From: Alphaproteobacteria bacterium | GTDB taxonomy: Bacteria; Pseudomonadota; Alphaproteobacteria; UBA7887 | Assembly (NCBI GenBank): GCA_965216755.1 | Contig: CBDCGL010000011.1 | Coordinates: forward strand, 3,552,001-3,616,000 | Length of the DNA stretch: 64,000 nt | Direction: 5' to 3' | Part shown: positions 1 to 64,000 of the stretch, piece after piece | Layout: each line of letters begins with the position of its first letter | Position numbering within the stretch: the stretch's first letter is position 1 | Made by a program: the position numbers and the translations under genes | The notes under the pieces: model-generated | Told to the model about the DNA's origin: nothing | What the model saw: the letters and a program-made list of their open reading frames with translations, nothing else | Database searches by the model: none

Positions 1-396
1 GGCGCGGTGGCACAATTTTGTCTTGGAATTGGCGTTTGGCGCAAGATCCGATTCCACGCAAACTCCGTCCTCATGATGCCTTTGACGATTTTGCGTTTTT
101 CGACCTCAGCGATGCCAGGTTGCCGTCGCCCTTCGTCGCGGCCGACATATCCGTTTCGCAGCGGTGCGCGAAGTTCATTATGGTCAATAGTGTGCTATGT
201 ATATGGGGGTGGTGCCCATCAGCCATCAAGCACCGGGCTTGCAAAACCCAAATATGCACGCCTGTGTCGATGCGCCCCGGCGACACTTGGCCGTGGCGGG
301 CTCCGCCGGTCGGTGGGTCGCGCCCCGAGTCGCATGACAGCTTCGGCATAGCACGGCGAAACGCGCACATCGAACCTCTCACTTTTTGGACATAAC

Positions 397-1419
397 ATGG
401 CAACTGCCTCGACGCGACTCACTGCCGTTGTTCCCTGCTATAATGCCGAGCGCTATCTGGCCGATGCGCTCAACTCTGTTTTTGCGCAATCCCTGCGCCC
501 CACGCAGGTGATCGTCGTCGACGACTGTTCAACCGATGCATCGCTAAGTATTGCTAGAAAATATCCGGTGGAGATCTTGCGGACGGTGCACAATGTGGGC
601 CCAGCGGCGGCCATGAATCTTGGTGCGCAGCACGCCAAGAACGATTGGCTCGCGTGGTTGGCAGCTGACGACACCTGGGACCACAATCATTGTCAAACAG
701 TGTCTCAACTCTTGGATCAGCATTCGGACGCGTGCGTGGCGTTTTCTGCCGTGCGGTTCGGGGGCAACAAATCCGGAACGTGGGGGCCCCGCCTACCGGC
801 GGGTGTGGCGGTTGAAGCCTTTTGGGATTGCTTGCGCGAGACGGTGGTGCCGGGGATCACAGCCATCGTCCGTCGCGATGCCCACCATGCCATTGGCGGC
901 TTCGACGAACAAATCCGCTTCGCCTCGGATTTCGATTTCTGGTTACGCTTGGCGCAGCACGGTCGGTTCGTCTGCACCCATGCCGTCACCGCCACGTATC
1001 GTTGGCACGAGCAACAAATCAGCCAAAAACCGCGACGGCAATGGCACTCCGTCTACTTGACCCGCTATCGGCTGTGGCGCAATGCTTTGGATGTGGGCGA
1101 CAAAGAATTCGCAGCGCGCATCGAAACGGTCATGCACGATGCCTGGGAACATGATCTCGGGTGGGCTTGGGATCAACACGCCATGGCCGATTTGCGCTAT
1201 TTGCTGTCGATGCGCATGTTGATGCCGCCTGCGCATCGTATCTTGTGGCTATGGGTGTTGCGTGGGATGGCGCCGACCCCCATGAGATCGGCGTGGTCTT
1301 TGATCCCGCAGCGCACGCGCGCGCGCCTGGTGCCCGGCTGGCTCGCGCGGCGCACGCCGGCATCGGACGGGCATCATCTTGATGGGCGACAAAAGATTTT
1401 CCGGTCACAAACATCGTAA
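397..1419 (+). CDS. Glycosyltransferase family 2 (GT-A fold)
   Basis: VVPCYNAERYL...VIVVDDCSTD N-terminus, ADD (DxD-like) motif, GGFDE...SDFDFWLR. Confidence 0.9.
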   Translation: MATASTRLTAVVPCYNAERYLADALNSVFAQSLRPTQVIVVDDCSTDASLSIARKYPVEILRTVHNVGPAAAMNLGAQHAKNDWLAWLAADDTWDHNHCQTVSQLLDQHSDACVAFSAVRFGGNKSGTWGPRLPAGVAVEAFWDCLRETVVPGITAIVRRDAHHAIGGFDEQIRFASDFDFWLRLAQHGRFVCTHAVTATYRWHEQQISQKPRRQWHSVYLTRYRLWRNALDVGDKEFAARIETVMHDAWEHDLGWAWDQHAMADLRYLLSMRMLMPPAHRILWLWVLRGMAPTPMRSAWSLIPQRTRARLVPGWLARRTPASDGHHLDGRQKIFRSQTS

Positions 1420-1516
1420 GGGATCGCCAACCCGCGACGACGTCGCCCGGTTGCGGTGCGTCCCATGAAACGATTGACTGAAAGGCCGCGCGAATCGAAC
1501 GCTCCGGCAGGGCGGT

Positions 1517-2203
1517 TCAATATTGTCGGACAATGCTCTCGGCGTTTCGGGAGCGCGTTGCTTCGGTCAGTTGATCCAGCAGATCAACGACGTCTCGCGA
1601 TGCCTTCTCCATTTGTTCAAATTCCGTCCGCGCTTTGTCGCGGTCGTCAGATTTGTGGTGCCGCGCCGAAGCCTTACCATGGGAATACACACGACTATGG
1701 GGGTCAGCCAATTCTTCCTCTTTCAGACTGTTTAAGCCAACCAACATTTCGGCAAGAGTCTTCTTCCACAGGAAATGATCCGACTTTGCCCTATGCTGAA
1801 CGTAATTTCGGATCGCAGGCTTCTCCAGGTTCAAAAACTGTTCATTGACCAACGATTCGGATTGACCGACCGCTTCGATCGTTTGTGCGACGTTGTTTTT
1901 GGTTCGTGCCGCGATCGTTCCGACGATAGCCAGACCTTTCGATATTTCCTTTGTCGCTTGGGTTTGCTCGGAAACCGAAGCGTTAAACTCAAGCGAGCGC
2001 TGTGCGCTGGACTGAACGCTATTCCCGATGACACGGAATTCATTGCCAACCGCGTCGATAAGCGCCCGACCTTTGTCAACCGTCGTTGCACACTCCTCCA
2101 TTGCGGCTTCAAACTCCGACATCTCAATTTGCGGCGAGCGGATTTTCTGTCGAATGTCGTCGGATGCCGCGTGTGTTTGGCCGGCGAGGCCCTTGACCTC
2201 GGC
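1517..2203 (-). pseudogene. Truncated methyl-accepting chemotaxis protein: end of signalling domain plus internally deleted CZB domain
   Basis: Similarity starts abruptly at AEVKGLAGQT, followed by SVSEQTQATKEIS and CZB-like AKSDHFLWKK...PHSRVYSHGK; no sensor/HAMP region or credible start. Confidence 0.75.
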
Positions 2204-2285
2204 GCGAGATCGATGGGCTCCGACTCTTCGGGTCTGCAACATGCGATACACGACGACATGTCGGCCCAACAAATAAGGATACGCC

Positions 2286-3242
2286 GTGACCAACAAACTT
2301 ATCGGTATCTCTTGCGTCGTCGGTGCGGGCGTGGCGTTTACGACCAACGATATGGCGATCAAGTGGCTGAGCGACGAAAATCCCCTGCATCAAATCGTTC
2401 TGGCGCGCGCGTCAATCGCGCTCTTGCTGACATTGGCCATTTTGGTGCCCTTAGAGGACGGCTACCGCAATCTATTGACTTCCCGGTGGTACCTTCACTT
2501 GCTACGTGGTGTCGTGATTGTCATCGCCAACATGGCGTTCTTTCTCGGCCTGGCCTCCCTGCCCCTGGGGGACGCAACGGCAATTTTCTTTGTCGCACCG
2601 CTTTTTATTACGGCTCTATCGGCGCTCCTGCTGTCGGAAAAGGTGGGGCCGCGACGTTGGGCGGCGGTATTGGTCGGGCTGGTCGGTGTCCTCGTCATGC
2701 TGCAGCCGGGCCGCGCCGCTTTTCAATGGGCGGCACTGTTGCCGCTCGTCGCTGCGTTCTGCTACGCCGTCATGCAAATCCTGACGCGAACCCTGGGGAC
2801 AACCGAGAGCGCGTCGACGATGGCCGCGTACATCCAAATATGCTTCGTGATGGTCAGCGGCACGTTTGGACTTATTTCGGGCGATGGCGCCTTCGCGACA
2901 CCTGATGCCGGCCCCCAAATGGAATTTCTCCTCCGTGCCTGGATTTGGCCCGGGCCATATGATGCGATGGTGATGGCCGGTATTGGCGTCTTGGGCGCGA
3001 CCGGGGCGTATCTTATCAGCCAAGGGTATCGCATCTGTGAGGCCGGTCTGGTCGCACCGTTTGAATACACCGCCCTTCCTCTGGCAGTCTTTTGGAGCGT
3101 TCTGGTGTGGCGGGAATGGCCGGACGCCGTCACCTGGATCGGCATCGCGCTGGTCTGCGGTGCCGGGCTTTATGTGCTCTATAGAGAATCAGCACGCGGC
3201 CAGAAAATCGTCCTTCGCCGGCCGCTGATTCGAAACCGATAG
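2286..3242 (+). CDS. DMT/EamA family transporter
   Basis: About 10 hydrophobic segments; LPLGDATAIFFVAPLF, EKVGPRRW, VAPFEY; AAGGA upstream of GTG start. Confidence 0.9.
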   Translation: MTNKLIGISCVVGAGVAFTTNDMAIKWLSDENPLHQIVLARASIALLLTLAILVPLEDGYRNLLTSRWYLHLLRGVVIVIANMAFFLGLASLPLGDATAIFFVAPLFITALSALLLSEKVGPRRWAAVLVGLVGVLVMLQPGRAAFQWAALLPLVAAFCYAVMQILTRTLGTTESASTMAAYIQICFVMVSGTFGLISGDGAFATPDAGPQMEFLLRAWIWPGPYDAMVMAGIGVLGATGAYLISQGYRICEAGLVAPFEYTALPLAVFWSVLVWREWPDAVTWIGIALVCGAGLYVLYRESARGQKIVLRRPLIRNR

Positions 3243-3481
3243 GGGGCTATGTGAAAAAAATGAAACCTTGTCATGACAACGGCTGAACGCCGGACCCACT
3301 GCACGCGCCACGACAGTGCGGTTGCGCCAGAAAACGGACCGCTTGGACGATCTTGGCCACGATGCCCCGGTTCTGGACGCGATTTTCTAAGGTACGGTAG
3401 CTGCGGCAATCGTTGGAAAAGGCCCTGAGGCATACGGCCCGCCGCAGCAAATTTGTTTGTATGCCGTGCTAACAAGCGTTT

Positions 3482-3979
3482 CTAACCGTTGGTCAGGCCG
3501 TCGTCGCCGTAGCGTGTCGCCGGACCTTGGCCGCCCGGGCCCAGACGTCCGTCAGCGCCGAAATGGCCTGCGCCGGGGACGTAATTGAACTCCACGCGAA
3601 TGCCGTCGGGGTCTTCAAACAGGATCGAGTAGTAGCCCGGCGCAAAATGCTCGCCAAGCTCCGGCCCATGAATGATTTTTGCGTTCAGTTCTCCTGCAAC
3701 AAACGCGTAGATCGTATCAACGTCCTCTTTCGATCGCGCGCGGAAACAAAAATGGTGGAGGCCGGGCGCATCCTGATCAAATGGCTGCGCGCGTTTGTCA
3801 GGTGGCGCACCGCGAACCAGAATGCCTGTCCGGCTGCCGATGCAATAAACCGCGTCGTCACTGCGCAGCAGCGTCTTCATGTCGAGAAAGTGGCACAGGC
3901 GTTCCCAAAACGGGATACAGACATCAGGAGTCCTGACCGTCAGTTGAATGTGCGCTATGCCGTTCACTTGGACAGTCAT
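3482..3979 (-). CDS. VOC (glyoxalase/bleomycin resistance) family protein
   Basis: GIAHIQLTV, PGLHHFCFRA, YYSILFEDPDGIRVE. Confidence 0.9.
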   Translation of the reverse strand: MTVQVNGIAHIQLTVRTPDVCIPFWERLCHFLDMKTLLRSDDAVYCIGSRTGILVRGAPPDKRAQPFDQDAPGLHHFCFRARSKEDVDTIYAFVAGELNAKIIHGPELGEHFAPGYYSILFEDPDGIRVEFNYVPGAGHFGADGRLGPGGQGPATRYGDDGLTNG

Positions 3980-4036
3980 TTTGCCTCCCGCCGAGCCGCC
4001 GTGTGACTGGTTGTATGTGCCGCTCTATACAGTGCG

Positions 4037-5695
4037 CTAGGACCTGGCGACCCACTGCCCATAAACCGGATACTGACTGCAAATAACCTCGATATATGCC
4101 GGCCGGCCCTCGTCATTGGCGGCCAAGGCGTCTTGAATGGCGCTTGCAAGCTGACCCGGCTGATCGACCCGCTGCGCGAACAGCCCCAATTCGCCGATGG
4201 CTTTCGAGCTGTCGATTTGGTCATGGCCGACGACTTGATATGTGTAGGGATCGTGGCCTTCCCCCCAGAACCCAGGACCGTAGCCCGCGAAGCCGCCGTT
4301 GCTTATGTGCAAAATGGTCACGCCGATGCGCTCACGCACAGGCACTTCCAGATTGCCTAGCATGTAGCCGACACCGGCGTCGCCGGTCACAGCGATGCAC
4401 TGACGCTGCGGAAACGCGATCTTGGCGGCCAGCGCGGCCGGTAGACTGAAGCCCAATGTCGAGACGTTGCCCCAACCCAGAAAGCCTCTTGGGATCAGGG
4501 TGTCGTATACGGTGCTGAGCTGGTCACGGGTGTTGCCGGAATCATGGGTCACAAAGGACGCCTCGGGGTCCAGGATCTCAGCCAACTCCTTGTAGACCCG
4601 ATAGGGGTTGATGGGTGTTTCGTCGCGCGTCATCGCCTCGCGATATTTGGCAAGCCCGGCGGACCGGCTGGCCCCGACATCGGCCGCCACCGTTCCTGGC
4701 GGCCGGCCGGCATCGCCAGTACGTGCGATTAATTTTGCATTCAACGATTGTAACGCTAACCGGGCATCGCCCAACACGGCATGGGTCACCGGGTGCATTT
4801 TGTTGACATGTTGTTCATCTATGATGCACTGCACGATGGTCTTGCTGGCCGCGTTTGGAATGCCGTGTGAGAAACGACCGGGGGACAAACTGGAACCGAG
4901 CCCGAACACCAAATCGCAGTTGTCAAGATGTTCGGTGACGTGATCCCCGCGCACACCGACGAACAAGGGATGATCTTCGCGCAGAATGCCTTTGGCCTTT
5001 AGTGTCACGACCACCGGCGCGTTGGCGAGCGTGACGAATTGTGCGAATTCCTCTGCCGCTCCTGCATAGATCAGTCCTTCACCCGCGTAAATAAGCGGCC
5101 GCGCCGCGGCGAGTAGATGGTCAATGGCGGCGTCGATATCGGCGGGATCGGGTGCGGTTTTCCAGCCCTTGACCGGTTGGTAGGGATCGGCCGAAAGATC
5201 GAAGGTCGCGTCGGCTTCAGGCACAGCGAGCACCACCGGGCCGGGTCGCCCGCTGCGCAGCTGCGTGAACGCGCGGCGCATGAACTCCGGCACCCGTTCC
5301 GGTTTGTCGATATATCCGTACCATTTGGACACGGACTTCAAACTGGCGGTCAGGTCAAACTGACTGTTCTCGGAACTGCCGGCCGGCACACCGTCGGTGA
5401 GGCAGAGCACCGGCGAGCCGTCTTCGTAGGCCTGCGCGAGCCCGGCATAGGCGACCTGCAGTCCGGCCGCGTTGACCCCACCTTGGACCGTGCAAACGCC
5501 AATCCTTTGCCCCGCCGTCACGCGAGAAAATGCGTCGGCGAGTGCGACGGCGTATCGGTCGTCACGCATCATCAACAGCCGCACGCCTTCGCGACCAAGC
5601 GCGTTATTCACCCTGCACACGGGAAACGTGGAGACCCAATCGATGTTCTCTTGTTTCAGAATTCGCGCGATGGCGGTCGCGACGTCACCCTGCAT
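4037..5695 (-). CDS. Thiamine diphosphate-dependent enzyme (acetolactate synthase-like fold), substrate unknown
   Basis: RRAFTQLRSGRPGPVVL, THDSGNTR, ThDP motif TGDAG...ISNGG. Confidence 0.88.
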   Translation of the reverse strand: MQGDVATAIARILKQENIDWVSTFPVCRVNNALGREGVRLLMMRDDRYAVALADAFSRVTAGQRIGVCTVQGGVNAAGLQVAYAGLAQAYEDGSPVLCLTDGVPAGSSENSQFDLTASLKSVSKWYGYIDKPERVPEFMRRAFTQLRSGRPGPVVLAVPEADATFDLSADPYQPVKGWKTAPDPADIDAAIDHLLAAARPLIYAGEGLIYAGAAEEFAQFVTLANAPVVVTLKAKGILREDHPLFVGVRGDHVTEHLDNCDLVFGLGSSLSPGRFSHGIPNAASKTIVQCIIDEQHVNKMHPVTHAVLGDARLALQSLNAKLIARTGDAGRPPGTVAADVGASRSAGLAKYREAMTRDETPINPYRVYKELAEILDPEASFVTHDSGNTRDQLSTVYDTLIPRGFLGWGNVSTLGFSLPAALAAKIAFPQRQCIAVTGDAGVGYMLGNLEVPVRERIGVTILHISNGGFAGYGPGFWGEGHDPYTYQVVGHDQIDSSKAIGELGLFAQRVDQPGQLASAIQDALAANDEGRPAYIEVICSQYPVYGQWVARS

Positions 5696-5734
5696 TGGCC
5701 CACTCCCGGCGTGTATTGTTGGCTGTGCGGTGCC

Positions 5735-6847
5735 CTACATGTCTGACCGCGGCGCGCTCAGCAAGGTTTCGATCCGGTCCTCGGTCACGCCGACGGTCGC
5801 CGCCGCCGCACAGATCCCGGCCCACGTTTTGTCGGGCAGCGGGATGCCGTCGCGCGTGCGCGCGGCGCGCATTTTGATCTCGGGCTCGCCAGGCATCAGC
5901 ACCTCGCCACCGGCCTGAACCGGGCGTGCCGACTTAGCGAACGTGACGTAGCGCGCCACCTCTTGCGCAAAATCGTCCGCCGCGTCGAAGCGTGCCGCCG
6001 CCATATAGATTGACAGCATATTGTTAGCCAACTTCGGCTCACCGGGCCGCGCCGCGCCGCCGCCGGTTAGCGCGCCGGCCAGCATCTCGCACATGATGGC
6101 GAGCCCCGAACCCTTGTGCAGACCCATGGCGCGGATCGCGCCTTGGCCGGTGCGTTCGGCGGGTGGTTTGCCGTCCACAAACGGGCCGTAAATCACTTCC
6201 GGGTCCGTTGTATAGCTGCCGTCCGGACCGACAAAGGCGCCTTCGGGCAGCGGCTTGCCGCCGCTGATCGCGACCAACACCTTGCCCTCGGCCACGATCG
6301 AAGTTGCGAAATCGAGAATCAGGGGGGGCGCCTTCTCGCGCGGCACGCCGATGACGAACGGGTTGGTCGACATGCGGGCCTCGCTCGCGCCGAACGGAGC
6401 CACGATCATGCCGATGCCAGAGGTGTTGACGAAGTGGACCGAAATCATGCCGTGACTGGCGGCAAGCTCGGCCCAATCGCCGACCCGACCGAGATGTGCG
6501 GCGTTGCGCAGGCCGACCACCGCGACGCCGTGCGCCTTTGCTATTTCGACACCGCGCAAGACGGCCTGCTCGCCGACGGTCTGGCCGAAGCCGAATGCGC
6601 CGTCGACCACGGCAAAAGCGCCGCCGTCGATCACGGTCTCGATCGTGCGGCCCGGAACCACGTCACCCTTACGCACGGCGTTGACGTAACGCGTGGTGCG
6701 GACCACGCCGTGGCTGTCATGGCCGACCAGATTGGCGTCGACCAAATAGCGTGCGACACGGGCCGCCTCCTCGGCGGTCACGCCGGCGGCCGCAAAGATC
6801 GCGCCGACCACGCGGCGCAACGGGTCTGCTTGTATGGTGCGGGTCAC
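5735..6847 (-). CDS. Ldh_2 family (malate/lactate/ureidoglycolate/sulfolactate-type) oxidoreductase
   Basis: ANLVGHDSHGV, AHLGRVG, TNPF, LDFATS, HKGSGL, MPGEPE. Confidence 0.9.
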   Translation of the reverse strand: MTRTIQADPLRRVVGAIFAAAGVTAEEAARVARYLVDANLVGHDSHGVVRTTRYVNAVRKGDVVPGRTIETVIDGGAFAVVDGAFGFGQTVGEQAVLRGVEIAKAHGVAVVGLRNAAHLGRVGDWAELAASHGMISVHFVNTSGIGMIVAPFGASEARMSTNPFVIGVPREKAPPLILDFATSIVAEGKVLVAISGGKPLPEGAFVGPDGSYTTDPEVIYGPFVDGKPPAERTGQGAIRAMGLHKGSGLAIMCEMLAGALTGGGAARPGEPKLANNMLSIYMAAARFDAADDFAQEVARYVTFAKSARPVQAGGEVLMPGEPEIKMRAARTRDGIPLPDKTWAGICAAAATVGVTEDRIETLLSAPRSDM

Positions 6848-6944
6848 GTCTGCCTCGTCTGCGAAGTTGGGGAATCCCGATTCGGTCCATGCTTATGCGT
6901 GGAGTGTGGATCGAACCGGCTTGATGCGCAATTGGCTAGGTTTA

Positions 6945-7034
6945 TTTCGGTGACAGTTTACTAAATACACAAAATATTGACACCCAGGGAATCGGTCCGC
7001 GAGATATGGCGTATGCAGGAAAGTGTCACCGAAA
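6945..7034. repeat. 90-bp inverted-repeat element, copy A (right arm degenerate)
   Basis: Ends tttcggtgaca...tgtcaccgaaa; 6940-6979 is the exact reverse complement of 13472-13511. Confidence 0.85.
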
Positions 7035-7064
7035 CGCGGACTGTCATGCGGCCGTCAGCTGCGT

Positions 7065-7151
7065 TGGTGCCCCCAGGGAGACTCGAACTCCCACGTCCTT
7101 GCGGACAACAGATTTTGAGTCTGCCGCGTCTACCAATTCCGCCACAGGGGC
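7065..7151 (-). tRNA. tRNA-Leu(CAA)
   Basis: gcccctgtggcggaattggtagacgcggcagactCAAaatctgt...gttcgagtctccctgggggcacca; long variable arm, encoded CCA, 87 nt. Confidence 0.97.
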
Positions 7152-7290
7152 TGGGTCGCTTCGCGTGAAGTGGGCGCATGATAGCCAGGCGCGGTGGGCG
7201 GTCAACCAGCCTGTGCGTAGCACCTTTGCAGGGCCCGCCGAAATCGACCCTGGCGCGCGCCGCTCGCGCGCCGTATTAAGGCGGCCAACC

Positions 7291-7872
7291 ATGTTGCAGC
7301 GTTTGTATGATCGCATTATGGCACTCGCCGCCCACCGCCACGCCTTGTGGGGCCTGGCCGGCGTGTCATTCGTGGAAAGCTCGGTATTTCCGATTCCGCC
7401 AGACGTCATGCTGATTCCCATGGTCTTGGCGGAACGTCGACGCGCCTGGACCATCGCCGCCGTGTGCACGATCGCGTCGGTGCTTGGTGGTCTGCTCGGC
7501 TATCTGATCGGCTTCGCGTTGTGGGAAGCGGTCGGCGCACCCCTGGTCGCTTTGTACGGCTATGAAGACAAGTTCGCCACGTTTACCGGGCACTACAATG
7601 AGTGGGGCGCGTGGATTGTGTTCGCCGCCGGCATCACGCCGTTCCCATACAAAGTGATCACCATCGCCAGCGGCGTCGCCCATTTGGACGTGGTGGTCTT
7701 TGTCGTGGCGTCGGTCTTGGCGCGGGGGATTCGCTTTTATTTCGAGGCCGGTTTGCTTTATGCCTTCGGCGAACCGATTCGCGGCTTTATCGAACGAAAT
7801 TTGGCGTTGCTGACGGTGATTTTCACGGTGTTGCTGTTCGCCGGCTTTTTGGTCATCGAGTGGCTGATTTGA
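7291..7872 (+). CDS. YqaA/DedA family membrane protein
   Basis: SFVESSVFPIPPDVML, ITPFPYKV, ARGIRF; start placed at MLQRLYD. Confidence 0.9.
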   Translation: MLQRLYDRIMALAAHRHALWGLAGVSFVESSVFPIPPDVMLIPMVLAERRRAWTIAAVCTIASVLGGLLGYLIGFALWEAVGAPLVALYGYEDKFATFTGHYNEWGAWIVFAAGITPFPYKVITIASGVAHLDVVVFVVASVLARGIRFYFEAGLLYAFGEPIRGFIERNLALLTVIFTVLLFAGFLVIEWLI

Positions 7873-7932
7873 CGCCGTGGCTATAACACGCATCAATCAC
7901 CGAGCCGCGTGCGTCGCTATATAAGGACGGTC

Positions 7933-8478
7933 ATGGTTGCACTGAACCAAACAGAATTGAAAACGCGCGCTCTCGACGCGCGATTTTTCTTCACGACGCT
8001 GCTGGCCGTTTGTGTGGTGATTTTGGGCTCGGCCTTGCTCAGCCAATTTGTCGGCGGCTTGTTTCCGTGCGAGCTGTGTTTGCTGCAGCGGATCCCCTAC
8101 GACATTGTCATCCCGATCAGCGCGATCGGCGCGGTCATCGCCTGGCGTCGCGGCCACGGGGCGCCGACACCGCTGTTGATTGCCATGGCCGCGGTGTGCG
8201 CCTTGGCGCTGGCCGCGGGTGCCGCCGTGGCCGGGTTTCATGTCGGTGTCGAGCAAGGTTGGTGGCAGGGCACAGAGTCCTGCACCGGCGGCGATGTCGG
8301 TCAAGACCTAGATGCCTTGCGCGCCGCGATCCTGGAAGCGCCGGCGGTGCGTTGCGATGAGGTCGCGTTCGAGTTGTTCGGCGTGTCGATGGCCGGATGG
8401 AACTTCCTGGCCTCGGTCGGCATGGTCGGCGTGATGACGTGGGTGGTGGTCACCTGGCTGCGGCCGCGGGCGGCATGA
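7933..8478 (+). CDS. dsbB: Disulfide bond formation protein B family
   Basis: PCELCLLQR, HVGVEQGWW..C, VRCDE...SMAGWN. Confidence 0.85.
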   Translation: MVALNQTELKTRALDARFFFTTLLAVCVVILGSALLSQFVGGLFPCELCLLQRIPYDIVIPISAIGAVIAWRRGHGAPTPLLIAMAAVCALALAAGAAVAGFHVGVEQGWWQGTESCTGGDVGQDLDALRAAILEAPAVRCDEVAFELFGVSMAGWNFLASVGMVGVMTWVVVTWLRPRAA

Positions 8479-9053
8479 GCGACACGCCAAGAGCAACTGG
8501 ACAGCGCCAAACCGCCGCCGGTCGGATTCCCGGCGACCTCACCAAAGCGCAACTGATCGCGCGCATGATCCGTGTCGATCATGCCGGCGAGTTGGGTGCC
8601 ACACGCATTTATGACGGTCAACTGGCGGTGTTGCGACGGACTAAAGCCGGCCCAGTCATCCAAGCCATGGCTGATCAGGAACAGCGACATCTGAAGGCGT
8701 TCGACAAACTGATGGTCGAACGCCGCGTGCGGCCGACGGTCTTGAGCCCGGTCTGGCACGCGGCTGGGTTCGCACTCGGTGCGGCCTCGGCGCTGCTTGG
8801 GTCCAACGCCGCAATGGCATGCACGGAGGCGGTCGAAACCGAGATCGAGGGGCACTACGCCCGACAGGCGGCCTTGCTCGGTGATGACGAGGCGGATCTA
8901 CGGTCGACCATCGAAGACTTTCGCGCCGACGAAATCGCCCATCGCGATACGGCGGTGGCGTCCGGCGCCGAACAGGCCGTTGGGCATCGGACATTGCGTG
9001 GCGCCGTGCGCGCCGGCACGCGGTTGGCGATCTGGCTGTCGGAACGGGTCTGA
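8475..9053 (+). CDS. coq7: Demethoxyubiquinone hydroxylase (di-iron Coq7 family)
   Basis: MIRVDHAGELGA, EQRHL, AMACTEAVE, DEIAH. Confidence 0.92.
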   Translation: MSDTPRATGQRQTAAGRIPGDLTKAQLIARMIRVDHAGELGATRIYDGQLAVLRRTKAGPVIQAMADQEQRHLKAFDKLMVERRVRPTVLSPVWHAAGFALGAASALLGSNAAMACTEAVETEIEGHYARQAALLGDDEADLRSTIEDFRADEIAHRDTAVASGAEQAVGHRTLRGAVRAGTRLAIWLSERV

Positions 9054-9196
9054 ACAGCACGCGTCATCGTCTGCGCGCAGCCCAGCTCATCGCACGACGC
9101 CGGTTGACGGCTCTGTCAAATCGGATCCAACGTGCCAAGTGAACACGCTGCCCTAGGGCTGCAACTCTTGGCATCGGCGCGTCGCTGGAGGACCCG

Positions 9197-10306
9197 ATGA
9201 AAATCACAGATGTCACCCTGACGTTGTTCGCTTGGGACGATATTCCCGCCACCGGCTACGGCCATCACACGGGTCGGTTCGAAGGCCAAAGCCAACTTGG
9301 GCTGCTGACGATTGCAACTGACGAGGGCGTACGCGGCCACGCTTTCTTGGGCAGCGCCATGAACAGCGCCGCGCATGACGGGGCGGTGCTGATCGCCAAA
9401 CTCAAACCGATCCTGATCGGCGCCGATCCTCTCGACCGCGAACGACTCTACGATCACATCGATCATCGTCGCCGGTATGTGCCGTTTCGGGGCATCGGCG
9501 CGGTTGACATCGCGCTTTGGGATATTGCCGGCAAAGTCGCCAACCTGCCGATTCACCGATTGCTCGGCACTTATCGGCACAGCGTGCCCGCCTATGCCTC
9601 GTCGGCCGTATTGGCGTCGGGGGAGGCCTATGCCGAGGACGCGGTCAAGTTTCGCGAAGATAGGTGGGCAGCCTACAAGATCCACCCACCAGCTGAATGG
9701 CAACAGGATATCGAGGTTTGCCATGCGGTGCGGCGCGCGGTCGGCGACGACTTTCGGGTCATGCTCGACGCGACCTGGAGCTATAGCTATGAGCACGCGT
9801 TGCGGGTCGGTCGCGCCATCGAGGAACTCGGCTTTTATTGGTACGAAGATCCGCTTGCCGACGACGATATTTACAACTGCATCAAGCTGCGCGAGAAGCT
9901 CGACATACCGCTGATGGCGACAGAATATTCACCTGGCGGTTTCACGGCCTACGCGCCCTGGATTCTGAACCGCGCGACCGACTATTTGCGCGGCGACGTG
10001 GCAGTCAAGGGCGGCATAACTGCAGTGGTCAAGACTGCCCATCTCGCCGAAGCGTTCGGCATGAACTACGAAGTCCATCATGGCGGCAATTCGCTCAACA
10101 ACTGGGCCAACCTGCACGCCGTCTGCGCGATCAAGAACACCCAGTTTTTTGAGGTGCTGTTGCCGCACGGCGCGCACAAATACGGGCTGGTTGAGGATCT
10201 GGACATCGATCGTGATGGTCACGTCCACGCGCCGGACAAACCCGGGTTGGGCGCCGAGATCGATTTCGACCTGATCGAAAAGAAAAAAATCGCCGTCTTG
10301 TCGTAG
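9197..10306 (+). CDS. Mandelate racemase/muconate lactonizing (enolase superfamily) protein
   Basis: AVDIALWDIAGK, YKIH, MLDA, WYEDP, MATE metal ligands, PGLG. Confidence 0.9.
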   Translation: MKITDVTLTLFAWDDIPATGYGHHTGRFEGQSQLGLLTIATDEGVRGHAFLGSAMNSAAHDGAVLIAKLKPILIGADPLDRERLYDHIDHRRRYVPFRGIGAVDIALWDIAGKVANLPIHRLLGTYRHSVPAYASSAVLASGEAYAEDAVKFREDRWAAYKIHPPAEWQQDIEVCHAVRRAVGDDFRVMLDATWSYSYEHALRVGRAIEELGFYWYEDPLADDDIYNCIKLREKLDIPLMATEYSPGGFTAYAPWILNRATDYLRGDVAVKGGITAVVKTAHLAEAFGMNYEVHHGGNSLNNWANLHAVCAIKNTQFFEVLLPHGAHKYGLVEDLDIDRDGHVHAPDKPGLGAEIDFDLIEKKKIAVLS

Positions 10307-10327
10307 CAACTCCGGCGCAAGCGTGCG

Positions 10328-10885
10328 CTATACGCGGTCCAATTCCGTGTCCCAATACAGGAAATCACGCCAGCTTTCGTGCAGATAATTGGGCGGATAG
10401 CGCCGGCCCATATCCTGCAGCTGGTAGGTGTCCGGCGCGTAAGGCGCCCGCCTCGGCTTAAGCCCACTCTCGGTCGGGGTGCGATTGCCCTTGTTCAAAT
10501 TGCATCCTGCGCAGGCGGTTACCACATTTTCCCAACTGGTCACGCCGCCACGCGAACGCGGTACGACATGGTCGAAGGTCAAATCACGCGTATCGTATGA
10601 GTCGCCGCAATATTGGCAGGCGAAACCATCGCGCAAAAACACGTTGAAACGGGTGAACGCGGGCCTGCGCGTTGCCGGGATATAGCGTTTCAGCGAAATT
10701 ACGCTCGGCAGACGCAATTGGAACGAGGGTGAGCGCGCAACCTGGTCGTATTCGGCAACGATATTGACGCGATCTAGAAACACGGCCTTGACCGCGTCTT
10801 GCCACGGCCACAGCGACAGGGGGAAATAGCTAAGAGGCCGATAATCAGCGTTTAGGACCAAGGCCGGGCAGTTTTCCAAAGACAT
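10328..10885 (-). CDS. HNH endonuclease (conserved alphaproteobacterial type)
   Basis: LVLNADYRPL, RDGFACQYCG, DHVVPRSRGG...WENVVTAC..CN..K. Confidence 0.92.
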   Translation of the reverse strand: MSLENCPALVLNADYRPLSYFPLSLWPWQDAVKAVFLDRVNIVAEYDQVARSPSFQLRLPSVISLKRYIPATRRPAFTRFNVFLRDGFACQYCGDSYDTRDLTFDHVVPRSRGGVTSWENVVTACAGCNLNKGNRTPTESGLKPRRAPYAPDTYQLQDMGRRYPPNYLHESWRDFLYWDTELDRV

Positions 10886-11036
10886 CGATTTCGCTCATGC
10901 ACGCGCCGTAGCCCGCTTATACGACACAAAGTTTTGCGCTCCGCAGCACACCTTAACTGGTTGATGTGACAGCAACATGGCCGCGAGCCTATAGGAATCG
11001 CCTGAAATCGGCAATGGCGACCCCGGTCGCCTGTAA

Positions 11037-11711
11037 TCACGGTTGCCTTTGCGCGCCAAAACACATGCTCAGAAATCGCCCGCCCGAGGCGAGGCCGCCA
11101 GTGTCGATACTATGGCCAAGTCCCGGACAAACATGCCACTCCACCGTCAGTCCGGCGGCGCCGAGATCATCGACCGCTTGATGCAACGCAGCCACCGGCA
11201 CCACGTCATCGGCGTCACCATGGATCAACATCACCGGCGGCTTTGCGGTGATCTCATTGGCGAGTGATTCCGCCCCGACCAGCGCGCCCGAATAGCCGAG
11301 CACGCCGGCAATCGGCAAACCACGGCGCAGGGCGACAAAAAGCGCCATCATCGTGCCCTGGCTAAATCCGACCAAGGCAACCTGGTCGGCCGGCACACCC
11401 GTGTCGGCCAAGGCTTGATCTATATACGCGTCGAGAAGCGGCGCGGCACGACGGGCACCTTCCAACATGCCGGCCGGCCCAAAATCACGCAGCGAGAACC
11501 ATTGATACCCCATCGGTGCCATGTCGCATGGAAAGGGTGCGTTGGGCGACATGAACTGGGCGTCCGGCAAGAGCTGCTCCCAATGCGGCGCCAAGCCGAT
11601 CAAGTCCTGGCCATCGGACCCCAAACCATGCAACAGGATCACCAGGCGACGCGGCTGGCCGCCGGATCTTGGTTTGCGGATCGGTCCACGAAGCGGCGCG
11701 ACATTGTCCAT
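11037..11711 (-). CDS. Phospholipase/carboxylesterase (alpha/beta hydrolase)
   Basis: LHGLG, GFSQG nucleophile elbow, HGDADDVV, GHSI. Confidence 0.92.
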   Translation of the reverse strand: MDNVAPLRGPIRKPRSGGQPRRLVILLHGLGSDGQDLIGLAPHWEQLLPDAQFMSPNAPFPCDMAPMGYQWFSLRDFGPAGMLEGARRAAPLLDAYIDQALADTGVPADQVALVGFSQGTMMALFVALRRGLPIAGVLGYSGALVGAESLANEITAKPPVMLIHGDADDVVPVAALHQAVDDLGAAGLTVEWHVCPGLGHSIDTGGLASGGRFLSMCFGAQRQP

Positions 11712-11876
11712 TTACGATTCCATCGATTAAGGTGCGCGCCGCGACATTCGGTCGCGCCTGAGGCCTGGCGCAGCACGTACCTCGCGCGGTTCAGGTGCCG
11801 CGCGTTATTCTATTGATCTAGCCCGTTATCCGCGACAAGTCTCGCCGCCCGCGCCGTAAAATTCGGGATCATTTCC

Positions 11877-12722
11877 GTGTCAGAGATTGTGGTCACGCGA
11901 TTCGCGCCCAGCCCAACGGGATTCTTGCATCTCGGCCACGCGTTTTCGGCGCTATTTGCATGGCGCGCGGCGCGCGCACGCAGGGGGCGGTTTTTGTTGC
12001 GGATCGAAGACATCGATCGCGGCCGCTGCCGGCCGGATTTTGAGGCAGCGATTCTGGAGGACCTGTCTTGGCTCGGGATCGACTGGGATGGCGCGGTGCG
12101 GCGCCAGTCGGCGTGTATGGCCGACTATGCCGATGCCATCAAGCAGCTTGAGGCACGCGGGCTGTTATATCCCTGCTTTTGTACCCGCGCCGAGATTGGC
12201 GCCGAAATCGAAAATGCCGGGGCCGCGCCGCACGGCCCGGACGGCCCGCATTATCCGGGGACCTGCAAGCGCCTTTCGGCCGACCAGCGCGAATCACGGC
12301 TGGCTGCGGGCACGCCGTTTGCGCTACGCTTAGACATGAACCGGGCGGCTGACGTGACCGGGCCACTGACCTGGCGCGATGTCGGCAAAGGCGACCAAAA
12401 AGCCGTGCCGGACATCGCAGGCGATGTGGTTATCGCGCGCAAGGACACACCAACCAGTTATCATCTGGCGGTCACTCTCGACGATCATATCCAAGGCGTG
12501 AGCTTGGTGACGCGGGGCTACGACTTGTTTCACGCCACCCACGTACACCGCGCTTTGCAAGCCCTTTTGGGCCTGGTTGAGCCAGTCTGGCAACACCATC
12601 CCTTGATCACCGACTCCAACGGCCGTCGCTTGGCCAAACGCCATCGCGCGATGACCGTGCGCGGTTTGCGCCAAGCAGGCAAGACGGCAGCCGAAGTCCG
12701 CGCTATGGTGGGCATGGAGTAG
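11877..12722 (+). CDS. gluQRS: tRNA glutamyl-Q(34) synthetase
   Basis: RFAPSPTGFLHLGH, CFCTR...YPGTC, RLAKR; short, no anticodon-binding domain. Confidence 0.92.
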   Translation: MSEIVVTRFAPSPTGFLHLGHAFSALFAWRAARARRGRFLLRIEDIDRGRCRPDFEAAILEDLSWLGIDWDGAVRRQSACMADYADAIKQLEARGLLYPCFCTRAEIGAEIENAGAAPHGPDGPHYPGTCKRLSADQRESRLAAGTPFALRLDMNRAADVTGPLTWRDVGKGDQKAVPDIAGDVVIARKDTPTSYHLAVTLDDHIQGVSLVTRGYDLFHATHVHRALQALLGLVEPVWQHHPLITDSNGRRLAKRHRAMTVRGLRQAGKTAAEVRAMVGME

Positions 12723-12778
12723 TCTGGCGCAGCTTTTGCGGCAGACGGTTTGACACCTCATAGTTGGGGACCTTGTAT

Positions 12779-13411
12779 ATGGCGGAAATCGTTCTCTACG
12801 GCAGCCCACTCAGCACCTACACGCGCAGCGCGCGCATGGCACTGGTCGAAAAGGGGGTCGACTACGAGCTGGTCGCGCAACAGCCTGGTTCTGACGAGAA
12901 TCGTGCGCTCCATCCGTTCGGCAAGATTCCGGTTTTGCGCCGCGGCGATTTCACGGTATTTGAGGCCGTTGCCATCATGCGCTATGTGGACGAAGCGCTC
13001 GATGGCCCCGCGCTGCAGCCGGACGATGTTGAAATGCGCGCGGTGATGACCCAATGGCTCAGCGCGACCTTGGATTACTATTACCCGACCATGGTGCGTG
13101 GCTTGGTGATCCCGCGCCTGGTGCATCCACAGCGCGGCATTGAGCCCGATGAAGCGGCCATAGCCGCGGTGATCCCGGAGGTCGACAAGCAATTGCTTAT
13201 CTTATCCGGTGCGCTTCAGGACCATCTTTATCTCGCCGGCGACACAGCCAGTTTGGCCGATCTGTTGATGCTGCCGATCATGTTCTATGTCAATTTCACG
13301 GGCGAAGGCCGCGAATTGATCGGCAAGTCGCCGCGGTTGCTCAGATGGCTAGAGACCATGGGGCAACGGGCCAGCGACAAGGAAACCCTGCCGCCGCTCG
13401 GCGACTCGTAA
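12779..13411 (+). CDS. Glutathione S-transferase family protein
   Basis: STYTR, HPFGKIPVL, FEAVAIMRYV, YLAGDTASLADL. Confidence 0.92.
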   Translation: MAEIVLYGSPLSTYTRSARMALVEKGVDYELVAQQPGSDENRALHPFGKIPVLRRGDFTVFEAVAIMRYVDEALDGPALQPDDVEMRAVMTQWLSATLDYYYPTMVRGLVIPRLVHPQRGIEPDEAAIAAVIPEVDKQLLILSGALQDHLYLAGDTASLADLLMLPIMFYVNFTGEGRELIGKSPRLLRWLETMGQRASDKETLPPLGDS

Positions 13412-13416
13412 TCTGG

Positions 13417-13506
13417 TTTCGGTGACAGTTTACTAAATACACAACATTTTGTGTGCTTACGTTTCGGGTCACAATATTTTGTGTATTTAGTAAACTGTCA
13501 CCGAAA
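13417..13506. repeat. 90-bp inverted-repeat element, copy B (long hairpin between convergent genes; may also act as a terminator)
   Basis: 28-bp perfect inverted arms tttcggtgacagtttactaaatacacaa / ttgtgtatttagtaaactgtcaccgaaa, extendable to about 37 bp with 2 mismatches. Confidence 0.9.
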
Positions 13507-13517
13507 TAAACTCGTTA

Positions 13518-13823
13518 TCAGGACACGACGACCACAGACGTCACGCCGATGATCGCCCGGCAGCGGGCGGCCAGGCGCGTGGCGACGGCATCGCTCACAT
13601 CCCGAACCCAGATATCGATCATCAACGCGTCACCGGGAAGTTGATCAAGATTCATGCGTGTCGGGACGAGGTTGCGCAGGGCCAATTGCTCGACAATGCG
13701 CGGCAACGTGCCCGGCGTGGCATCGGCGCGAATTGTCAAACGCACGGTCGCCGCTGTGGCGGGCCGATCGGCGCGCGATGAACTTGTGGTGGCGCTACTT
13801 GTGGCGGTCGTGGGGGCAGACAT
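13518..13823 (-). CDS. Small stand-alone ACT-domain protein, IlvM-like
   Basis: LTIRADATPGTLPRIVEQLALRNLVPTRMNL resembles the ACT beta-alpha-beta start of AHAS small subunits; ends IIGVTSV. Confidence 0.7.
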   Translation of the reverse strand: MSAPTTATSSATTSSSRADRPATAATVRLTIRADATPGTLPRIVEQLALRNLVPTRMNLDQLPGDALMIDIWVRDVSDAVATRLAARCRAIIGVTSVVVVS

Positions 13824-13941
13824 GTCTCAACAACTCTCTTGGCGTGGTGGCGCGGCACAGCGACGGTTCCCGGCCCCGACGAAGGGCCGGGCCGATAATG
13901 AGCCGAAGCAAAACCACCATTTGCTGCCGTGTTGAGAACAT
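13795..13941 (-). CDS. Candidate leader peptide (48 aa, MFSTRQQMVVLLRLIIGPA...)
   Basis: ATG 9 nt after a predicted -10 box; 7 of 8 consecutive codons are Val/Leu/Ile; overlaps the ACT gene start; below the ORF-track length cutoff. Confidence 0.5.
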   Translation of the reverse strand: MFSTRQQMVVLLRLIIGPALRRGREPSLCRATTPRELLRHVCPHDRHK

Positions 13942-13950
13942 GACCGGCGC

Positions 13951-13979
13951 ACGGTAGGTGTTCGCCCAAAGCACGTCAA
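13951..13979 (-). promoter_or_regulatory. Putative sigma70 promoter for leader/ACT transcript
   Basis: TTGACG-N17-TACCGT on the minus strand. Confidence 0.55.
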
Positions 13980-14027
13980 CCCCGTTATACTTCGTGCGTC
14001 CAGCATGACAGCCGGACGCAAAGGAGC

Positions 14028-15698
14028 ATGAAACGAACCATGGTGACGGCCATTACGACAGTTGCGGAAGCGGACCTGATCGCCAAGTGCCGCGCGGCCT
14101 TGGACGCCGCGACCGGACTCGAAGCCGCCAGCCGCGCCGCCGTGGCGCGCCGCGTGACACGCGATGGCCGCGTCGACCCCGCGTGCATGGATCAACAACA
14201 AAGGCTGGCGCATGGTTATGCGTGGCTGGCGACCTATGCGTGTGCGTTGGACCAGATGGCAGCGTGGGCGACTCGTCTCGAAGCCGGTGGCCGCTTCACG
14301 TGGCTGGAAGCGCAAATACTGCGCGTCGCGTTCGCCGAGTATTTGGCACAATTGGTCGGTGGTATTGCCATGAGCCAAAGCGAGATCGTGCGCCCGCAAG
14401 ATCTGGGCGTCGATCGCGATGCGATTGACCGTGTGTCCGCCGCGGCAGCCGAGTTTTCAGCCGATGATTTGGCCGCGGCGCGGGCCGACATTGCGGCCGC
14501 CGCGGGCGATGGCCGCTACGGTGATCCAGCTTTCGATGACAGCACGTTAAAGGCGATCGGCGAACAGTTTCGTCGCTTCGCCGACGATCGGATCGTTGCC
14601 GATGCCGATCGGTGGCACCGCGACGATGTTTTGATTGATGATGGGGTCGTCGAGGCCATGGCAGGGATGGGCGTTTTCGGCCTGACCATGCCCGAGTCGT
14701 TTGGCGGCGCCGGTCTCGGCAAAGTGGCGATGTGCCTGGTGACTGAGGAATTGAGTCGCGGCTTCCTTGGTGCGGGCTCGCTGAGCACACGTTCGGAAAT
14801 CGCTGCGGAATTGGTGCTCAATCATGGCACCGATGCGCAAAAGGCGCGTTGGTTGCCGGGTATTGTTGGCGGCACGATATTGCCGACCGCCGCGTTCACC
14901 GAACCGGACGTCGGCTCCGATCTCGGAAACTTGAAAACGCGCGCGGTGCGCGACCGCGACGTCTACCGCGTGACCGGCGCCAAAACCTGGATGACCCACG
15001 GCGGTCGCGCCGATGTTATGACCTTGCTCGCGCGTACAGGCCCGCAAGACTCGGGCTATCGCGGCCTGAGCATGTTCTTAGCCCCAAAACCGCGTGGCAC
15101 CGAAGACGATCCGTTTCCGGCCACGGGCATGAGCGGCAGCGAAATCCGCGTGCTTGGCTATCGGGGCATGAAGGAATATGCGGTTGGCTTCGACGGCTTT
15201 GCGGTTGCCGCCGACGGTCTGCTGGGCGGTATTGAGGGGCAGGGGTTCAAGCAACTGATGGCGGGGTTCGAAACGGCGCGAATTCAAACCGCTGCACGCG
15301 CGGTTGGGGTCGCCCAAAGCGCATTGGAACTGGCCGCCGGCTACGCGGGTGCGCGACACCAGTTCGGACGGCCGATCGCCGCCTTTCCACGAGTCGCCGA
15401 CAAACTGGCGTGGATGGCGGTTGAAACCATGATTGCGCGCCAGTTGACCTGGTATGCGGCGCGTGAAAAAGACAGCGGCCACCGCTGCGACCTGCAAGCT
15501 GGCATGGCCAAGCTGTTGGCTGCGCGGGTGGCCTGGTCCGGCGCCGACAGCGCGGTCCAGATCCACGGCGGCAACGGCTATGCCGAGGAATATTCCGTCA
15601 GCCGGGTTTTGGTGGACGCACGTATCCTCAACATATTCGAGGGCGCCGCTGAGATTCAGGCGCACATCATCGCCCGCCGCCTGTTTGGCGGCAACTGA
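14028..15698 (+). CDS. Acyl-CoA dehydrogenase, (2S)-methylsuccinyl-CoA dehydrogenase-like
   Basis: N-terminal QRLAHGYAWLATY extension, FTEPDVGSD, EIRVLGYRGMKEY, QIHGGNGY, IFEGAAEI. Confidence 0.85.
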   Translation: MKRTMVTAITTVAEADLIAKCRAALDAATGLEAASRAAVARRVTRDGRVDPACMDQQQRLAHGYAWLATYACALDQMAAWATRLEAGGRFTWLEAQILRVAFAEYLAQLVGGIAMSQSEIVRPQDLGVDRDAIDRVSAAAAEFSADDLAAARADIAAAAGDGRYGDPAFDDSTLKAIGEQFRRFADDRIVADADRWHRDDVLIDDGVVEAMAGMGVFGLTMPESFGGAGLGKVAMCLVTEELSRGFLGAGSLSTRSEIAAELVLNHGTDAQKARWLPGIVGGTILPTAAFTEPDVGSDLGNLKTRAVRDRDVYRVTGAKTWMTHGGRADVMTLLARTGPQDSGYRGLSMFLAPKPRGTEDDPFPATGMSGSEIRVLGYRGMKEYAVGFDGFAVAADGLLGGIEGQGFKQLMAGFETARIQTAARAVGVAQSALELAAGYAGARHQFGRPIAAFPRVADKLAWMAVETMIARQLTWYAAREKDSGHRCDLQAGMAKLLAARVAWSGADSAVQIHGGNGYAEEYSVSRVLVDARILNIFEGAAEIQAHIIARRLFGGN

Positions 15699-15709
15699 TC
15701 ACCCGGCCC

Positions 15710-15916
15710 ATGGACGCGCTGTCCGCTATTTTTCCGATGTTGATTTTCATGGCCTTGGCGGCGGTTCTAATTGTGTTGGCCGTTGGTTTGATTGCCATGT
15801 TCCGCGGTGGTGAATTTAACCGCCGATATGGCAACAAGCTGATGCGGCTTAGGGTCATTTTGCAGGCGGTCGCGGTGCTCTTGATCGTCTTGTTTTTAGC
15901 ATTCATTCGGGGATGA
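15710..15916 (+). CDS. Twin transmembrane helix small protein (HIG1-like)
   Basis: GG.FN...NKLMRLRVILQAVA; usual position upstream of etfB. Confidence 0.88.
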   Translation: MDALSAIFPMLIFMALAAVLIVLAVGLIAMFRGGEFNRRYGNKLMRLRVILQAVAVLLIVLFLAFIRG

Positions 15917-15938
15917 CCGGCGGGGGCCGTTGGTCGCG

Positions 15939-15967
15939 TTGACTTTGCCGCAGGGTGAACCTAGTGT
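15939..15967 (+). promoter_or_regulatory. Putative sigma70 promoter of etfBA-hbd
   Basis: TTGACT-N17-TAGTGT. Confidence 0.45.
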
Positions 15968-16074
15968 GGCAGTGCAGCATAAGCCGCCGCGCACGCGACT
16001 GGGCGCCATTGTGAATTGCGCAAAGATGACCGAGCGGTGGCTCATTCATTGATGAAAAATGGAGCGATCGGGCG

Positions 16075-16824
16075 ATGAAGGTTCTCGTCGCGGTGAAACG
16101 CGTGATTGATTACAACGTCAAGATCCGGGTCAGGACCGACAATTCCGGGGTCGAGACTGCCAATGTCAAAATGTCGATGAATCCGTTCGACGAAATTGCG
16201 GTCGAAGAGGCAATACGCCTCAAAGAGGCGGGCACCGTGAGCGAAATTATCGCCGTGTCCATGGGTGTGCAGCAATGCCAAGAGACCCTGCGAACGGCTT
16301 TCGCCATGGGCGCCGACCGTGGCATTCATGTGTTGACCGACGATGTTTTGGAGCCGCTTGCCGTTGCCAAATTGTTGGCGGCGATCGCTGCCGCGGAGTC
16401 GCCCGAGATAATCATCCTGGGCAAGCAAGCCATCGACGATGATGCCAATCAAACCGGCCAAATGCTGGCCGCATTGCTCGGTTGGCCGCAAGGCACCTTT
16501 GCCTCGAAGGTGGCGATCGCCGATGGTGCTATGGATGTGACACGCGAGGTCGATGGCGGTCTCGAGACGGTTAGTTTGAAACTGCCGGCGGTGGTCACAA
16601 CAGATCTGCGCTTGAACGAACCGCGCTACGCGTCCCTTCCCAACATCATGAAAGCGAAAAAGAAACCGATCGACCAAAAGACGCCGGCTGACTTTGGCGT
16701 CGATATCGCGCCGCGCCTGACCACCCTGAGAGTGACTGAACCGCCCAAGCGCGAAGCCGGAATCAGGGTGGAAACGGTCGACGAGTTGGTGGCCAAATTA
16801 AAAGACGACGCGGGAGTGATCTGA
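16075..16824 (+). CDS. etfB: Electron transfer flavoprotein beta subunit
   Basis: [45 protein letters not shown]. Confidence 0.97.
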
Positions 16825-17762
16825 TGGCCGTTTTTGTGATCGCCGAACATGACAACGCCGAACTGAAACCGGCCACACTCAATACGGTCAGTGCGGCGGC
16901 GGAACTGGGCGGTGACATCGATGTCTTGGTGGCCGGCAAGGATTGCGGATCCGTCGCCGAACAGGCCGCCACGATCCAAGGCGTCGCGCGGGTGTTGGTC
17001 GCCGATGACGCCGCGCACGAACATCATCTGGCCGAAAATCTGGCGCCGTTGGTGGCCAGTTTGAGCGAGAACTACAGCCACGTGTTGGCACCAGCCGACA
17101 CGTTCGGCAAGAATTTCATGCCGCGCGCGGCGGCCTTGCGCGATCTGCAGCAGATTTCCGATATTGTCGAAGTGGTCGGGCCAGACACCTTTGTGCGCCC
17201 GATTTACGCGGGCAACGCCTTGGCTACAGTTCAATCATCGGACCCGTGCAAGATGATCACCGTTCGCACGACGGCGTTCAAAGCTGCCGATAGTGGTGGC
17301 GCGGCGTCCATCGAACCGTGCCAGGTGTCGGGGTCCGTAAGCGACGGCGCGCGCTTCGTCGGCCGTGAGTTGAGCAAGTCCGAGCGGCCGGAACTCACCG
17401 CGGCGCGCGTGATCGTGTCAGGCGGGCGGGGCATGCAGAGCGGCGAGAATTTCGCCCTTCTTGAGGCATTGGCAGACAAGCTCGGTGCTGCGGTCGGTGC
17501 GTCTCGCGCCGCCGTCGACGCCGGCTATGTGCCGAATGATTATCAAGTCGGCCAAACCGGCAAGATAGTCGCGCCGGAATTGTATATCGCGGTGGGCATA
17601 TCCGGTGCGATCCAGCACTTGGCCGGTATGAAAGACAGCAAGGTCATTGTTGCGATCAACAAGGATGAAGAGGCACCGATCTTCCAAGTCGCCGATTTCG
17701 GCATTGTCGGCGATCTGTTCAAGATCGTGCCCGAATTGACGGAAGCCTTGTCATCGGACTAA
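16824..17762 (+). CDS. etfA: Electron transfer flavoprotein alpha subunit
   Basis: [31 protein letters not shown]. Confidence 0.97.
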
Positions 17763-17838
17763 GCCGAACACAGGTGCCTTAGAGAACCAACGGTATGAAT
17801 TGACCTTGCGCGAGCGGCCGGAGACAGGGAATCCTCTG

Positions 17839-18711
17839 ATGTTGCAGAAAATAGTCGTCATCGGTGCCGGACAAATGGGCGCGGGCATTGCCCATGTATG
17901 TGCCTTGGCCGGCCGCGATGTGACGTTGATCGATGTTGACGCCGGGCAGCTAGACAAAGCGCGCATGGTGATTGAAAAGAATCTCCAGCGCCAAGTGAGT
18001 CGCGGCTTGATCGATGAGGCGGCGCAGGCCGCGGCGTTGGGGCGCATCAACGCCGCGACGGAAATGGGCGCGGCTGCGGATGCCGATTTGGTGATCGAAG
18101 CGGCGACCGAAAATGAGGCGGTTAAGAAATCTATTTTCAAGGACGTGTGTAACGTCATCCGCGAAGACACGCTGATCGCCACCAATACCAGCTCGATTTC
18201 GGTGACGCGGCTGGCCGCGGCGACCGACCGCCCGGGCCGCTTCATGGGCATGCACTTCATGAACCCGGTGCCGATGATGAAGCTGGTCGAGTTGATCCGC
18301 GGCATCGCCACTGACGAAGATACCTTCCAGGAGATTCACGCGTTCACCAGCGATCTTGGCAAGACCCCGGTCAGCGCCGAAGATTTTCCCGCCTTTATCG
18401 TCAATCGCATTTTGCTGCCGATGATCAACGAGGCTATCTATACCTTGTATGAGGGTGTCGGCTCCGTCGTTGCCATCGACACGGCGATGAAACTGGGCGC
18501 CAATCATCCCATGGGGCCGCTGGAACTGGCGGATTTCATCGGTTTGGATACCTGCTTGGCCGTGATGCAAGTGTTGCATGACGGCCTCGCCGACAGCAAA
18601 TATCGGCCCTGCCCACTTTTGGTCAAATATGTCGAGGCGGGCTGGCTTGGGCGCAAGGCGGGGCGTGGCTTCTACGACTATGGCGGCGATACCCCGACGC
18701 CCACGCGATAG
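17839..18711 (+). CDS. hbd: 3-hydroxybutyryl-CoA dehydrogenase
   Basis: GAGQMG Rossmann motif, TNTSSISV, GMHFMNPVP, GANHPMGPL. Confidence 0.93.
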   Translation: MLQKIVVIGAGQMGAGIAHVCALAGRDVTLIDVDAGQLDKARMVIEKNLQRQVSRGLIDEAAQAAALGRINAATEMGAAADADLVIEAATENEAVKKSIFKDVCNVIREDTLIATNTSSISVTRLAAATDRPGRFMGMHFMNPVPMMKLVELIRGIATDEDTFQEIHAFTSDLGKTPVSAEDFPAFIVNRILLPMINEAIYTLYEGVGSVVAIDTAMKLGANHPMGPLELADFIGLDTCLAVMQVLHDGLADSKYRPCPLLVKYVEAGWLGRKAGRGFYDYGGDTPTPTR

Positions 18712-18765
18712 CATTGGTCGGCGCCGCCGGCGCTAACCGAAACGACACAACACAGGACCATCGTC

Positions 18766-19362
18766 ATGCGTATCGCGTGTCTTGATTTGGAAGGCGTGCT
18801 GATCCCGGAAATCTGGATCGCGGTGGCTGCCCGGACTGGCATTGACGCCTTGCGCCAAACCACACGCGACAATCCGGACTATGACGATCTGATGCGATCG
18901 CGCCTTAATGCGATCAATCAGGCCGGGCTGACCATTCACGATATCCGCGATGTTGTCGCCGAAATGACGCCCCTAGACGGTGCGGTCGACTTTCTCAATG
19001 CGCTGCGATCGCATTATCAGGTGGCGATCCTGTCGGACACATTCTACGACATGGCGATGCCGTTGATCGCCCAACTCGGCCATCCGTTCCTATTGTGCCA
19101 CAACCTCGATATCGACGACGAGGGTGTGATCCGCGGCTATCGGCTGCGTCAAGGCGACCCCAAACGCCACGCCGTGAAAGCCCTTCAGTCGCTCAACTTC
19201 ACGGTCATCGCCGCAGGCGATTCGCACAATGATCTGAGTATGCTTTCGGAAGCCAACAAGGGCTTTTTGTTTTGCCCGCCGGATTCCATCGTCGAAGCCT
19301 TCCCGGATTTGCCGGTCACGCGCAGTTACGACGCATTGCTCAACGCGTTTGTGTTCGCGTAA
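18766..19362 (+). CDS. thrH: Phosphoserine phosphatase/homoserine phosphotransferase
   Basis: [28 protein letters not shown]. Confidence 0.92.
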
Positions 19363-19991
19363 CGCGGCTGCGGCGCGGGGCCACCACGCGTTTGCGACCC
19401 GGTCGCGGCGATCAGCGCTTTGAAATATGACACCAGATGCGGCGAATCCCATTCGGCCGGGCCTTCCAGGCGTGCCCGCTCTCGGCCGTGTCGATCGATC
19501 AACACAGTGGTGGGCATGCCGCGCGCGGCGATAGCGCGTGCCACCGCCGCCTCTTTGTCGAGATAGACGGTGAGGTGGGTCAGACCGGCGTCACGCCAAA
19601 AGGGTTCGACCTCGGCCAATCCGCCCCGGTCTTGAGATATGGCGACGACGGCGAAATCGTCGCCACCCAGTGCTGCCTGCAGGCGATCTAATGATGGCAT
19701 TTCACGAAGACAGGGGGCACACCACGTCGCCCACAAATTGAGGACGACAATTTTGCCAAGGAAATCATCCGCGGACACAACTTGACCGGCGTCATTGGCA
19801 AAACGCAGCGGCGGTAGCGATGTCGGGCTTTCCGGCAGAATCCACGGCATTTCGGCCGGTGCCGCCACGCCGGCCCAAACGTCGCCGGACGGCGCTCTTG
19901 AACCATTGCGCCAGTCAGTGAAAATGACCGCCGCCGCGGCGACGGCCAAGGCCACCACGGCGGCGATCGTAATGCGAATTTTGTCTTTCAT
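19326..19991 (-). CDS. tlpA: TlpA-family thiol:disulfide oxidoreductase
   Basis: N-terminal TM anchor, [20 protein letters not shown]; divergent from argH. Confidence 0.88.
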
Positions 19992-20056
19992 GGGATACTG
20001 CTCTAAGTCGACACAGACGATGCCTGTGTCAGCGATGGAATTAAGGTGGAAAACGC

Positions 20057-21490
20057 GTGACCGAGAAGTCTCCTAAGAGCAAAGCGGGCAAGATGCAACA
20101 GGGCGCGGCCGCGCTGTGGGGCGCCCATTTCGATGGCGGCCAAGATGAGCTGATGATGCAAATCAACGCGTCGGTGGCGTTCGATCGACGTTTGTATGCG
20201 CAAGATATCGCTGGCTCAAGGGCGCACGCGGACATGCTTGCGGCGCAGGGCATTCTGTCCGCCGCCGATGCCGAGGCCATTCGCGACGGTTTGGCGAAGA
20301 TCAAGGATGAGATCGAGTCGGGCACGTTTTTCTTCGATCCGGCGTTGGAAGACGTTCATTTGAACATCGAAGCGCGTCTGACGGCATTGATCGGTGAGGC
20401 CGGCAAACGCCTTCATACCGCGCGATCGCGCAACGATCAGGTTGCGACCGATTTTCGCCTTTGGGTGCGGGCAGCGTGCGATCGTATCGACGGTGAACTG
20501 CACGCGGTTCAGCGCGCGTTGCTGACTCGGGCCGACGACCATGTCGACACGATCATGCCCGGTTTCACGCATTTGCAACCGGCGCAACCGGTCACGTTCG
20601 CCCATCATTTGTTGGCCTATGTGGAGATGTTTGGACGCGATCGGGGTCGTCTGGCCGATGCCCGTACGCGGCTCAATGAATGCCCTTTGGGCGCTGCCGC
20701 TTTGGCGGGCACGTCTTTTGCCATCGATCGTCAAGCGACGGCGGCGGCCCTTGGATTCGACCGGCCCTGCGCAAATTCGATCGATGCTGTCTCTGATCGT
20801 GACTTCGCGGTCGAAACTCTGGCCATGGCGGCATTGTGCGCGGGCCATCTGTCGCGCCTGGCGGAAGAGATTGTGATCTGGTCGACGCCGGCGTTTGGGT
20901 TCATGCGTCTGTCCGACGCCTACACCACCGGTTCGTCGATCATGCCGCAAAAACGCAATCCCGACGCCGCCGAGTTGGTGCGCGGCAAATCCGGACGCGT
21001 GGTTGGCGATCTGATTGCCCTTTTGACCACGCTCAAGGGGCTTGGCCTGGCCTACGCAAAGGACCTCCAAGAAGATAAAGAACCGGTGTTCGACGCGCTC
21101 GATACGCTGTCGCTGTGTTTACGGGCGATGGCGGGCATGGTTGATGACATGACGATCAATACGGCGCAAATGGCGGCCATGGCGGGCTCTGGCTATGCCA
21201 CCGCGACGGACTTGGCCGATTGGATGGTGCGCGAACTGGACATGCCGTTTCGCGAGGCGCACCAGGTGACCAGTCGCGTGGTCAAGTTGGCGGAGTCGCA
21301 AGGTGTTGCGCTCGACGGTCTCAGCCTCCAGGATCTGCAAGCGGTCGAACCGCGCATCACCGAAGACGCGCGGTCGGTATTGACGGTTGCGCAATCGGTG
21401 GCGAGCCGCACCAGCCTGGGGGGCACGGCGCCCGTGCGCGTGCGTGCCGCAATCGCTGCGGCCAGACAAAAATTTGGACTCGAAGCATGA
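20057..21490 (+). CDS. argH: Argininosuccinate lyase
   Basis: [35 protein letters not shown]. Confidence 0.97.
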
Positions 21491-21621
21491 ACACAGGCCG
21501 ATTCACGCGGATTTTCGTCATGATCGTGATCGCCGGCCTTGTCGCCGCCGGATGTGGCCGTAAGGGGCCGCCGGTGGCGCCGAGCGCCGAACCGGACGAG
21601 CAAGGCGAGCCGGCTCAATAG
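21487..21621 (+). CDS. Small lipoprotein (LptM/LppL-like)
   Basis: Lipobox AAGC followed by GRKGP; between argH and lysA. Confidence 0.85.
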
Positions 21622-21642
21622 AGGGCGCGGGCGGCACCACAT

Positions 21643-22962
21643 ATGGACCATTTCGTTTATCGCGACGGCACCCTGCATGCCGAGGACGTGGCCATTCCGG
21701 ATTTGGCCGCCGCCGTCGGCACGCCGTTCTACTGCTATGCCACGGCCACCCTGGTGCGCCACTACGAGGTTTTTTCGGGTTCGTTTGCGGATCTGGATCA
21801 CTTGGTCGCCTATTCGATCAAGGCCAACTCCAACCAAGCCGTGATCGCGACGTTGGCGCGACTTGGGGCCGGCGCCGATATCGTCTCCGAAGGCGAGTTG
21901 CGACGGGCGCGCGCGGCGGGCGTGCCGGCGGATCGTATTGTCTTTTCCGGCGTCGGCAAGACCCGCGACGAGATGGCGCTGGCGCTGAACGAAGGCGTGC
22001 TGCAGTTCAATATTGAATCTGAGGCGGAACTCGACGCCCTGAACGCGGTCGCCGCGCAGCTTGGGCGCCGCGCGCCGATCGCGGCGCGCATCAATCCAGA
22101 CGTCGACGCCGGAACCCACGACAAGATTTCGACAGGTCGCAAGGCGGACAAATTCGGCATCCCGTGGGCCCAGGCGCAAGCTATTTATGGCCGCGCAGCA
22201 TCCTTGCCGCACATCGTAGTCGCCGGCGTTGACGTCCATATCGGTTCGCAATTGACCGACCTGGCGCCGTTTCGCCGCGCATTTCAACGAGTCGCCGACT
22301 TGGTTCGGCGTTTGCGCGCCGACGGCCACGATATCCGCAATATTGACCTTGGCGGTGGTCTTGGTATCCCCTATGGCGCCGACCCCGATCCACCGGCTCC
22401 CACCGACTATGCGCGCGCGGTTGTCGATGAAGTCGGCCATATCGACTGTCGCTTGGTATTGGAGCCGGGTCGGCTCTTGGTTGGCAATGCCGGCTTGTTG
22501 GTGGCGCAGGTCGTCTATGTCAAGCAGACCGAGGGGCGGACTTTCGTGATCCTGGACGCGGCCATGAACGATCTGATTCGCCCGGCCATGTATGACGCTT
22601 GGCATGAGATTACGCCGGTGACGGAGCCGGCGCCGGATGCACCGCGCCAACCGGTTGACGTGGTCGGTCCGGTTTGCGAGTCCGCCGACCGGTTTGCAAC
22701 CGATAGGCCGCTGCCCGCTCTGTCCCCGGGGGACCTGGTCGCGTTTCGCTCGGCGGGGGCGTATGGTGCGGTGATGGCGTCGACCTACAATTCGCGCCTG
22801 CTGGTGCCGGAGGTGATGGTCAATGGCGATCAATTCGCGGTGGTGCGGCCGCGCGGTCACTACCAGGACTTGATTGCCCAAGACCCTTTGCCCGATTGGA
22901 TCAATCCGGCGGACATCCCATCTGCCGATGGCAGACGCGCACAGACGAAGGAGGCGAACTGA
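21643..22962 (+). CDS. lysA: Diaminopimelate decarboxylase
   Basis: YSIKAN, HIGSQ, DLGGGLG, EPGR, GPVCES, GAYG. Confidence 0.97.
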   Translation: MDHFVYRDGTLHAEDVAIPDLAAAVGTPFYCYATATLVRHYEVFSGSFADLDHLVAYSIKANSNQAVIATLARLGAGADIVSEGELRRARAAGVPADRIVFSGVGKTRDEMALALNEGVLQFNIESEAELDALNAVAAQLGRRAPIAARINPDVDAGTHDKISTGRKADKFGIPWAQAQAIYGRAASLPHIVVAGVDVHIGSQLTDLAPFRRAFQRVADLVRRLRADGHDIRNIDLGGGLGIPYGADPDPPAPTDYARAVVDEVGHIDCRLVLEPGRLLVGNAGLLVAQVVYVKQTEGRTFVILDAAMNDLIRPAMYDAWHEITPVTEPAPDAPRQPVDVVGPVCESADRFATDRPLPALSPGDLVAFRSAGAYGAVMASTYNSRLLVPEVMVNGDQFAVVRPRGHYQDLIAQDPLPDWINPADIPSADGRRAQTKEAN

Positions 22963-25409
22963 TGGCCAGGCCGAATGGCGCAGCGGCCGATCATAAGCAG
23001 AATCGGTTGTTCGGGCGTCGCCTTTTCCTCAGTCGATTGGCGTTGGCGTGGGAGCGGTTGTGGCCGGCCTTGTGGCCTTTGCCGGCGATTGTCGGCGGTT
23101 TCATTGCCGCGTCTTTGTTCGGACTCTGGGCGCTGATCCCGGGCTGGCTGCATTTGCTCTGCTTGATCGCCGTCGGCGCTACCATTGTTGGCGTGCTGTG
23201 GCGGGCGCGGCGGCGGTTTCGGTTGCCGGACAGGGGTGCCGGCTTGCGCCGCTTGGAACGCACCGGCGGTGTCGGTCACCGACCGTTGACCGCGGTGATG
23301 GACCGCGTCGCCGGCAGTGTCTCAGGCGACCGTGCTGCCGCGTTATGGCGGGCACACCGCGCGCGCATGGCCGCCGCGGCAGCGAAATTGCGGGTGACTT
23401 GGCCGATAGCCGGCTTGGCCGCGCGTGACCCCTGGGCGATCCGGGCGCTGGTCGGCCTGCTGGTTTTTGTCGGTCTTGCTTTTGCCGGTGAGCGCGCGGG
23501 ACCACGATTGGCGGCCGCGTTCAACCCGCAATTGGGGGCCAAAATGGTCGTCGAACCGGGGCAATTGACCGCATGGCTGACGCCGCCCGCCTATACCGGG
23601 TTGCCGCCAATTTCGCTGACCGGATCCGCGCCGGCGATGTCGGTCGACACGGTCGCCGCTATGCCGCCGATCGCGGTTGCCCATGGCAGCAAGCTGATCG
23701 CCAAGGTTTCCGGCGGCGGCGGTCCGCCGGTTCTGGACATTGATCAAGTCGAGACCACGTTTGAGCCTGCCGGCGACGACAGCTTTGAAGTTGCGCGCGA
23801 GATTACCGCAAGTGGCAGTGTCGGCATCGCCCAGGGTGCGACCCGGCTCGGCGCCTGGCGCTTTGACGTGATTCCGGACCATCCACCGACTATGACGGTC
23901 AACGACACGCCCGAAAAGACCCGCAAGGGCGTGTTGCGCTTGGGTTACCAGGCCGAGGACGACTACGGTGTCGAGTCCGTGCGGTTGGAGCTGGCTCTAA
24001 CCGACGACCCACAAGCCGAGCCTCTGATCCTGCCCTTGCCGCTGTCGGCGAACAGCACGCGAGTGATTCGTGACGCGGCCTATCAAGATCTGACACCCCA
24101 TCCTTGGGCGGGCATGCCCGTGCGCTTGACTGGCATTGCCACCGACTTTGCCGGCCAACGTGGCACCACGCCGGTTGTTACCATGGTCCTGCCGGAGCGT
24201 CCGTTTGATCATCCGGTCGCGCGCGCGGTGATCGAACAGCGTCGGTCTCTGGCGCTGAATCGGGAGTCGCAAGCGGCGGTGCAAAGGGCGCTGGCGCGCA
24301 TTGCCGAACGGCCAGACGAATATGGCGACGACGTCGTTGCGTATCTTGCCTTGCGCAGCGCAGTCGCGCGTCTTGAATACCCAATGGAGGAACCACGACA
24401 ACAAAGTGTGGTCGATTTGTTGTGGGATGTGGCATTGCGCATCGAGGACGGGGCATTGTCGTTGGCCGAGCAAGAATTGCGCGCCGCCCAAGAAGCCCTG
24501 CGCGATGCGCTGGACGGCAACGCCAACAATCAAGAGATCGAAGAATTGATGGACCGGCTTGAACAAGCCATGTCCGACTATTTGGACCAGCTCGATCAGC
24601 GCGCGCAGGATAGCGAGTCTCAGCAAGCCGAAGAACCGCCGCCGGGCAGCGAACTCGGGCGCAACCGCGCTGACTTCGAGTCCATGCTCAACGACACCCG
24701 AGATATGGCGATGACAGGTGCCCGCGAGGCGGCCCGCCAAATGCTGTCGGAACTGCAAGAGATGTTGGAGAACATGCAGCCCGGGCAATCGACCAGCAAC
24801 CAAGGCGGGCAATCGGGCGACGAGCTGATGCAGCAACTCGAACAGATCGCCCGTGAGCAGGGCGAACTGCTGGAAGAGACGTTCAATCAGTCGCCGGTGG
24901 AAAGCCGCGAACGTCAGCAAGCCGAAGGCAATGGTCAGAATCGGGCCGACCGGCAAGAAGCGTTGCGTCGCGCCTTGGGCGACATCATGCGCGAACTTGG
25001 CGAACAAGGAATGGAAATTCCCGAGGCGTTGGGGCGGGCCGAACGACGCATGCGCGATGCGCGCGAAGCCTTGGAAGGTGGTCGCCCGGATCGCGCCGTA
25101 CGGCCCCAGTCGGAGGCCATGGAACAGCTGCGCGAGGGCGCCGACTCATTGGCGACGCAGTTTGCCGGGCAACAAGGCACGCAACCAGGCCATCGCCGAC
25201 GATCGGATCGGGATGACGAAAACCGGGATCCGCTGGGTCGCTTGCCGCCAGGTCAACAGGGTGATCCCGCCGGTTATGTGGCCATTCCCGACCAGGCTGA
25301 AATTCAGCGCAGCCGCGAGATCCTTGAGGAGCTTTATCGCCGCGCCGCTGAGAGTCGCCGGCCGAAACCGGAACGCGACTATATCGATCGCCTGTTGCGT
25401 TGGTACTAG
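22962..25409 (+). CDS. TIGR02302/DUF4175 family membrane-anchored coiled-coil protein
   Basis: WERLWP, RDPWAIR, AWLTPPAYTG, DLTPHPWAG, RDPLGR, ERDYIDRLL. Confidence 0.9.
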   Translation: MARPNGAAADHKQNRLFGRRLFLSRLALAWERLWPALWPLPAIVGGFIAASLFGLWALIPGWLHLLCLIAVGATIVGVLWRARRRFRLPDRGAGLRRLERTGGVGHRPLTAVMDRVAGSVSGDRAAALWRAHRARMAAAAAKLRVTWPIAGLAARDPWAIRALVGLLVFVGLAFAGERAGPRLAAAFNPQLGAKMVVEPGQLTAWLTPPAYTGLPPISLTGSAPAMSVDTVAAMPPIAVAHGSKLIAKVSGGGGPPVLDIDQVETTFEPAGDDSFEVAREITASGSVGIAQGATRLGAWRFDVIPDHPPTMTVNDTPEKTRKGVLRLGYQAEDDYGVESVRLELALTDDPQAEPLILPLPLSANSTRVIRDAAYQDLTPHPWAGMPVRLTGIATDFAGQRGTTPVVTMVLPERPFDHPVARAVIEQRRSLALNRESQAAVQRALARIAERPDEYGDDVVAYLALRSAVARLEYPMEEPRQQSVVDLLWDVALRIEDGALSLAEQELRAAQEALRDALDGNANNQEIEELMDRLEQAMSDYLDQLDQRAQDSESQQAEEPPPGSELGRNRADFESMLNDTRDMAMTGAREAARQMLSELQEMLENMQPGQSTSNQGGQSGDELMQQLEQIAREQGELLEETFNQSPVESRERQQAEGNGQNRADRQEALRRALGDIMRELGEQGMEIPEALGRAERRMRDAREALEGGRPDRAVRPQSEAMEQLREGADSLATQFAGQQGTQPGHRRRSDRDDENRDPLGRLPPGQQGDPAGYVAIPDQAEIQRSREILEELYRRAAESRRPKPERDYIDRLLRWY

Positions 25410-25551
25410 AGCAACCTTCGCCCAAAGGGACCGTTTGTGCGAAGATAAGTTGATCGATATCAGAGAGATAGAGCGTGACACGCAATCGGATGTGCGGGCG
25501 AAAAGCGGTAGACGACCGGTTGACTGAATCGATTCAAGTCTGCGGGCCCAA

Positions 25552-26298
25552 TCAGGACGCGTGGTCGCCGACAAATGTCAGAAATGCGTCTGACGCTGCC
25601 GGTGGTGGCGCTGGTACGGTTGTTTGAAACGACACGATCTCGTTGGGCAGTATACGCCGATCGGTGGCTCTAAAAGTCCACGACGCCAGTTCCTGGTCAT
25701 TGGCCGAATGTAACGCGACGCGAATATGCGGCGCGTCACGGCCGCCCTCGCCGATGTTGATCAGATCGCCCTCGATCACCAGGATCGTGCCGTCGGGCGT
25801 GTCGCGCCATGTCGACCGCAGTTCGCGGATTTCCAAGCCTGCCCAAGGGTTTGCGGACATCAGGCCGACGGCGGCGTAAACGCGGCGCGTGGTCGGCCAC
25901 TGCTCGACGATGGTCGTGCGTGCCGCATAGAGAACGGCGCCGACCATCAGCAGCAGCATCGCCGCGGCCGCCCATGGAACCCAGCCCGGCGGTCCAAATC
26001 GATGAACCGCCGGCAGCCGCGCCGTCGCTTCAGCCGCCAGGGCCGCTGCCTGTGCGTCGCCGGCTTCGCCGTCGGGCGACGCCGCGCTGGCGGCTGGCAT
26101 GGCCGCCGCAGCCGAGGCCGCCATCGGGTCGCCGGCGGCTTGGTCGTCGTCTATAGACGCGGCCGTGGCTTCATTCTGCGGTGGCTCTTGGAACCAAACA
26201 TGGCCACAACCGCCACAGCGCACCTTGCGCCCACCCCCTTGTAAGGCGGCGTCGGGCACCAAAAAACGTGTCGCACAAGACGTACATTCCAGGATCAT
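25552..26298 (-). CDS. MJ0042-type zinc-ribbon / DUF3426 protein
   Basis: CTSC...VRCGGCGHVW, one TM segment, periplasmic C-terminal domain; divergent from ftsE. Confidence 0.88.
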   Translation of the reverse strand: MILECTSCATRFLVPDAALQGGGRKVRCGGCGHVWFQEPPQNEATAASIDDDQAAGDPMAASAAAAMPAASAASPDGEAGDAQAAALAAEATARLPAVHRFGPPGWVPWAAAAMLLLMVGAVLYAARTTIVEQWPTTRRVYAAVGLMSANPWAGLEIRELRSTWRDTPDGTILVIEGDLINIGEGGRDAPHIRVALHSANDQELASWTFRATDRRILPNEIVSFQTTVPAPPPAASDAFLTFVGDHAS

Positions 26299-26506
26299 TT
26301 ATCGCGCTCAGGTAACGGATAATGATGCTAAGCTATTCATCTTGCGGCCGTATGGCAAGTCTGCCGGTGACAATGCGACGATAACGATGCTGGACGCCGG
26401 CGCAGGTGCTGTGCGAATGTGCGGCCGAATATGCGCCAGATCATGTTTTTTGCGTCTATCGATCTTTGCTACAGGGCTTGCCGACGTCCAATCCGGAACC
26501 CAAACC

Positions 26507-27199
26507 ATGGAGCTCGGTCGCGTGGTCCGGTTTGAGAATGTCGGCATGCGTTATGGGTTGGGGCCGGAGATCCTGCACGACATCACGTTTACGCTGGAGC
26601 CCGGCTCGTTCCATTTCATGACTGGCCCCAGTGGCGCCGGCAAGTCGTCGTTGCTGCGTTTGATGTTTCTCGGCCACCGGCCGTCGCGCGGCTTGGTCAC
26701 CATGTTTGACAAAGATGTGACCGGGGCGGATCGACAGATCTTGATCGAACTGCGTCGACGGATTGGCGTTGTTTTTCAGGATTTCCGCTTGCTCGATCAT
26801 TTGACGGCGCGAGAAAATGTCGCGCTGCCGTTGCGCATGGCCGGCGCCCGCGAATCCGACATCGGCGACTCGGTCGATGAATTGTTGCGTTGGATCGGCT
26901 TGGCGGACAAATTGGATGCCCTGCCGCCGACCTTGTCTGGTGGTGAGAAGCAACGCCTGGCGATTGCGCGATCGGTCATTCGGCGTCCGAAACTGTTGCT
27001 GGCCGACGAGCCGACAGGCAATGTCGATCCGGACAACAGCTTGCGTCTGATGCGCCTGTTCGAAGAGCTGTACAAGATGGGCACAACCGTCGTCATTGCC
27101 ACCCACGACCAATGGATGGTCGATCGTTATGGTTATCCACTATTGCGTCTAGAAGGCGGCCATTTGTCGGCGGAAACGCGGCCGATTACGAGCCGATAG
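26507..27199 (+). CDS. ftsE: Cell division ATP-binding protein
   Basis: GPSGAGKS, VFQDFRLL, LSGGEKQR, ADEPTGN. Confidence 0.95.
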   Translation: MELGRVVRFENVGMRYGLGPEILHDITFTLEPGSFHFMTGPSGAGKSSLLRLMFLGHRPSRGLVTMFDKDVTGADRQILIELRRRIGVVFQDFRLLDHLTARENVALPLRMAGARESDIGDSVDELLRWIGLADKLDALPPTLSGGEKQRLAIARSVIRRPKLLLADEPTGNVDPDNSLRLMRLFEELYKMGTTVVIATHDQWMVDRYGYPLLRLEGGHLSAETRPITSR

Positions 27200-27267
27200 G
27201 GCGACGCAAGGAACTTGCGGCGGAACGGTTTGCTCAATCATGATCGATCGAGCCTCACGTTGACTTG

Positions 27268-28143
27268 ATGAAATTTTGGCAACAGCGCACCGACTTGGCG
27301 CTCTACCGTGACGACACGACCCGCGCGTTGCCGTGGATGCTGGCGCTCAAGGTCTATTTCGCCGTTCTCGCGTTGGCCGCATTGATTGCCTTGCAAACCG
27401 CCGTTTCGCGGTGGCAGGGCGGCGCTTATGCGGTGATTACCGCGGAACTGCCGGCGACCACCAGCCAAGGCCAGATGGCCGAAGCAATGGCCCTTTTGGA
27501 AGGGACGCCCGGGGTGACCGGTGTCGCGCCGTTGACCGACGCTGACGTCATGGCTCTGTTGTCGCCGTGGCTGGGACCGTCTGATCTTGGTGGCGATTTG
27601 CCGCTGCCGCGCCTGATCGACGTGCAGCATGACCCCGCCGTTGCCGTCGATTGGCAACATGCGGAAAGTCAATTGGCCGGTGCGTTCCCTGGCGCCGCGA
27701 TTGATACGGGCATGACCTGGATCAACCGCTTGACCGAACTCGCCCGCTCGGTGCAATTGGTCGCCGCAGCCATGCTGATTTTGGTGGTTGCGGTCACCAT
27801 CGTCGCGATTTCGTTCGCGGCGCGCGCCGGCCTGGCGATTCACCGATCGACCATTGAATTGCTGCATTTGCTGGGCGCCGAGGATCGCTATATCGCGTCG
27901 CAATTTCAGCGCCACACACTCGGTTTCGTGATGCGCGGTGCGCTGATCGGTCTGATTTTTGCGGTGCTGACTTTGTTGTTGATTGGTATCGCCGCGGCGC
28001 GTTTGGACGCGCCCCTGCTACCATCTTTGGAATTGCAGGCGCTTGGGTGGACAAGCTTGATCATTTTGCCCTTTTTGATCACGCTTATTGCCCTGGTGAC
28101 GGCCCGGCTCACGGTCTTGCGAGCGCTCGCGCGTATGCCGTGA
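27268..28143 (+). CDS. ftsX: Cell division permease
   Basis: PWLG...LPLPRLI, IELLHLLGA...IA..F; follows ftsE. Confidence 0.9.
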   Translation: MKFWQQRTDLALYRDDTTRALPWMLALKVYFAVLALAALIALQTAVSRWQGGAYAVITAELPATTSQGQMAEAMALLEGTPGVTGVAPLTDADVMALLSPWLGPSDLGGDLPLPRLIDVQHDPAVAVDWQHAESQLAGAFPGAAIDTGMTWINRLTELARSVQLVAAAMLILVVAVTIVAISFAARAGLAIHRSTIELLHLLGAEDRYIASQFQRHTLGFVMRGALIGLIFAVLTLLLIGIAAARLDAPLLPSLELQALGWTSLIILPFLITLIALVTARLTVLRALARMP

Positions 28144-28228
28144 ATGGGACCGCGCAGTACAGGCGCCATATTCCGGGCGGCGCCGGGTTGGGGGTTTGTC
28201 ATAGGATGACAGGACCGCGATTGACCCC

Positions 28229-28858
28229 ATGACCCGATCACGCGCACCAAAACGCCGCCGGCGCACGATGCGCCGCGCTCTGACAGCATTGTTGGTCATC
28301 GCCGTGCTCGCTTGGGCGATCGGTTTCGTCCATTTTGCCAACACATTACCGGTCGAGGCCGTGCGTGTGGATGGACGCACGGATGCGATCGTCGTGTTGA
28401 CCGGCGGCCGCGGCCGTTTGGCCGAAGGCCTAGCGCTGTTGTTGGAAGACCGGGCCAAGATGCTGTTTGTCTCCGGCGTCTATCGCGGCGTCGATGTCGC
28501 CGAAATTCTGCGTATCGCGCGCCCCGCCGGATCAGCCGTGACCGACCGCATTGCACTTGGCCATGAAGCCGACGATACCGTCGGCAATGCGCTTGAAACG
28601 GCCAATTGGATCAATAAGCACGGCTTTCGAGATGTGCGCTTGGTCACCGCCGCGTATCATATGCCGCGCAGCTTGTTTGAGATGCGCCAGGCGATGCCGT
28701 CGATCACGCTGGTGCCGCATCCCGTATTTTCGAGCAATGTGCATTTGCAAGACTGGTGGCGGTGGCCGGGCACGACCGTTTTGCTGGCAACTGAATATTC
28801 CAAATTTCTGCTCAGTCGCGCGCGCGCCAAACTGTTTCCCCGCGATGGTCGTTCGTGA
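28229..28858 (+). CDS. YdcF/DUF218 family protein
   Basis: DAIVVLTGG, TVGNALE, VTAAYHMPRS, EYSK. Confidence 0.9.
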   Translation: MTRSRAPKRRRRTMRRALTALLVIAVLAWAIGFVHFANTLPVEAVRVDGRTDAIVVLTGGRGRLAEGLALLLEDRAKMLFVSGVYRGVDVAEILRIARPAGSAVTDRIALGHEADDTVGNALETANWINKHGFRDVRLVTAAYHMPRSLFEMRQAMPSITLVPHPVFSSNVHLQDWWRWPGTTVLLATEYSKFLLSRARAKLFPRDGRS

Positions 28859-29592
28859 CCGCACTACGCGCGCTCCTGTTCAACATTCTGTTTTTCGTGC
28901 TCACCGGCGCGCTGGCGTTGTTCATGTTGCCGGTCATGGTGTTACCGCGCGCCGCGATCGTGCGAGTCGGCCATCTGTGGGCATGGCTGATTGGGCGCGT
29001 GGCTGCGTTGACCGTCGGAATCAAAGTCGAAGTGCGCGGTGGCGTCCCGCGTGGCGCCTGCCTGGTGGCGTCAAAACATCAATCGGCATGGGAAACCGTG
29101 GCTTTTTTGGGCCTGCTGGACGATGCCTGTTTCGTGCTCAAACGCGAATTAGCTTGGCTACCTGTTTTCGGTCTTTATATCCTCAAAAATCGACAGATCG
29201 TGACCGACCGTGGCGGCGGCGCCAAAGCGCTGCGTAAGATGATCGCCGATGCGAAAATGGCACGCGAGACCGGCCGGCAGGTGGTGATCTTTCCGGAGGG
29301 CACCCGCGTGACCCCGGGCCAGACGCGTCCTTACCATCCGGGCGTTGCCGGACTGTACGCAAGCTTGGCGCTACCGGTCGTGCCGGTCGCGCTCAATTCC
29401 GGTTTGTTTTGGGGGCGGCGGCGCTTTCGGAAAGATCCGGGCACGATCATTGTCTCGTTCTTGCCGCCTATTCCGCCGGGCTTGAAACGCCAGGAATTTC
29501 TTACGCGCCTGCAACAAACCATCGAGGCGGAAACCGCGGTGCTGGTTGCCGAAGCCATGGCGGCGGCGCCACGTCAGTCGCCGCACACATGA
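28855..29592 (+). CDS. plsC: 1-acyl-sn-glycerol-3-phosphate acyltransferase
   Basis: KHQSAWET, IFPEGTR, VPVALNSG. Confidence 0.9.
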   Translation: MTALRALLFNILFFVLTGALALFMLPVMVLPRAAIVRVGHLWAWLIGRVAALTVGIKVEVRGGVPRGACLVASKHQSAWETVAFLGLLDDACFVLKRELAWLPVFGLYILKNRQIVTDRGGGAKALRKMIADAKMARETGRQVVIFPEGTRVTPGQTRPYHPGVAGLYASLALPVVPVALNSGLFWGRRRFRKDPGTIIVSFLPPIPPGLKRQEFLTRLQQTIEAETAVLVAEAMAAAPRQSPHT

Positions 29593-30746
29593 TCAATCAG
29601 TCGTTCGAGAAAGCGCCCGCCGGCTTCAAACTGGTCAATCAGAATATATTCGTTGGCCTTGTGCGCCTGTTGGATACTGCCCGGGCCATAAACAACGGTC
29701 GACATGGCGCCACGCTGAAACAAGCCGGCCTCGGTCCCGAACGCAATTGCGCCTGCCGGCGTGTTGTCTCCGGTCAAAACGCGAACAAGCTGTTCGGCTT
29801 CGGATTGCGATTCTGGTGTCAGGCCGCCGATTTGACTGATCGAGGTCATCTCTACGCTGGTCTCAGGCGCTATCTTCCGCAGCGGTGGCAAAAGACTCTC
29901 GTTGATACGTTGATTGAGAGGCGTCAGCAAAAGCGCGTCGACATCTACGCCCGGCAGGGTGCGGACCTCCCAAACGAAGCTGCAATGGCGGGGAATGATA
30001 TTGTCCGCCGTCCCCCCGGTGATGGTGCCGACATGGACGGTATGATAAGGCGGGTCGAAACCGCCGGCGGTATCGGGTGTTGCGCGGAACGCGGCGGCTT
30101 TCTCATTCAAGAACGCGATCAAATCGGCGGCGATGAATATTGCGCTGACACCGCGATCGGTAAATGCCGAATGGGCGTCTCGGCCGGTCACCGAGACGCG
30201 AAATCGATGGACGCTTTTGTGACGGTTGGCGATTTTCATTTCGGTCGGCTCACCAACAATCACGATCCGTGGTTGGTACCGGAGTTGTTTGATCATCTCG
30301 ACCAAACGCGGCGCGCCTAGGCAGCCAACTTCCTCGTCATACGACAGGGCCAGATGGACCGGTATTTTCGGCGCGCGCGCGACCAGCTTTGGCACCGCGG
30401 CCAAGGCCAAGGCAATGAAACCCTTCATATCGGCCGTGCCGCGACCAATCAGGCGGCCATCACCGCGGATCAGCTGGAATGGGTCGTGGTCCCAGGCCTG
30501 ATCGGTGACCGGCACGACATCGGTGTGGCCGGACAACACGATGCCGCCGTCGACATGCGGGCCGACGGTGGCGAACAGATTTGCCTTACCGCCATCGTCG
30601 GCGAACACGCGGGTTGACTCGATCCCGTAGCCGGACAAGTATTCCGCGACAAAGTCGATCAGAGCCAAGTTCGACCGATGGCTGGTTGTGTCAAACGAGA
30701 CCAGCCGATCGAGAAGCTCGTAAGCTGTTGGCGCTGCAGGGGTCAT
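29574..30746 (-). CDS. argE: Acetylornithine deacetylase (M20)
   Basis: SGHTDVVP, GRGTADMKG, YDEEVGC, GEPT, FGTEAG, AHKANE. Confidence 0.92.
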   Translation of the reverse strand: MTPAAPTAYELLDRLVSFDTTSHRSNLALIDFVAEYLSGYGIESTRVFADDGGKANLFATVGPHVDGGIVLSGHTDVVPVTDQAWDHDPFQLIRGDGRLIGRGTADMKGFIALALAAVPKLVARAPKIPVHLALSYDEEVGCLGAPRLVEMIKQLRYQPRIVIVGEPTEMKIANRHKSVHRFRVSVTGRDAHSAFTDRGVSAIFIAADLIAFLNEKAAAFRATPDTAGGFDPPYHTVHVGTITGGTADNIIPRHCSFVWEVRTLPGVDVDALLLTPLNQRINESLLPPLRKIAPETSVEMTSISQIGGLTPESQSEAEQLVRVLTGDNTPAGAIAFGTEAGLFQRGAMSTVVYGPGSIQQAHKANEYILIDQFEAGGRFLERLIDHVCGD

Positions 30747-30888
30747 AGTGTTCAGTCTCCGATTCGCGCGCCGCGATCGGACCGGCGCTTGCCGCTGACA
30801 CAGTGTGAGGGGACAGACGTGGCGCGTGACTATACGAAGCCGGCTTGGCCGAGTCACGCGTGCGCGCGGCGTCCACACGGAACCGACC

Positions 30889-32520
30889 ATGGGGCACGCT
30901 GCTGACGTGCGCAAATTGGGTCGGCTCTGGCTGCCTATCCGCGTGCTGGTCGTCGCGTGCGTCGCGGTGTTCGGCGGTGGCCGCGCCGACGCTGACACGC
31001 CGCCGTCGATCTTTGTCATCGGCAAGGCCCTCGATGATTTGATTTCACTCGACCCCGCTGAGGTTTTTGAATTTTCCGGCGGCGAACTGATCGCCAACAT
31101 GTACCAGCGGTTGTTTACGCCAAACCCGGACGATCCCGGTCGCCCCCACGGCGATTTGGCCGAGAGTTGGTCTTTTGCCGACGACGGACGCACGCTCACC
31201 ATGACTTTGCGCCAAGACGCCACGTTTGCTAGCGGCCGGCCGGTCACCGCGGCCGATGCCGCCTTTTCCCTGCGTCGGGCGGTGATTTTAAACAAGACTC
31301 CCGCCTTCATTTTGAGCCAATTGGGTCTGGCGCCGACCAATGTGGCCGATCGCGTCCGCGCCTTGGATCTGTGGCGTCTCGCCGTCACCCTGGACCGCGC
31401 CTATGCGCCCTCGCTGGTGCTCAATGCGCTGTCCGCCGGTATCGCCTCGGTGGTCGATCAGGCCGAGGTCATGGCCCGCGCCGAAGACGATGACTTTGGT
31501 CATGGTTGGCTGCGTCGCGCGCACGCCGGCTCTGGCCCGTTCATGCTCTATCGCTGGCAGCCGGGCGAATATGTGATTATGGATGCCAATCCGCACCATG
31601 CCGGGGCGCCGCTGCGGATCCGTCGGGTGGCGATTCGCGATGTCCGCGAACCGGCCACACAAAGGCTGCTGTTGGCACGAGGCGACATCGACATGGCGCG
31701 CGATTTGGGCCCGGATCAAATCATCGCCCTGACCGATGTCGATGGCATCGTCACCTGGTCGGCGCCGGGCGCGCGGCTCTTTTACTTGGGCCTCAATCAG
31801 CGCAATCCGTACCTGGCGCGACCCGAGGTTCGTCAAGCGTTGCGCCATTTGATCGATTATCAGGGTATCGCCGATGCCTTGTTGCCGGGGCGTGCGCGCG
31901 TCCATCAGGCTTTCTTGCCGCGCGGCTTTCTGGGGGCCGTGACCGACCAGCCCTTTGAACTGGATCAGGCGCGCGCAGCCGCGTTGTTGCGCGCGGCCGG
32001 TGTCGCCGACGGTTTCGATATCACCATGAATGTCCGCTCCGACGGGCTATTGTTGCAAGTCGCCCAGGCGATTCAGGCAACGATGGCTGCCGCCGGCGTG
32101 CGCATCGAATTGTTGGCCGGCGACGCCAAGCAGACGCTGACGCGCTATCGTGCCCGTCACCACGATATCTATATTGGCCAATGGGGCCCGGATTATCTGG
32201 ACCCTCACACGAACGCGGCGGCGTTTGCGCGCAATATCGACAATGGTGAGTCCAGTGTCGAACGAACGCTTGCTTGGCGAAATGGCTGGGTAATCCCCGA
32301 ATTGACGGCGATGACCGATGCCGCCACCTTGATCTCCGACCCGCAACAACGCGCGGCCGCCTATGGCGCGTTGCAGCGCCGGGTGATGGCGGACTCACCG
32401 TTTATCGTCATGTTTCAGGAAGACGTGCTCTATGCGGCGCGCGCCAATGTCCACGGCTATCAGTCCGGCCTGATGTCCGATCAAACGCGGTATCGCGCGG
32501 TGTATAAGGGCCCGGAATGA
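30889..32520 (+). CDS. Dipeptide/oligopeptide ABC substrate-binding protein (Dpp/Ddp-like)
   Basis: SLDPAE, LAESW, GSGPF, WGPDYLDP; start uncertain. Confidence 0.9.
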   Translation: MGHAADVRKLGRLWLPIRVLVVACVAVFGGGRADADTPPSIFVIGKALDDLISLDPAEVFEFSGGELIANMYQRLFTPNPDDPGRPHGDLAESWSFADDGRTLTMTLRQDATFASGRPVTAADAAFSLRRAVILNKTPAFILSQLGLAPTNVADRVRALDLWRLAVTLDRAYAPSLVLNALSAGIASVVDQAEVMARAEDDDFGHGWLRRAHAGSGPFMLYRWQPGEYVIMDANPHHAGAPLRIRRVAIRDVREPATQRLLLARGDIDMARDLGPDQIIALTDVDGIVTWSAPGARLFYLGLNQRNPYLARPEVRQALRHLIDYQGIADALLPGRARVHQAFLPRGFLGAVTDQPFELDQARAAALLRAAGVADGFDITMNVRSDGLLLQVAQAIQATMAAAGVRIELLAGDAKQTLTRYRARHHDIYIGQWGPDYLDPHTNAAAFARNIDNGESSVERTLAWRNGWVIPELTAMTDAATLISDPQQRAAAYGALQRRVMADSPFIVMFQEDVLYAARANVHGYQSGLMSDQTRYRAVYKGPE

Positions 32521-33578
32521 CGGCGCCGCCGGTCACGCCGATCACGCGGCCGCTGTGGCGGCTAGGGGCGGCGCGGGGCCGCGACGTGGCGCGCACCATC
32601 GCGGCCGCCATCGTCACGGTGTTTGGGTTGCTTCTGGTCACTTTTGTGATCGGTCGGGTGATCCCGATCGATCCGGTGCTCGCCGTGGTTGGCGATCAGG
32701 CCAGTGCCGAGACATATCAGGCAGCACGTCGGGAGATGGGCTTGGACTTGCCGCTCCCTGTACAGTTTTGGCTCTATCTGCGCGATCTGGCGAGCGGCGA
32801 CCTGGGGCAAAGTGCCGTAACCGCGCGCCCGGTCATCACCGACATCGGGCGTTTTTTCCCGGCGACACTTGAGCTGGCGACCTTGGCGACCTTGATTGGG
32901 GTCATGCTGGGCGTGCCGGCCGGCGTCGTCGCCGCTGTGGCGCGCGGCCGCTGGCCCGATGGCGTTGTCCGGTTCATTTCATTGGTTGGCTATTCGGCGC
33001 CGACGTTTTGGCTGGGCATGATCGGACTGCTGGTGTTTTACGCCAAGCTCGGTTGGTTGCCCGGTCCCGGACGCTTGGACATCATCTATGAAGGTCTGGT
33101 TCCGACCGTGACCGGGGTGCTGGTCCTTGACGCGCTGCTTGCCGGCGACGGCGAAGTGTTGGCCGATGCGTTGGGGCGCTTGGTGCTGCCGTCCGCCACA
33201 TTGGGCTATTTCTCCATGGCGTATATCGCGCGCATGACCAGAAGCTTCATGATCGAACAATTGGCGCAGGAATATGTCGTCGCCGCGCGCGCCAAGGGAC
33301 TGAGCGAAGCTAGGGTGATCTGGGGCCACGCGTTGCGCAACGCGGCGGTACCCCTGATCACTGTTGTGGCGTTGTCGTACGGCAGCTTGCTGGAAGGTTC
33401 GGTACTGACCGAGACAGTGTTCGCGTGGCCAGGGCTGGGTGCCTATCTCACCGCCTCGCTGTTGAATGCGGACATGAATGCGGTTCTCGGCGCAACCTTG
33501 GTCGTTGGCTTGGTGTTCGTGTCCCTAAATCTGCTGTCGGACATCGCATATCGCTTTGCCGATCCGCGGACTCGATAG
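32517..33578 (+). CDS. Peptide ABC permease (DppB-like)
   Basis: GDLGQS, PATLEL, ARAKGL, ETVFAWPGLG. Confidence 0.92.
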   Translation: MTAPPVTPITRPLWRLGAARGRDVARTIAAAIVTVFGLLLVTFVIGRVIPIDPVLAVVGDQASAETYQAARREMGLDLPLPVQFWLYLRDLASGDLGQSAVTARPVITDIGRFFPATLELATLATLIGVMLGVPAGVVAAVARGRWPDGVVRFISLVGYSAPTFWLGMIGLLVFYAKLGWLPGPGRLDIIYEGLVPTVTGVLVLDALLAGDGEVLADALGRLVLPSATLGYFSMAYIARMTRSFMIEQLAQEYVVAARAKGLSEARVIWGHALRNAAVPLITVVALSYGSLLEGSVLTETVFAWPGLGAYLTASLLNADMNAVLGATLVVGLVFVSLNLLSDIAYRFADPRTR

Positions 33579-33580
33579 CG

Positions 33581-34528
33581 ATGCCTGGTTGTGCCGCCCC
33601 GCAATTGCACCGCGACGCGCCCGGGGATGTGGCCAGAATCAGTTGGCGGGCTTGGCTGGCCAGTCCAACGCCGACGTCACGACGTCAAGCTCGTTGGGGC
33701 CGGGCCTATGGATTCGCGCGGCAGTTTGTCCGCCATCCGCTGGCCATGGTTGGAATGGCGATCGTGGTCCTGTTGCTGTTGGTGGCGATTTTTGCGCCAT
33801 ATGTTGCTGGTGTCCCGCCCAATGCCCAAGACCTTAGCCAGCGCCTGTTGCCGCCGAGCGCCGCACATTGGTTCGGCACCGATCAGTTGGGTCGCGATAT
33901 TTTTGCGCGCCTGGTGCACGGCGCACGGATCACATTGATGATCGTCATTTTGGTCGCGGTCATCGCGGCGCCGATCGGCCTTGTGGTGGGATGCGTCGCC
34001 GGAACGCTCGGTGGGTGGGCCGATGTCCTGATGATGCGCATCACAGATGTTTTCTTAGCGTTTCCAAGGTTGATTTTGGCTTTGGCGCTGGTTGCCGCAC
34101 TCGGGCCCGGAATCGAAAATGCGGTCATTGCCATCGCGCTGACCTCGTGGCCGGTCTATGCCCGTGTCGCCCGCGCCGAAGCGCTGACGGTGCGGGGCCG
34201 AGACTTTGTTGCCGCCGCCCGTCAACAGGGCGCGTCGACCTGGTGGATCGTGCGCCGGCAAATCATGCCCATGTGCCTAAACTCGCTGATCGTGCGTGTG
34301 TCGTTCGATATGGCCGGCATCATATTGACCGCCGCCGGTTTGGGTTTTTTGGGGCTCGGCGCGCAACCGCCGACGCCGGAATGGGGGGCGATGATTGCCA
34401 GCGGGCGGGCCTATCTGTTCGACCAGTGGTGGGTCGCCACCGTCCCCGGGTTGGCGATCTTGACCGTCAGCATGGGCTTTAATCTGCTGGGTGACGGCTT
34501 GCGCGACGTTTTGGACCCACGCACATGA
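33581..34528 (+). CDS. Peptide ABC permease (DppC-like)
   Basis: HWFGTDQLGRD, LGFLGLG..PPTPEWG, GDGLRD. Confidence 0.92.
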   Translation: MPGCAAPQLHRDAPGDVARISWRAWLASPTPTSRRQARWGRAYGFARQFVRHPLAMVGMAIVVLLLLVAIFAPYVAGVPPNAQDLSQRLLPPSAAHWFGTDQLGRDIFARLVHGARITLMIVILVAVIAAPIGLVVGCVAGTLGGWADVLMMRITDVFLAFPRLILALALVAALGPGIENAVIAIALTSWPVYARVARAEALTVRGRDFVAAARQQGASTWWIVRRQIMPMCLNSLIVRVSFDMAGIILTAAGLGFLGLGAQPPTPEWGAMIASGRAYLFDQWWVATVPGLAILTVSMGFNLLGDGLRDVLDPRT

Positions 34529-35352
34529 CCGGCACGCCGCTGCTCGATGTGGCCGCGTTGCGGGTCGACTACATGACCGCGCGCGGGATGGTGCGGGCCG
34601 TGGATGACATCGATCTTGCGGTCGGCCACGAAAAAGTTGGCTTGTTGGGGCAATCGGGTTCCGGCAAATCGACCATCGGCCGTGCCCTGATGGGCCTGTT
34701 GCCCGAATCCGCTCAGGTCGGCGCCCAGAGGGTGACCTTGGAAGGTGTGCCTTTGCCGATCGGGTCGGCCGCCGCCATGCGGCGCCATCGCGGTCGCGAC
34801 ATTGCTATGATTCTTCAGGACCCGCACCATGCGTTGAATCCGGTGACGCGGGTCGGCGCACAGATTGTCGAAGCGCTACGGGTCGGCGTCGGCGGGATGT
34901 CTCGCGGCGACGCACGACGTCGCGGACTCGACATGCTTGCGACTGTTCAAATGGCCGATCCGGAGGGGACGTGGCGCGCCTATCCCCACGAATTGTCGGG
35001 CGGTATGGCGCAACGCGTCATGTTGGCGATGATGCTGGCGCCCGGACCGCGCTTGTTGGTTGCCGACGAACCGACGTCGGCGCTTGATGTCTTGGCGCGG
35101 CAAGCGGTGCTTGAGGTGCTCGACGCGCAGATTGCCGCGCGCCACATGGGATTGCTGTTCATTTCTCACGACTTGACATTGTTGGCATCTTTTTGCGATC
35201 GCGTCTTGGTGCTTCGCGCCGGTCAAATCGTTGAGCGGCTGCCAGCGGCAGAATTGGAGTCCGCCCGCGCGGACTACACGCGCGCCCTGTTGGCGGCCCG
35301 CCCAGCGCTGGAGAAACGCTGGCGCGCCGGGCGCGGCCAGATTTCTGTGTGA
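34525..35352 (+). CDS. Peptide ABC ATPase (DppD-like)
   Basis: GQSGSGKS, YPHELSGG, ADEPTSALD. Confidence 0.92.
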   Translation: MTGTPLLDVAALRVDYMTARGMVRAVDDIDLAVGHEKVGLLGQSGSGKSTIGRALMGLLPESAQVGAQRVTLEGVPLPIGSAAAMRRHRGRDIAMILQDPHHALNPVTRVGAQIVEALRVGVGGMSRGDARRRGLDMLATVQMADPEGTWRAYPHELSGGMAQRVMLAMMLAPGPRLLVADEPTSALDVLARQAVLEVLDAQIAARHMGLLFISHDLTLLASFCDRVLVLRAGQIVERLPAAELESARADYTRALLAARPALEKRWRAGRGQISV

Positions 35353-36122
35353 ACATGTTCACTGTCCGTGATCTGAATATCCGCTATCACACCGGCTCGT
35401 CCGTCAGGCACGTCGTGCGCGGTGTCTCTTTCGCGTTCGGCAGTGGTGTTGCCTTTGGCCTGGTCGGCCGATCCGGTTGCGGCAAGTCGACCCTGCTTCG
35501 GGCGTTGGCCGGTTTGAATGCCGACTGGGACGGTGAGATTGTGATTGACGGCGCCGTTCAAGCCAAGCGGCGGCCGAGGTCGTTTTACCGCAAGGTACAA
35601 ATGGTGTTCCAAGACCCATACGGATCGCTGCATCCGCGCAAGACCGTTGACGATAGTTTGGCGGCGCCGTTGTCGATTCATGGCTTTGACGATATTGATC
35701 GCAGAATAAGCGCCGCGCTTGACGACGTCGGTCTCGACCAAGGCTTGCGGTTTCGCTATCCGCACCAGCTGTCCGGCGGTCAAAGGCAGCGCGTGGCGTT
35801 GGCCCGGGCGCTTGTTCTCGAACCCAAAGCGCTGTTGCTCGACGAGCCGACGGCATCGCTCGATGCCCAAACTCAGTCTGAAATTCTACGTCTTCTCAAA
35901 GCGTTACGACAAAGGTTGGGATTGACCATGCTGTTGGTCAGCCACAATATTGCAGTCGTCGCCGAGCTTTGCGATTGGTTCGCAGTCCTCGACGCGGGGC
36001 GGCTGGTTGAGATTGTCAAATGCGACCACGCCAGCGGGCCGCGGCCGACCGCCGCCATATCTCGCGCCTTGTTGACCGCGGCGGCGGGCTATCGCCCGAC
36101 CACGTCTCCACAATCTATTTGA
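35349..36122 (+). CDS. Peptide ABC ATPase (DppF-like)
   Basis: GRSGCGKS, YPHQLSGGQRQR, LDEPT. Confidence 0.92.
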   Translation: MNMFTVRDLNIRYHTGSSVRHVVRGVSFAFGSGVAFGLVGRSGCGKSTLLRALAGLNADWDGEIVIDGAVQAKRRPRSFYRKVQMVFQDPYGSLHPRKTVDDSLAAPLSIHGFDDIDRRISAALDDVGLDQGLRFRYPHQLSGGQRQRVALARALVLEPKALLLDEPTASLDAQTQSEILRLLKALRQRLGLTMLLVSHNIAVVAELCDWFAVLDAGRLVEIVKCDHASGPRPTAAISRALLTAAAGYRPTTSPQSI

Positions 36123-36128
36123 AGGCAC

Positions 36129-37436
36129 GTGGCAGCGGGCCCATTTGACACTTCGGACCCGCAATTTGGACATCATCGAATATCGGCGCTTATTGTGCGA
36201 CGTACATCCCGTTTCTGGCTTCCCATCCTGGTTTTGGCGCTCAGTGTTGGCGTCATGGTTGGGCTGAAGGCGACCAAGCCCGAAGCACCAACCAGTCCTC
36301 CGGAAGAGCGCACTTGGTTGGTGGAAACCGCGCGCGTCGCCGTCGCGGATGTCCAACCGATTTTGCAGCTTTACGGCACCGTCGCATCTGGCCGTTCGGT
36401 CGATCTGCGGGCCCTTGTCGGCGGCACGGTCGAAACCGTTGGGGCCGCATATGTCGAAGGCGGTATCGTCAATAAGGGCGAACTGTTGGTCGCCATTGAC
36501 CCGTTTGTTTTCCGCCAGACGCTTGTTGAACAAAATGCATTGGCGCGTGAGGCGCGCGCCCGTCTGCGCGAGCTGGAGGCGCGGCAGCGCACCGAGGCAG
36601 CGATGCTGGCGGAAGATCAACAGCAAGTGGCGTTGAGCGCCCGTGACTTGGCGCGACGCGAGAAATTGGTCGGCGATGCCGTGTCCGAGAAATCACTCGA
36701 CGACGCGCGCGCGGCATTGAGCCGGGCAAAAATAGAAGCCTTGCGGGCCGAGCAAGGGACGGAAGCACTGGACGCCCAAATCCAACAGCAACAAGCGGTC
36801 ATCGAGCGCCTCGGCGCGGTGATTGCGCGCGCGGAACGTGATATGGCCGATACACGCCTGAGCGCCCCTTTCGACGGCTACGTCGCGACCCCGCAAGCGG
36901 AGATCGGCCAGCGCCTCAATCCGGGCGATCCGGTCGCGCGGTTGATCGATTCAAACCGGCTAGAAGCCCGTGTTTTTGTCAGCAACGCGCAATTGGGGCG
37001 CCTGGTCGCTGCATCGCAGACCGATCCGGGCACCCCCGTCACCGTGCTGTGGCGCACCGGCGATCGCGTCCACGCGCTGGACGGCGCGATCGCCCGTATT
37101 GGCAGCGAAATCGATGCCACGTCGGGCGGCGCGTATCTTTATGCGCATCTGCGCGATGTGCCGGCGACTTTGCCGCTGCGGCCGGGTGCCTTTGTCGAGG
37201 TGCGGCTGCAGGACCAAGTCTACCCGAATGTGACACGGTTGCCGCAGACCGCCGTGCACGGTACCGGCACGGTGTACGCGGTCATGGAACAGCGCTTGGA
37301 ACCGCGTTCGGTCGAGGTGGTGGCGCGCGAGGATGACATGGTCATCGTACGCGGGGCGCTGGCCGAGGGCGACGAGGTCGTAGTGACGCGATTTGCTGAA
37401 ATCGGCCCGGGCGTGAAGGTCGCGACCGCGCAATGA
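36129..37436 (+). CDS. RND efflux periplasmic adaptor (MFP)
   Basis: TM anchor, coiled-coil hairpin, APFDG lipoyl-like motif; start may lie downstream. Confidence 0.88.
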   Translation: MAAGPFDTSDPQFGHHRISALIVRRTSRFWLPILVLALSVGVMVGLKATKPEAPTSPPEERTWLVETARVAVADVQPILQLYGTVASGRSVDLRALVGGTVETVGAAYVEGGIVNKGELLVAIDPFVFRQTLVEQNALAREARARLRELEARQRTEAAMLAEDQQQVALSARDLARREKLVGDAVSEKSLDDARAALSRAKIEALRAEQGTEALDAQIQQQQAVIERLGAVIARAERDMADTRLSAPFDGYVATPQAEIGQRLNPGDPVARLIDSNRLEARVFVSNAQLGRLVAASQTDPGTPVTVLWRTGDRVHALDGAIARIGSEIDATSGGAYLYAHLRDVPATLPLRPGAFVEVRLQDQVYPNVTRLPQTAVHGTGTVYAVMEQRLEPRSVEVVAREDDMVIVRGALAEGDEVVVTRFAEIGPGVKVATAQ

Positions 37437-40400
37437 GGCAGACCGGTCGCGGATTGATTGCCCTATTCGCGCGTCATCGCACGGCCGCGAACCTGTTGAT
37501 GGTCCTAATGATCGCCGCCGGTCTGATCGCCGCGGGTCGCCTCAACACCCAGTTCTTTCCGGACTTCGGTATCGACGTGATCACCATTTCCGTCGCCTGG
37601 CCCGGCGCCAGCGCGGACGATGTCGAAAACACCATCCTGCAGGCGCTGGAACCCGAAGTCCGCTTCATCGACGACGTCAAGCGCGTTCGTGGATCGGCGC
37701 GCGAAGGGGCCGGCAGCTTGGCCATAGAGTTTCATCCGGGTGCCGACATGCAAGCCGGCTTGTCGGCTGTCGAAAGCGCCGTCGCCCAGGTCACAACATT
37801 GCCCGAAGACGCCGAAGAGCCGATTGTGTCGCGGATTGTGCGCTATGACACGATTAGCCGGCTGCTGATATCGGGACCTTATTCAGAACTGGCGCTGAAA
37901 CATATCGCCAAGCGGGTGCGCGAAGACCTGCTGGCGCGCGGTATCGACAAGGTGACGCTGTTCGGCGCGCGCGACGAGGAATTGTGGGTCGAGGTGGCGC
38001 CGGAGACGTTGCTGCGTCTGGATTTGACTTTGGCGGATATCGCCGCGCGCATCCGCGAGACCAGTTTGGACATGCCGGCCGGCGACACAAGGGGGGCGGG
38101 TGCCCTGCAAATCCGCAGCTTGGGTCTTCGGCGCGATGCGCGCACCCTGCGTACGGTTGAAGTGCTGGCGCGCGATAGCGGTGAGAAGATTCTGCTCGGC
38201 GACATTGCGACGATAACCGACACTTTCGATGACGACGGCGCCAACGGTCGCTATCAAGGTCAGACGGCCATACAGTTGCATGTCCAGCGCGCCGTCGGCG
38301 CCGACGCCTTGCAACTTGCCGAAGTCGTCAACGACTATTTGGAAATATTGCGGCCGACATTGCCAGCGTCGCTGAACATTGTGCAATTCGACGTCGCTGC
38401 CAGTCTGGTGCGCGACCGCATCAATCTGCTGTTGCGCAACGGCGCCGGCGGCCTGGTGTTGGTTTTGGCGGTATTGTTCCTGTTTCTCAGCAGCCGGGTG
38501 GCGCTGTGGGTGGCGGTTGGGATTCCGACCGCGGTGATGGCTTCACTGGCGGTGATGCTGGCGACCGGTCAGTCGATCAATATGGTCAGCCTGTTCGCGT
38601 TGATCATGATGCTGGGTATCATCGTCGACGATGCCATCGTTGTTGGCGAGCATGCCATGGCGCGGCGCCATGCCGGCATGGACGCGCAAGATGCGGTGGA
38701 AACCGGGGCGCGGCGCATGGTGCCGCCGGTGTTCAGTGCAACTTTGACGACGATCGCCGCGTTTTTGCCAATTGTCATGGTGACCGGCATCATCGGTGAA
38801 ATCCTGTTTGCGATTCCGAGCGTGGTCGTGGCGGTGCTGATTGCCAGTCTGGTCGAGTGTTTCTTGGTGCTGCCCGGGCATTTGCGCCACGCGATGACCG
38901 CCGATCCGTCGGCAGTCTCACGATTTCGGCACCGGTTCAATGAAAGATTCGACCGCTTTCGCGATACTCGCTTTCGGCGTTTGACCGTGTTGGCGGTACG
39001 TTGGCGTTATACCGTACTCGCGCTTGCGTTCGGCAGTTTGATTGCCGCGGTTGGGCTGTTGGTTGGCGGCCGCGTTCAGTTTGTCTTTTTCCCGTCGCCC
39101 GAAAGCGATGTCATTCTGGCCAACTTCGCCTTTTCGCCCGGCACGCCGCGCACCCGCACCGCGGCCATGCTGGACGAATTGGAACGCGCGCTCGCCGAAG
39201 TGGACCGGCAGTTGGCCGGCGAAAACGACAGTGCCGTCAAGGTGACCTTCGGCACGCTTGGGGAAACGATCATCAGCGATGTTGCCGGCGGTGCCAGAGG
39301 CGAACATGTCGGTGGCTTGTTTGTTGAGCTGCAACCGTCCGAACAGCGCAGTGTGCGTACCCAAGCGCTGGTCACCGCGTGGCGCGCGGCCATACGGCCT
39401 TTGGCCGGTATCGATGAAATGTCGATCCGCGAACCGCAAGGGGGGCCGCCCGGTCGTGATTTGGACGTGCGCCTGTCGGGCGCCGACGCGGCGACGCTCA
39501 AGAAAGCAGCGCTCGATCTGCGCACCACCTTGGGACGTTTTCCTGGCATTAGCGACGATGCCGACAATCTGCCGTGGGGCAAGCCGGAACTGATCCTCAA
39601 CGTGTCGCCGCGAGGCCGCGCATTGGGTTTCACCACGGACGCCGTCGGCCGCCAAGTGCGTGATGCGTTCGAGGGCGCGATCGCCCACCGTTTCGCGCGT
39701 GACGATGAAGAAGTGACCGTGCGGGTACGCTTGCCGGAAGGCACGCTGACCGAATCGCGCCTGCGTAGCCTTTATTTGCGCAGCCCCGGCGGCGCCGAAG
39801 TGCCACTGTCTGAGGTTGTCACCCTGTCCAGCGATCGTGGCTTTTCGGTTATCCAACGCGAAGACGGCGTGCGCGAAGTCAGCGTGACGGCAGAGGTCGA
39901 TGAGGCGGTCGCCAATCCGACCGAATTGGTGGCAACCTTGGCTGCCGGCCCAATTGTTGAATTGCGGCAGACATATGGTGTGCAGGCGCGGTTCGCCGGT
40001 AAGGCCGAGGAGCAAGGCGAGACCCTAGCCGACATGCGCTTGGGCACGATGGCTGGTCTGACCACGATCTACATCATCTTGGCCTGGGTCTTCGCCAGTT
40101 ACACGCGCCCGGTGGTGGTCATGTCCATCATTCCCTTGGCAGCCGTTGGCGCCATCGTCGGCCATTGGTTGACCGGTTACGACTTGACCTTGCTCAGCTT
40201 GATCGGGCTGCTGGGTTTGTCCGGTATCGTGGTCAACGATTCGATCATATTGGTCAGCACCATCGACGAGCGGCTGAAGGGCGGCCAGCCACCCGCGGCG
40301 GCCATCGTTCATGGCACACGCGATCGTCTCCGCGCGGTGATCTTGACGTCGCTGACGACAATCGGCGGTCTGTTGCCGCTGATGTTTGAAACCAGCCTGC

Positions 40401-40600
40401 AAGCCCAGTTTCTGAAACCGATGGCTCTGACCCTGGTGTTCGGCCTGATCACTACGACATTGCTGGTGTTGTTTGTTATCCCCGCCATGATGGCGATACA
40501 GAACGATGTCGGCCGTTGGCGTCCGCGTCCGCGGTCAGGCGCGCCAGAACCCTGGCATAAACAGGATCATTACCGTGAACAGCTCGAGGCGGCCGAGTAG
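37433..40600 (+). CDS. RND efflux permease (AcrB/AcrD/AcrF family)
   Basis: 1055 aa; GIIVDDAIVVGE, GIVVNDSI, RLRAVILTSLTT. Confidence 0.93.
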   Translation: MRQTGRGLIALFARHRTAANLLMVLMIAAGLIAAGRLNTQFFPDFGIDVITISVAWPGASADDVENTILQALEPEVRFIDDVKRVRGSAREGAGSLAIEFHPGADMQAGLSAVESAVAQVTTLPEDAEEPIVSRIVRYDTISRLLISGPYSELALKHIAKRVREDLLARGIDKVTLFGARDEELWVEVAPETLLRLDLTLADIAARIRETSLDMPAGDTRGAGALQIRSLGLRRDARTLRTVEVLARDSGEKILLGDIATITDTFDDDGANGRYQGQTAIQLHVQRAVGADALQLAEVVNDYLEILRPTLPASLNIVQFDVAASLVRDRINLLLRNGAGGLVLVLAVLFLFLSSRVALWVAVGIPTAVMASLAVMLATGQSINMVSLFALIMMLGIIVDDAIVVGEHAMARRHAGMDAQDAVETGARRMVPPVFSATLTTIAAFLPIVMVTGIIGEILFAIPSVVVAVLIASLVECFLVLPGHLRHAMTADPSAVSRFRHRFNERFDRFRDTRFRRLTVLAVRWRYTVLALAFGSLIAAVGLLVGGRVQFVFFPSPESDVILANFAFSPGTPRTRTAAMLDELERALAEVDRQLAGENDSAVKVTFGTLGETIISDVAGGARGEHVGGLFVELQPSEQRSVRTQALVTAWRAAIRPLAGIDEMSIREPQGGPPGRDLDVRLSGADAATLKKAALDLRTTLGRFPGISDDADNLPWGKPELILNVSPRGRALGFTTDAVGRQVRDAFEGAIAHRFARDDEEVTVRVRLPEGTLTESRLRSLYLRSPGGAEVPLSEVVTLSSDRGFSVIQREDGVREVSVTAEVDEAVANPTELVATLAAGPIVELRQTYGVQARFAGKAEEQGETLADMRLGTMAGLTTIYIILAWVFASYTRPVVVMSIIPLAAVGAIVGHWLTGYDLTLLSLIGLLGLSGIVVNDSIILVSTIDERLKGGQPPAAAIVHGTRDRLRAVILTSLTTIGGLLPLMFETSLQAQFLKPMALTLVFGLITTTLLVLFVIPAMMAIQNDVGRWRPRPRSGAPEPWHKQDHYREQLEAAE

Positions 40601-41986
40601 CATCGCCGCGGACAGCAGCCATTTGGCACTGTCGTCGAGCGACGCGAAGGTGCCGGCCGGGCCGATAATCGGCCCCAATGCCGGCCCAACATTGGCCACC
40701 GCTGTCGCCGCGCCGCTGATGCTCGTGACGAAGTCATAGCCGTGCAGGGCGAGGCCAAGGGCCGTCACGGCAAACACGGCAAAAAACATGAAAAAGAAAC
40801 CGAGCACCGAACTGACCACGTGGTTTGGCACGGGACGGCCGTCGAAATGCGGAACAAACACCGCATGTGGCCTGAGCAGGTGGACAAATTGCACACGCAC
40901 TGCGGAAAACAACACTTGATAGCGGAACACTTTGATACCGCCGGTGGTACCGCCGGTACAGCCGCCGACAAACATCAGAAAGAACATGACCGTGACAGCC
41001 AGCGCGCCCCAATGGGCATAATCATCGGTGGCGTAGCCGGTGCCGGTCATCACCGACACGACATTGAAGGCGCCATAGCGCAGGGCGTCGAACAGGCTCC
41101 GATCCTCGAATGTGAACCACTGCCATAGAATGAGGACGATGATCATCACCGCCAGGGTGCCGAAGAACCACTGCACCTGACTGTCGCGCCACAACGCCGG
41201 AGCATCGCCGCGCAGGGCCTTGAGATAAAGGACGAACGGGAGGCTGCCAACCACCATGCCGACAATCACCACGCAGTCGACGGCGACACTATTGAAATAG
41301 CGAATCGATTGGTCGGACGTCGAAAAGCCGCCGGTCGCGATCGTGGTCATGCCGTGACAGATAGCGTCGAATCCACTCATGCCGGCGACATACAGCGCAA
41401 CAATCCAAATCGCCGTCAGGGCCACGTACAAAATTACGATCGAGGCGGCGAGTTTTGCGGCGCGCGGCAAGCCGCCTTCCGATTGGCTCGACGATTCGGT
41501 ACGGAATAACTGCATGCCGCCGACCCGCAAGATCGGCAGAATCGCGACCGCCATGGCGACAATGCCGATGCCGCCAAGCCACTGCAACAGCGAACGCCAC
41601 AGCAAAATCCCGGGTGGCTGATTGTCCAGGCCTTCGATGACCGTCGAACCCGTGGTCGTCAACCCCGACATGGCTTCGAAATACGCATCGGCCGGCGACA
41701 TGCCTAGGGTCGAGAACACAAACGGCAAACTGGCGAACGCACACACCAGCACCCAGCTGGCGGTGGTCATCAAAAAGGTCTCTTTGATTGTCAGTCGAAA
41801 TCGGCGCAACCGAAAAGACAGCGCCAACATGGCGCCGACGAAAAACGTTACCAGCGACGAAACCAGGAAAACACGCCAATCTGGATTGTCTGCCGCAACG
41901 TCGGCCAGCGCCGGCAATGTCATTGCCAACGCGATTGTGATCAACAAAAGGCCGACGACGAATAACGTCGGCCGCAGATCAATCAA
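40535..41986 (-). CDS. trkH: Trk potassium uptake membrane protein
   Basis: SGLTTTG, ATGGFST, GCTGGTTGGIK, NVGP, LGRLE. Confidence 0.93.
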   Translation of the reverse strand: MIDLRPTLFVVGLLLITIALAMTLPALADVAADNPDWRVFLVSSLVTFFVGAMLALSFRLRRFRLTIKETFLMTTASWVLVCAFASLPFVFSTLGMSPADAYFEAMSGLTTTGSTVIEGLDNQPPGILLWRSLLQWLGGIGIVAMAVAILPILRVGGMQLFRTESSSQSEGGLPRAAKLAASIVILYVALTAIWIVALYVAGMSGFDAICHGMTTIATGGFSTSDQSIRYFNSVAVDCVVIVGMVVGSLPFVLYLKALRGDAPALWRDSQVQWFFGTLAVMIIVLILWQWFTFEDRSLFDALRYGAFNVVSVMTGTGYATDDYAHWGALAVTVMFFLMFVGGCTGGTTGGIKVFRYQVLFSAVRVQFVHLLRPHAVFVPHFDGRPVPNHVVSSVLGFFFMFFAVFAVTALGLALHGYDFVTSISGAATAVANVGPALGPIIGPAGTFASLDDSAKWLLSAAMLLGRLELFTVMILFMPGFWRA

Positions 41987-42049
41987 CAGCGCTCATCCCG
42001 AATGTGTTGCCCCCGTTTGCGGCCGGTCGGGTCGGATACCGCTCTATCC

Positions 42050-42703
42050 TCAGCGATGATTGGTGGCATCGCTGACGATGCCCAAAAATTCGCGCCGCGT
42101 GCTGGGGTCGTCACGAAACGCACCGATCATGCGGCTGGTTTTCATGGTCACGCCGCGTTTGCGCACGCCGCGCGTGGTCATGCATTGATGGGTCGCTTCG
42201 ATCATCACGGCGACCCCCTTCGGCTTGAGTACCGTGTCGATTGTGTCGGCAATTTGCACGGTCATGCGCTCTTGAATTTGCAAGCGGCGCGCATAAAGGT
42301 CGACAACGCGTGCCAATTTACTGATGCCCACCACGCGGTGGTCGGGCAAATAGGCGACATGGGCTTCGCCAATGACCGGCAGCATGTGATGTTCGCAGTA
42401 GGACACGAACTCAATACCAGTTAACACGATCATTTCATCGTAGCCGTCGACTTCCTCAAAGGTGCGTTCGAGGACAGAGATCGGGTCGCCGCCATAGCCC
42501 GAAAACAATTCCTCAAAGGCGCGTCGTACACGAAGTGGCGTCCCCAACAAGCCTTCGCGTTCGGGATCATCGCCGGCCCACCGAATTAACGTGCGAACGG
42601 CCCGTTCAACCTCTTCGACTGCTGGTTTGCCGTCGCCGACCGGCTTTGGCGCCGTTGGCGTCGTCGCGGTTTGGGTGGCGTTTTCCTGGTCGATCTTATT
42701 CAT
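42050..42703 (-). CDS. folE: GTP cyclohydrolase I
   Basis: [28 protein letters not shown]. Confidence 0.96.
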
Positions 42704-42779
42704 GAGGCGTTCCGAAACTGTGGACCTGCCGCGCAACCGGTCCGGCGCATTTGCGCGCCAGGCGCCGCCCAACGGGGCG

Positions 42780-43172
42780 TCAGTTTAAGCGTTTTTCGGT
42801 AAACGGACTGTCCAGCGAAAAAGCGGGGATGGCCACATCAAAACGCTCACCGGACGATGTCACCATTTCATAGGTGCCGACCATGATTCCGGACGGCGTC
42901 GAAAGCGGCGTGCCACTGGTGTATTCAAAGGTTTCGCCGGGGCTCAAAACCGGCTGCTCACCCACCACACCAGCTCCGTGAACTTCTTGGGTGCGGCCGT
43001 GATCGTCAGTGATTTGCCAATACCGGTTGCGTAATTGAACAGTCTCGCCACCTTGGTTCTCGATCCGTACCTGATAAGCGAACACGAAATGGTCGTCCTC
43101 GGGGGACGATTGATCGTCCAGGTAAAAGGGCTTGACCGTAATTCTTATTTTACGAGTGACTTGCTCGTACAT
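42780..43172 (-). CDS. apaG: ApaG protein
   Basis: [27 protein letters not shown]. Confidence 0.95.
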
Positions 43173-43314
43173 TTTGTGCCCCGGTCTAACGTCGCGGCGG
43201 ACGCGCCATCAACCGCCCAGCCGGCCGCGATCCGTCTACCTAACTTAGGGGGAAGTCGTCATCCTTGTCTAGGCCACCCAAGGACCGTCGTCGCCGAGGC
43301 GCGGCCTCGGGCGC

Positions 43315-44274
43315 TTACGCCACACTGCAGGAGCCGCCACCCAAAACACAAAAGCGCGCACAATGCGGGTGATTCAGCCGAACGGCCGCGGCGCCATCAG
43401 CAAGTGTCGGGCCAAGGACGAAGCGGTGATCATACGGGAGCAGGGTACACGGCATGACAACCGGCGTGGCCGCCCCTTTGTGTTTCACGATCATGCGCGA
43501 CGTCGCGCACATCAATGTGTCGGGGTGTACATCCAGTATGTCCCAACAGGACTCGGTAATCTCTGGCACATCGGCGTCTTCGTCCATTTCTGGGAACAAA
43601 ACCAGGGCGGTGCAGTTGGCGGCATCGATTGGCACGTCCAACGCCGCGAACAAACGCCGATAGCCGTTGCGCATCGCGGCTTCGTTTTCGCCCCATTTCA
43701 AGCGGCCCGCGATATTGATCCTAAAGCCGTTTTTGCTCAACCACTTAATGCCTTTGATTGTCGGTTCCCAAGAGCGTGCGCCACGTTCGGTTTCATGCAG
43801 AGCCCGCGCGTAGTGATCCAACGACACCCGGATCGTCAGGCGGTCGCGGTCAGCGGGCGCAATCGCCAACAAATCGTCGGCGCTCTTCATCATTGGTCGC
43901 ATCGCATTGGTCAAGACCAAGACCCGAAAGCCCCGGGTCAGGCACAACCGGATCATGGGCAACAAGTCGGGGTTCATAAAAGGCTCGCCACCGGTGAAAC
44001 CGATTTCTTGCGTAGACAGGCCGTTGGCGGCGATTTCATCCAAATAAGCCTGTACGTCGTCACGTGACAAATAGGCCAGCCGATCGTTGGTCGGACTGGA
44101 TTCGATATAACAGTTGGCGCAGGTCAAATTGCACAAAGTGCCGGTATTGAACCACAGCGTCTGAAGCGCTGTTGGCCGCACGCTGGCGCGGACCTCTCCC
44201 GTGGCCGTCAGCTCAGGGTCTTTGAACTTACGGAGGTCTAGTTGGTCCACTTTTGCCGCGGCTGCTGATGACAT
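43315..44274 (-). CDS. Radical SAM protein, function unknown
   Basis: CNLTCANC (CxxxCxxC), TGGEP, LTN, Cys-rich C-terminus. Confidence 0.9.
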   Translation of the reverse strand: MSSAAAAKVDQLDLRKFKDPELTATGEVRASVRPTALQTLWFNTGTLCNLTCANCYIESSPTNDRLAYLSRDDVQAYLDEIAANGLSTQEIGFTGGEPFMNPDLLPMIRLCLTRGFRVLVLTNAMRPMMKSADDLLAIAPADRDRLTIRVSLDHYARALHETERGARSWEPTIKGIKWLSKNGFRINIAGRLKWGENEAAMRNGYRRLFAALDVPIDAANCTALVLFPEMDEDADVPEITESCWDILDVHPDTLMCATSRMIVKHKGAATPVVMPCTLLPYDHRFVLGPTLADGAAAVRLNHPHCARFCVLGGGSCSVA

Positions 44275-44516
44275 AGCTTGTCCTTAAAACGTTGATTCCA
44301 ATCGCATCTTTATGGATTGCATGGTCGGAATGCGATTCCGCACATGAGCGCCGGTCTTGTCCTGGCCGCCGGCGGCGCCGCAGACCCTATGGCCGGGGCG
44401 CGTTTTGTCAATGTTCGCGACGCCAGTTCATCAAATTGTCAAGAGCCCGCCACAATATCGGCCGGCCAAATTTGATTGCGCCCTGGTCGCGGACGGCACA
44501 ATATGTCGCCCTCCTT

Positions 44517-44591
44517 GCGGGTGTAGTTCAGTGGTAGAACGACAGCTTCCCAAGCTGTATGTCGTCGGTTCGATTCCGATCACCCGCTCCA
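44517..44591 (+). tRNA. tRNA-Gly(CCC)
   Basis: gcgggtgtagttcagtggtagaacgacagcttCCCaagctgt...ggttcgattccgatcacccgctcca. Confidence 0.97.
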
Positions 44592-44619
44592 CGATCACCC
44601 GGCAAGATTTGGCCGGATA

Positions 44620-45444
44620 TCAGCCCCTGACGGCGCCGGCGGTCAATCCGGCGACGATGCGGCGCTGAAACAGCATGACCAAAAGGATGAGTGGCACCGT
44701 CACGATCACCGACGCCGCCATCAGCTGACCCCACGGCAGTTCGTGACTGCTGGCGCCCGACATCAGCGCGATGGCCACGGGTACCGTGCGCTGGTCGTTG
44801 GTCAGCGTAAAGGTGAGGGCAAACAGAAACTCGTTCCAAGCCGCAATGAACGCCAATAGGCCGGTCGATACCATGGCGGGTGCCATCAGCGGCAATAGTA
44901 TGCGGATCAGTAATGTCGCCGGCCCGGCGCCGTCGATCTTGGCGGCGTCCTCGATTTCCACCGGGACTGCGCGGACAAATGTGGTCAGCACCCAAACCGT
45001 GAAAGGCAGGGTCAATATTAGGTAAGATAACATTAGGCTCGCCAGGCTGTTGTAGAGACCCAGCCCGCGGATCAGCGCGAACATACCTGACAAAACCGCG
45101 ATTTGTGGAAACATCGATACCGCCAGCAGTGTCATCATGACGGTCGCGCGACCGCGAAATGCATGCCGCGCCAGGCCATAGGCGGTTGATAGGCCCAGTG
45201 CTACCGACAAGCCAACCACGACGGTCGCGACCAATATTGAGTTCAGCAGACTGGTCGCGAAGGCCTGTTCACCAAAGACCGCGCGGTAATTCTGACCGGA
45301 CGGGGCCGCGGGCCACAGGCTCGGATCGAACAGCGCGCTGCCGGACTTCAGCGACGAGCTAATCGCATAGACAAACGGTAGCAGCGCATAGGCGGCGATA
45401 AACAGCACCGCGAGCGCAAACCCGACGCGGGCCAAGGCGTTCAT
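44620..45444 (-). CDS. Carbohydrate ABC permease (MalG/ThuG-like)
   Basis: EDAAKIDGA, WNEFLFA, IVAGLTAGAV. Confidence 0.92.
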   Translation of the reverse strand: MNALARVGFALAVLFIAAYALLPFVYAISSSLKSGSALFDPSLWPAAPSGQNYRAVFGEQAFATSLLNSILVATVVVGLSVALGLSTAYGLARHAFRGRATVMMTLLAVSMFPQIAVLSGMFALIRGLGLYNSLASLMLSYLILTLPFTVWVLTTFVRAVPVEIEDAAKIDGAGPATLLIRILLPLMAPAMVSTGLLAFIAAWNEFLFALTFTLTNDQRTVPVAIALMSGASSHELPWGQLMAASVIVTVPLILLVMLFQRRIVAGLTAGAVRG

Positions 45445-46382
45445 GGCGTCGACACCGCGTCCCCGGCGCGGGTGGCGACGAGATACAGAGCAATGACGCC
45501 GCCAATGATGAAAAAGGTCGCGGTGGCGGCGGCCGCGCCATAGCCAGCTAAACCGAAATCGACCAGTTGCTGGCGCGTGTATATAGACATGCTCATGGTT
45601 TCACGGCTATTCGCGGCCAAGACGTAGATCACATCGAACACGCGCAAGGCGTCGAGCAGGCGGAAGATCACCGCGACCACCAGCGCCGGCATGATCAAAG
45701 GCAAGGTGATGAACCAGAATACGGCCAGCGCCGGAACACCATCGACTTTGGCCGCTTCATAGCAATCCCCGGGCACCAGTTGCAGCGCGGCCAGCACCAG
45801 CAACGTCACGAACGGCGTTGTCTTCCACACATCGACCGCGATCACGCTGGCCATGGTGAGGGCAGGATCGGCGGTCCAGGCGAGCGGCTGGCCGATCAGG
45901 CCGAGGGTCAACAGCGCCGCGTTGACCAGGCCATATTGGTCATGGAGCATCCACGCCCATATTTTCGCCGACACCACCGTTGGTACTGCCCAGGGTACCA
46001 ATACCAATGCGCGGATCAACGCGCGGCCCGGAAAGGACATATTCAGCACCACGGCGATCGCCACGCCAAGGACGGTTTCCAGCGATACCGAGACCAACGC
46101 AAAAACAACGGTGTTGCGGACCGCCCGCCACCAATCCGGGTCGGCAAGCAAGCCATAGGCGCTGCCGTCCTCGACCACCCAATAATTCTCGAAACCGATC
46201 CAGCTGCCACCGCCGCCGAGCGTCGTGTCAGTGAAACCAAGCCAGAAATTGTGGACCAACGGCCAACCGGCGACCAATACCAGCACCGCGAGCGTTGGCG
46301 TCATCAAAAGCCAGGCCGCGCGCCGTTGTCGTTGCGTCAGGTTCCCATCGACCGGTCGGCGCGTCACGCCGCTACCAGCCAC
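45441..46382 (-). CDS. Carbohydrate ABC permease (MalF/ThuF-like)
   Basis: DVWKTTPF, YEAAKVDG, DALRVFD. Confidence 0.92.
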   Translation of the reverse strand: MAGSGVTRRPVDGNLTQRQRRAAWLLMTPTLAVLVLVAGWPLVHNFWLGFTDTTLGGGGSWIGFENYWVVEDGSAYGLLADPDWWRAVRNTVVFALVSVSLETVLGVAIAVVLNMSFPGRALIRALVLVPWAVPTVVSAKIWAWMLHDQYGLVNAALLTLGLIGQPLAWTADPALTMASVIAVDVWKTTPFVTLLVLAALQLVPGDCYEAAKVDGVPALAVFWFITLPLIMPALVVAVIFRLLDALRVFDVIYVLAANSRETMSMSIYTRQQLVDFGLAGYGAAAATATFFIIGGVIALYLVATRAGDAVSTP

Positions 46383-47643
46383 CGCGGCGTCGCAGGCGGG
46401 TCAGTGTTCGTTCCAAGGCGGCGACGCTTTCGGCACCCGATCGGCGGCCGGCAAGCACGTCGTGGACCGCGTTGGCGAACGCGACCGACACTTGATTGTA
46501 GCTTTCACCGGTCGTTTGAGATGGCCGCGCGACCGCATCGGCCATGGCATCCCGCAAGAGGACGAGATAGGGATTGGCGGCGCGCACATCCGCATCGTCG
46601 TAGAGTGCGGCAATGGTCGGATTGAAGCCGCCCGCCAAGGCGCGGCGCTTTTGCTCGTCAGGCCCGGTCAAATAACGAACCAGATCGATGGCAATCTCGG
46701 CATGGGCGCTGTAACGCGACACCGCCAGCTGCCAGCCGCCGAGCGTGGCGGCGCGCTCGCCACCGCTGCCGGCGGGCAGGGCCGCGACCCCGACATGGCC
46801 TTTGACTGGGCTATCGGCGGCATTCGCCAACGTCCAGGCATAGGGCCAATTGCGCATGAACACCGCATCGCCGGCCTGAAACACGGCACGCGCTTCCTCC
46901 TCGCCGTAGCCTAGGACACCGGGCGGCGATATCGAGCCGACCCAGCCCGCTGCGCGGTCCAGTGCGATCGCCGCGGCGGAGTTATCGGCCGTGATCGCGC
47001 CGTCGGCGTCGACAATCGTGCCGCCGCCCTCGCTGACCAGCCATTCCAGGGCGTTGCAGGTGAGCCCCTCATAGGCTTTGCCCTGCCAGACATAGCCCCA
47101 CAGATTGGTATTGCCGACAGCCCGCTCCGCGCCTTGGATGGCGGCGGCGGTGGCGGCCAGCGCCTGCCAGGTTTCGGGTACCGAAAAGCCATGGGCGTCG
47201 AGCAGGTCACGCCGGTAGTAAAGCAGGCCGGCGTCGGTGAACCACGGCATGGCGACCAGGCGGCCATCGACCGTGTTGTTGGCGATCAGCGCCGGCACAT
47301 GTTGCGCGGTGGTGTCGCCGACATAGGGGCCGAGGTCAATCAGGTGTGGGGCCAACAAGCCGGGCCAGATGACATCGATTTGGAAGACGTCAATATCGTC
47401 GGCACCGGCGGCAAACAGTTGTTGATAGAGCGCCAGCCGCTCGGTCGCCGAATTGGGTGTCGACACCACGCGCACCGTATGGCCCGATCGCGCCGCCCAG
47501 GCGTCCGCGCCGTCGCGGCACAGTTCCAATTCCGCGCCCAGGGCGCTACACGATATAGCGATTTCGGCGGCCCTGGCCGCACCCGCCGCGAAACCAAAGC
47601 TGACCGACAAGATAATTCCGATGATCCGCGTGCGCTTGAGCAT
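46372..47643 (-). CDS. Carbohydrate ABC substrate-binding protein (trehalose/maltose ThuE-like)
   Basis: Signal peptide, IDVIWP, QGKAYEGLTC, FMRNWPY, LGGWQL. Confidence 0.9.
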   Translation of the reverse strand: MLKRTRIIGIILSVSFGFAAGAARAAEIAISCSALGAELELCRDGADAWAARSGHTVRVVSTPNSATERLALYQQLFAAGADDIDVFQIDVIWPGLLAPHLIDLGPYVGDTTAQHVPALIANNTVDGRLVAMPWFTDAGLLYYRRDLLDAHGFSVPETWQALAATAAAIQGAERAVGNTNLWGYVWQGKAYEGLTCNALEWLVSEGGGTIVDADGAITADNSAAAIALDRAAGWVGSISPPGVLGYGEEEARAVFQAGDAVFMRNWPYAWTLANAADSPVKGHVGVAALPAGSGGERAATLGGWQLAVSRYSAHAEIAIDLVRYLTGPDEQKRRALAGGFNPTIAALYDDADVRAANPYLVLLRDAMADAVARPSQTTGESYNQVSVAFANAVHDVLAGRRSGAESVAALERTLTRLRRRGGW

Positions 47644-47797
47644 GACAGGCTGATTCCTGAAGTGCGACGTGGCGTCTGTCAACGTTCCGACGGCCCCTCA
47701 CCCTTGTCGCGGCTTTGCAGAACCTGCTTGCTTGTGTAGGGTCCGGCGCGATAACCCCGTTCGCGCCGCATGCGCGAGCCCAGCAAGTGAGCCGATC

Positions 47798-49129
47798 TTG
47801 TCAAAGCAATCCTTGGCGCCGCCCTCCGGCAGCCGCGATTTCTTGCCTGAGGAAGCGCGCTTCCGCAGCCACGTTTTGGCGACAATAGAACAAACTTTTG
47901 CGATGCACGGATTTGAACCGATGCAGACGCCGGCCTTCGAACGCATCGAGACCCTTTCGGGTAAATATGGCGATGAAGGCGAAAAGCTGATCTTCAAGAT
48001 TCTCAAACGTGGCGAAAAGGCGGCCAGCGGCGAAGCGGATCTGGCGTTGCGGTATGATCTAACCGTGCCAGCCATGCGGGTTTACGCGCATCGCCGCAAT
48101 GAATTGCCGACCCTGTTCAAGCGTTCGCAAATTGGTCCCGTGTGGCGCGCGGACCGGCCGGGACGCGGGCGCTTTCGGGAGTTCTATCAATGCGACGTGG
48201 ACATCATCGGCAGCGCTTCGCGGCTCGCCGATGTCGCCGTAATTCAGGCCTTGGCCGACGCCCTTGATGCGGTTGGGTTGGATGATTTCCACATCCGTTT
48301 GAATTCGCGTCATGTCCTGAAGGGAATGATGGATTGCTACGGGGTTCCCGAACCCGCGCAGGCGGCGGCGATTACGGTTCTGGACAAGATCGACAAGATC
48401 GGGGTCGAGGGCATCACCGAAGAAATGGCGGCTTTGACGGCCGACGGCGTCTCATTGTTTGCGCCGCTGCTGGCAGATTTGGCTGCCGATGATTTCGAAC
48501 AGCGCTTGCGTGGGCGGCTGGTGGAGTCCGATGTCGGGCAGATGGGTTTGTCGGAAAGCGACGAGATCGTCGCGCGCTTGACCGATCTCATGCCGCCCGG
48601 TCGCATCGCCTTTGATCCGATTTTGGCGCGTGGGCTCGACTATTATACGGGGCCGATCTTCGAATTCGTTGCCCATGGCGGCGCCGGGTCGATTGCCGGC
48701 GGTGGCCGCTACGACAATCTGGCCGGCCTATTTCTAAAGACGTCGGTGCCGGTGTGCGGTGGGTCGCTGGGCATTGAACGCATTTTGCTGTTGCTCAAGG
48801 CGCGGCAATCATCGGCGCAGCTGGCGGACGGTCCGGTGTATGTCACCGTGTGGGATGAGACCTTGGCCAGTGCATCATTGGCGTTGGCGGCTGAATTGCG
48901 CGCTGCCGGAATGGCCGCTGAAATCAGTGTCGTCGACGGTAAGCTCGGCAAGCAACTCCGCACCGCCGACAATCGCGCTTGCCGCGTTGCCGTTGTGCTG
49001 GGCCCCGACGAACATGACGCCGGTACGGTCGTGGTTAAGAACATGGTCGCCGGAAGCCAAGAGACCGTGGCGCGCGCCGCCCTTATCGACGCCGTGAAGC
49101 GGGCGCTCAACGCCGCCGAATCGCGATAA
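47798..49129 (+). CDS. hisS: Histidine--tRNA ligase
   Basis: GSRDF, LRYDLT, RFREFYQCDVD, LARGLDYYTG, GGGRYD; TTG start inferred. Confidence 0.93.
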   Translation: MSKQSLAPPSGSRDFLPEEARFRSHVLATIEQTFAMHGFEPMQTPAFERIETLSGKYGDEGEKLIFKILKRGEKAASGEADLALRYDLTVPAMRVYAHRRNELPTLFKRSQIGPVWRADRPGRGRFREFYQCDVDIIGSASRLADVAVIQALADALDAVGLDDFHIRLNSRHVLKGMMDCYGVPEPAQAAAITVLDKIDKIGVEGITEEMAALTADGVSLFAPLLADLAADDFEQRLRGRLVESDVGQMGLSESDEIVARLTDLMPPGRIAFDPILARGLDYYTGPIFEFVAHGGAGSIAGGGRYDNLAGLFLKTSVPVCGGSLGIERILLLLKARQSSAQLADGPVYVTVWDETLASASLALAAELRAAGMAAEISVVDGKLGKQLRTADNRACRVAVVLGPDEHDAGTVVVKNMVAGSQETVARAALIDAVKRALNAAESR

Positions 49130-49934
49130 AGCGACCGCCACCGAGCGACCCATGGTCGATCAGGGCGATGAATTGGCGATAGGCTTCAACATAGGCCTCA
49201 TGGCGGTCGCGACCGAAAAGCCGCACGGTATCGTCTTCCATGTTGCGGAACATCTCGTAACGAGCATGCAAGATATCGCGCCACGCCGCCGACGTGTCTT
49301 CGCTGGCGATGTCGGTAAAGCCGGCGGCGCCAAGTAGCCTTTCATATTCGGCGACGCTGTTGATGGTGCCGATCGGCATGCCGGTCTTTAACGCCGCGAA
49401 AGTTTCGGCATCAAACGCACCGCGCCGCACCCAGTCGGTGAAGCCAAGTCCGCCGCCGCCGTTGAGGGAACGAAAACAGCCGCCCAGCAGGGCCGGCTTA
49501 TCCGCGATATGCAAAAACGCTTCTTGCCCAATGGCGGCGTCGAAGCTGCCGGCGGCCACCGGCAGGCGGGTCGCGTCGCCGCGCACATAGTGGACCTGTT
49601 GCGCCAAGCCCACCCGCGCGGTCAAGCGCGCCGCGCCGATTACCCGCCGCCAATTGAAATCGACACCGACCACCTGGCAGCCATAGCGATGGGCCAAATA
49701 ACGCGCGCTGCCACCGAGTCCGGAGCATACATCCATGACCCGTGAGCCGGGACCGACATGAAGCGCGGCCGCCAGCACGTCGGTCGCCGCCAAGCCGCCA
49801 TAGTGATCCTGATCGTGCGGCGACAGATCTTCGGGCGTCAGGTGATCAAGGGCCTTGCCGTCGCGTTGCACGGCAGCCTCGATTTGCGCCTCGTTGATCG
49901 GGTGTTCGTCATAGAACGTCGTCAGGTCGACCAT
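49107..49934 (-). CDS. Class I SAM-dependent methyltransferase
   Basis: DQDHYGG, VMDVCSGLGG, GDATRLP, FDA, FTDW. Confidence 0.88.
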   Translation of the reverse strand: MVDLTTFYDEHPINEAQIEAAVQRDGKALDHLTPEDLSPHDQDHYGGLAATDVLAAALHVGPGSRVMDVCSGLGGSARYLAHRYGCQVVGVDFNWRRVIGAARLTARVGLAQQVHYVRGDATRLPVAAGSFDAAIGQEAFLHIADKPALLGGCFRSLNGGGGLGFTDWVRRGAFDAETFAALKTGMPIGTINSVAEYERLLGAAGFTDIASEDTSAAWRDILHARYEMFRNMEDDTVRLFGRDRHEAYVEAYRQFIALIDHGSLGGGRFIAIRRR

Positions 49935-49978
49935 GACCGCACAGTAACGGGCATGGCGGCGGCCTGTACAGATCCGCG

Positions 49979-50299
49979 TCAAGCGGCCGCGATCGGATCC
50001 TTCTCCGCGGACGTCACGACCAACGATACCGGCTTTGCTGCCGGCCCCTCAATACAACGTTCTTTCAAGCCCTCGGCAAAGGGTTTGAAATAGGGTCGCG
50101 CCTGAAACCTTTGCAGCGCCTCTTCGTCCGCCATCCAGGCATGGTGGGTGAACGAGACCCCGTCATTGTCGACATAGACCGAATATTGAACGCTCGGATC
50201 GTTTTCGGCGCGGATTGCGGCGACGAAGTCGCGCACCGCGACATCCTGCGCGTCGCGGGCATCGTCGCGAATGCGATAGCGGATCATGAATGTCGGCAT
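49979..50299 (-). CDS. ABM-like (dimeric alpha-beta barrel) protein
   Basis: 106 aa; F.H...W.DEEAL..FQ.....K.F pattern. Confidence 0.65.
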   Translation of the reverse strand: MPTFMIRYRIRDDARDAQDVAVRDFVAAIRAENDPSVQYSVYVDNDGVSFTHHAWMADEEALQRFQARPYFKPFAEGLKERCIEGPAAKPVSLVVTSAEKDPIAAA

Positions 50300-50302
50300 G
50301 AT

Positions 50303-50767
50303 CTAAGCAGCTCCTGCGTCTTGCGGCTTGGTCCACGGATCGACGCCGGCGCTGCCGCCAGCCGCGGCAACTTCGAGCCGGGCGATATAGTGATCCCAAC
50401 CCTCGCCATGGCGTTGCAGCCATTCGCCACTGAGGCCGGAATGGACAAGCCGTACCAAGGTGCCCGAATCTTGCGGGGTCAAGGTAATTTCCACTTGGCT
50501 GGCGCCGGGCGGTACGGCCTCGCCACCTTCCCAGCCCCAGGTAAAGACCACGCGCTGATTGGGCGTGACTTCCACGAATGCGCCCTTGGCCACATTGTCC
50601 CCGGTCACATTGACCCGATAGATGCCGCCGGGGCGCGGGTCTGAATCTGCTTCCGTGCCGATCCACTGCGTGATCTTGTCCGGGTCGGTCAGAAACGGAA
50701 ACACTGTTTCCGGTGGCGCCTTGATGAACACTTCACACTCCAGGCGGTCATCATGAATGGTCGCCAT
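50303..50767 (-). CDS. SRPBCC/AHSA1 ligand-binding protein
   Basis: IKAPPETVF..LTDP....W, RVVFTWGW, GW..Y..RL. Confidence 0.9.
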   Translation of the reverse strand: MATIHDDRLECEVFIKAPPETVFPFLTDPDKITQWIGTEADSDPRPGGIYRVNVTGDNVAKGAFVEVTPNQRVVFTWGWEGGEAVPPGASQVEITLTPQDSGTLVRLVHSGLSGEWLQRHGEGWDHYIARLEVAAAGGSAGVDPWTKPQDAGAA

Positions 50768-51080
50768 CGTCCTCGCCTCTCTGTTGAAATTCGGCCTCGG
50801 CGGCGGATTTCAAGCGGCTCAAATTGTCCCGCCAGAAATCATCCAGATAGGCCTTGAGCTCCGCCAAGCGGTCCGCCCGCGTGCGATAGTAGCGGTGGGT
50901 GCCCGATTTGCGCACGATCACTAGGCCAACATCTTCCAACACGCGCAGATGTTGGGATATGGCCGGGCGGGTGACGTCAAACCGTGCCGCAATCGCCCCC
51001 GCGGACATTTCATGCGCCGAGATCATGCGCAAAATCGCCCGACGATTGGGCTCGGCTATGGCGCGTAATGCTTCATCCAT
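50751..51080 (-). CDS. ArsR/SmtB family transcription factor
   Basis: AIAEPNRRAIL, TRPAISQHLRVL..VGLV. Confidence 0.92.
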   Translation of the reverse strand: MDEALRAIAEPNRRAILRMISAHEMSAGAIAARFDVTRPAISQHLRVLEDVGLVIVRKSGTHRYYRTRADRLAELKAYLDDFWRDNLSRLKSAAEAEFQQRGEDDGDHS

Positions 51081-51104
51081 GACGATAACAAAACCGAAAA
51101 ATTT

Positions 51105-51120
51105 GTAAGTGTCAACTTAC
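51105..51120. promoter_or_regulatory. Putative ArsR operator
   Basis: Palindrome GTAAGT-gtca-ACTTAC 24 bp upstream of arsR, overlapping a minus-strand TTGACA. Confidence 0.6.
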
Positions 51121-51140
51121 GAATGGAGGCGGACGTGCTT

Positions 51141-52565
51141 TCAGCCGCCGGTTTTCATGCGCTCAATACGCTCCGACAGGGCCCGATGTTCCTCGCTTTC
51201 CGGGGGCAGGCGCGCGAGCAGCCGTTGCCAATAGGCCAAACCGTCATCGGGTCGATCGTTTTGTAGAGCGGCCAAGCCCAGAAACCATAGCGCCGCCGGA
51301 TCTCCGCTATCGACAGCCAAGATTTTCTCAAATGTTGTCACGGCTTCGGCGGGGACCTGATGGTTCGGATCGACGCCCGCCATTTGGGTTTCGGCCAATC
51401 CGTTCAAACTCTCCAGATCCTCAGGCGCCAGCGCGACGGCTTTGGCGTAGGCCGCTTGCGCGGCCTCGGCGTCGCCGAGGACCTGTTTGGCGCGCCCCAA
51501 GCGCTTCCAACCGTCAACATCGTCAGGTGTTTCGGCGAGGCGCGACTCGAGACGGGCGACCATGCTGAGCACCATTTCTTGGCGTTCATCCGCCGTCATG
51601 TCTTCGGCCGCGGCGCGGTCGGCGGCGCTTGGTCCGCTTGTTTGCGGTGCCGGCGCCAGGGCGACTTCCGGCACCGGCACGCCGACCTGCTCGGCCAACG
51701 AAATCACTTGCTGGCGCAACGCATCAAGCCAGGGTTCACCCGGCGACGCGTCGTGAAGTATCGCCGTCCACATCTGCAGCGCCGTCGACTCATCACCGGC
51801 CTGGGCACGCCCTAGGCCGACATAATAACGGGCGATGACATTGTCCGGCGCACGCGCCAGCACGGCATCAAATTGGGCTTGCGCCGCCGGCGTCACTGCC
51901 CCCGCGGCGGCTTGAACGATGCTTTCGGCAAGCGCGACCGCGGCATCAAGATCGTCGGGATCCAACGCGTTTGCTTTGCGATAGGCGTCGATCGCTTCGT
52001 CGAAGCGGCCCATGACGGTAAGCGAACGGCCGAGCAGCTTCCAACCGGCCGGATCGTCGGGGTCGTCTTGCAAACGCGATCGTAGGCTGGCGATCGCTTG
52101 ATCCAGATCGACCGGCATACCGGCCACGTCGTTGGCCGGTTGGTCTCGGCTCGCCAGGGGTTGATCGGGCAGGCGCGGACTGCCCAATTGGCCATAAATC
52201 AGCGCGGCCATGCCGCAGACAAACAGCGCCACCCCCGTCTGGACACGCCAACGGCGCGCGCCGCCCGTGGTTTGCGCTGGTTGCCGATCGACGTCCGGCG
52301 CGGGGGCCGCGGTCGCCAGAATGCGGCGTTCGATTTCCAAACGCGCCGCGTCCGCTTCCGCCGCGCTGATCACGCCGCGTTGCTGCTCTGCGTCGAGTTC
52401 GCGCAATTGGTCGCGAAATACTTGGCGATCGAACGTGGCGCGATCTAACGTAGCGCGATCGACGGCCGCGCGATCGCCGCTCGGCCGACCCCGCCGCCAC
52501 AACGGCAGCAGCACCGCGGCGCTGGCTACCACGGCCAAAATCGCGAGCATCAGGGTGAGCACCAT
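51141..52565 (-). CDS. ccmI: Cytochrome c biogenesis TPR protein
   Basis: FRDQLREL, EIERRIL, GSP.LPDQP, TPR repeats (GWKLLGR, GWKRLGR). Confidence 0.9.
   Translation of the reverse strand: MVLTLMLAILAVVASAAVLLPLWRRGRPSGDRAAVDRATLDRATFDRQVFRDQLRELDAEQQRGVISAAEADAARLEIERRILATAAPAPDVDRQPAQTTGGARRWRVQTGVALFVCGMAALIYGQLGSPRLPDQPLASRDQPANDVAGMPVDLDQAIASLRSRLQDDPDDPAGWKLLGRSLTVMGRFDEAIDAYRKANALDPDDLDAAVALAESIVQAAAGAVTPAAQAQFDAVLARAPDNVIARYYVGLGRAQAGDESTALQMWTAILHDASPGEPWLDALRQQVISLAEQVGVPVPEVALAPAPQTSGPSAADRAAAEDMTADERQEMVLSMVARLESRLAETPDDVDGWKRLGRAKQVLGDAEAAQAAYAKAVALAPEDLESLNGLAETQMAGVDPNHQVPAEAVTTFEKILAVDSGDPAALWFLGLAALQNDRPDDGLAYWQRLLARLPPESEEHRALSERIERMKTGG
52425..52475. repeat. 15-bp in-frame tandem repeat (about 3.4 units) within ccmI
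   Basis: gcgatcgaacgtggc gcgatctaacgtagc gcgatcgacggccgc gcgatc, encoding DRAAV-DRATL-DRATF-DR. Confidence 0.75.
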
Positions 52566-52585
52566 GTGCGGCGTTTCCGCGACGC

Positions 52586-53053
52586 TCAGCGGGCTGGTTC
52601 GTCGTCGAGCAAGGCGTTGAGGCGGGCACGCTCGTCCGCACTCAAGGCTTGCGCTGGCTGTGTTTGCTTGCGCAGGCGGCGCAAAAACACCCAGCCGCCG
52701 ATCAGAGCTAACAAGGCTAGGACGCCCGGGCCGAACCACAATACATAAGTGACCGGCTTGACCGGTGGTTTCAGCAACACGAAGTCCCCATAGCGGGCCA
52801 CCAAATAAGCGACAATTTCGTCGTCGCTGTCACCCGCAACCAGCCGTTCGCGCACGATGAGCCTGAGATCGCGCGCCAATTCCGCGTCGGAATCGAAGAT
52901 CGACTGGTTCTGGCAGACCAAACAACGGAATTCCTTGGACAAGGCGTGCGCCCGTTGCTCCAGTGCCGGATCGTCAAGCGGTACATCATTCTCAAACGCG
53001 GCCGCGTTCGACGCGAGCAACGCCAGCATCAACAGGGCAAAAAGGCTCTTCAC
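52586..53053 (-). CDS. ccmH: Cytochrome c biogenesis protein CcmH/CycL
   Basis: RCLVCQNQSI.DS.A.LA.DLR, RYGDFVL. Confidence 0.93.
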   Translation of the reverse strand: MKSLFALLMLALLASNAAAFENDVPLDDPALEQRAHALSKEFRCLVCQNQSIFDSDAELARDLRLIVRERLVAGDSDDEIVAYLVARYGDFVLLKPPVKPVTYVLWFGPGVLALLALIGGWVFLRRLRKQTQPAQALSADERARLNALLDDEPAR

Positions 53054-53577
53054 GGCTCGGCCCCTTCGAGCATGGGATAAACGATCTTTTCCATATCGCG
53101 CGCCATCAATGGGCCGACATGCTTGTAACGGATCACGCCATTGCCATCGATGATGAAAGTCTCGGGGACACCATAAACGCCAAAATCGATGCCGACTCGG
53201 CCATCGACATCGGCGCCGATGGCCTCAAAAGGATCGCCGAGTTCGTCAAGCCACGCCAGCGCATCTTCGGGTTTGTCCTTGTAATTGATGCCGACCATGC
53301 GCGCCAAGTCGCGTTCCGCCAGTTCCATCAGAAAGGGATGTTCGGCGCGGCACGGTACGCACCATGACGCGAATACATTGAGGACCGTCACCGTGCCGGT
53401 CAAATCTTCGGATGACAGGCCGGGACCACCGCCGATTCCCGGCAAGTCGAATGTTGGCACGGGCCGTCCGGCCAGCGCGTTCGGCACTTCGGAAGGGTCA
53501 AGAAACAGGCCCTTATAGAAAAATGCTGCCAGCGCCACGAACGCGACCACGGGCAGGGCGTAGAGAAATCGGCGCAT
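53050..53577 (-). CDS. ccmG: Thiol:disulfide interchange protein DsbE/CcmG
   Basis: FASWCVPCRAEHP, GVYGVPET. Confidence 0.93.
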   Translation of the reverse strand: MRRFLYALPVVAFVALAAFFYKGLFLDPSEVPNALAGRPVPTFDLPGIGGGPGLSSEDLTGTVTVLNVFASWCVPCRAEHPFLMELAERDLARMVGINYKDKPEDALAWLDELGDPFEAIGADVDGRVGIDFGVYGVPETFIIDGNGVIRYKHVGPLMARDMEKIVYPMLEGAEP

Positions 53578-53586
53578 GCGCTTGCT

Positions 53587-55575
53587 CTAGGACGCCGCCG
53601 ATGCGGCAGCAGGTTGGGCAGGTCGGCGACGCGCTGGCGCGCCAACGCGGTAGCGGCGGTCGCTTAGCGAAACCAAGCCGCCGAAGGCCATGACCACCGC
53701 GCCGACCCAGATCCACGGCACCAACGGATTGTGATAGATGCGCATACTCCAACCGCCGCGCGTGTCCGCGTCGCCCAGCACCACATAAAGGTCGGCGAAC
53801 CAGGTGGTATGAATGGCGGCTTCGGTCGTCGGACGCCCCTGAACCGGATAAAAGCGCTTCTCCGGCCACACGGTCACAAAGGGCGCGCCCCTGCGCAGAA
53901 CGGTCACTTCGCCGCGATCAATCGTGTAGTTGGGACCGGTCGCCTTTTCGACTCGCTCAAGGCGGAAATCATAGCCGCCGACCGTGACGGTCTCACCCGG
54001 CCGCACGACCTGCAGGAACTCGTCTTGCCAGGCTGATGAGGCGGTCACACCGGCCACCATCAAGGCGACGCCCAAATGCGCCAGACTCATGCCATAGGCG
54101 GCGCGTGGCAAGCCGGCCAGCCGTCGCAGGCTATCACCGAGACCGACCCGGAACAGGCGGATGCGCGCCGCGAGTTCAACAAACACCGCCGCTGCCAACC
54201 ATGCCGCCAGGGCGATACCAATCGCGGCCAGCATGGCCTTACCCCAATAGACAAACAGCGCCGCCAGCGCGGCCAGCAACGCCGCGGCGAACGCCACCCA
54301 GAGCCGGCCGAGCACGCCAGGCATGTCGGCGCGCTTCCACGACATCAGCGGCGTGATCCCGGCCAGTATGATCAATGGCACGATCAACGGTACGAACACC
54401 GCGTTGAAATAGGGTGGCCCGACCGACACCTTGCCGGCACCCAGCGCGTCCATAAACAGCGGGTACAGGGTGCCCAAAAGCACTGTCGCGGCGGCGACGG
54501 TGAACAACAGATTGTTGAGCACCAGACTGCCCTCGCGCGACACGGGTGCAAACAGCCCGCCGGCTTTGAGCCGTGGCGCCCGGGCGGCGTACAACATCAA
54601 GGATCCGCCGACAACCACCACCAGGAACATCAGAATGAACACGCCCCGCGCCGGATCGGTGGCGAACGCGTGAACCGAGGTGAGGACCCCGGAGCGAACC
54701 AGAAAGGTGCCAAGCAAACTAAAGGAAAATGTGATGATGGCCAGCAAGATAGTCCACGATTTGAGCGCATCACGTTTTTCGCAAACGACGGCAGAGTGCA
54801 ACAGCGCGGTTCCCACCAGCCAGGGCATGAACGAGGCATTCTCGACCGGGTCCCAAAACCACCAGCCGCCCCATCCCAGTTCGTAATAGGCCCACCAGCT
54901 GCCGAGGGCGATGCCGACGGTCAGGAAACTCCATGCCGCCAACGCCCAAGGGCGCACCCAACGTGCCCAGGCGGCGTCGACACGGCCTTCGATCAAGGCG
55001 GCGATGGCAAAGGCGAACGTCACCGAAAAGCCGACATAGCCGAGATAGAGAAACGGTGGATGAAACGCGAGGCCGGGATCTTGCAACAGCGGGTTGAGAT
55101 CTTGACCATCAAACGGTGCCGGCGCCAAGCGCGCGAACGGGTTCGAAGTGAACAGCGTGAACGTCAAGAAGCCGACACCGATGGCCGCCTGCACCGCCAG
55201 CACACGGGCTTGCAAACCAGCCGGCAAGTGGCGCCCAAACAGGGCCACCGCCGCGCCGAATGTCGCCAAGATTAGCACCCAAAGCAGCAGAGACCCTTCA
55301 TGGTTGCCCCACACGCCGGTGATTTTGTACAGCATGGGTTTGGCTGAATGGGAATTGTTGGCGACGTTGGCGAGCGAAAAATCCGACGTGACATAAGCGT
55401 TGGTCAGCGCCAGGAACGAAATCGTCACGCATGCCCATTGCACCAGGGCCGCTGACTTGCCAACCGCCATCCACGCGGCATCGCCGCGCGCCGCGCCGAC
55501 CATCGGCACGGTCGCCTGAACCAAGGCGATTGCGAGCGCCAAAATCAGCGCAAAATGTCCAATCTCAACAATCAT
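53587..55575 (-). CDS. ccmF: Heme lyase CcmF
   Basis: WGNHEGS, WAYYELGWGGWWFWDPVEN, SVHAF. Confidence 0.96.
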   Translation of the reverse strand: MIVEIGHFALILALAIALVQATVPMVGAARGDAAWMAVGKSAALVQWACVTISFLALTNAYVTSDFSLANVANNSHSAKPMLYKITGVWGNHEGSLLLWVLILATFGAAVALFGRHLPAGLQARVLAVQAAIGVGFLTFTLFTSNPFARLAPAPFDGQDLNPLLQDPGLAFHPPFLYLGYVGFSVTFAFAIAALIEGRVDAAWARWVRPWALAAWSFLTVGIALGSWWAYYELGWGGWWFWDPVENASFMPWLVGTALLHSAVVCEKRDALKSWTILLAIITFSFSLLGTFLVRSGVLTSVHAFATDPARGVFILMFLVVVVGGSLMLYAARAPRLKAGGLFAPVSREGSLVLNNLLFTVAAATVLLGTLYPLFMDALGAGKVSVGPPYFNAVFVPLIVPLIILAGITPLMSWKRADMPGVLGRLWVAFAAALLAALAALFVYWGKAMLAAIGIALAAWLAAAVFVELAARIRLFRVGLGDSLRRLAGLPRAAYGMSLAHLGVALMVAGVTASSAWQDEFLQVVRPGETVTVGGYDFRLERVEKATGPNYTIDRGEVTVLRRGAPFVTVWPEKRFYPVQGRPTTEAAIHTTWFADLYVVLGDADTRGGWSMRIYHNPLVPWIWVGAVVMAFGGLVSLSDRRYRVGAPARRRPAQPAAASAAS

Positions 55576-56024
55576 TCGGCATCACCGTCGCTACCCCGCC
55601 AATGTTCGGCATCTTTAATCGCGTCGGCGACCTCCGGCGGCATGTAGTTCTCATCGTGTTTGGCGAGCACGTTGGCGGCTTCAAATTTGCCGTCCGTGGT
55701 CATGGCGCCCTCGACGACCACGCCCTGGCCTTCACGAAACAGGTCGGGTAGCACGCCCGCGTACGACACCTCCACAGTCGATGCCGTGTCGGTGACCTGA
55801 AACAGCACGGTGACGCCATCGTCGAGGCGCCGCACGCTGTTTTCGGCGACCAAGCCGCCAACCCGGACCCGCTGGCCGGGCGCCGGCGCGTCGGCCGCCA
55901 AGTCGGATGGACTGAAGAAAAATACCAGATTGTCCTCGAACGCGTTGAGCACCAGCGCGGCCGCGATAGCCAATGTGGCCATGCCGAGCACGATCACATA
56001 AAGGCGGCGTTTTTTGCGGGTCAT
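55572..56024 (-). CDS. ccmE: Heme chaperone CcmE
   Basis: LPDLFREGQG, LAKHDENY. Confidence 0.96.
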   Translation of the reverse strand: MTRKKRRLYVIVLGMATLAIAAALVLNAFEDNLVFFFSPSDLAADAPAPGQRVRVGGLVAENSVRRLDDGVTVLFQVTDTASTVEVSYAGVLPDLFREGQGVVVEGAMTTDGKFEAANVLAKHDENYMPPEVADAIKDAEHWRGSDGDAE

Positions 56025-56203
56025 TTATGGCCTTTCTCGGCGGCGTCGGCCGCTTCGATGGCGCGTAGTTCGGCCGTACGGCGACGATAGCCACGCACCG
56101 CCGCGGCGGCCAAGCCGATCAACACGATTGCGGCCACCGCGTAGGCCGGCCAAACAAAGCCGCCATAGCCGCCCATCTCCAGAAACCGATCAATGCCGGA
56201 CAT
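56021..56203 (-). CDS. ccmD: Heme exporter protein D
   Basis: MGGYGGFVWPAY; between ccmC and ccmE. Confidence 0.9.
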   Translation of the reverse strand: MSGIDRFLEMGGYGGFVWPAYAVAAIVLIGLAAAAVRGYRRRTAELRAIEAADAAEKGHK

Positions 56204-56251
56204 CGCTTACCGTCGGCGTAAATCACATGTGCCCGTCATATGGGGAGCCCG

Positions 56252-57022
56252 CTAGGCACCATCCAGCGCCATGCCGTCGCGCCCCACCGCGCTGCCTTGG
56301 ATACGCGCCAATTGCCGGGTTCGCAGCTTGGCGCCGACAATATCGCCGCGCATGCGCACCAACAAGACCGTCACGAAATAGGCATTAAAGGCAACTGCCA
56401 TAATCAACAGCGGCCACAACATCGAAGGATCGATCGACGGCGCTGCCAGCTTGGTGACACTGGCCGGTTGATGCAACGTGTTCCACCAATCGACCGAGAA
56501 TTTGATAATCGGCACATTGACGAAGCCGACCAGCGCCAGGATCGCCGCGGCACGTGCCCCCTTGCTGCGATCATCGAAGGCGTCAAACAGCGCCATGTGG
56601 CCGATATACAGAAAAAACAAAATCAAAACAGAGGTCAGGCGTGCATCCCACACCCACCAGGTGCCCCACATCGGCTTACCCCACAAAGATCCGGTGACCA
56701 AGGCAATGAATGTGAAGCCGGCACCCAGGGGCGACGCCGCGCGCGCGGCGACATCGGCCAGCGGATGCCGCCAGATCAGCGCGACGGCGCTGGCCAAGGC
56801 GATAAAGCTGTAGGTGAACAGCGCCATCCACGCCGCCGGCACGTGGATATACATGATGCGCACGGTGTCGCCTTGCTGATAGTCCGCCGGCGAGGCGAAC
56901 AGAGCCAGATAAAGCCCGACAACAAACGTGACGACTGTTACCGCCAGCACCCAAGGCAGGATCGCCGCGGACAAGCGCATAAACCGCGCCGGATTCGCGA
57001 ATTTGTGCAATCGAGAGGCCAT
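56252..57022 (-). CDS. ccmC: Heme exporter protein C
   Basis: YIHVP, WGKPMWGTWWVWDARLT, LHQ. Confidence 0.96.
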   Translation of the reverse strand: MASRLHKFANPARFMRLSAAILPWVLAVTVVTFVVGLYLALFASPADYQQGDTVRIMYIHVPAAWMALFTYSFIALASAVALIWRHPLADVAARAASPLGAGFTFIALVTGSLWGKPMWGTWWVWDARLTSVLILFFLYIGHMALFDAFDDRSKGARAAAILALVGFVNVPIIKFSVDWWNTLHQPASVTKLAAPSIDPSMLWPLLIMAVAFNAYFVTVLLVRMRGDIVGAKLRTRQLARIQGSAVGRDGMALDGA

Positions 57023-57039
57023 AATGGCGTGACCTAAAC

Positions 57040-57717
57040 CTATTCCAGCGCCAGGCGCAAGCCGGCCGCCGCCGCCCAGGGCGATAAAACCATGCTGCCC
57101 AGCAGCAGACCGCCCAAAATCATCAAATGTGGCCGGGCTGGTTGGCCGGTCACCGCCGCCTCGATCGCGCTGACGCCAAAAATCAAGACTGGGATCACCA
57201 GCGGGATTACCAAAATCGACAGCAGCACGCCGGCGCGCCGGGCGCCAACCGTTAAGGCCGCGCCGATGGCACCGATCAAACTGAGGATGGGCGTTCCCAA
57301 CGTTAAGGACAGGATCAACACAAAAAAGCCGTCCGTTGGCAGATTCATCAAAAGCGCCAGGACAGGTGCCGCAATGATCAACGGCACGCCAGTGGTCAGC
57401 CAGTGGGCCAAGGTTTTTGCCAGCACGACGAGCTCCAATGGCGCCGGCGTCAGGGCCAACAGATCAAAACTGCCGTCGTTCACGTCATCTTGAAATAACC
57501 GATCGAAAGACAGCATCGCCGCCAACAAGGCCGCCACCCACAAGGTGCCGCCGCTAATCCGCGCCAAGATCGAAAGTTCGGGCCCGACGCCGAGTGGAAA
57601 CAAGGCGATGGCGATGACAAAAAACAGCACCACGCCGACTGTGTCATGGATCCGGCTCAGCGCCAGTTGCACGTCGCGACGGACAATATGACCGGCAATT
57701 GCCAACATGATGGTCAC
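57040..57717 (-). CDS. ccmB: Heme exporter protein B
   Basis: LFPLGVGPE, KTLAHW, IPVLIFG. Confidence 0.94.
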   Translation of the reverse strand: MTIMLAIAGHIVRRDVQLALSRIHDTVGVVLFFVIAIALFPLGVGPELSILARISGGTLWVAALLAAMLSFDRLFQDDVNDGSFDLLALTPAPLELVVLAKTLAHWLTTGVPLIIAAPVLALLMNLPTDGFFVLILSLTLGTPILSLIGAIGAALTVGARRAGVLLSILVIPLVIPVLIFGVSAIEAAVTGQPARPHLMILGGLLLGSMVLSPWAAAAGLRLALE

Positions 57718-58370
57718 GCCGCCCCTGTGGCGCCGAGTTCGAGTTGGCGCGCGCGGTCGAGGGTGAAGCCGCCGTGACTGGAGGCGACGACGATGCCGCC
57801 AGCCGCGCGATGGCGCGCGACCATGGCTTCGAAGCGACCGGTTGAGTCGCGATCAAGGGCGACCGTTGGCTCGTCGAGCAGCCACAGGCCGCCCTGCTCG
57901 GCCAGGGCCAATCGCGCCAGGCCCAAGCGGCGCCGCTGGCCGGCAGAAAGCAGGCGCGCCGAAAACGTGGCCAGCGAATCAAGACCGACCGCCGCCAGCG
58001 CCGAGTTGACACGCGCGGTGATCGATGTGGCGCTCGGTCGCAGCCGCGCCCAAAATGCCAGATTGTCGGCGACCGATAGGGTTGGTTTGATTGCGTCCAG
58101 ATGACCGGCAAATGTGAGCGCGGCGTGATAAGCCTCTGCGTCGTCGCCAATCGGCTGGCCACGCCATAATACGGCACCGGCGGTGGGCGCGATCAATCCG
58201 GCGATTAAACGCAGCAAGGTGGTTTTGCCGCTGCCATTCGGCCCCAGCAAGAGCAAGGCGCCGCCGGCGTCGACGGAAAAGGACACATCGGCAAAAACGA
58301 ACCGGTCGCCGCGCACGCACGCCAGGTCTTGCCCGACCAAGCGGGCGCCATCAGGTGCGGTGGCCTTCAT
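57714..58370 (-). CDS. ccmA: Heme ABC exporter ATPase
   Basis: GPNGSGKT, LSAGQRRR, WLLDEP. Confidence 0.94.
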   Translation of the reverse strand: MKATAPDGARLVGQDLACVRGDRFVFADVSFSVDAGGALLLLGPNGSGKTTLLRLIAGLIAPTAGAVLWRGQPIGDDAEAYHAALTFAGHLDAIKPTLSVADNLAFWARLRPSATSITARVNSALAAVGLDSLATFSARLLSAGQRRRLGLARLALAEQGGLWLLDEPTVALDRDSTGRFEAMVARHRAAGGIVVASSHGGFTLDRARQLELGATGAA

Positions 58371-58417
58371 GCCGTGTTATTGACCGTCGGGTATCGAGCC
58401 ATGGCGGAGGGATAGAG

Positions 58418-58624
58418 ATGAACGACGAAACCTTCAACATGAGTGTGCGCAAGTTTCTCAAAACCGTCGGTGTCACCGCCCAACGCGAGATCGAACGCGC
58501 GGTATTGGACGCCATCAAGTCCGGTCGTCTGGCGGGGTCTGAGACCATGCAGGCGGAAGCCAAGATCGTGTTGCCCGGCGCCGGCTTGGAAGTGGTCGTC
58601 GAAGGCAAGATCGCCCTTGAATAG
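58418..58624 (+). CDS. Small conserved hypothetical protein (DUF6494-like)
   Basis: MNDETFNMSVRKFLKTVGVTAQREIE. Confidence 0.75.
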   Translation: MNDETFNMSVRKFLKTVGVTAQREIERAVLDAIKSGRLAGSETMQAEAKIVLPGAGLEVVVEGKIALE

Positions 58625-58643
58625 CTCTTCGACGCGGCAGAAC

Positions 58644-59414
58644 CTAGCCTTCGCGCAGTGCGTCGATGCCGGCGCGAAGGCCTTCCATCAGCAGCCAAAT
58701 GTCGCCCGAATAGGCAATCGCGTTGGCGCCCTTGGCCATCCAATCGCGGCCCCATTCTACGGTCGGCGCCAAGACGCCCATGGCTTTGCCGTGTTGCTTG
58801 CAGGCAGCGAATACGCGTTCAACGGCGGCGATGAAATCCGGGTTGGTGAACTCGCCGGGAATGCCCATGGTCAACGACAGGTCGAAATGGCCGATCCAGG
58901 CGGCATCGACGCCGTCGACCGCCATGATCGCGTCAACGTTCTCAATGCCGCGTACGGTTTCGATCAGGGCAATGTTCATGGTGCGCGCGTCGGCCGCCGC
59001 CATCTTCGGCGGTACCGGGCTCATGTCATAATCATCGTGGGCGCCGCTGAACATGGCGCCACGCACGCCGGTGGGAGGATAGCGCGTCCACGATACGATT
59101 TCTTCGGCCTCTTCGGGCGTTTCGAGCATCTGATACATCAAACCCATCACGCCGAGATCAAGCAGCCGCGCGACGATGTGATATTGCTTTCCCGGCGGCC
59201 GCACCATGGGCACGATATCGAGACCACGGCAAAGGGCCGCCTGCTGTTTGATATCGGCCGTCGACAGGCCGCTGTGCTCCATGTCGTAGAGCACGAATTC
59301 GGCGCCAGCGTTTTTCAGAATGGCCGGCAGACCCGGGCTGACACATTCGAATATCATGGTGCCGAACGCGTTCTCGCCCCGCAGCAGTTTGTCTTTGACC
59401 GGATTTGGACGCAT
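58644..59414 (-). CDS. HpcH/HpaI aldolase family protein
   Basis: DMEH, MVR, YPP.G.RG, LIET, IGHFDLS. Confidence 0.92.
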   Translation of the reverse strand: MRPNPVKDKLLRGENAFGTMIFECVSPGLPAILKNAGAEFVLYDMEHSGLSTADIKQQAALCRGLDIVPMVRPPGKQYHIVARLLDLGVMGLMYQMLETPEEAEEIVSWTRYPPTGVRGAMFSGAHDDYDMSPVPPKMAAADARTMNIALIETVRGIENVDAIMAVDGVDAAWIGHFDLSLTMGIPGEFTNPDFIAAVERVFAACKQHGKAMGVLAPTVEWGRDWMAKGANAIAYSGDIWLLMEGLRAGIDALREG

Positions 59415-59451
59415 CGTTGCCTCCCATTTTGCCCGTGCCGACCCAGTTTAG

Positions 59452-60537
59452 TTGACCCGATCGGCGTTGGCACGCTTGCATCTGAAGGGCAAGATCGCAA
59501 GAATCCGTGGCGGGGAGACGATTACCATGCTCATTCGGGTGAATTACGGTCGCAGGCAACGTTTCCGCGCCCGCACGCGTGATCTGACCCTGCAGGGTCG
59601 TGTGAGCGATGCGGTCATGCCGTTGCGCCGCGCCGCGTGGCAGCTCAATGACGCGGCGCCGACGACGTTCTATGTTGAACCGATCGCCGATCCCGGCATT
59701 GATTGGGTCACCCAATACAAGGACTCGCCGGCCGAATTACGGTGTCGCGATCTCGGCGACTTCACCATTGAAATTCCCATTGACCATCCGGCCCTGAGGA
59801 CGCGCGACAATCGCCTGAACATAGATCTGACCGATGCCGAGGGCGCCAATATTGTTGAGTCGGTTCAGTTCGATTTCGATCCGACTCCTGTGCCCCTGCC
59901 GCTTGATCTGACCGATCTAAGTACGGTCTACGATATTCAAGAGATTGGCCAAACCGTGGTCGGTGCCTTCGATGTTGATCGTGCGCAAAACGTCATTCGG
60001 TCGCGGGCGCCGGTGTACCCGGACTCGCTTTTGGTGTTGGGCGCGCCGCACGCCGATCAGGAGGCGACATACAATGTGCGGTTTTTGGATTTCCGTGGCG
60101 TTAAATGGCTCGGCCCAAGTGATTTCTACGTCGGTTTTGAGGACAAGTCACCGCCGATCGGCATCAAGACAGGGTGGTCAAGCGCCGGCATGATGGCACT
60201 CAATCCGGCCGGTGAAGCGCGTTGCTTTATCGCGTGGGGGGATCATTCGGAAACCGACCGTGAATGGGTGGTGGTCACCGACCCGCCCGAGCCGATCAGG
60301 CTCGCCAAAGATGTGTTGTATGCGGTGCGCCACCAAGTCACATTCCGCGACGGCGTCAATCGCTGCCGATTTCGCATTTGGCCCGCTGCTGGGGCTGAGC
60401 CGTCGACATGGTTGTGCACCGAAACCGATGCCGCCGTTGACCGTGCTTTGGTCCATCATTGTCGCGCCTCTTTCGGGTTGTTTCAGCATTCCGGCATGCC
60501 AATCGAGTGGTCCCATATTCGGGTGGAGGCACTGTGA
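59452..60537 (+). CDS. Hypothetical beta-rich protein (start may be 59527)
   Basis: Long ORF filling the gap; stop lies 1 nt before the next ATG; no family confidently recognised. Confidence 0.7.
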   Translation: MTRSALARLHLKGKIARIRGGETITMLIRVNYGRRQRFRARTRDLTLQGRVSDAVMPLRRAAWQLNDAAPTTFYVEPIADPGIDWVTQYKDSPAELRCRDLGDFTIEIPIDHPALRTRDNRLNIDLTDAEGANIVESVQFDFDPTPVPLPLDLTDLSTVYDIQEIGQTVVGAFDVDRAQNVIRSRAPVYPDSLLVLGAPHADQEATYNVRFLDFRGVKWLGPSDFYVGFEDKSPPIGIKTGWSSAGMMALNPAGEARCFIAWGDHSETDREWVVVTDPPEPIRLAKDVLYAVRHQVTFRDGVNRCRFRIWPAAGAEPSTWLCTETDAAVDRALVHHCRASFGLFQHSGMPIEWSHIRVEAL

Positions 60538-60538
60538 G

Positions 60539-61645
60539 ATGACAAACAATCGTCGTGGCGCGGCCCTGGGTTATCCGGCAGGCGAAGACGATCGGCGCGT
60601 CGACGGCGATATATTAGTGTCTACGATGGCCGCCATATTTGGCGCATGCGGCATGCGCGACCACGATGCCAATGCTTTGGCGCGATCGCTTGTCGCGGCG
60701 GATTTGCGCGGAATCCACAGCCATGGTGTGATGCGTGTCCCGGATTACGTCAAACGCTTGACCAGCGGTGGCGTCGATCCGCGCGGCACGCCACGTATCG
60801 CCAGCGATCGCGGCGGCGCCCTGGTTGTTGATGGCGGCAATAGCATGGGTCAGATCGCGGCATCGTTCGCCATGGCCCAAGCCATTATGCGCGCGAAGTC
60901 CGCAAATGTCGCCGTGGCCGTTGTTGGGAATAGCAACCATTGTGGTGCTATGGATCAATATGCCCTGATGGCCAGCCGGGTGAATATGATTGGTTTGGCG
61001 ACCACCAATGCCTTGCCGACCATGGCGCCTTGGGGCGGTATCGACCGTATTCTCGGGATCAACCCCTTGGCAATTGCCCTGCCGGCAGGTGAGCATCATG
61101 ACTTGGTGATCGATAGCGCGTTCAGCCCGTCGGCGCGCGGCAAGATCGAAGTGTATGGTCAAAAGGGCTTGGCGTTGCCCGACAATTGGGCCACCGATGG
61201 CGACGGTCTTCCGACCACCGATCCGGCGGCTGCCTTGGCCGGGCTGATGCGCCCGATCGGTGATTACAAAGGATCCGGTCTGGCGCTCATGATGGGGTTG
61301 TTGTCGACCATGCTTTCCGGTGCCCAGTATGGCACGGCGCTCGGCAGCTTAGAGGACGGCGCCAAGGCCGGCGCCGATGGCCATTTCTTTGCCGCCCTGA
61401 ACATTGCCGGTTTCTGCGACATTGGGCTGTTCAAGCGCCGGGTCGACGATGTTGTGCGCGAGATCCATGGCGGCCGGCGTGCCCCCGGCGCCGATCGCAT
61501 CTTTGTCCCTGGCGAACGCGAAGCCGAACTGGAGGCGCTTTACGGCACCGGCGGCATCCCCCTTAACGCGGCGACGCTTGACGGTATCAGCGAAGCCGCC
61601 GGCCAGTTCGGTGTCGACGTCGAGGCTCTGAACCTGAGCGCGTGA
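60539..61645 (+). CDS. Ldh_2 family oxidoreductase (second paralog)
   Basis: ADLRGIHSHGV, NHCGA, GINPL, YKGSGL, VPGERE. Confidence 0.9.
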   Translation: MTNNRRGAALGYPAGEDDRRVDGDILVSTMAAIFGACGMRDHDANALARSLVAADLRGIHSHGVMRVPDYVKRLTSGGVDPRGTPRIASDRGGALVVDGGNSMGQIAASFAMAQAIMRAKSANVAVAVVGNSNHCGAMDQYALMASRVNMIGLATTNALPTMAPWGGIDRILGINPLAIALPAGEHHDLVIDSAFSPSARGKIEVYGQKGLALPDNWATDGDGLPTTDPAAALAGLMRPIGDYKGSGLALMMGLLSTMLSGAQYGTALGSLEDGAKAGADGHFFAALNIAGFCDIGLFKRRVDDVVREIHGGRRAPGADRIFVPGEREAELEALYGTGGIPLNAATLDGISEAAGQFGVDVEALNLSA

Positions 61646-61730
61646 TAGCGTCGTTCGCGCCGGGGCCTTCACTGTTGGCCTGTCGGGCGATTTGGCCGAA
61701 TTGCATAGACGGTCACTAAGTCTTTGATGC

Positions 61731-61764
61731 TAGACACAACGCATCGCGACGCAATAGTGTAACA
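61731..61764 (+). promoter_or_regulatory. Putative promoter overlapped by a Zur/Fur-like box
   Basis: TAGACA-N18-TAGTGT; cGCAATagtGTAACa (61750-61764) is an imperfect Zur-like dyad over the -10. Confidence 0.4.
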
Positions 61765-61796
61765 AATTGGCCGCGACCACCCGTTTAAGACTCCGA

Positions 61797-62276
61797 ATGG
61801 CGTTCACAGGAAAAGGCACCGATTTGATTCGTCTCCGACGCACGCGCTGGTTGGCGTGGTTGGGAATCGTCTGCCTGGTCCACGGGTGGACGCATATCGC
61901 CTTGCATGCGCTCGGCGGCGAGGGGACGGGCCACTTTGCGTGGGGCCCCGGCCATGCCGAAACGTTCGCCCACATCTCTGATGCCGCGGTCGCTCACGAT
62001 CACCATGGTTTCGCGGCCTTTGGGCATGCCGATCACCCATGCGATGGCGTCCATGCGTCAGAGCACAGCGACCATCGGCCGCAAACGCCTAGCGATCCCC
62101 ATGCCGGCGACGGCGACCAGTGTTTCTTGGCCAAACATCCGCCGACAACGCTGTGTCCTTTGCCGTCGAGCGCCGGACAGCAAGTTGCGGCGCAGGCCAC
62201 ACAGCCGGTCCCGAATGTCGTTCGGGGCGATCATCATTCGTTTGTATTCCCGATCCGCGCACCGCCAATCGCCTGA
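61797..62276 (+). CDS. His-rich DUF2946-like leader protein with C-terminal RAPP arrest motif
   Basis: Basic plus hydrophobic N-terminus, 18 His in 159 aa, ends FPIRAPPIA*. Confidence 0.75.
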   Translation: MAFTGKGTDLIRLRRTRWLAWLGIVCLVHGWTHIALHALGGEGTGHFAWGPGHAETFAHISDAAVAHDHHGFAAFGHADHPCDGVHASEHSDHRPQTPSDPHAGDGDQCFLAKHPPTTLCPLPSSAGQQVAAQATQPVPNVVRGDHHSFVFPIRAPPIA

Positions 62277-62370
62277 TCAACGCAAACGGCGCGACGGCTG
62301 AACGCCGCCATGACGGCGCTGTCACCCGCACCGCGCCTTCTATAAACATGATCAGCGAAAGGACCAACAC

Positions 62371-63822
62371 ATGGCACATGCCACGTGCTGGCGCGCCGGC
62401 ATATTGCTGGCGGCGACCATGGTGTTTGGGCACGAAGTTCATATTGCCCAAGCCCAAGACGATGCAGCGGCGCTCAAGGCCGAGGTGGAGCAAATCCGCG
62501 AAGAAATGCGGACCAGTCAAGAGGCCTATCAGTCGCAAATCGGCGACCTGATGTCGCGCATTCAACAACTCGAAGCGCAAAATGCCGCTTCTTCGCAGGC
62601 GTCAAGCACGACGCCAGGAACCTTTCAATTCGACTCGCGGGGCAGCGATGCCAGCTTCGGGATCGGTTTCAATATCGATGGTGTGGCCGGCGGCTCTTCG
62701 GCCGGCGACGAGATCCTGAAGGCGGGCGAGGTTGGGCTGCAAGGCGGCGCGCACGACCCAAACCGCAATGGTTTCACATTGCAAGCGGCCGAGCTTTCCC
62801 TTGTGGGCGTGGTGGATCCCTATTTTGACGCGCGCGCGACGGTGTTATTTCAAATCGACCAGAGCGGCGAAACAGTTCTCGAACTTGAAGAGGCGTTCGC
62901 CAAAACTCGTTTTCTGCCCGGCGGATTGCAGCTCACGGCCGGACAGTTCTATTCGCCATTCGGGCGCAAGAATTCGGTCCACGTGCACGCTCAGGATTTC
63001 GTCGACCAGCCCTTTATCATCACACGCATGTTCGGTGGTGACGGTCAGCGCCAAGTTGGCGCCAACCTGTCTTGGCTGACCCCTTTGCCGTGGTACTCCG
63101 AATTGTCCTTGGCAGTACAGAATTCGAACGGAGAAACAATGCCGAGTTTCGGTGGCGAAGACGAGGGCATTGCCGAGTTCGAGAACGTGATCGGCCAACA
63201 GCGAAATTTTTCCGACTTGGTCTACACCGGGCGTTGGTTGAACGGGTTTGACCTTTCCGACACGATCAGCGTCAACGTCGGTGCTTCGATATCGACCGGA
63301 CCAAACCGCACGGGGCCCGACAACAGAACGACCATTTTTGGTGGTGATGTGTACGCCAAATGGGTCGCGCCGAATGCGGTGCGTGGCTTCCCCTTTGTTT
63401 CGTTCGAGAGTGAAGTGATCGCGCGGCACTATGAGGCCGGCGATATCAACGACACGGGTCGCATTGATCTCGACGATTGGGGTTTTTACGCCCAAGCGCT
63501 GTACGGCTTTCAAGCCGGTTGGGTCGCGGGCCTACGCTTTGGCTACGCCGACGGCGATTCCGGCTCGGATAACTCGATCGACAACGCCACCGACCTGAAC
63601 CGTTCGTCACGTTACCGAATCTCGCCAAATATCACGTGGTACCCGACGGAGTGGAGCAAGATCCGGCTCCAGTACAACCATGATTGGTCGGAAGCTCTGC
63701 CCAGCTCAGGTCTGTCGGACGACGCCGACCCGATCACCGGCACCTATGATCGCCATACGGCCGATTCGATCTGGCTCCAACTCGGTATCGCGCTGGGCGC
63801 GCACGGTGCCCACGAATTTTGA
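62371..63822 (+). CDS. Outer-membrane beta-barrel/porin associated with metal (Zn) uptake
   Basis: Signal peptide, N-terminal coiled coil, LEEAF, N..H.H..DF, C-terminal GAHGAHEF; AAAGGA RBS. Confidence 0.8.
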   Translation: MAHATCWRAGILLAATMVFGHEVHIAQAQDDAAALKAEVEQIREEMRTSQEAYQSQIGDLMSRIQQLEAQNAASSQASSTTPGTFQFDSRGSDASFGIGFNIDGVAGGSSAGDEILKAGEVGLQGGAHDPNRNGFTLQAAELSLVGVVDPYFDARATVLFQIDQSGETVLELEEAFAKTRFLPGGLQLTAGQFYSPFGRKNSVHVHAQDFVDQPFIITRMFGGDGQRQVGANLSWLTPLPWYSELSLAVQNSNGETMPSFGGEDEGIAEFENVIGQQRNFSDLVYTGRWLNGFDLSDTISVNVGASISTGPNRTGPDNRTTIFGGDVYAKWVAPNAVRGFPFVSFESEVIARHYEAGDINDTGRIDLDDWGFYAQALYGFQAGWVAGLRFGYADGDSGSDNSIDNATDLNRSSRYRISPNITWYPTEWSKIRLQYNHDWSEALPSSGLSDDADPITGTYDRHTADSIWLQLGIALGAHGAHEF

Positions 63823-63831
63823 GGTCGTTGA

Positions 63832-64000
63832 ATGAAACCAACATTTGTGAGATGGGTGGGAGGGCTATTGGCCCTCCCCTTCTTTGCCCTGCAAACACCG
63901 GCGTATGCCGAATTTTTCATTGTGACCACGACCACCGATCTGGCGGCGATTGCCACTGAGGTTGGCGGCGATTTGGTATCGGTCAAAAGCTTGGCGCCCG
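63832..64000 (+). CDS. Metal ABC substrate-binding protein (ZnuA/TroA family), cut by the window edge
   Basis: MKPTF...PAYA signal, then IVTTTTDLAAIATEVGGDLVSVKSLAP; not in the ORF track. Confidence 0.85.
   Translation, partial: MKPTFVRWVGGLLALPFFALQTPAYAEFFIVTTTTDLAAIATEVGGDLVSVKSLAP

Follow-up and report, generated by a model that had tools for sequence, protein, structure and literature searches.

The window, by which we mean the whole 64,000-nucleotide stretch of DNA analysed here, ends within a forward-strand operon. Its genes are, in order, a small leader, an outer-membrane porin, a ZnuA-like protein, an ABC ATPase and an ABC-3 permease, and the next gene is convergent. The leader open reading frame (61797–62276) has 159 codons plus the stop, and its ATG agrees with the starts of its homologues. 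The porin gene (62371–63822, forward strand) encodes 483 amino acids. An outer-membrane barrel ending GAHGAHEF, followed by a ZnuA-family gene, had already been named in a sequence-only reading of this DNA, and both identifications hold. The porin has a Pfam match to BBP2 (27.4 bits against a cut-off of 26.2), and in its AlphaFold model (pLDDT 71.7, pTM 0.67) a coiled coil at the N-terminus precedes a 16-strand barrel. The best Foldseek matches are OprO (4rjw, E = 9e-14), OprP (2o4v) and DcaP (6eus), with the same 16-strand barrel, a Foldseek probability of 1.0 and TM-scores of 0.5–0.7. DcaP presumably also has an N-terminal coiled coil. The window porin differs from all three in sequence (12–14% identity), in the invariant His of its family (H128, H204, H206, H478 and H481) and in being operonic with a ZnuA-type importer; OprP and OprO are phosphate porins. 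The binding protein that follows (63832–64755, forward strand, 307 amino acids) matches PF01297 over its full length (E = 9e-51). In this numbering positions past 64000 lie beyond the window, as do the genes for the ABC ATPase (64772–65350) and the ABC-3 permease (65347–66150).

The porin belongs to a large family, with at least 1930 clusters and 372 loci. Relatives occurred in 5 of 22 other genomes in the same order, and there were no matches at E <= 1e-30 in 400 other genomes of the phylum sample. A ZnuA-like gene is found at 73 of 80 porin loci. The earlier reading had proposed looking for a terminal RAPP upstream of porin homologues, and such leaders are common: in many phyla, 58 of the 74 loci that could be assessed have a same-strand upstream frame ending in [RH][AGS]PP plus 1–5 residues, and 8 more carry leader endings with a longer tail (judged by eye).

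The leader contains 18 His and four Cys (C26, C82, C109 and C120), has QCFLAKH instead of a CxxC, and ends FPIRAPPIA before the stop. RAPP makes up residues 154–157 of 159, and its codons CGC GCA CCG CCA (62256–62267, forward strand) are two codons ahead of the stop. The His count, the missing CxxC, the ending and the position of RAPP agree with the earlier description, as does the export-signal-like N-terminus, which stands as a prediction. The N-terminus (RLRRTRWLAWLGIVCLV...) is hydrophobic, with hydropathy windows 17–41 above 1.0 and a basic n-region, RLRRTR, ahead of that stretch. AlphaFold gives one confident helix, residues 9–41 (pLDDT up to 96), a putative transmembrane or signal-anchor helix encoded at 61821–61919 (forward strand); the remainder is disordered, and with this helix alone being confident the model gives no metal-site geometry.

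Relatives of the leader are rare yet consistent. Among 1.84 billion representatives 11 were found, and since all 11 end in R[AG]PP plus 2–3 residues, the 159-codon frame is a real gene. A set of 5.8 billion sequences gave 3 matches, the leader itself included, and a narrower leader alignment used as query recovered only the P0002 locus from metagenomes and the L001 contig from genomes. Endings of this kind are uncommon: in this genome R[AG]PP plus 1–5 residues closes only 28 of 46,010 stop-to-stop frames of at least 60 amino acids. In the alignment of 12 sequences the invariant positions are L27, H33, H37, C109, L111, R154, P156 and P157, so the conservation of RAPP on which the earlier reading depended is seen throughout (R, P and P in 12/12). 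H33 and H37 (61893–61907, forward strand) lie inside the N-terminal helix. C109 and L111 belong to a conserved core, C109-F-L-A-K-H114-P-P-T-T-L-C120 (62121–62156, forward strand), a candidate metal site, and the spacing from C109 to R154 is fixed at 44 residues in an essentially gap-free part of the alignment. A variable His-rich insertion (residues 46–102; 61932–62102, forward strand), modelled as disordered, holds 12 of the 18 His; it is present in 6 of the 12 aligned sequences and gapped in the other 6. The earlier idea of a His-based sensing variant therefore survives only in part: H33 and H37 are invariant, but so is C109, and the His-rich stretch is found in half of the family. Taken together, the comparisons support a conserved, RAPP-ended and probably membrane-targeted leader that heads a porin-ZnuA-ABC operon.

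A direct assignment to DUF2946 was rejected. Against Pfam the leader has no match at E <= 1, PF11162 included, and its CopL_fam match is weak (E = 0.45); nothing in the genome exceeds the PF11162 cut-off. The leaders of P0002, P0003 and L001 do not match PF11162, while those of L002 (19.5 bits, with a gathering score of 23.7 bits) and L007 (E = 0.17) come near. The link appears at the level of families. In hhalign the leader family aligns with 26 leaders of other porin loci at 98.1% probability (E = 8e-14), and, of these 26, 20 have a PF11162 match at E <= 1 (5e-6 at best). In 32 of 42 porin leaders of the CxxC type the first Cys is 47 residues before the Arg, which puts the second Cys at 44, the same as C109. 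A single Cys stands at this position in 11 of the 12 aligned relatives, with CLLC only in L002, and the C-x10-C arrangement of C109 and C120 recurs in 6 of 16 single-Cys porin leaders. With C109 at the second-Cys position, the leader would be a degenerate CxxC variant and not purely His-based. The alignments place it within the DUF2946 (CruR/CutF) family, as a branch that is divergent, single-Cys and His-rich. Features of the CruR class that it shows are the C-terminal RAPP, the Cys-RAPP spacing of about 45 residues and, as a prediction, the export signal; a 45-residue spacing is reported as required for CruR regulation (Roy et al., PMC9426467). Those it lacks are a PF11162 match at the gathering score and the CXXC motif (C109-F-L-A instead), and by gene content the operon is not one of copper homeostasis, with a porin and a ZnuA/ABC/ABC-3 importer downstream. 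The placement is that of an arrest peptide, with RAPP near the C-terminus of a small, predicted membrane or secretory protein upstream of a candidate regulated gene.

Upstream of the leader a consensus scan gives promoter-like hexamers, TAGACA-16 nt-AATAGT (61731–61758, forward strand), which are not evidence of function; one such site was found where shuffles give 0.2. The sequence-only reading had placed a Zur-like dyad over the -10 and, from this, proposed two tiers of control, Zur plus nascent chain. The Zur tier has to be given up. Zur boxes are palindromes of the GTTA-N5-TAAC type (PMC4176598), and the best match here, CGCAATAGTGTAACA at 61750, has 4/12 mismatches, with about 0.16 equal matches expected by chance in the 160-nt region, judged from their genome-wide frequency. 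The clear Zur box of this genome, with 1 mismatch, lies between the canonical znuA and znuCB, and Zur control of the leader operon was rejected. A common promoter motif of the genome's two leaders was likewise rejected, as they share, by eye, only an 8-mer and GTAACA, about what chance gives.

The leader and the porin are separated by a spacer of 94 nt (62277–62370). No promoter-like or terminator-like site was found in it, which speaks against the independent promoter that had been held up as a possible objection. Two nested helices named earlier (62288–62293/62332–62337 and 62303–62307/62314–62318) are both present in the minimum-free-energy fold, within a central G+C-rich hairpin (62288–62337, forward strand), and similar hairpins fold in L001, L002 and L007; the whole 146-nt fold is unexceptional (z = -1.58). 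More telling is a basal helix. Its 5' arm (UCGCCUGAUCA, 62269–62279, forward strand) consists of the last two sense codons, the stop and 3 nt beyond, and its 3' arm (UGAUCAGCGA, 62349–62358, forward strand) ends where the Shine-Dalgarno-like AAGGA of the porin gene begins (62359–62363, forward strand, 7 nt before the ATG). In the window the helix adjoins the Shine-Dalgarno and does not cover it, and the GGA pairs weakly with UCC of the Phe-Pro codons (62248–62250) in the same fold. The duplex energy, -15.4 kcal/mol, was equalled by 1 of 300 shuffles.

This pairing is conserved. In 11 of 11 loci, the 27 nt ahead of the following start codon form a duplex with the end segment of the leader, with at most 7 of 300 shuffles as good in each, and the mean duplex energy is -18.1 kcal/mol for cognate and -12.2 for non-cognate arms (Mann-Whitney p = 3e-5). 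Non-cognate arms pair fairly well because Pro-Pro codons (CCNCC) complement Shine-Dalgarno sequences generally. The arm sequences vary by locus, for example UGAUCA/UGAUCA, UGAGUU/AACUCA and CAUCUGAUUG/CAAUCAGAUG. RNAalifold on a MAFFT alignment of 9 spacers gave 0 pairs, since the arms are not in register, and was replaced by duplex energies with shuffles and a register for each locus. Of 54 further loci, 32 reach the level of at most 10 in 200 shuffles and 22 fail. The stop codon falls within the best duplex at 61 of 64 loci, in a table that is anchored on each locus's best duplex and so leans towards pairing. A shielding helix of the CutF type is seen across the family (11/11 close and 32/54 further loci), the window helix being one that adjoins. 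The earlier reading had also suggested folding the spacer with and without a ribosome, and the result is in its favour: the modelled unpaired probability of the window's -16 to -5 region is 0.26 when free and 0.57 with the footprint of a stalled ribosome, and accessibility of the Shine-Dalgarno region rises in 11/11 loci, although only 8 of the 11 show it less exposed in the free state than their shuffled controls do. The comparison best supports the basal stop-to-Shine-Dalgarno helix, and not the nested hairpin, as the putative regulatory RNA element, and in the model a ribosome stalled at RAPP would open it.

We consider it probable that the 159-codon frame is a cis-acting leader in which arrest at RAPP frees the porin ribosome-binding site and a metal, most likely Zn2+, releases the arrest. 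The N-terminal helix would target the nascent chain to the inner membrane, and translation would arrest at R154-A-P-P157, which leaves two codons to the stop, with both Pro codons occupying the P and A sites, as is reported for the RAPP of CruR (PMC12992588). The arrested ribosome would cover nucleotides to about 62277–62279, the 5' arm of the basal helix, which otherwise would pair the leader's last codons and stop with RNA abutting the porin Shine-Dalgarno; the ribosome-binding site would thereby be opened, in the manner of the stem-loop described as shielding the cutO Shine-Dalgarno in CutF (PMC9973294). Arrest would probably also keep Rho off the C-rich spacer, and with both effects the porin and the ZnuA/ABC importer would be made. 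On the periplasmic side the metal, most likely Zn2+, could find its ligands in H33/H37, in C109/H114/C120 and, for this lineage, in the His-rich loop; its binding would pull on or fold the nascent chain and so release the arrest, after which the ribosome would terminate, the basal helix re-form and the uptake operon shut. The computations show that the gene is real, that motif and spacing are conserved, that uptake genes of the zinc type are syntenic and that the helix is kept. The arrest, the identity of the metal and the polarity, with metal releasing arrest as in CruR, are what we infer; by analogy, the leader most likely switches its operon on and off like the copper-sensing CruR and CutF, for a different metal.

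By sequence comparison zinc is the likeliest metal. That the same mechanism senses another one, copper as in CruR and CutF, or nickel, cobalt or manganese, is unlikely, and it is the rival that survives best. Among solved structures, the binding protein is closest to the zinc proteins 2ov1 and 1pq4, Synechocystis ZnuA (E = 7e-19). It keeps His at three positions aligned with those of Synechocystis that we take to be zinc ligands, the third being His and not Glu/Asp, and this speaks against another metal, although the ZnuA family also includes Mn and Fe binders. The genes headed by relatives of the leader encode porin, ZnuD-like receptor and ZrgA. This genome itself has a paralogous leader, which ends RVRIRAPPHI before its stop and precedes ZrgA (PF10986, E = 6e-50) and DUF3299, while other relatives precede a receptor with ZnuD as best match or follow znuC/znuB-like genes, and NCBI names one porin homologue "zinc-regulated". 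The NCBIfam equivalog cut-offs are not reached by any of AztC (101 vs 350 bits), ZrgA (167 vs 185) and ZnuD (128 vs 950). What favours another metal, beyond the Mn and Fe binders, is that the characterised relatives sense copper, that the leader operon has no Zur box, and that CutF-like clusters with only His-rich motifs are reported beside HupE/UreJ, some of which are suggested to be nickel or cobalt sensors (Ozturk et al. 2023, PMC9973294). It is worth noting that Cys/His sites also suit copper, and that a canonical znuA-znuCB locus with a Zur box is already present in the genome, which counts against the zinc assignment.

It is rather improbable that the operon works by pure attenuation of the CruR type, in which the arrested ribosome only blocks Rho, release of this arrest by the metal leads to Rho termination before the porin, and the helix has no direct role in initiation. 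CruR (Bp2923) of Bordetella pertussis is the prototype of DUF2946/PF11162 (Roy et al. 2022, PMC9426467; in vitro arrest in PMC12992588), and there the mechanism is reported for a leader that also heads an uptake operon. Both leaders are the first gene of a metal-uptake operon, have an export signal (predicted here), a Cys that precedes the C-terminal RAPP by about 45 residues, the RAPP being 2–3 residues from the stop, and a long structured spacer; metal would be expected to release arrest and turn the uptake genes off in both. The window spacer is C-rich and G-poor (C/G = 1.6 over 62260–62339), with no intrinsic terminator-like site found in it, as Rho attenuation would have it. However, the pairing of leader end and pre-start region at close and distant loci, with differing arms, is left unexplained, and the spacer, 94 nt compared with 162 nt in CruR, is shorter here and has a helix that links the leader's stop codon with the following Shine-Dalgarno. 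The window leader further differs from CruR in having no PF11162 match and no CxxC, only the second Cys position being kept, plus C120, and in an invariant HxxxH where its membrane helix ends and in its His-rich insertion; downstream of CruR are a TonB-dependent receptor and a PepSY protein, and here a porin and a ZnuA-type ABC importer. Rho attenuation and unmasking of the Shine-Dalgarno are not mutually exclusive.

Reversed polarity, as in CutF, is very improbable; here metal would prolong the arrest, high metal would induce the operon, and the porin-ABC system would be there for something other than scavenging. CutF of Rhodobacter capsulatus (Ozturk et al. 2023, PMC9973294; bioRxiv 10.1101/2025.02.05.636593) is described as an exported DUF2946-like leader whose metal motif and Pro-rich stalling end are 45 residues apart, as here, and with a stem-loop in the mRNA that masks the downstream Shine-Dalgarno and that the stalled ribosome opens, as proposed here. 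It is reported to induce a detoxifying oxidase at high copper because metal prolongs the stall, by the same stem-loop logic. The window cargo is for uptake, so the opposite polarity would be expected: with downstream genes for a porin, an ABC-3 permease and a binding protein of the importer type, induction by metal excess would be maladaptive, and the paralogue precedes ZrgA, an uptake protein family. The window also differs in that the anti-Shine-Dalgarno arm is formed by the leader's own last codons and stop codon.

We give equally little credence to the frame being a working His-rich metal-binding protein, periplasmic or membrane-anchored, that serves the porin-ZnuA route, for instance by storing zinc or as a chaperone, with RAPP at most a pause and the helix ordinary translational coupling. 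It would account for 18 His in 159 residues with a predicted export signal in the same operon as uptake genes. Yet it is the His-rich part that is missing in 6/12 relatives, while the features that never vary are RxPP, how far it lies from the stop, and the Cys spacing, and the model has no folded domain beyond the helix. RAPP and RGPP are reported to be strongly avoided in proteomes, arrest peptides excepted (PMC12992588), and the mature CruR (PMC9426467) and CutF (PMC9973294) proteins are described as undetected in vivo. Monitoring of Sec/YidC, as in SecM, was rejected, as the genes downstream of the leader include neither sec nor yidC.

Our preferred reading, a metal-released arrest that opens the porin ribosome-binding site, can be joined to the family data in a wider one, which we hold tentatively, the balance being somewhat against it. 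In many Gram-negative phyla the main control on zinc import across two membranes, through a dedicated His-bearing porin and a ZnuA-type ABC system, would be a zinc-sensing nascent chain and not Zur. Arrest motif and RNA switch would be the same nucleotides, the Pro-Pro and terminal codons with the stop serving as anti-Shine-Dalgarno arm, which would explain why RxPP is always 2–3 codons from the stop; in the window lineage the metal site would have been rebuilt from CxxC to Cys-His-Cys plus a His-rich loop. To our knowledge copper is the metal sensed by every characterised leader of this class, and the textbook control of zinc uptake is Zur-controlled transcription. If the reading is true, metal specificity of arrest peptides is an evolvable property and this is the first post-transcriptional periplasmic zinc sensor, adding a fast, periplasm-sensing layer to zinc homeostasis. 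The natural series of CxxC, single Cys and Cys-His-Cys plus His loop would bear on how a nascent-chain metal site sets specificity and on how metal binding releases RAPP arrest, and a widespread, uncharacterised porin family would gain a likely role in zinc entry. The design is compact, and as the stop-codon arm pairs with the ribosome-binding region of the next gene it is directly testable with reporters. The RAPP/RGPP arrest peptides ApdA, ApdP and SecM were reportedly also treated by Fujiwara et al. in 2024.

The sequence-only reading had known of no description of such a configuration. In part this was too broad, as His-only clusters, with nickel or cobalt suggested for some, had been reported, and metal genes downstream of RAPP/RGPP small proteins are listed by Fujiwara et al. 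(2025, PMC12992588), but no paper was found on a porin-ZnuA or zinc configuration. Supplements aside, "zinc" and "porin" have 0 occurrences in the main texts of PMC12992588 and PMC9973294, as has "zinc" in that of PMC9426467. ApdA, ApdP and SecM are described (PMC12992588) with RAPP, RGPP or RDPP at the C-terminus of a small protein, membrane or secretory, that is encoded upstream of a regulated gene, as here, and with arrest at Pro-Pro codons in the P and A sites, as would be expected here; they monitor Sec/YidC and precede sec or yidC genes, whereas the window has metal transport cargo and conserved His/Cys in the chain. RDPP variants of the motif are found in the relatives L022, L025 and L027, and RDPP is reported as "partially permissive" for arrest in ApdA/ApdP mutants (PMC12992588).

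The ORF that the sequence-only reading had singled out as a His-rich leader with a terminal arrest motif (61797-62276, + strand) is confirmed. It has 159 residues with 18 His and 4 Cys, contains no CxxC, and ends in FPIRAPPIA before the stop codon, with the RAPP codons read from the sequence at 62256-62267 (+). At the N-terminus a hydrophobic segment comes after a basic stretch, and in an AlphaFold model, for which the input was a 12-sequence alignment, helix 9-41 is the sole confident part while the remainder is disordered (pLDDT about 55). A RAPP ending alone is no proof of a real gene: 28 of the 46,010 open frames of at least 60 residues in the same genome end by chance in R[AG]PP plus 1-5 residues; the proof lies in conservation. 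Relatives are few: word seeding against 5.8 billion proteins yielded just two, and a full HMMER profile run against 1.84 billion representatives gave 11 proteins at E <= 0.001, the window's own counted. All 11 end in R[AG]PP, with two residues after the motif, or three in one case. In the 12-sequence alignment L27, H33, H37, C109, L111, R154, P156 and P157 are invariant, and hardly any gaps occur between C109 and R154, where the spacing is 44 residues. Six of the twelve sequences have the His-rich region (residues 46-102) as an insertion, and the other six lack it. Such conservation marks the leader ORF as a genuine, conserved gene, with RAPP at its end as the best-conserved feature.

The leader has no match to Pfam at E <= 1, and its match to CopL_fam is weak (E = 0.45). 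Leaders before more distant homologues of the downstream porin carry CxxC and touch DUF2946 (PF11162), the family of the copper-sensing leaders CruR (PMC9426467) and CutF (PMC9973294; bioRxiv 10.1101/2025.02.05.636593). For the leader at locus L002 the score is 19.5 bits, with the cut-off at 23.7; for the one at L007, E = 0.17. Conservation of a terminal RAPP or RGPP upstream of porin homologues had been put forward as a check, and it was found when the best 80 of 372 relative-encoding loci in species-representative genomes were surveyed. Six of these have no upstream DNA, and 58 of the 74 assessable loci have a same-strand upstream ORF ending in [RH][AGS]PP plus 1-5 residues (44 RAPP, 11 RGPP, 2 HSPP and 1 RSPP). 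Of the 16 left over, inspection by eye showed RAPP, RGPP or RPPP before longer tails (6-12 residues) in eight and no such leader ending in the other eight. A CxxC is present in 42 of the 58 leaders, and in 32 of these 42 the distance to the Arg is 47 residues from the first Cys, hence 44 from the second. The other 16 leaders have a single Cys in this place, which is at 44 in 11 of them; six of these 11 have a second Cys added at 33. The window leader, with C109 at 44 and C120 at 33, is an exact fit to this C-x10-C variant. A profile-profile comparison of its family with 26 of the porin leaders gave 98.1% probability (E = 8e-14) over the full length, and 20 of the 26 match PF11162 at E <= 1 (best 5e-6). 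The leader falls short of two defining tests of DUF2946, profile score and CxxC; it has the RAPP, the spacing, a predicted export signal and the position first in an operon before a long spacer. Because the Cys spacing fits that of the porin leaders, the profiles are linked and most of the compared leaders match PF11162, the leader is, on sequence grounds, a divergent branch of the DUF2946 leaders. The CxxC-type leaders of gammaproteobacterial porin loci (L039-L044, L057, L077 and others) read HVALHD...ECQ[IV]CRLNHVP...WARAPPLF, with a second hydrophobic stretch between CxxC and RAPP.

Between leader and porin lies a spacer of 94 nt, where two nested helices had been described. Both are present in the minimum-free-energy fold, and the fold of the whole spacer region is unremarkable (z = -1.58). 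Comparison across loci points to another RNA element as the relevant one. When leader tail, spacer and porin start were folded together for the window, L001 and L002, the final codons of the leader, stop codon included, formed in each a long-range helix with a segment immediately 5' of, or overlapping, the Shine-Dalgarno of the next gene. The arrangement is common to the eleven loci compared, with unlike arm sequences: CCUGAUCA/UGAUCAG in the window, CCUGAGUU/AACUCAGG in L023, UCUUCUGAUU/AAUCAGGAGA in L024 and UGAUCG/CGAUCA in L028. Against this element, RNAalifold found no pairs at all when nine spacers were aligned with MAFFT, since that alignment does not bring the arms into register. Duplex energies were computed for the 22 nt spanning the leader stop with the 27 nt that precede the next start codon, and compared with those of shuffled sequences; in none of the eleven loci did more than 7 of 300 shuffles do as well. 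The mean is -18.1 kcal/mol for cognate pairs and -12.2 for non-cognate ones (p = 3e-5). Among 54 further porin loci (one more was dropped as no start codon was found, and one for its 17-nt spacer), 32 stand at <=10 of 200 shuffles and 22 fail, with means of -14.5 against -8.8 kcal/mol. The stop codon falls within the best duplex in 61 of 64 loci, with several pair types at flanking positions, in a table whose register was set by the best duplex of each locus, and which hence leans towards pairing. In the window the strong helix pairs 62269-62279 with 62349-62358 and ends where the Shine-Dalgarno AAGGA (62359-62363) begins; of the latter only GGA is paired, weakly, with the Phe-Pro codons at 62248-62250. 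Like the 22 failed loci, this counts against the helix as the relevant element. Folding with and without a ribosome footprint had also been suggested. With the first Pro codon modelled in the P site and 15 nt downstream covered, the modelled unpaired probability of the Shine-Dalgarno region rises in 11/11 loci (from 0.26 to 0.57 in the window), although in the free state this region is less exposed than in shuffled controls in only 8/11. In the gammaproteobacterial porin loci, up to 13 bp join the terminal leader codons CCC CUG UUC UGA to AUCAGAACAGGAG, a segment that includes the porin Shine-Dalgarno.

Beyond the conserved motif and the conserved helix, the steps of a mechanism are what we infer from related leaders. 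In CruR, according to toeprints in the RAPP survey, the P and A sites are occupied by the two RAPP Pro codons (PMC12992588). By analogy, arrest of the window leader would put 62262-62264 in the P site. The mRNA channel of the ribosome then reaches about 62277-62279, and the arrested ribosome would cover the whole 5' arm of the helix, which would explain in a simple way why the whole family keeps RxPP two or three codons ahead of its stop. In CutF the stalled ribosome has been shown to free the cutO ribosome-binding region (PMC9973294), and here it would free that of the porin in the same way. As the CruR ribosome shields its spacer from Rho (PMC9426467), the stalled ribosome would probably also protect the spacer here, which is C-rich (C/G of 1.6). 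Since the downstream cargo is for uptake, the polarity of CruR is assumed, so that metal on the nascent chain outside the membrane would release the arrest and shut the operon. For CutF, the position of the metal motif relative to exit tunnel and translocon has been argued from spacing (PMC9973294); the same argument with 44 residues would put C109 directly past the exit tunnel, in or near the translocon during arrest, and H33 and H37 would lie at the outer end of the membrane helix.

In the genome the leader is followed by the porin, the ZnuA-family gene, an ABC ATPase, an ABC-3 permease and then a convergent gene, and therefore heads a five-gene operon. The spacer was scanned for an independent promoter (62277-62370), which would have argued against control by the leader, and no promoter-like or terminator-like site was found there. 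The barrel and ZnuA-family protein predicted to follow the leader both hold up. The porin (62371-63822, +, 483 residues) scores barely above the cut-off for Pfam BBP2, and AlphaFold models it with 16 strands and, at the N-terminus, a long helix (pLDDT 71.7); OprO and OprP, and also DcaP, are its best solved look-alikes. Across 15 homologues H128 (GAHDPN), H204/H206 (HxH before DFVDQP) and H478/H481 (GxHxAHxF terminus) are invariant; from their conservation these are candidate metal-handling residues of the pore. The 307-residue binding protein (from 63832, +, running past the window end) matches PF01297 at E = 9e-51. Beyond the window, in its numbering, are the unusually short ATPase (64772-65350, 192 aa) and the permease (65347-66150), at locus L014 3772-5147. 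The permease has a weak ABC-3 match (E = 1e-9) and no matching model in NCBIfam. Among importers of the ZnuBC type this one is divergent. Upstream of the leader, an Ldh_2 (malate/L-lactate dehydrogenase family) gene (60212-61645, +, E = 2.5e-106), unrelated to metal transport, ends 151 nt before the leader start.

Several neighbours bear on the metal. The binding protein's closest solved relatives are Synechocystis ZnuA 2ov1/1pq4 (E = 7e-19), with His aligned at three positions which we take to be zinc ligands in that protein. A ZnuA-like gene is present in 73 of the 80 porin loci (best 80 of 372), and NCBI names one porin homologue 'zinc-regulated TonB-dependent outer membrane receptor'. A six-frame profile search found the leader family in 5 of 401 genomes of the class, the own genome included. 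At L022 the leader precedes the same porin, as at L023, where znuC- and znuB-like genes lie directly upstream (best matches of 246 and 271 bits, below equivalog cut-offs). At L024 the leader stands before a TonB-dependent receptor that matches ZnuD best (128 bits; cut-off 950), and at L027 before a receptor-like protein. The own genome has a second copy of 102 residues, ending in RVRIRAPPHI (C11:1096501-1096767, -, outside the window; L026 1495-1803, -), with a ZrgA-family gene (PF10986, E = 6e-50) and a DUF3299 gene immediately downstream; here a perfect 10-bp helix, CAUCUGAUUG/CAAUCAGAUG, ties the stop codon to the ZrgA ribosome-binding region. None of the zinc-type matches reaches a curated equivalog cut-off, and zinc is the likeliest metal because of the ZnuA-like, ZrgA, znuC/znuB-like and ZnuD-like neighbours, the three His and the 'zinc-regulated' name together.

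A second tier of control by Zur, proposed from a Zur-like dyad, is rejected. Scored against TGTTAT-N3-ATAACA, the best match upstream of the leader has 4/12 mismatches, and such matches occur at about 1e-3 per position genome-wide, so that about 0.16 are expected in this region by chance. The best match upstream of the paralogue has 6 mismatches. Just one Zur box in the genome is near-perfect, TAATGTTATTATATAACGTT at 1638681, and it lies between a canonical znuA and the divergent znuC-znuB (C11:1637669-1641159, outside the window, followed by a Fur-family-like gene). The organism thus has two ZnuA-type systems, whose control apparently differs.

Overall the earlier interpretation, an arrest leader that senses metal and serves uptake of a metal other than copper, was right in kind, with three corrections: what is conserved in the sensor is an HxxxH and a retained Cys, not the His-rich run; the RNA element that matters is the helix between stop codon and Shine-Dalgarno; and a Zur tier is absent. 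Its novelty holds in part. Literature searches on DUF2946, RAPP arrest, ZrgA or DUF2796 leaders and zinc porins, which covered papers without their supplementary tables, turned up no zinc or porin-ZnuA configuration. However, work on CutF-like proteins already lists 29 clusters with Cys, His or mixed sites, of which two His-only clusters adjoin HupE/UreJ, and its authors conclude that some may sense nickel or cobalt (PMC9973294). In Caulobacter a DUF2946 gene heads a Zur-activated zinc-efflux operon, where it is listed without analysis (PMC4176598).

Three alphaproteobacterial leaders, at L022 446-781 (-), L025 424-789 (-) and L027 1353-1583 (-), end in RDPP. This motif is partly permissive for arrest in ApdA/ApdP and depleted from proteomes (PMC12992588), and by their sequences these leaders are natural examples of a motif that is reported only as an ApdA/ApdP mutant. 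Upstream of the intact leader at L025, a second leader-like ORF (1276-1617, -; MWLTVFLLGLAHGWLH...GHFAHNDGQCCLVQ...) lacks the RxPP ending and may be a decayed duplicate.
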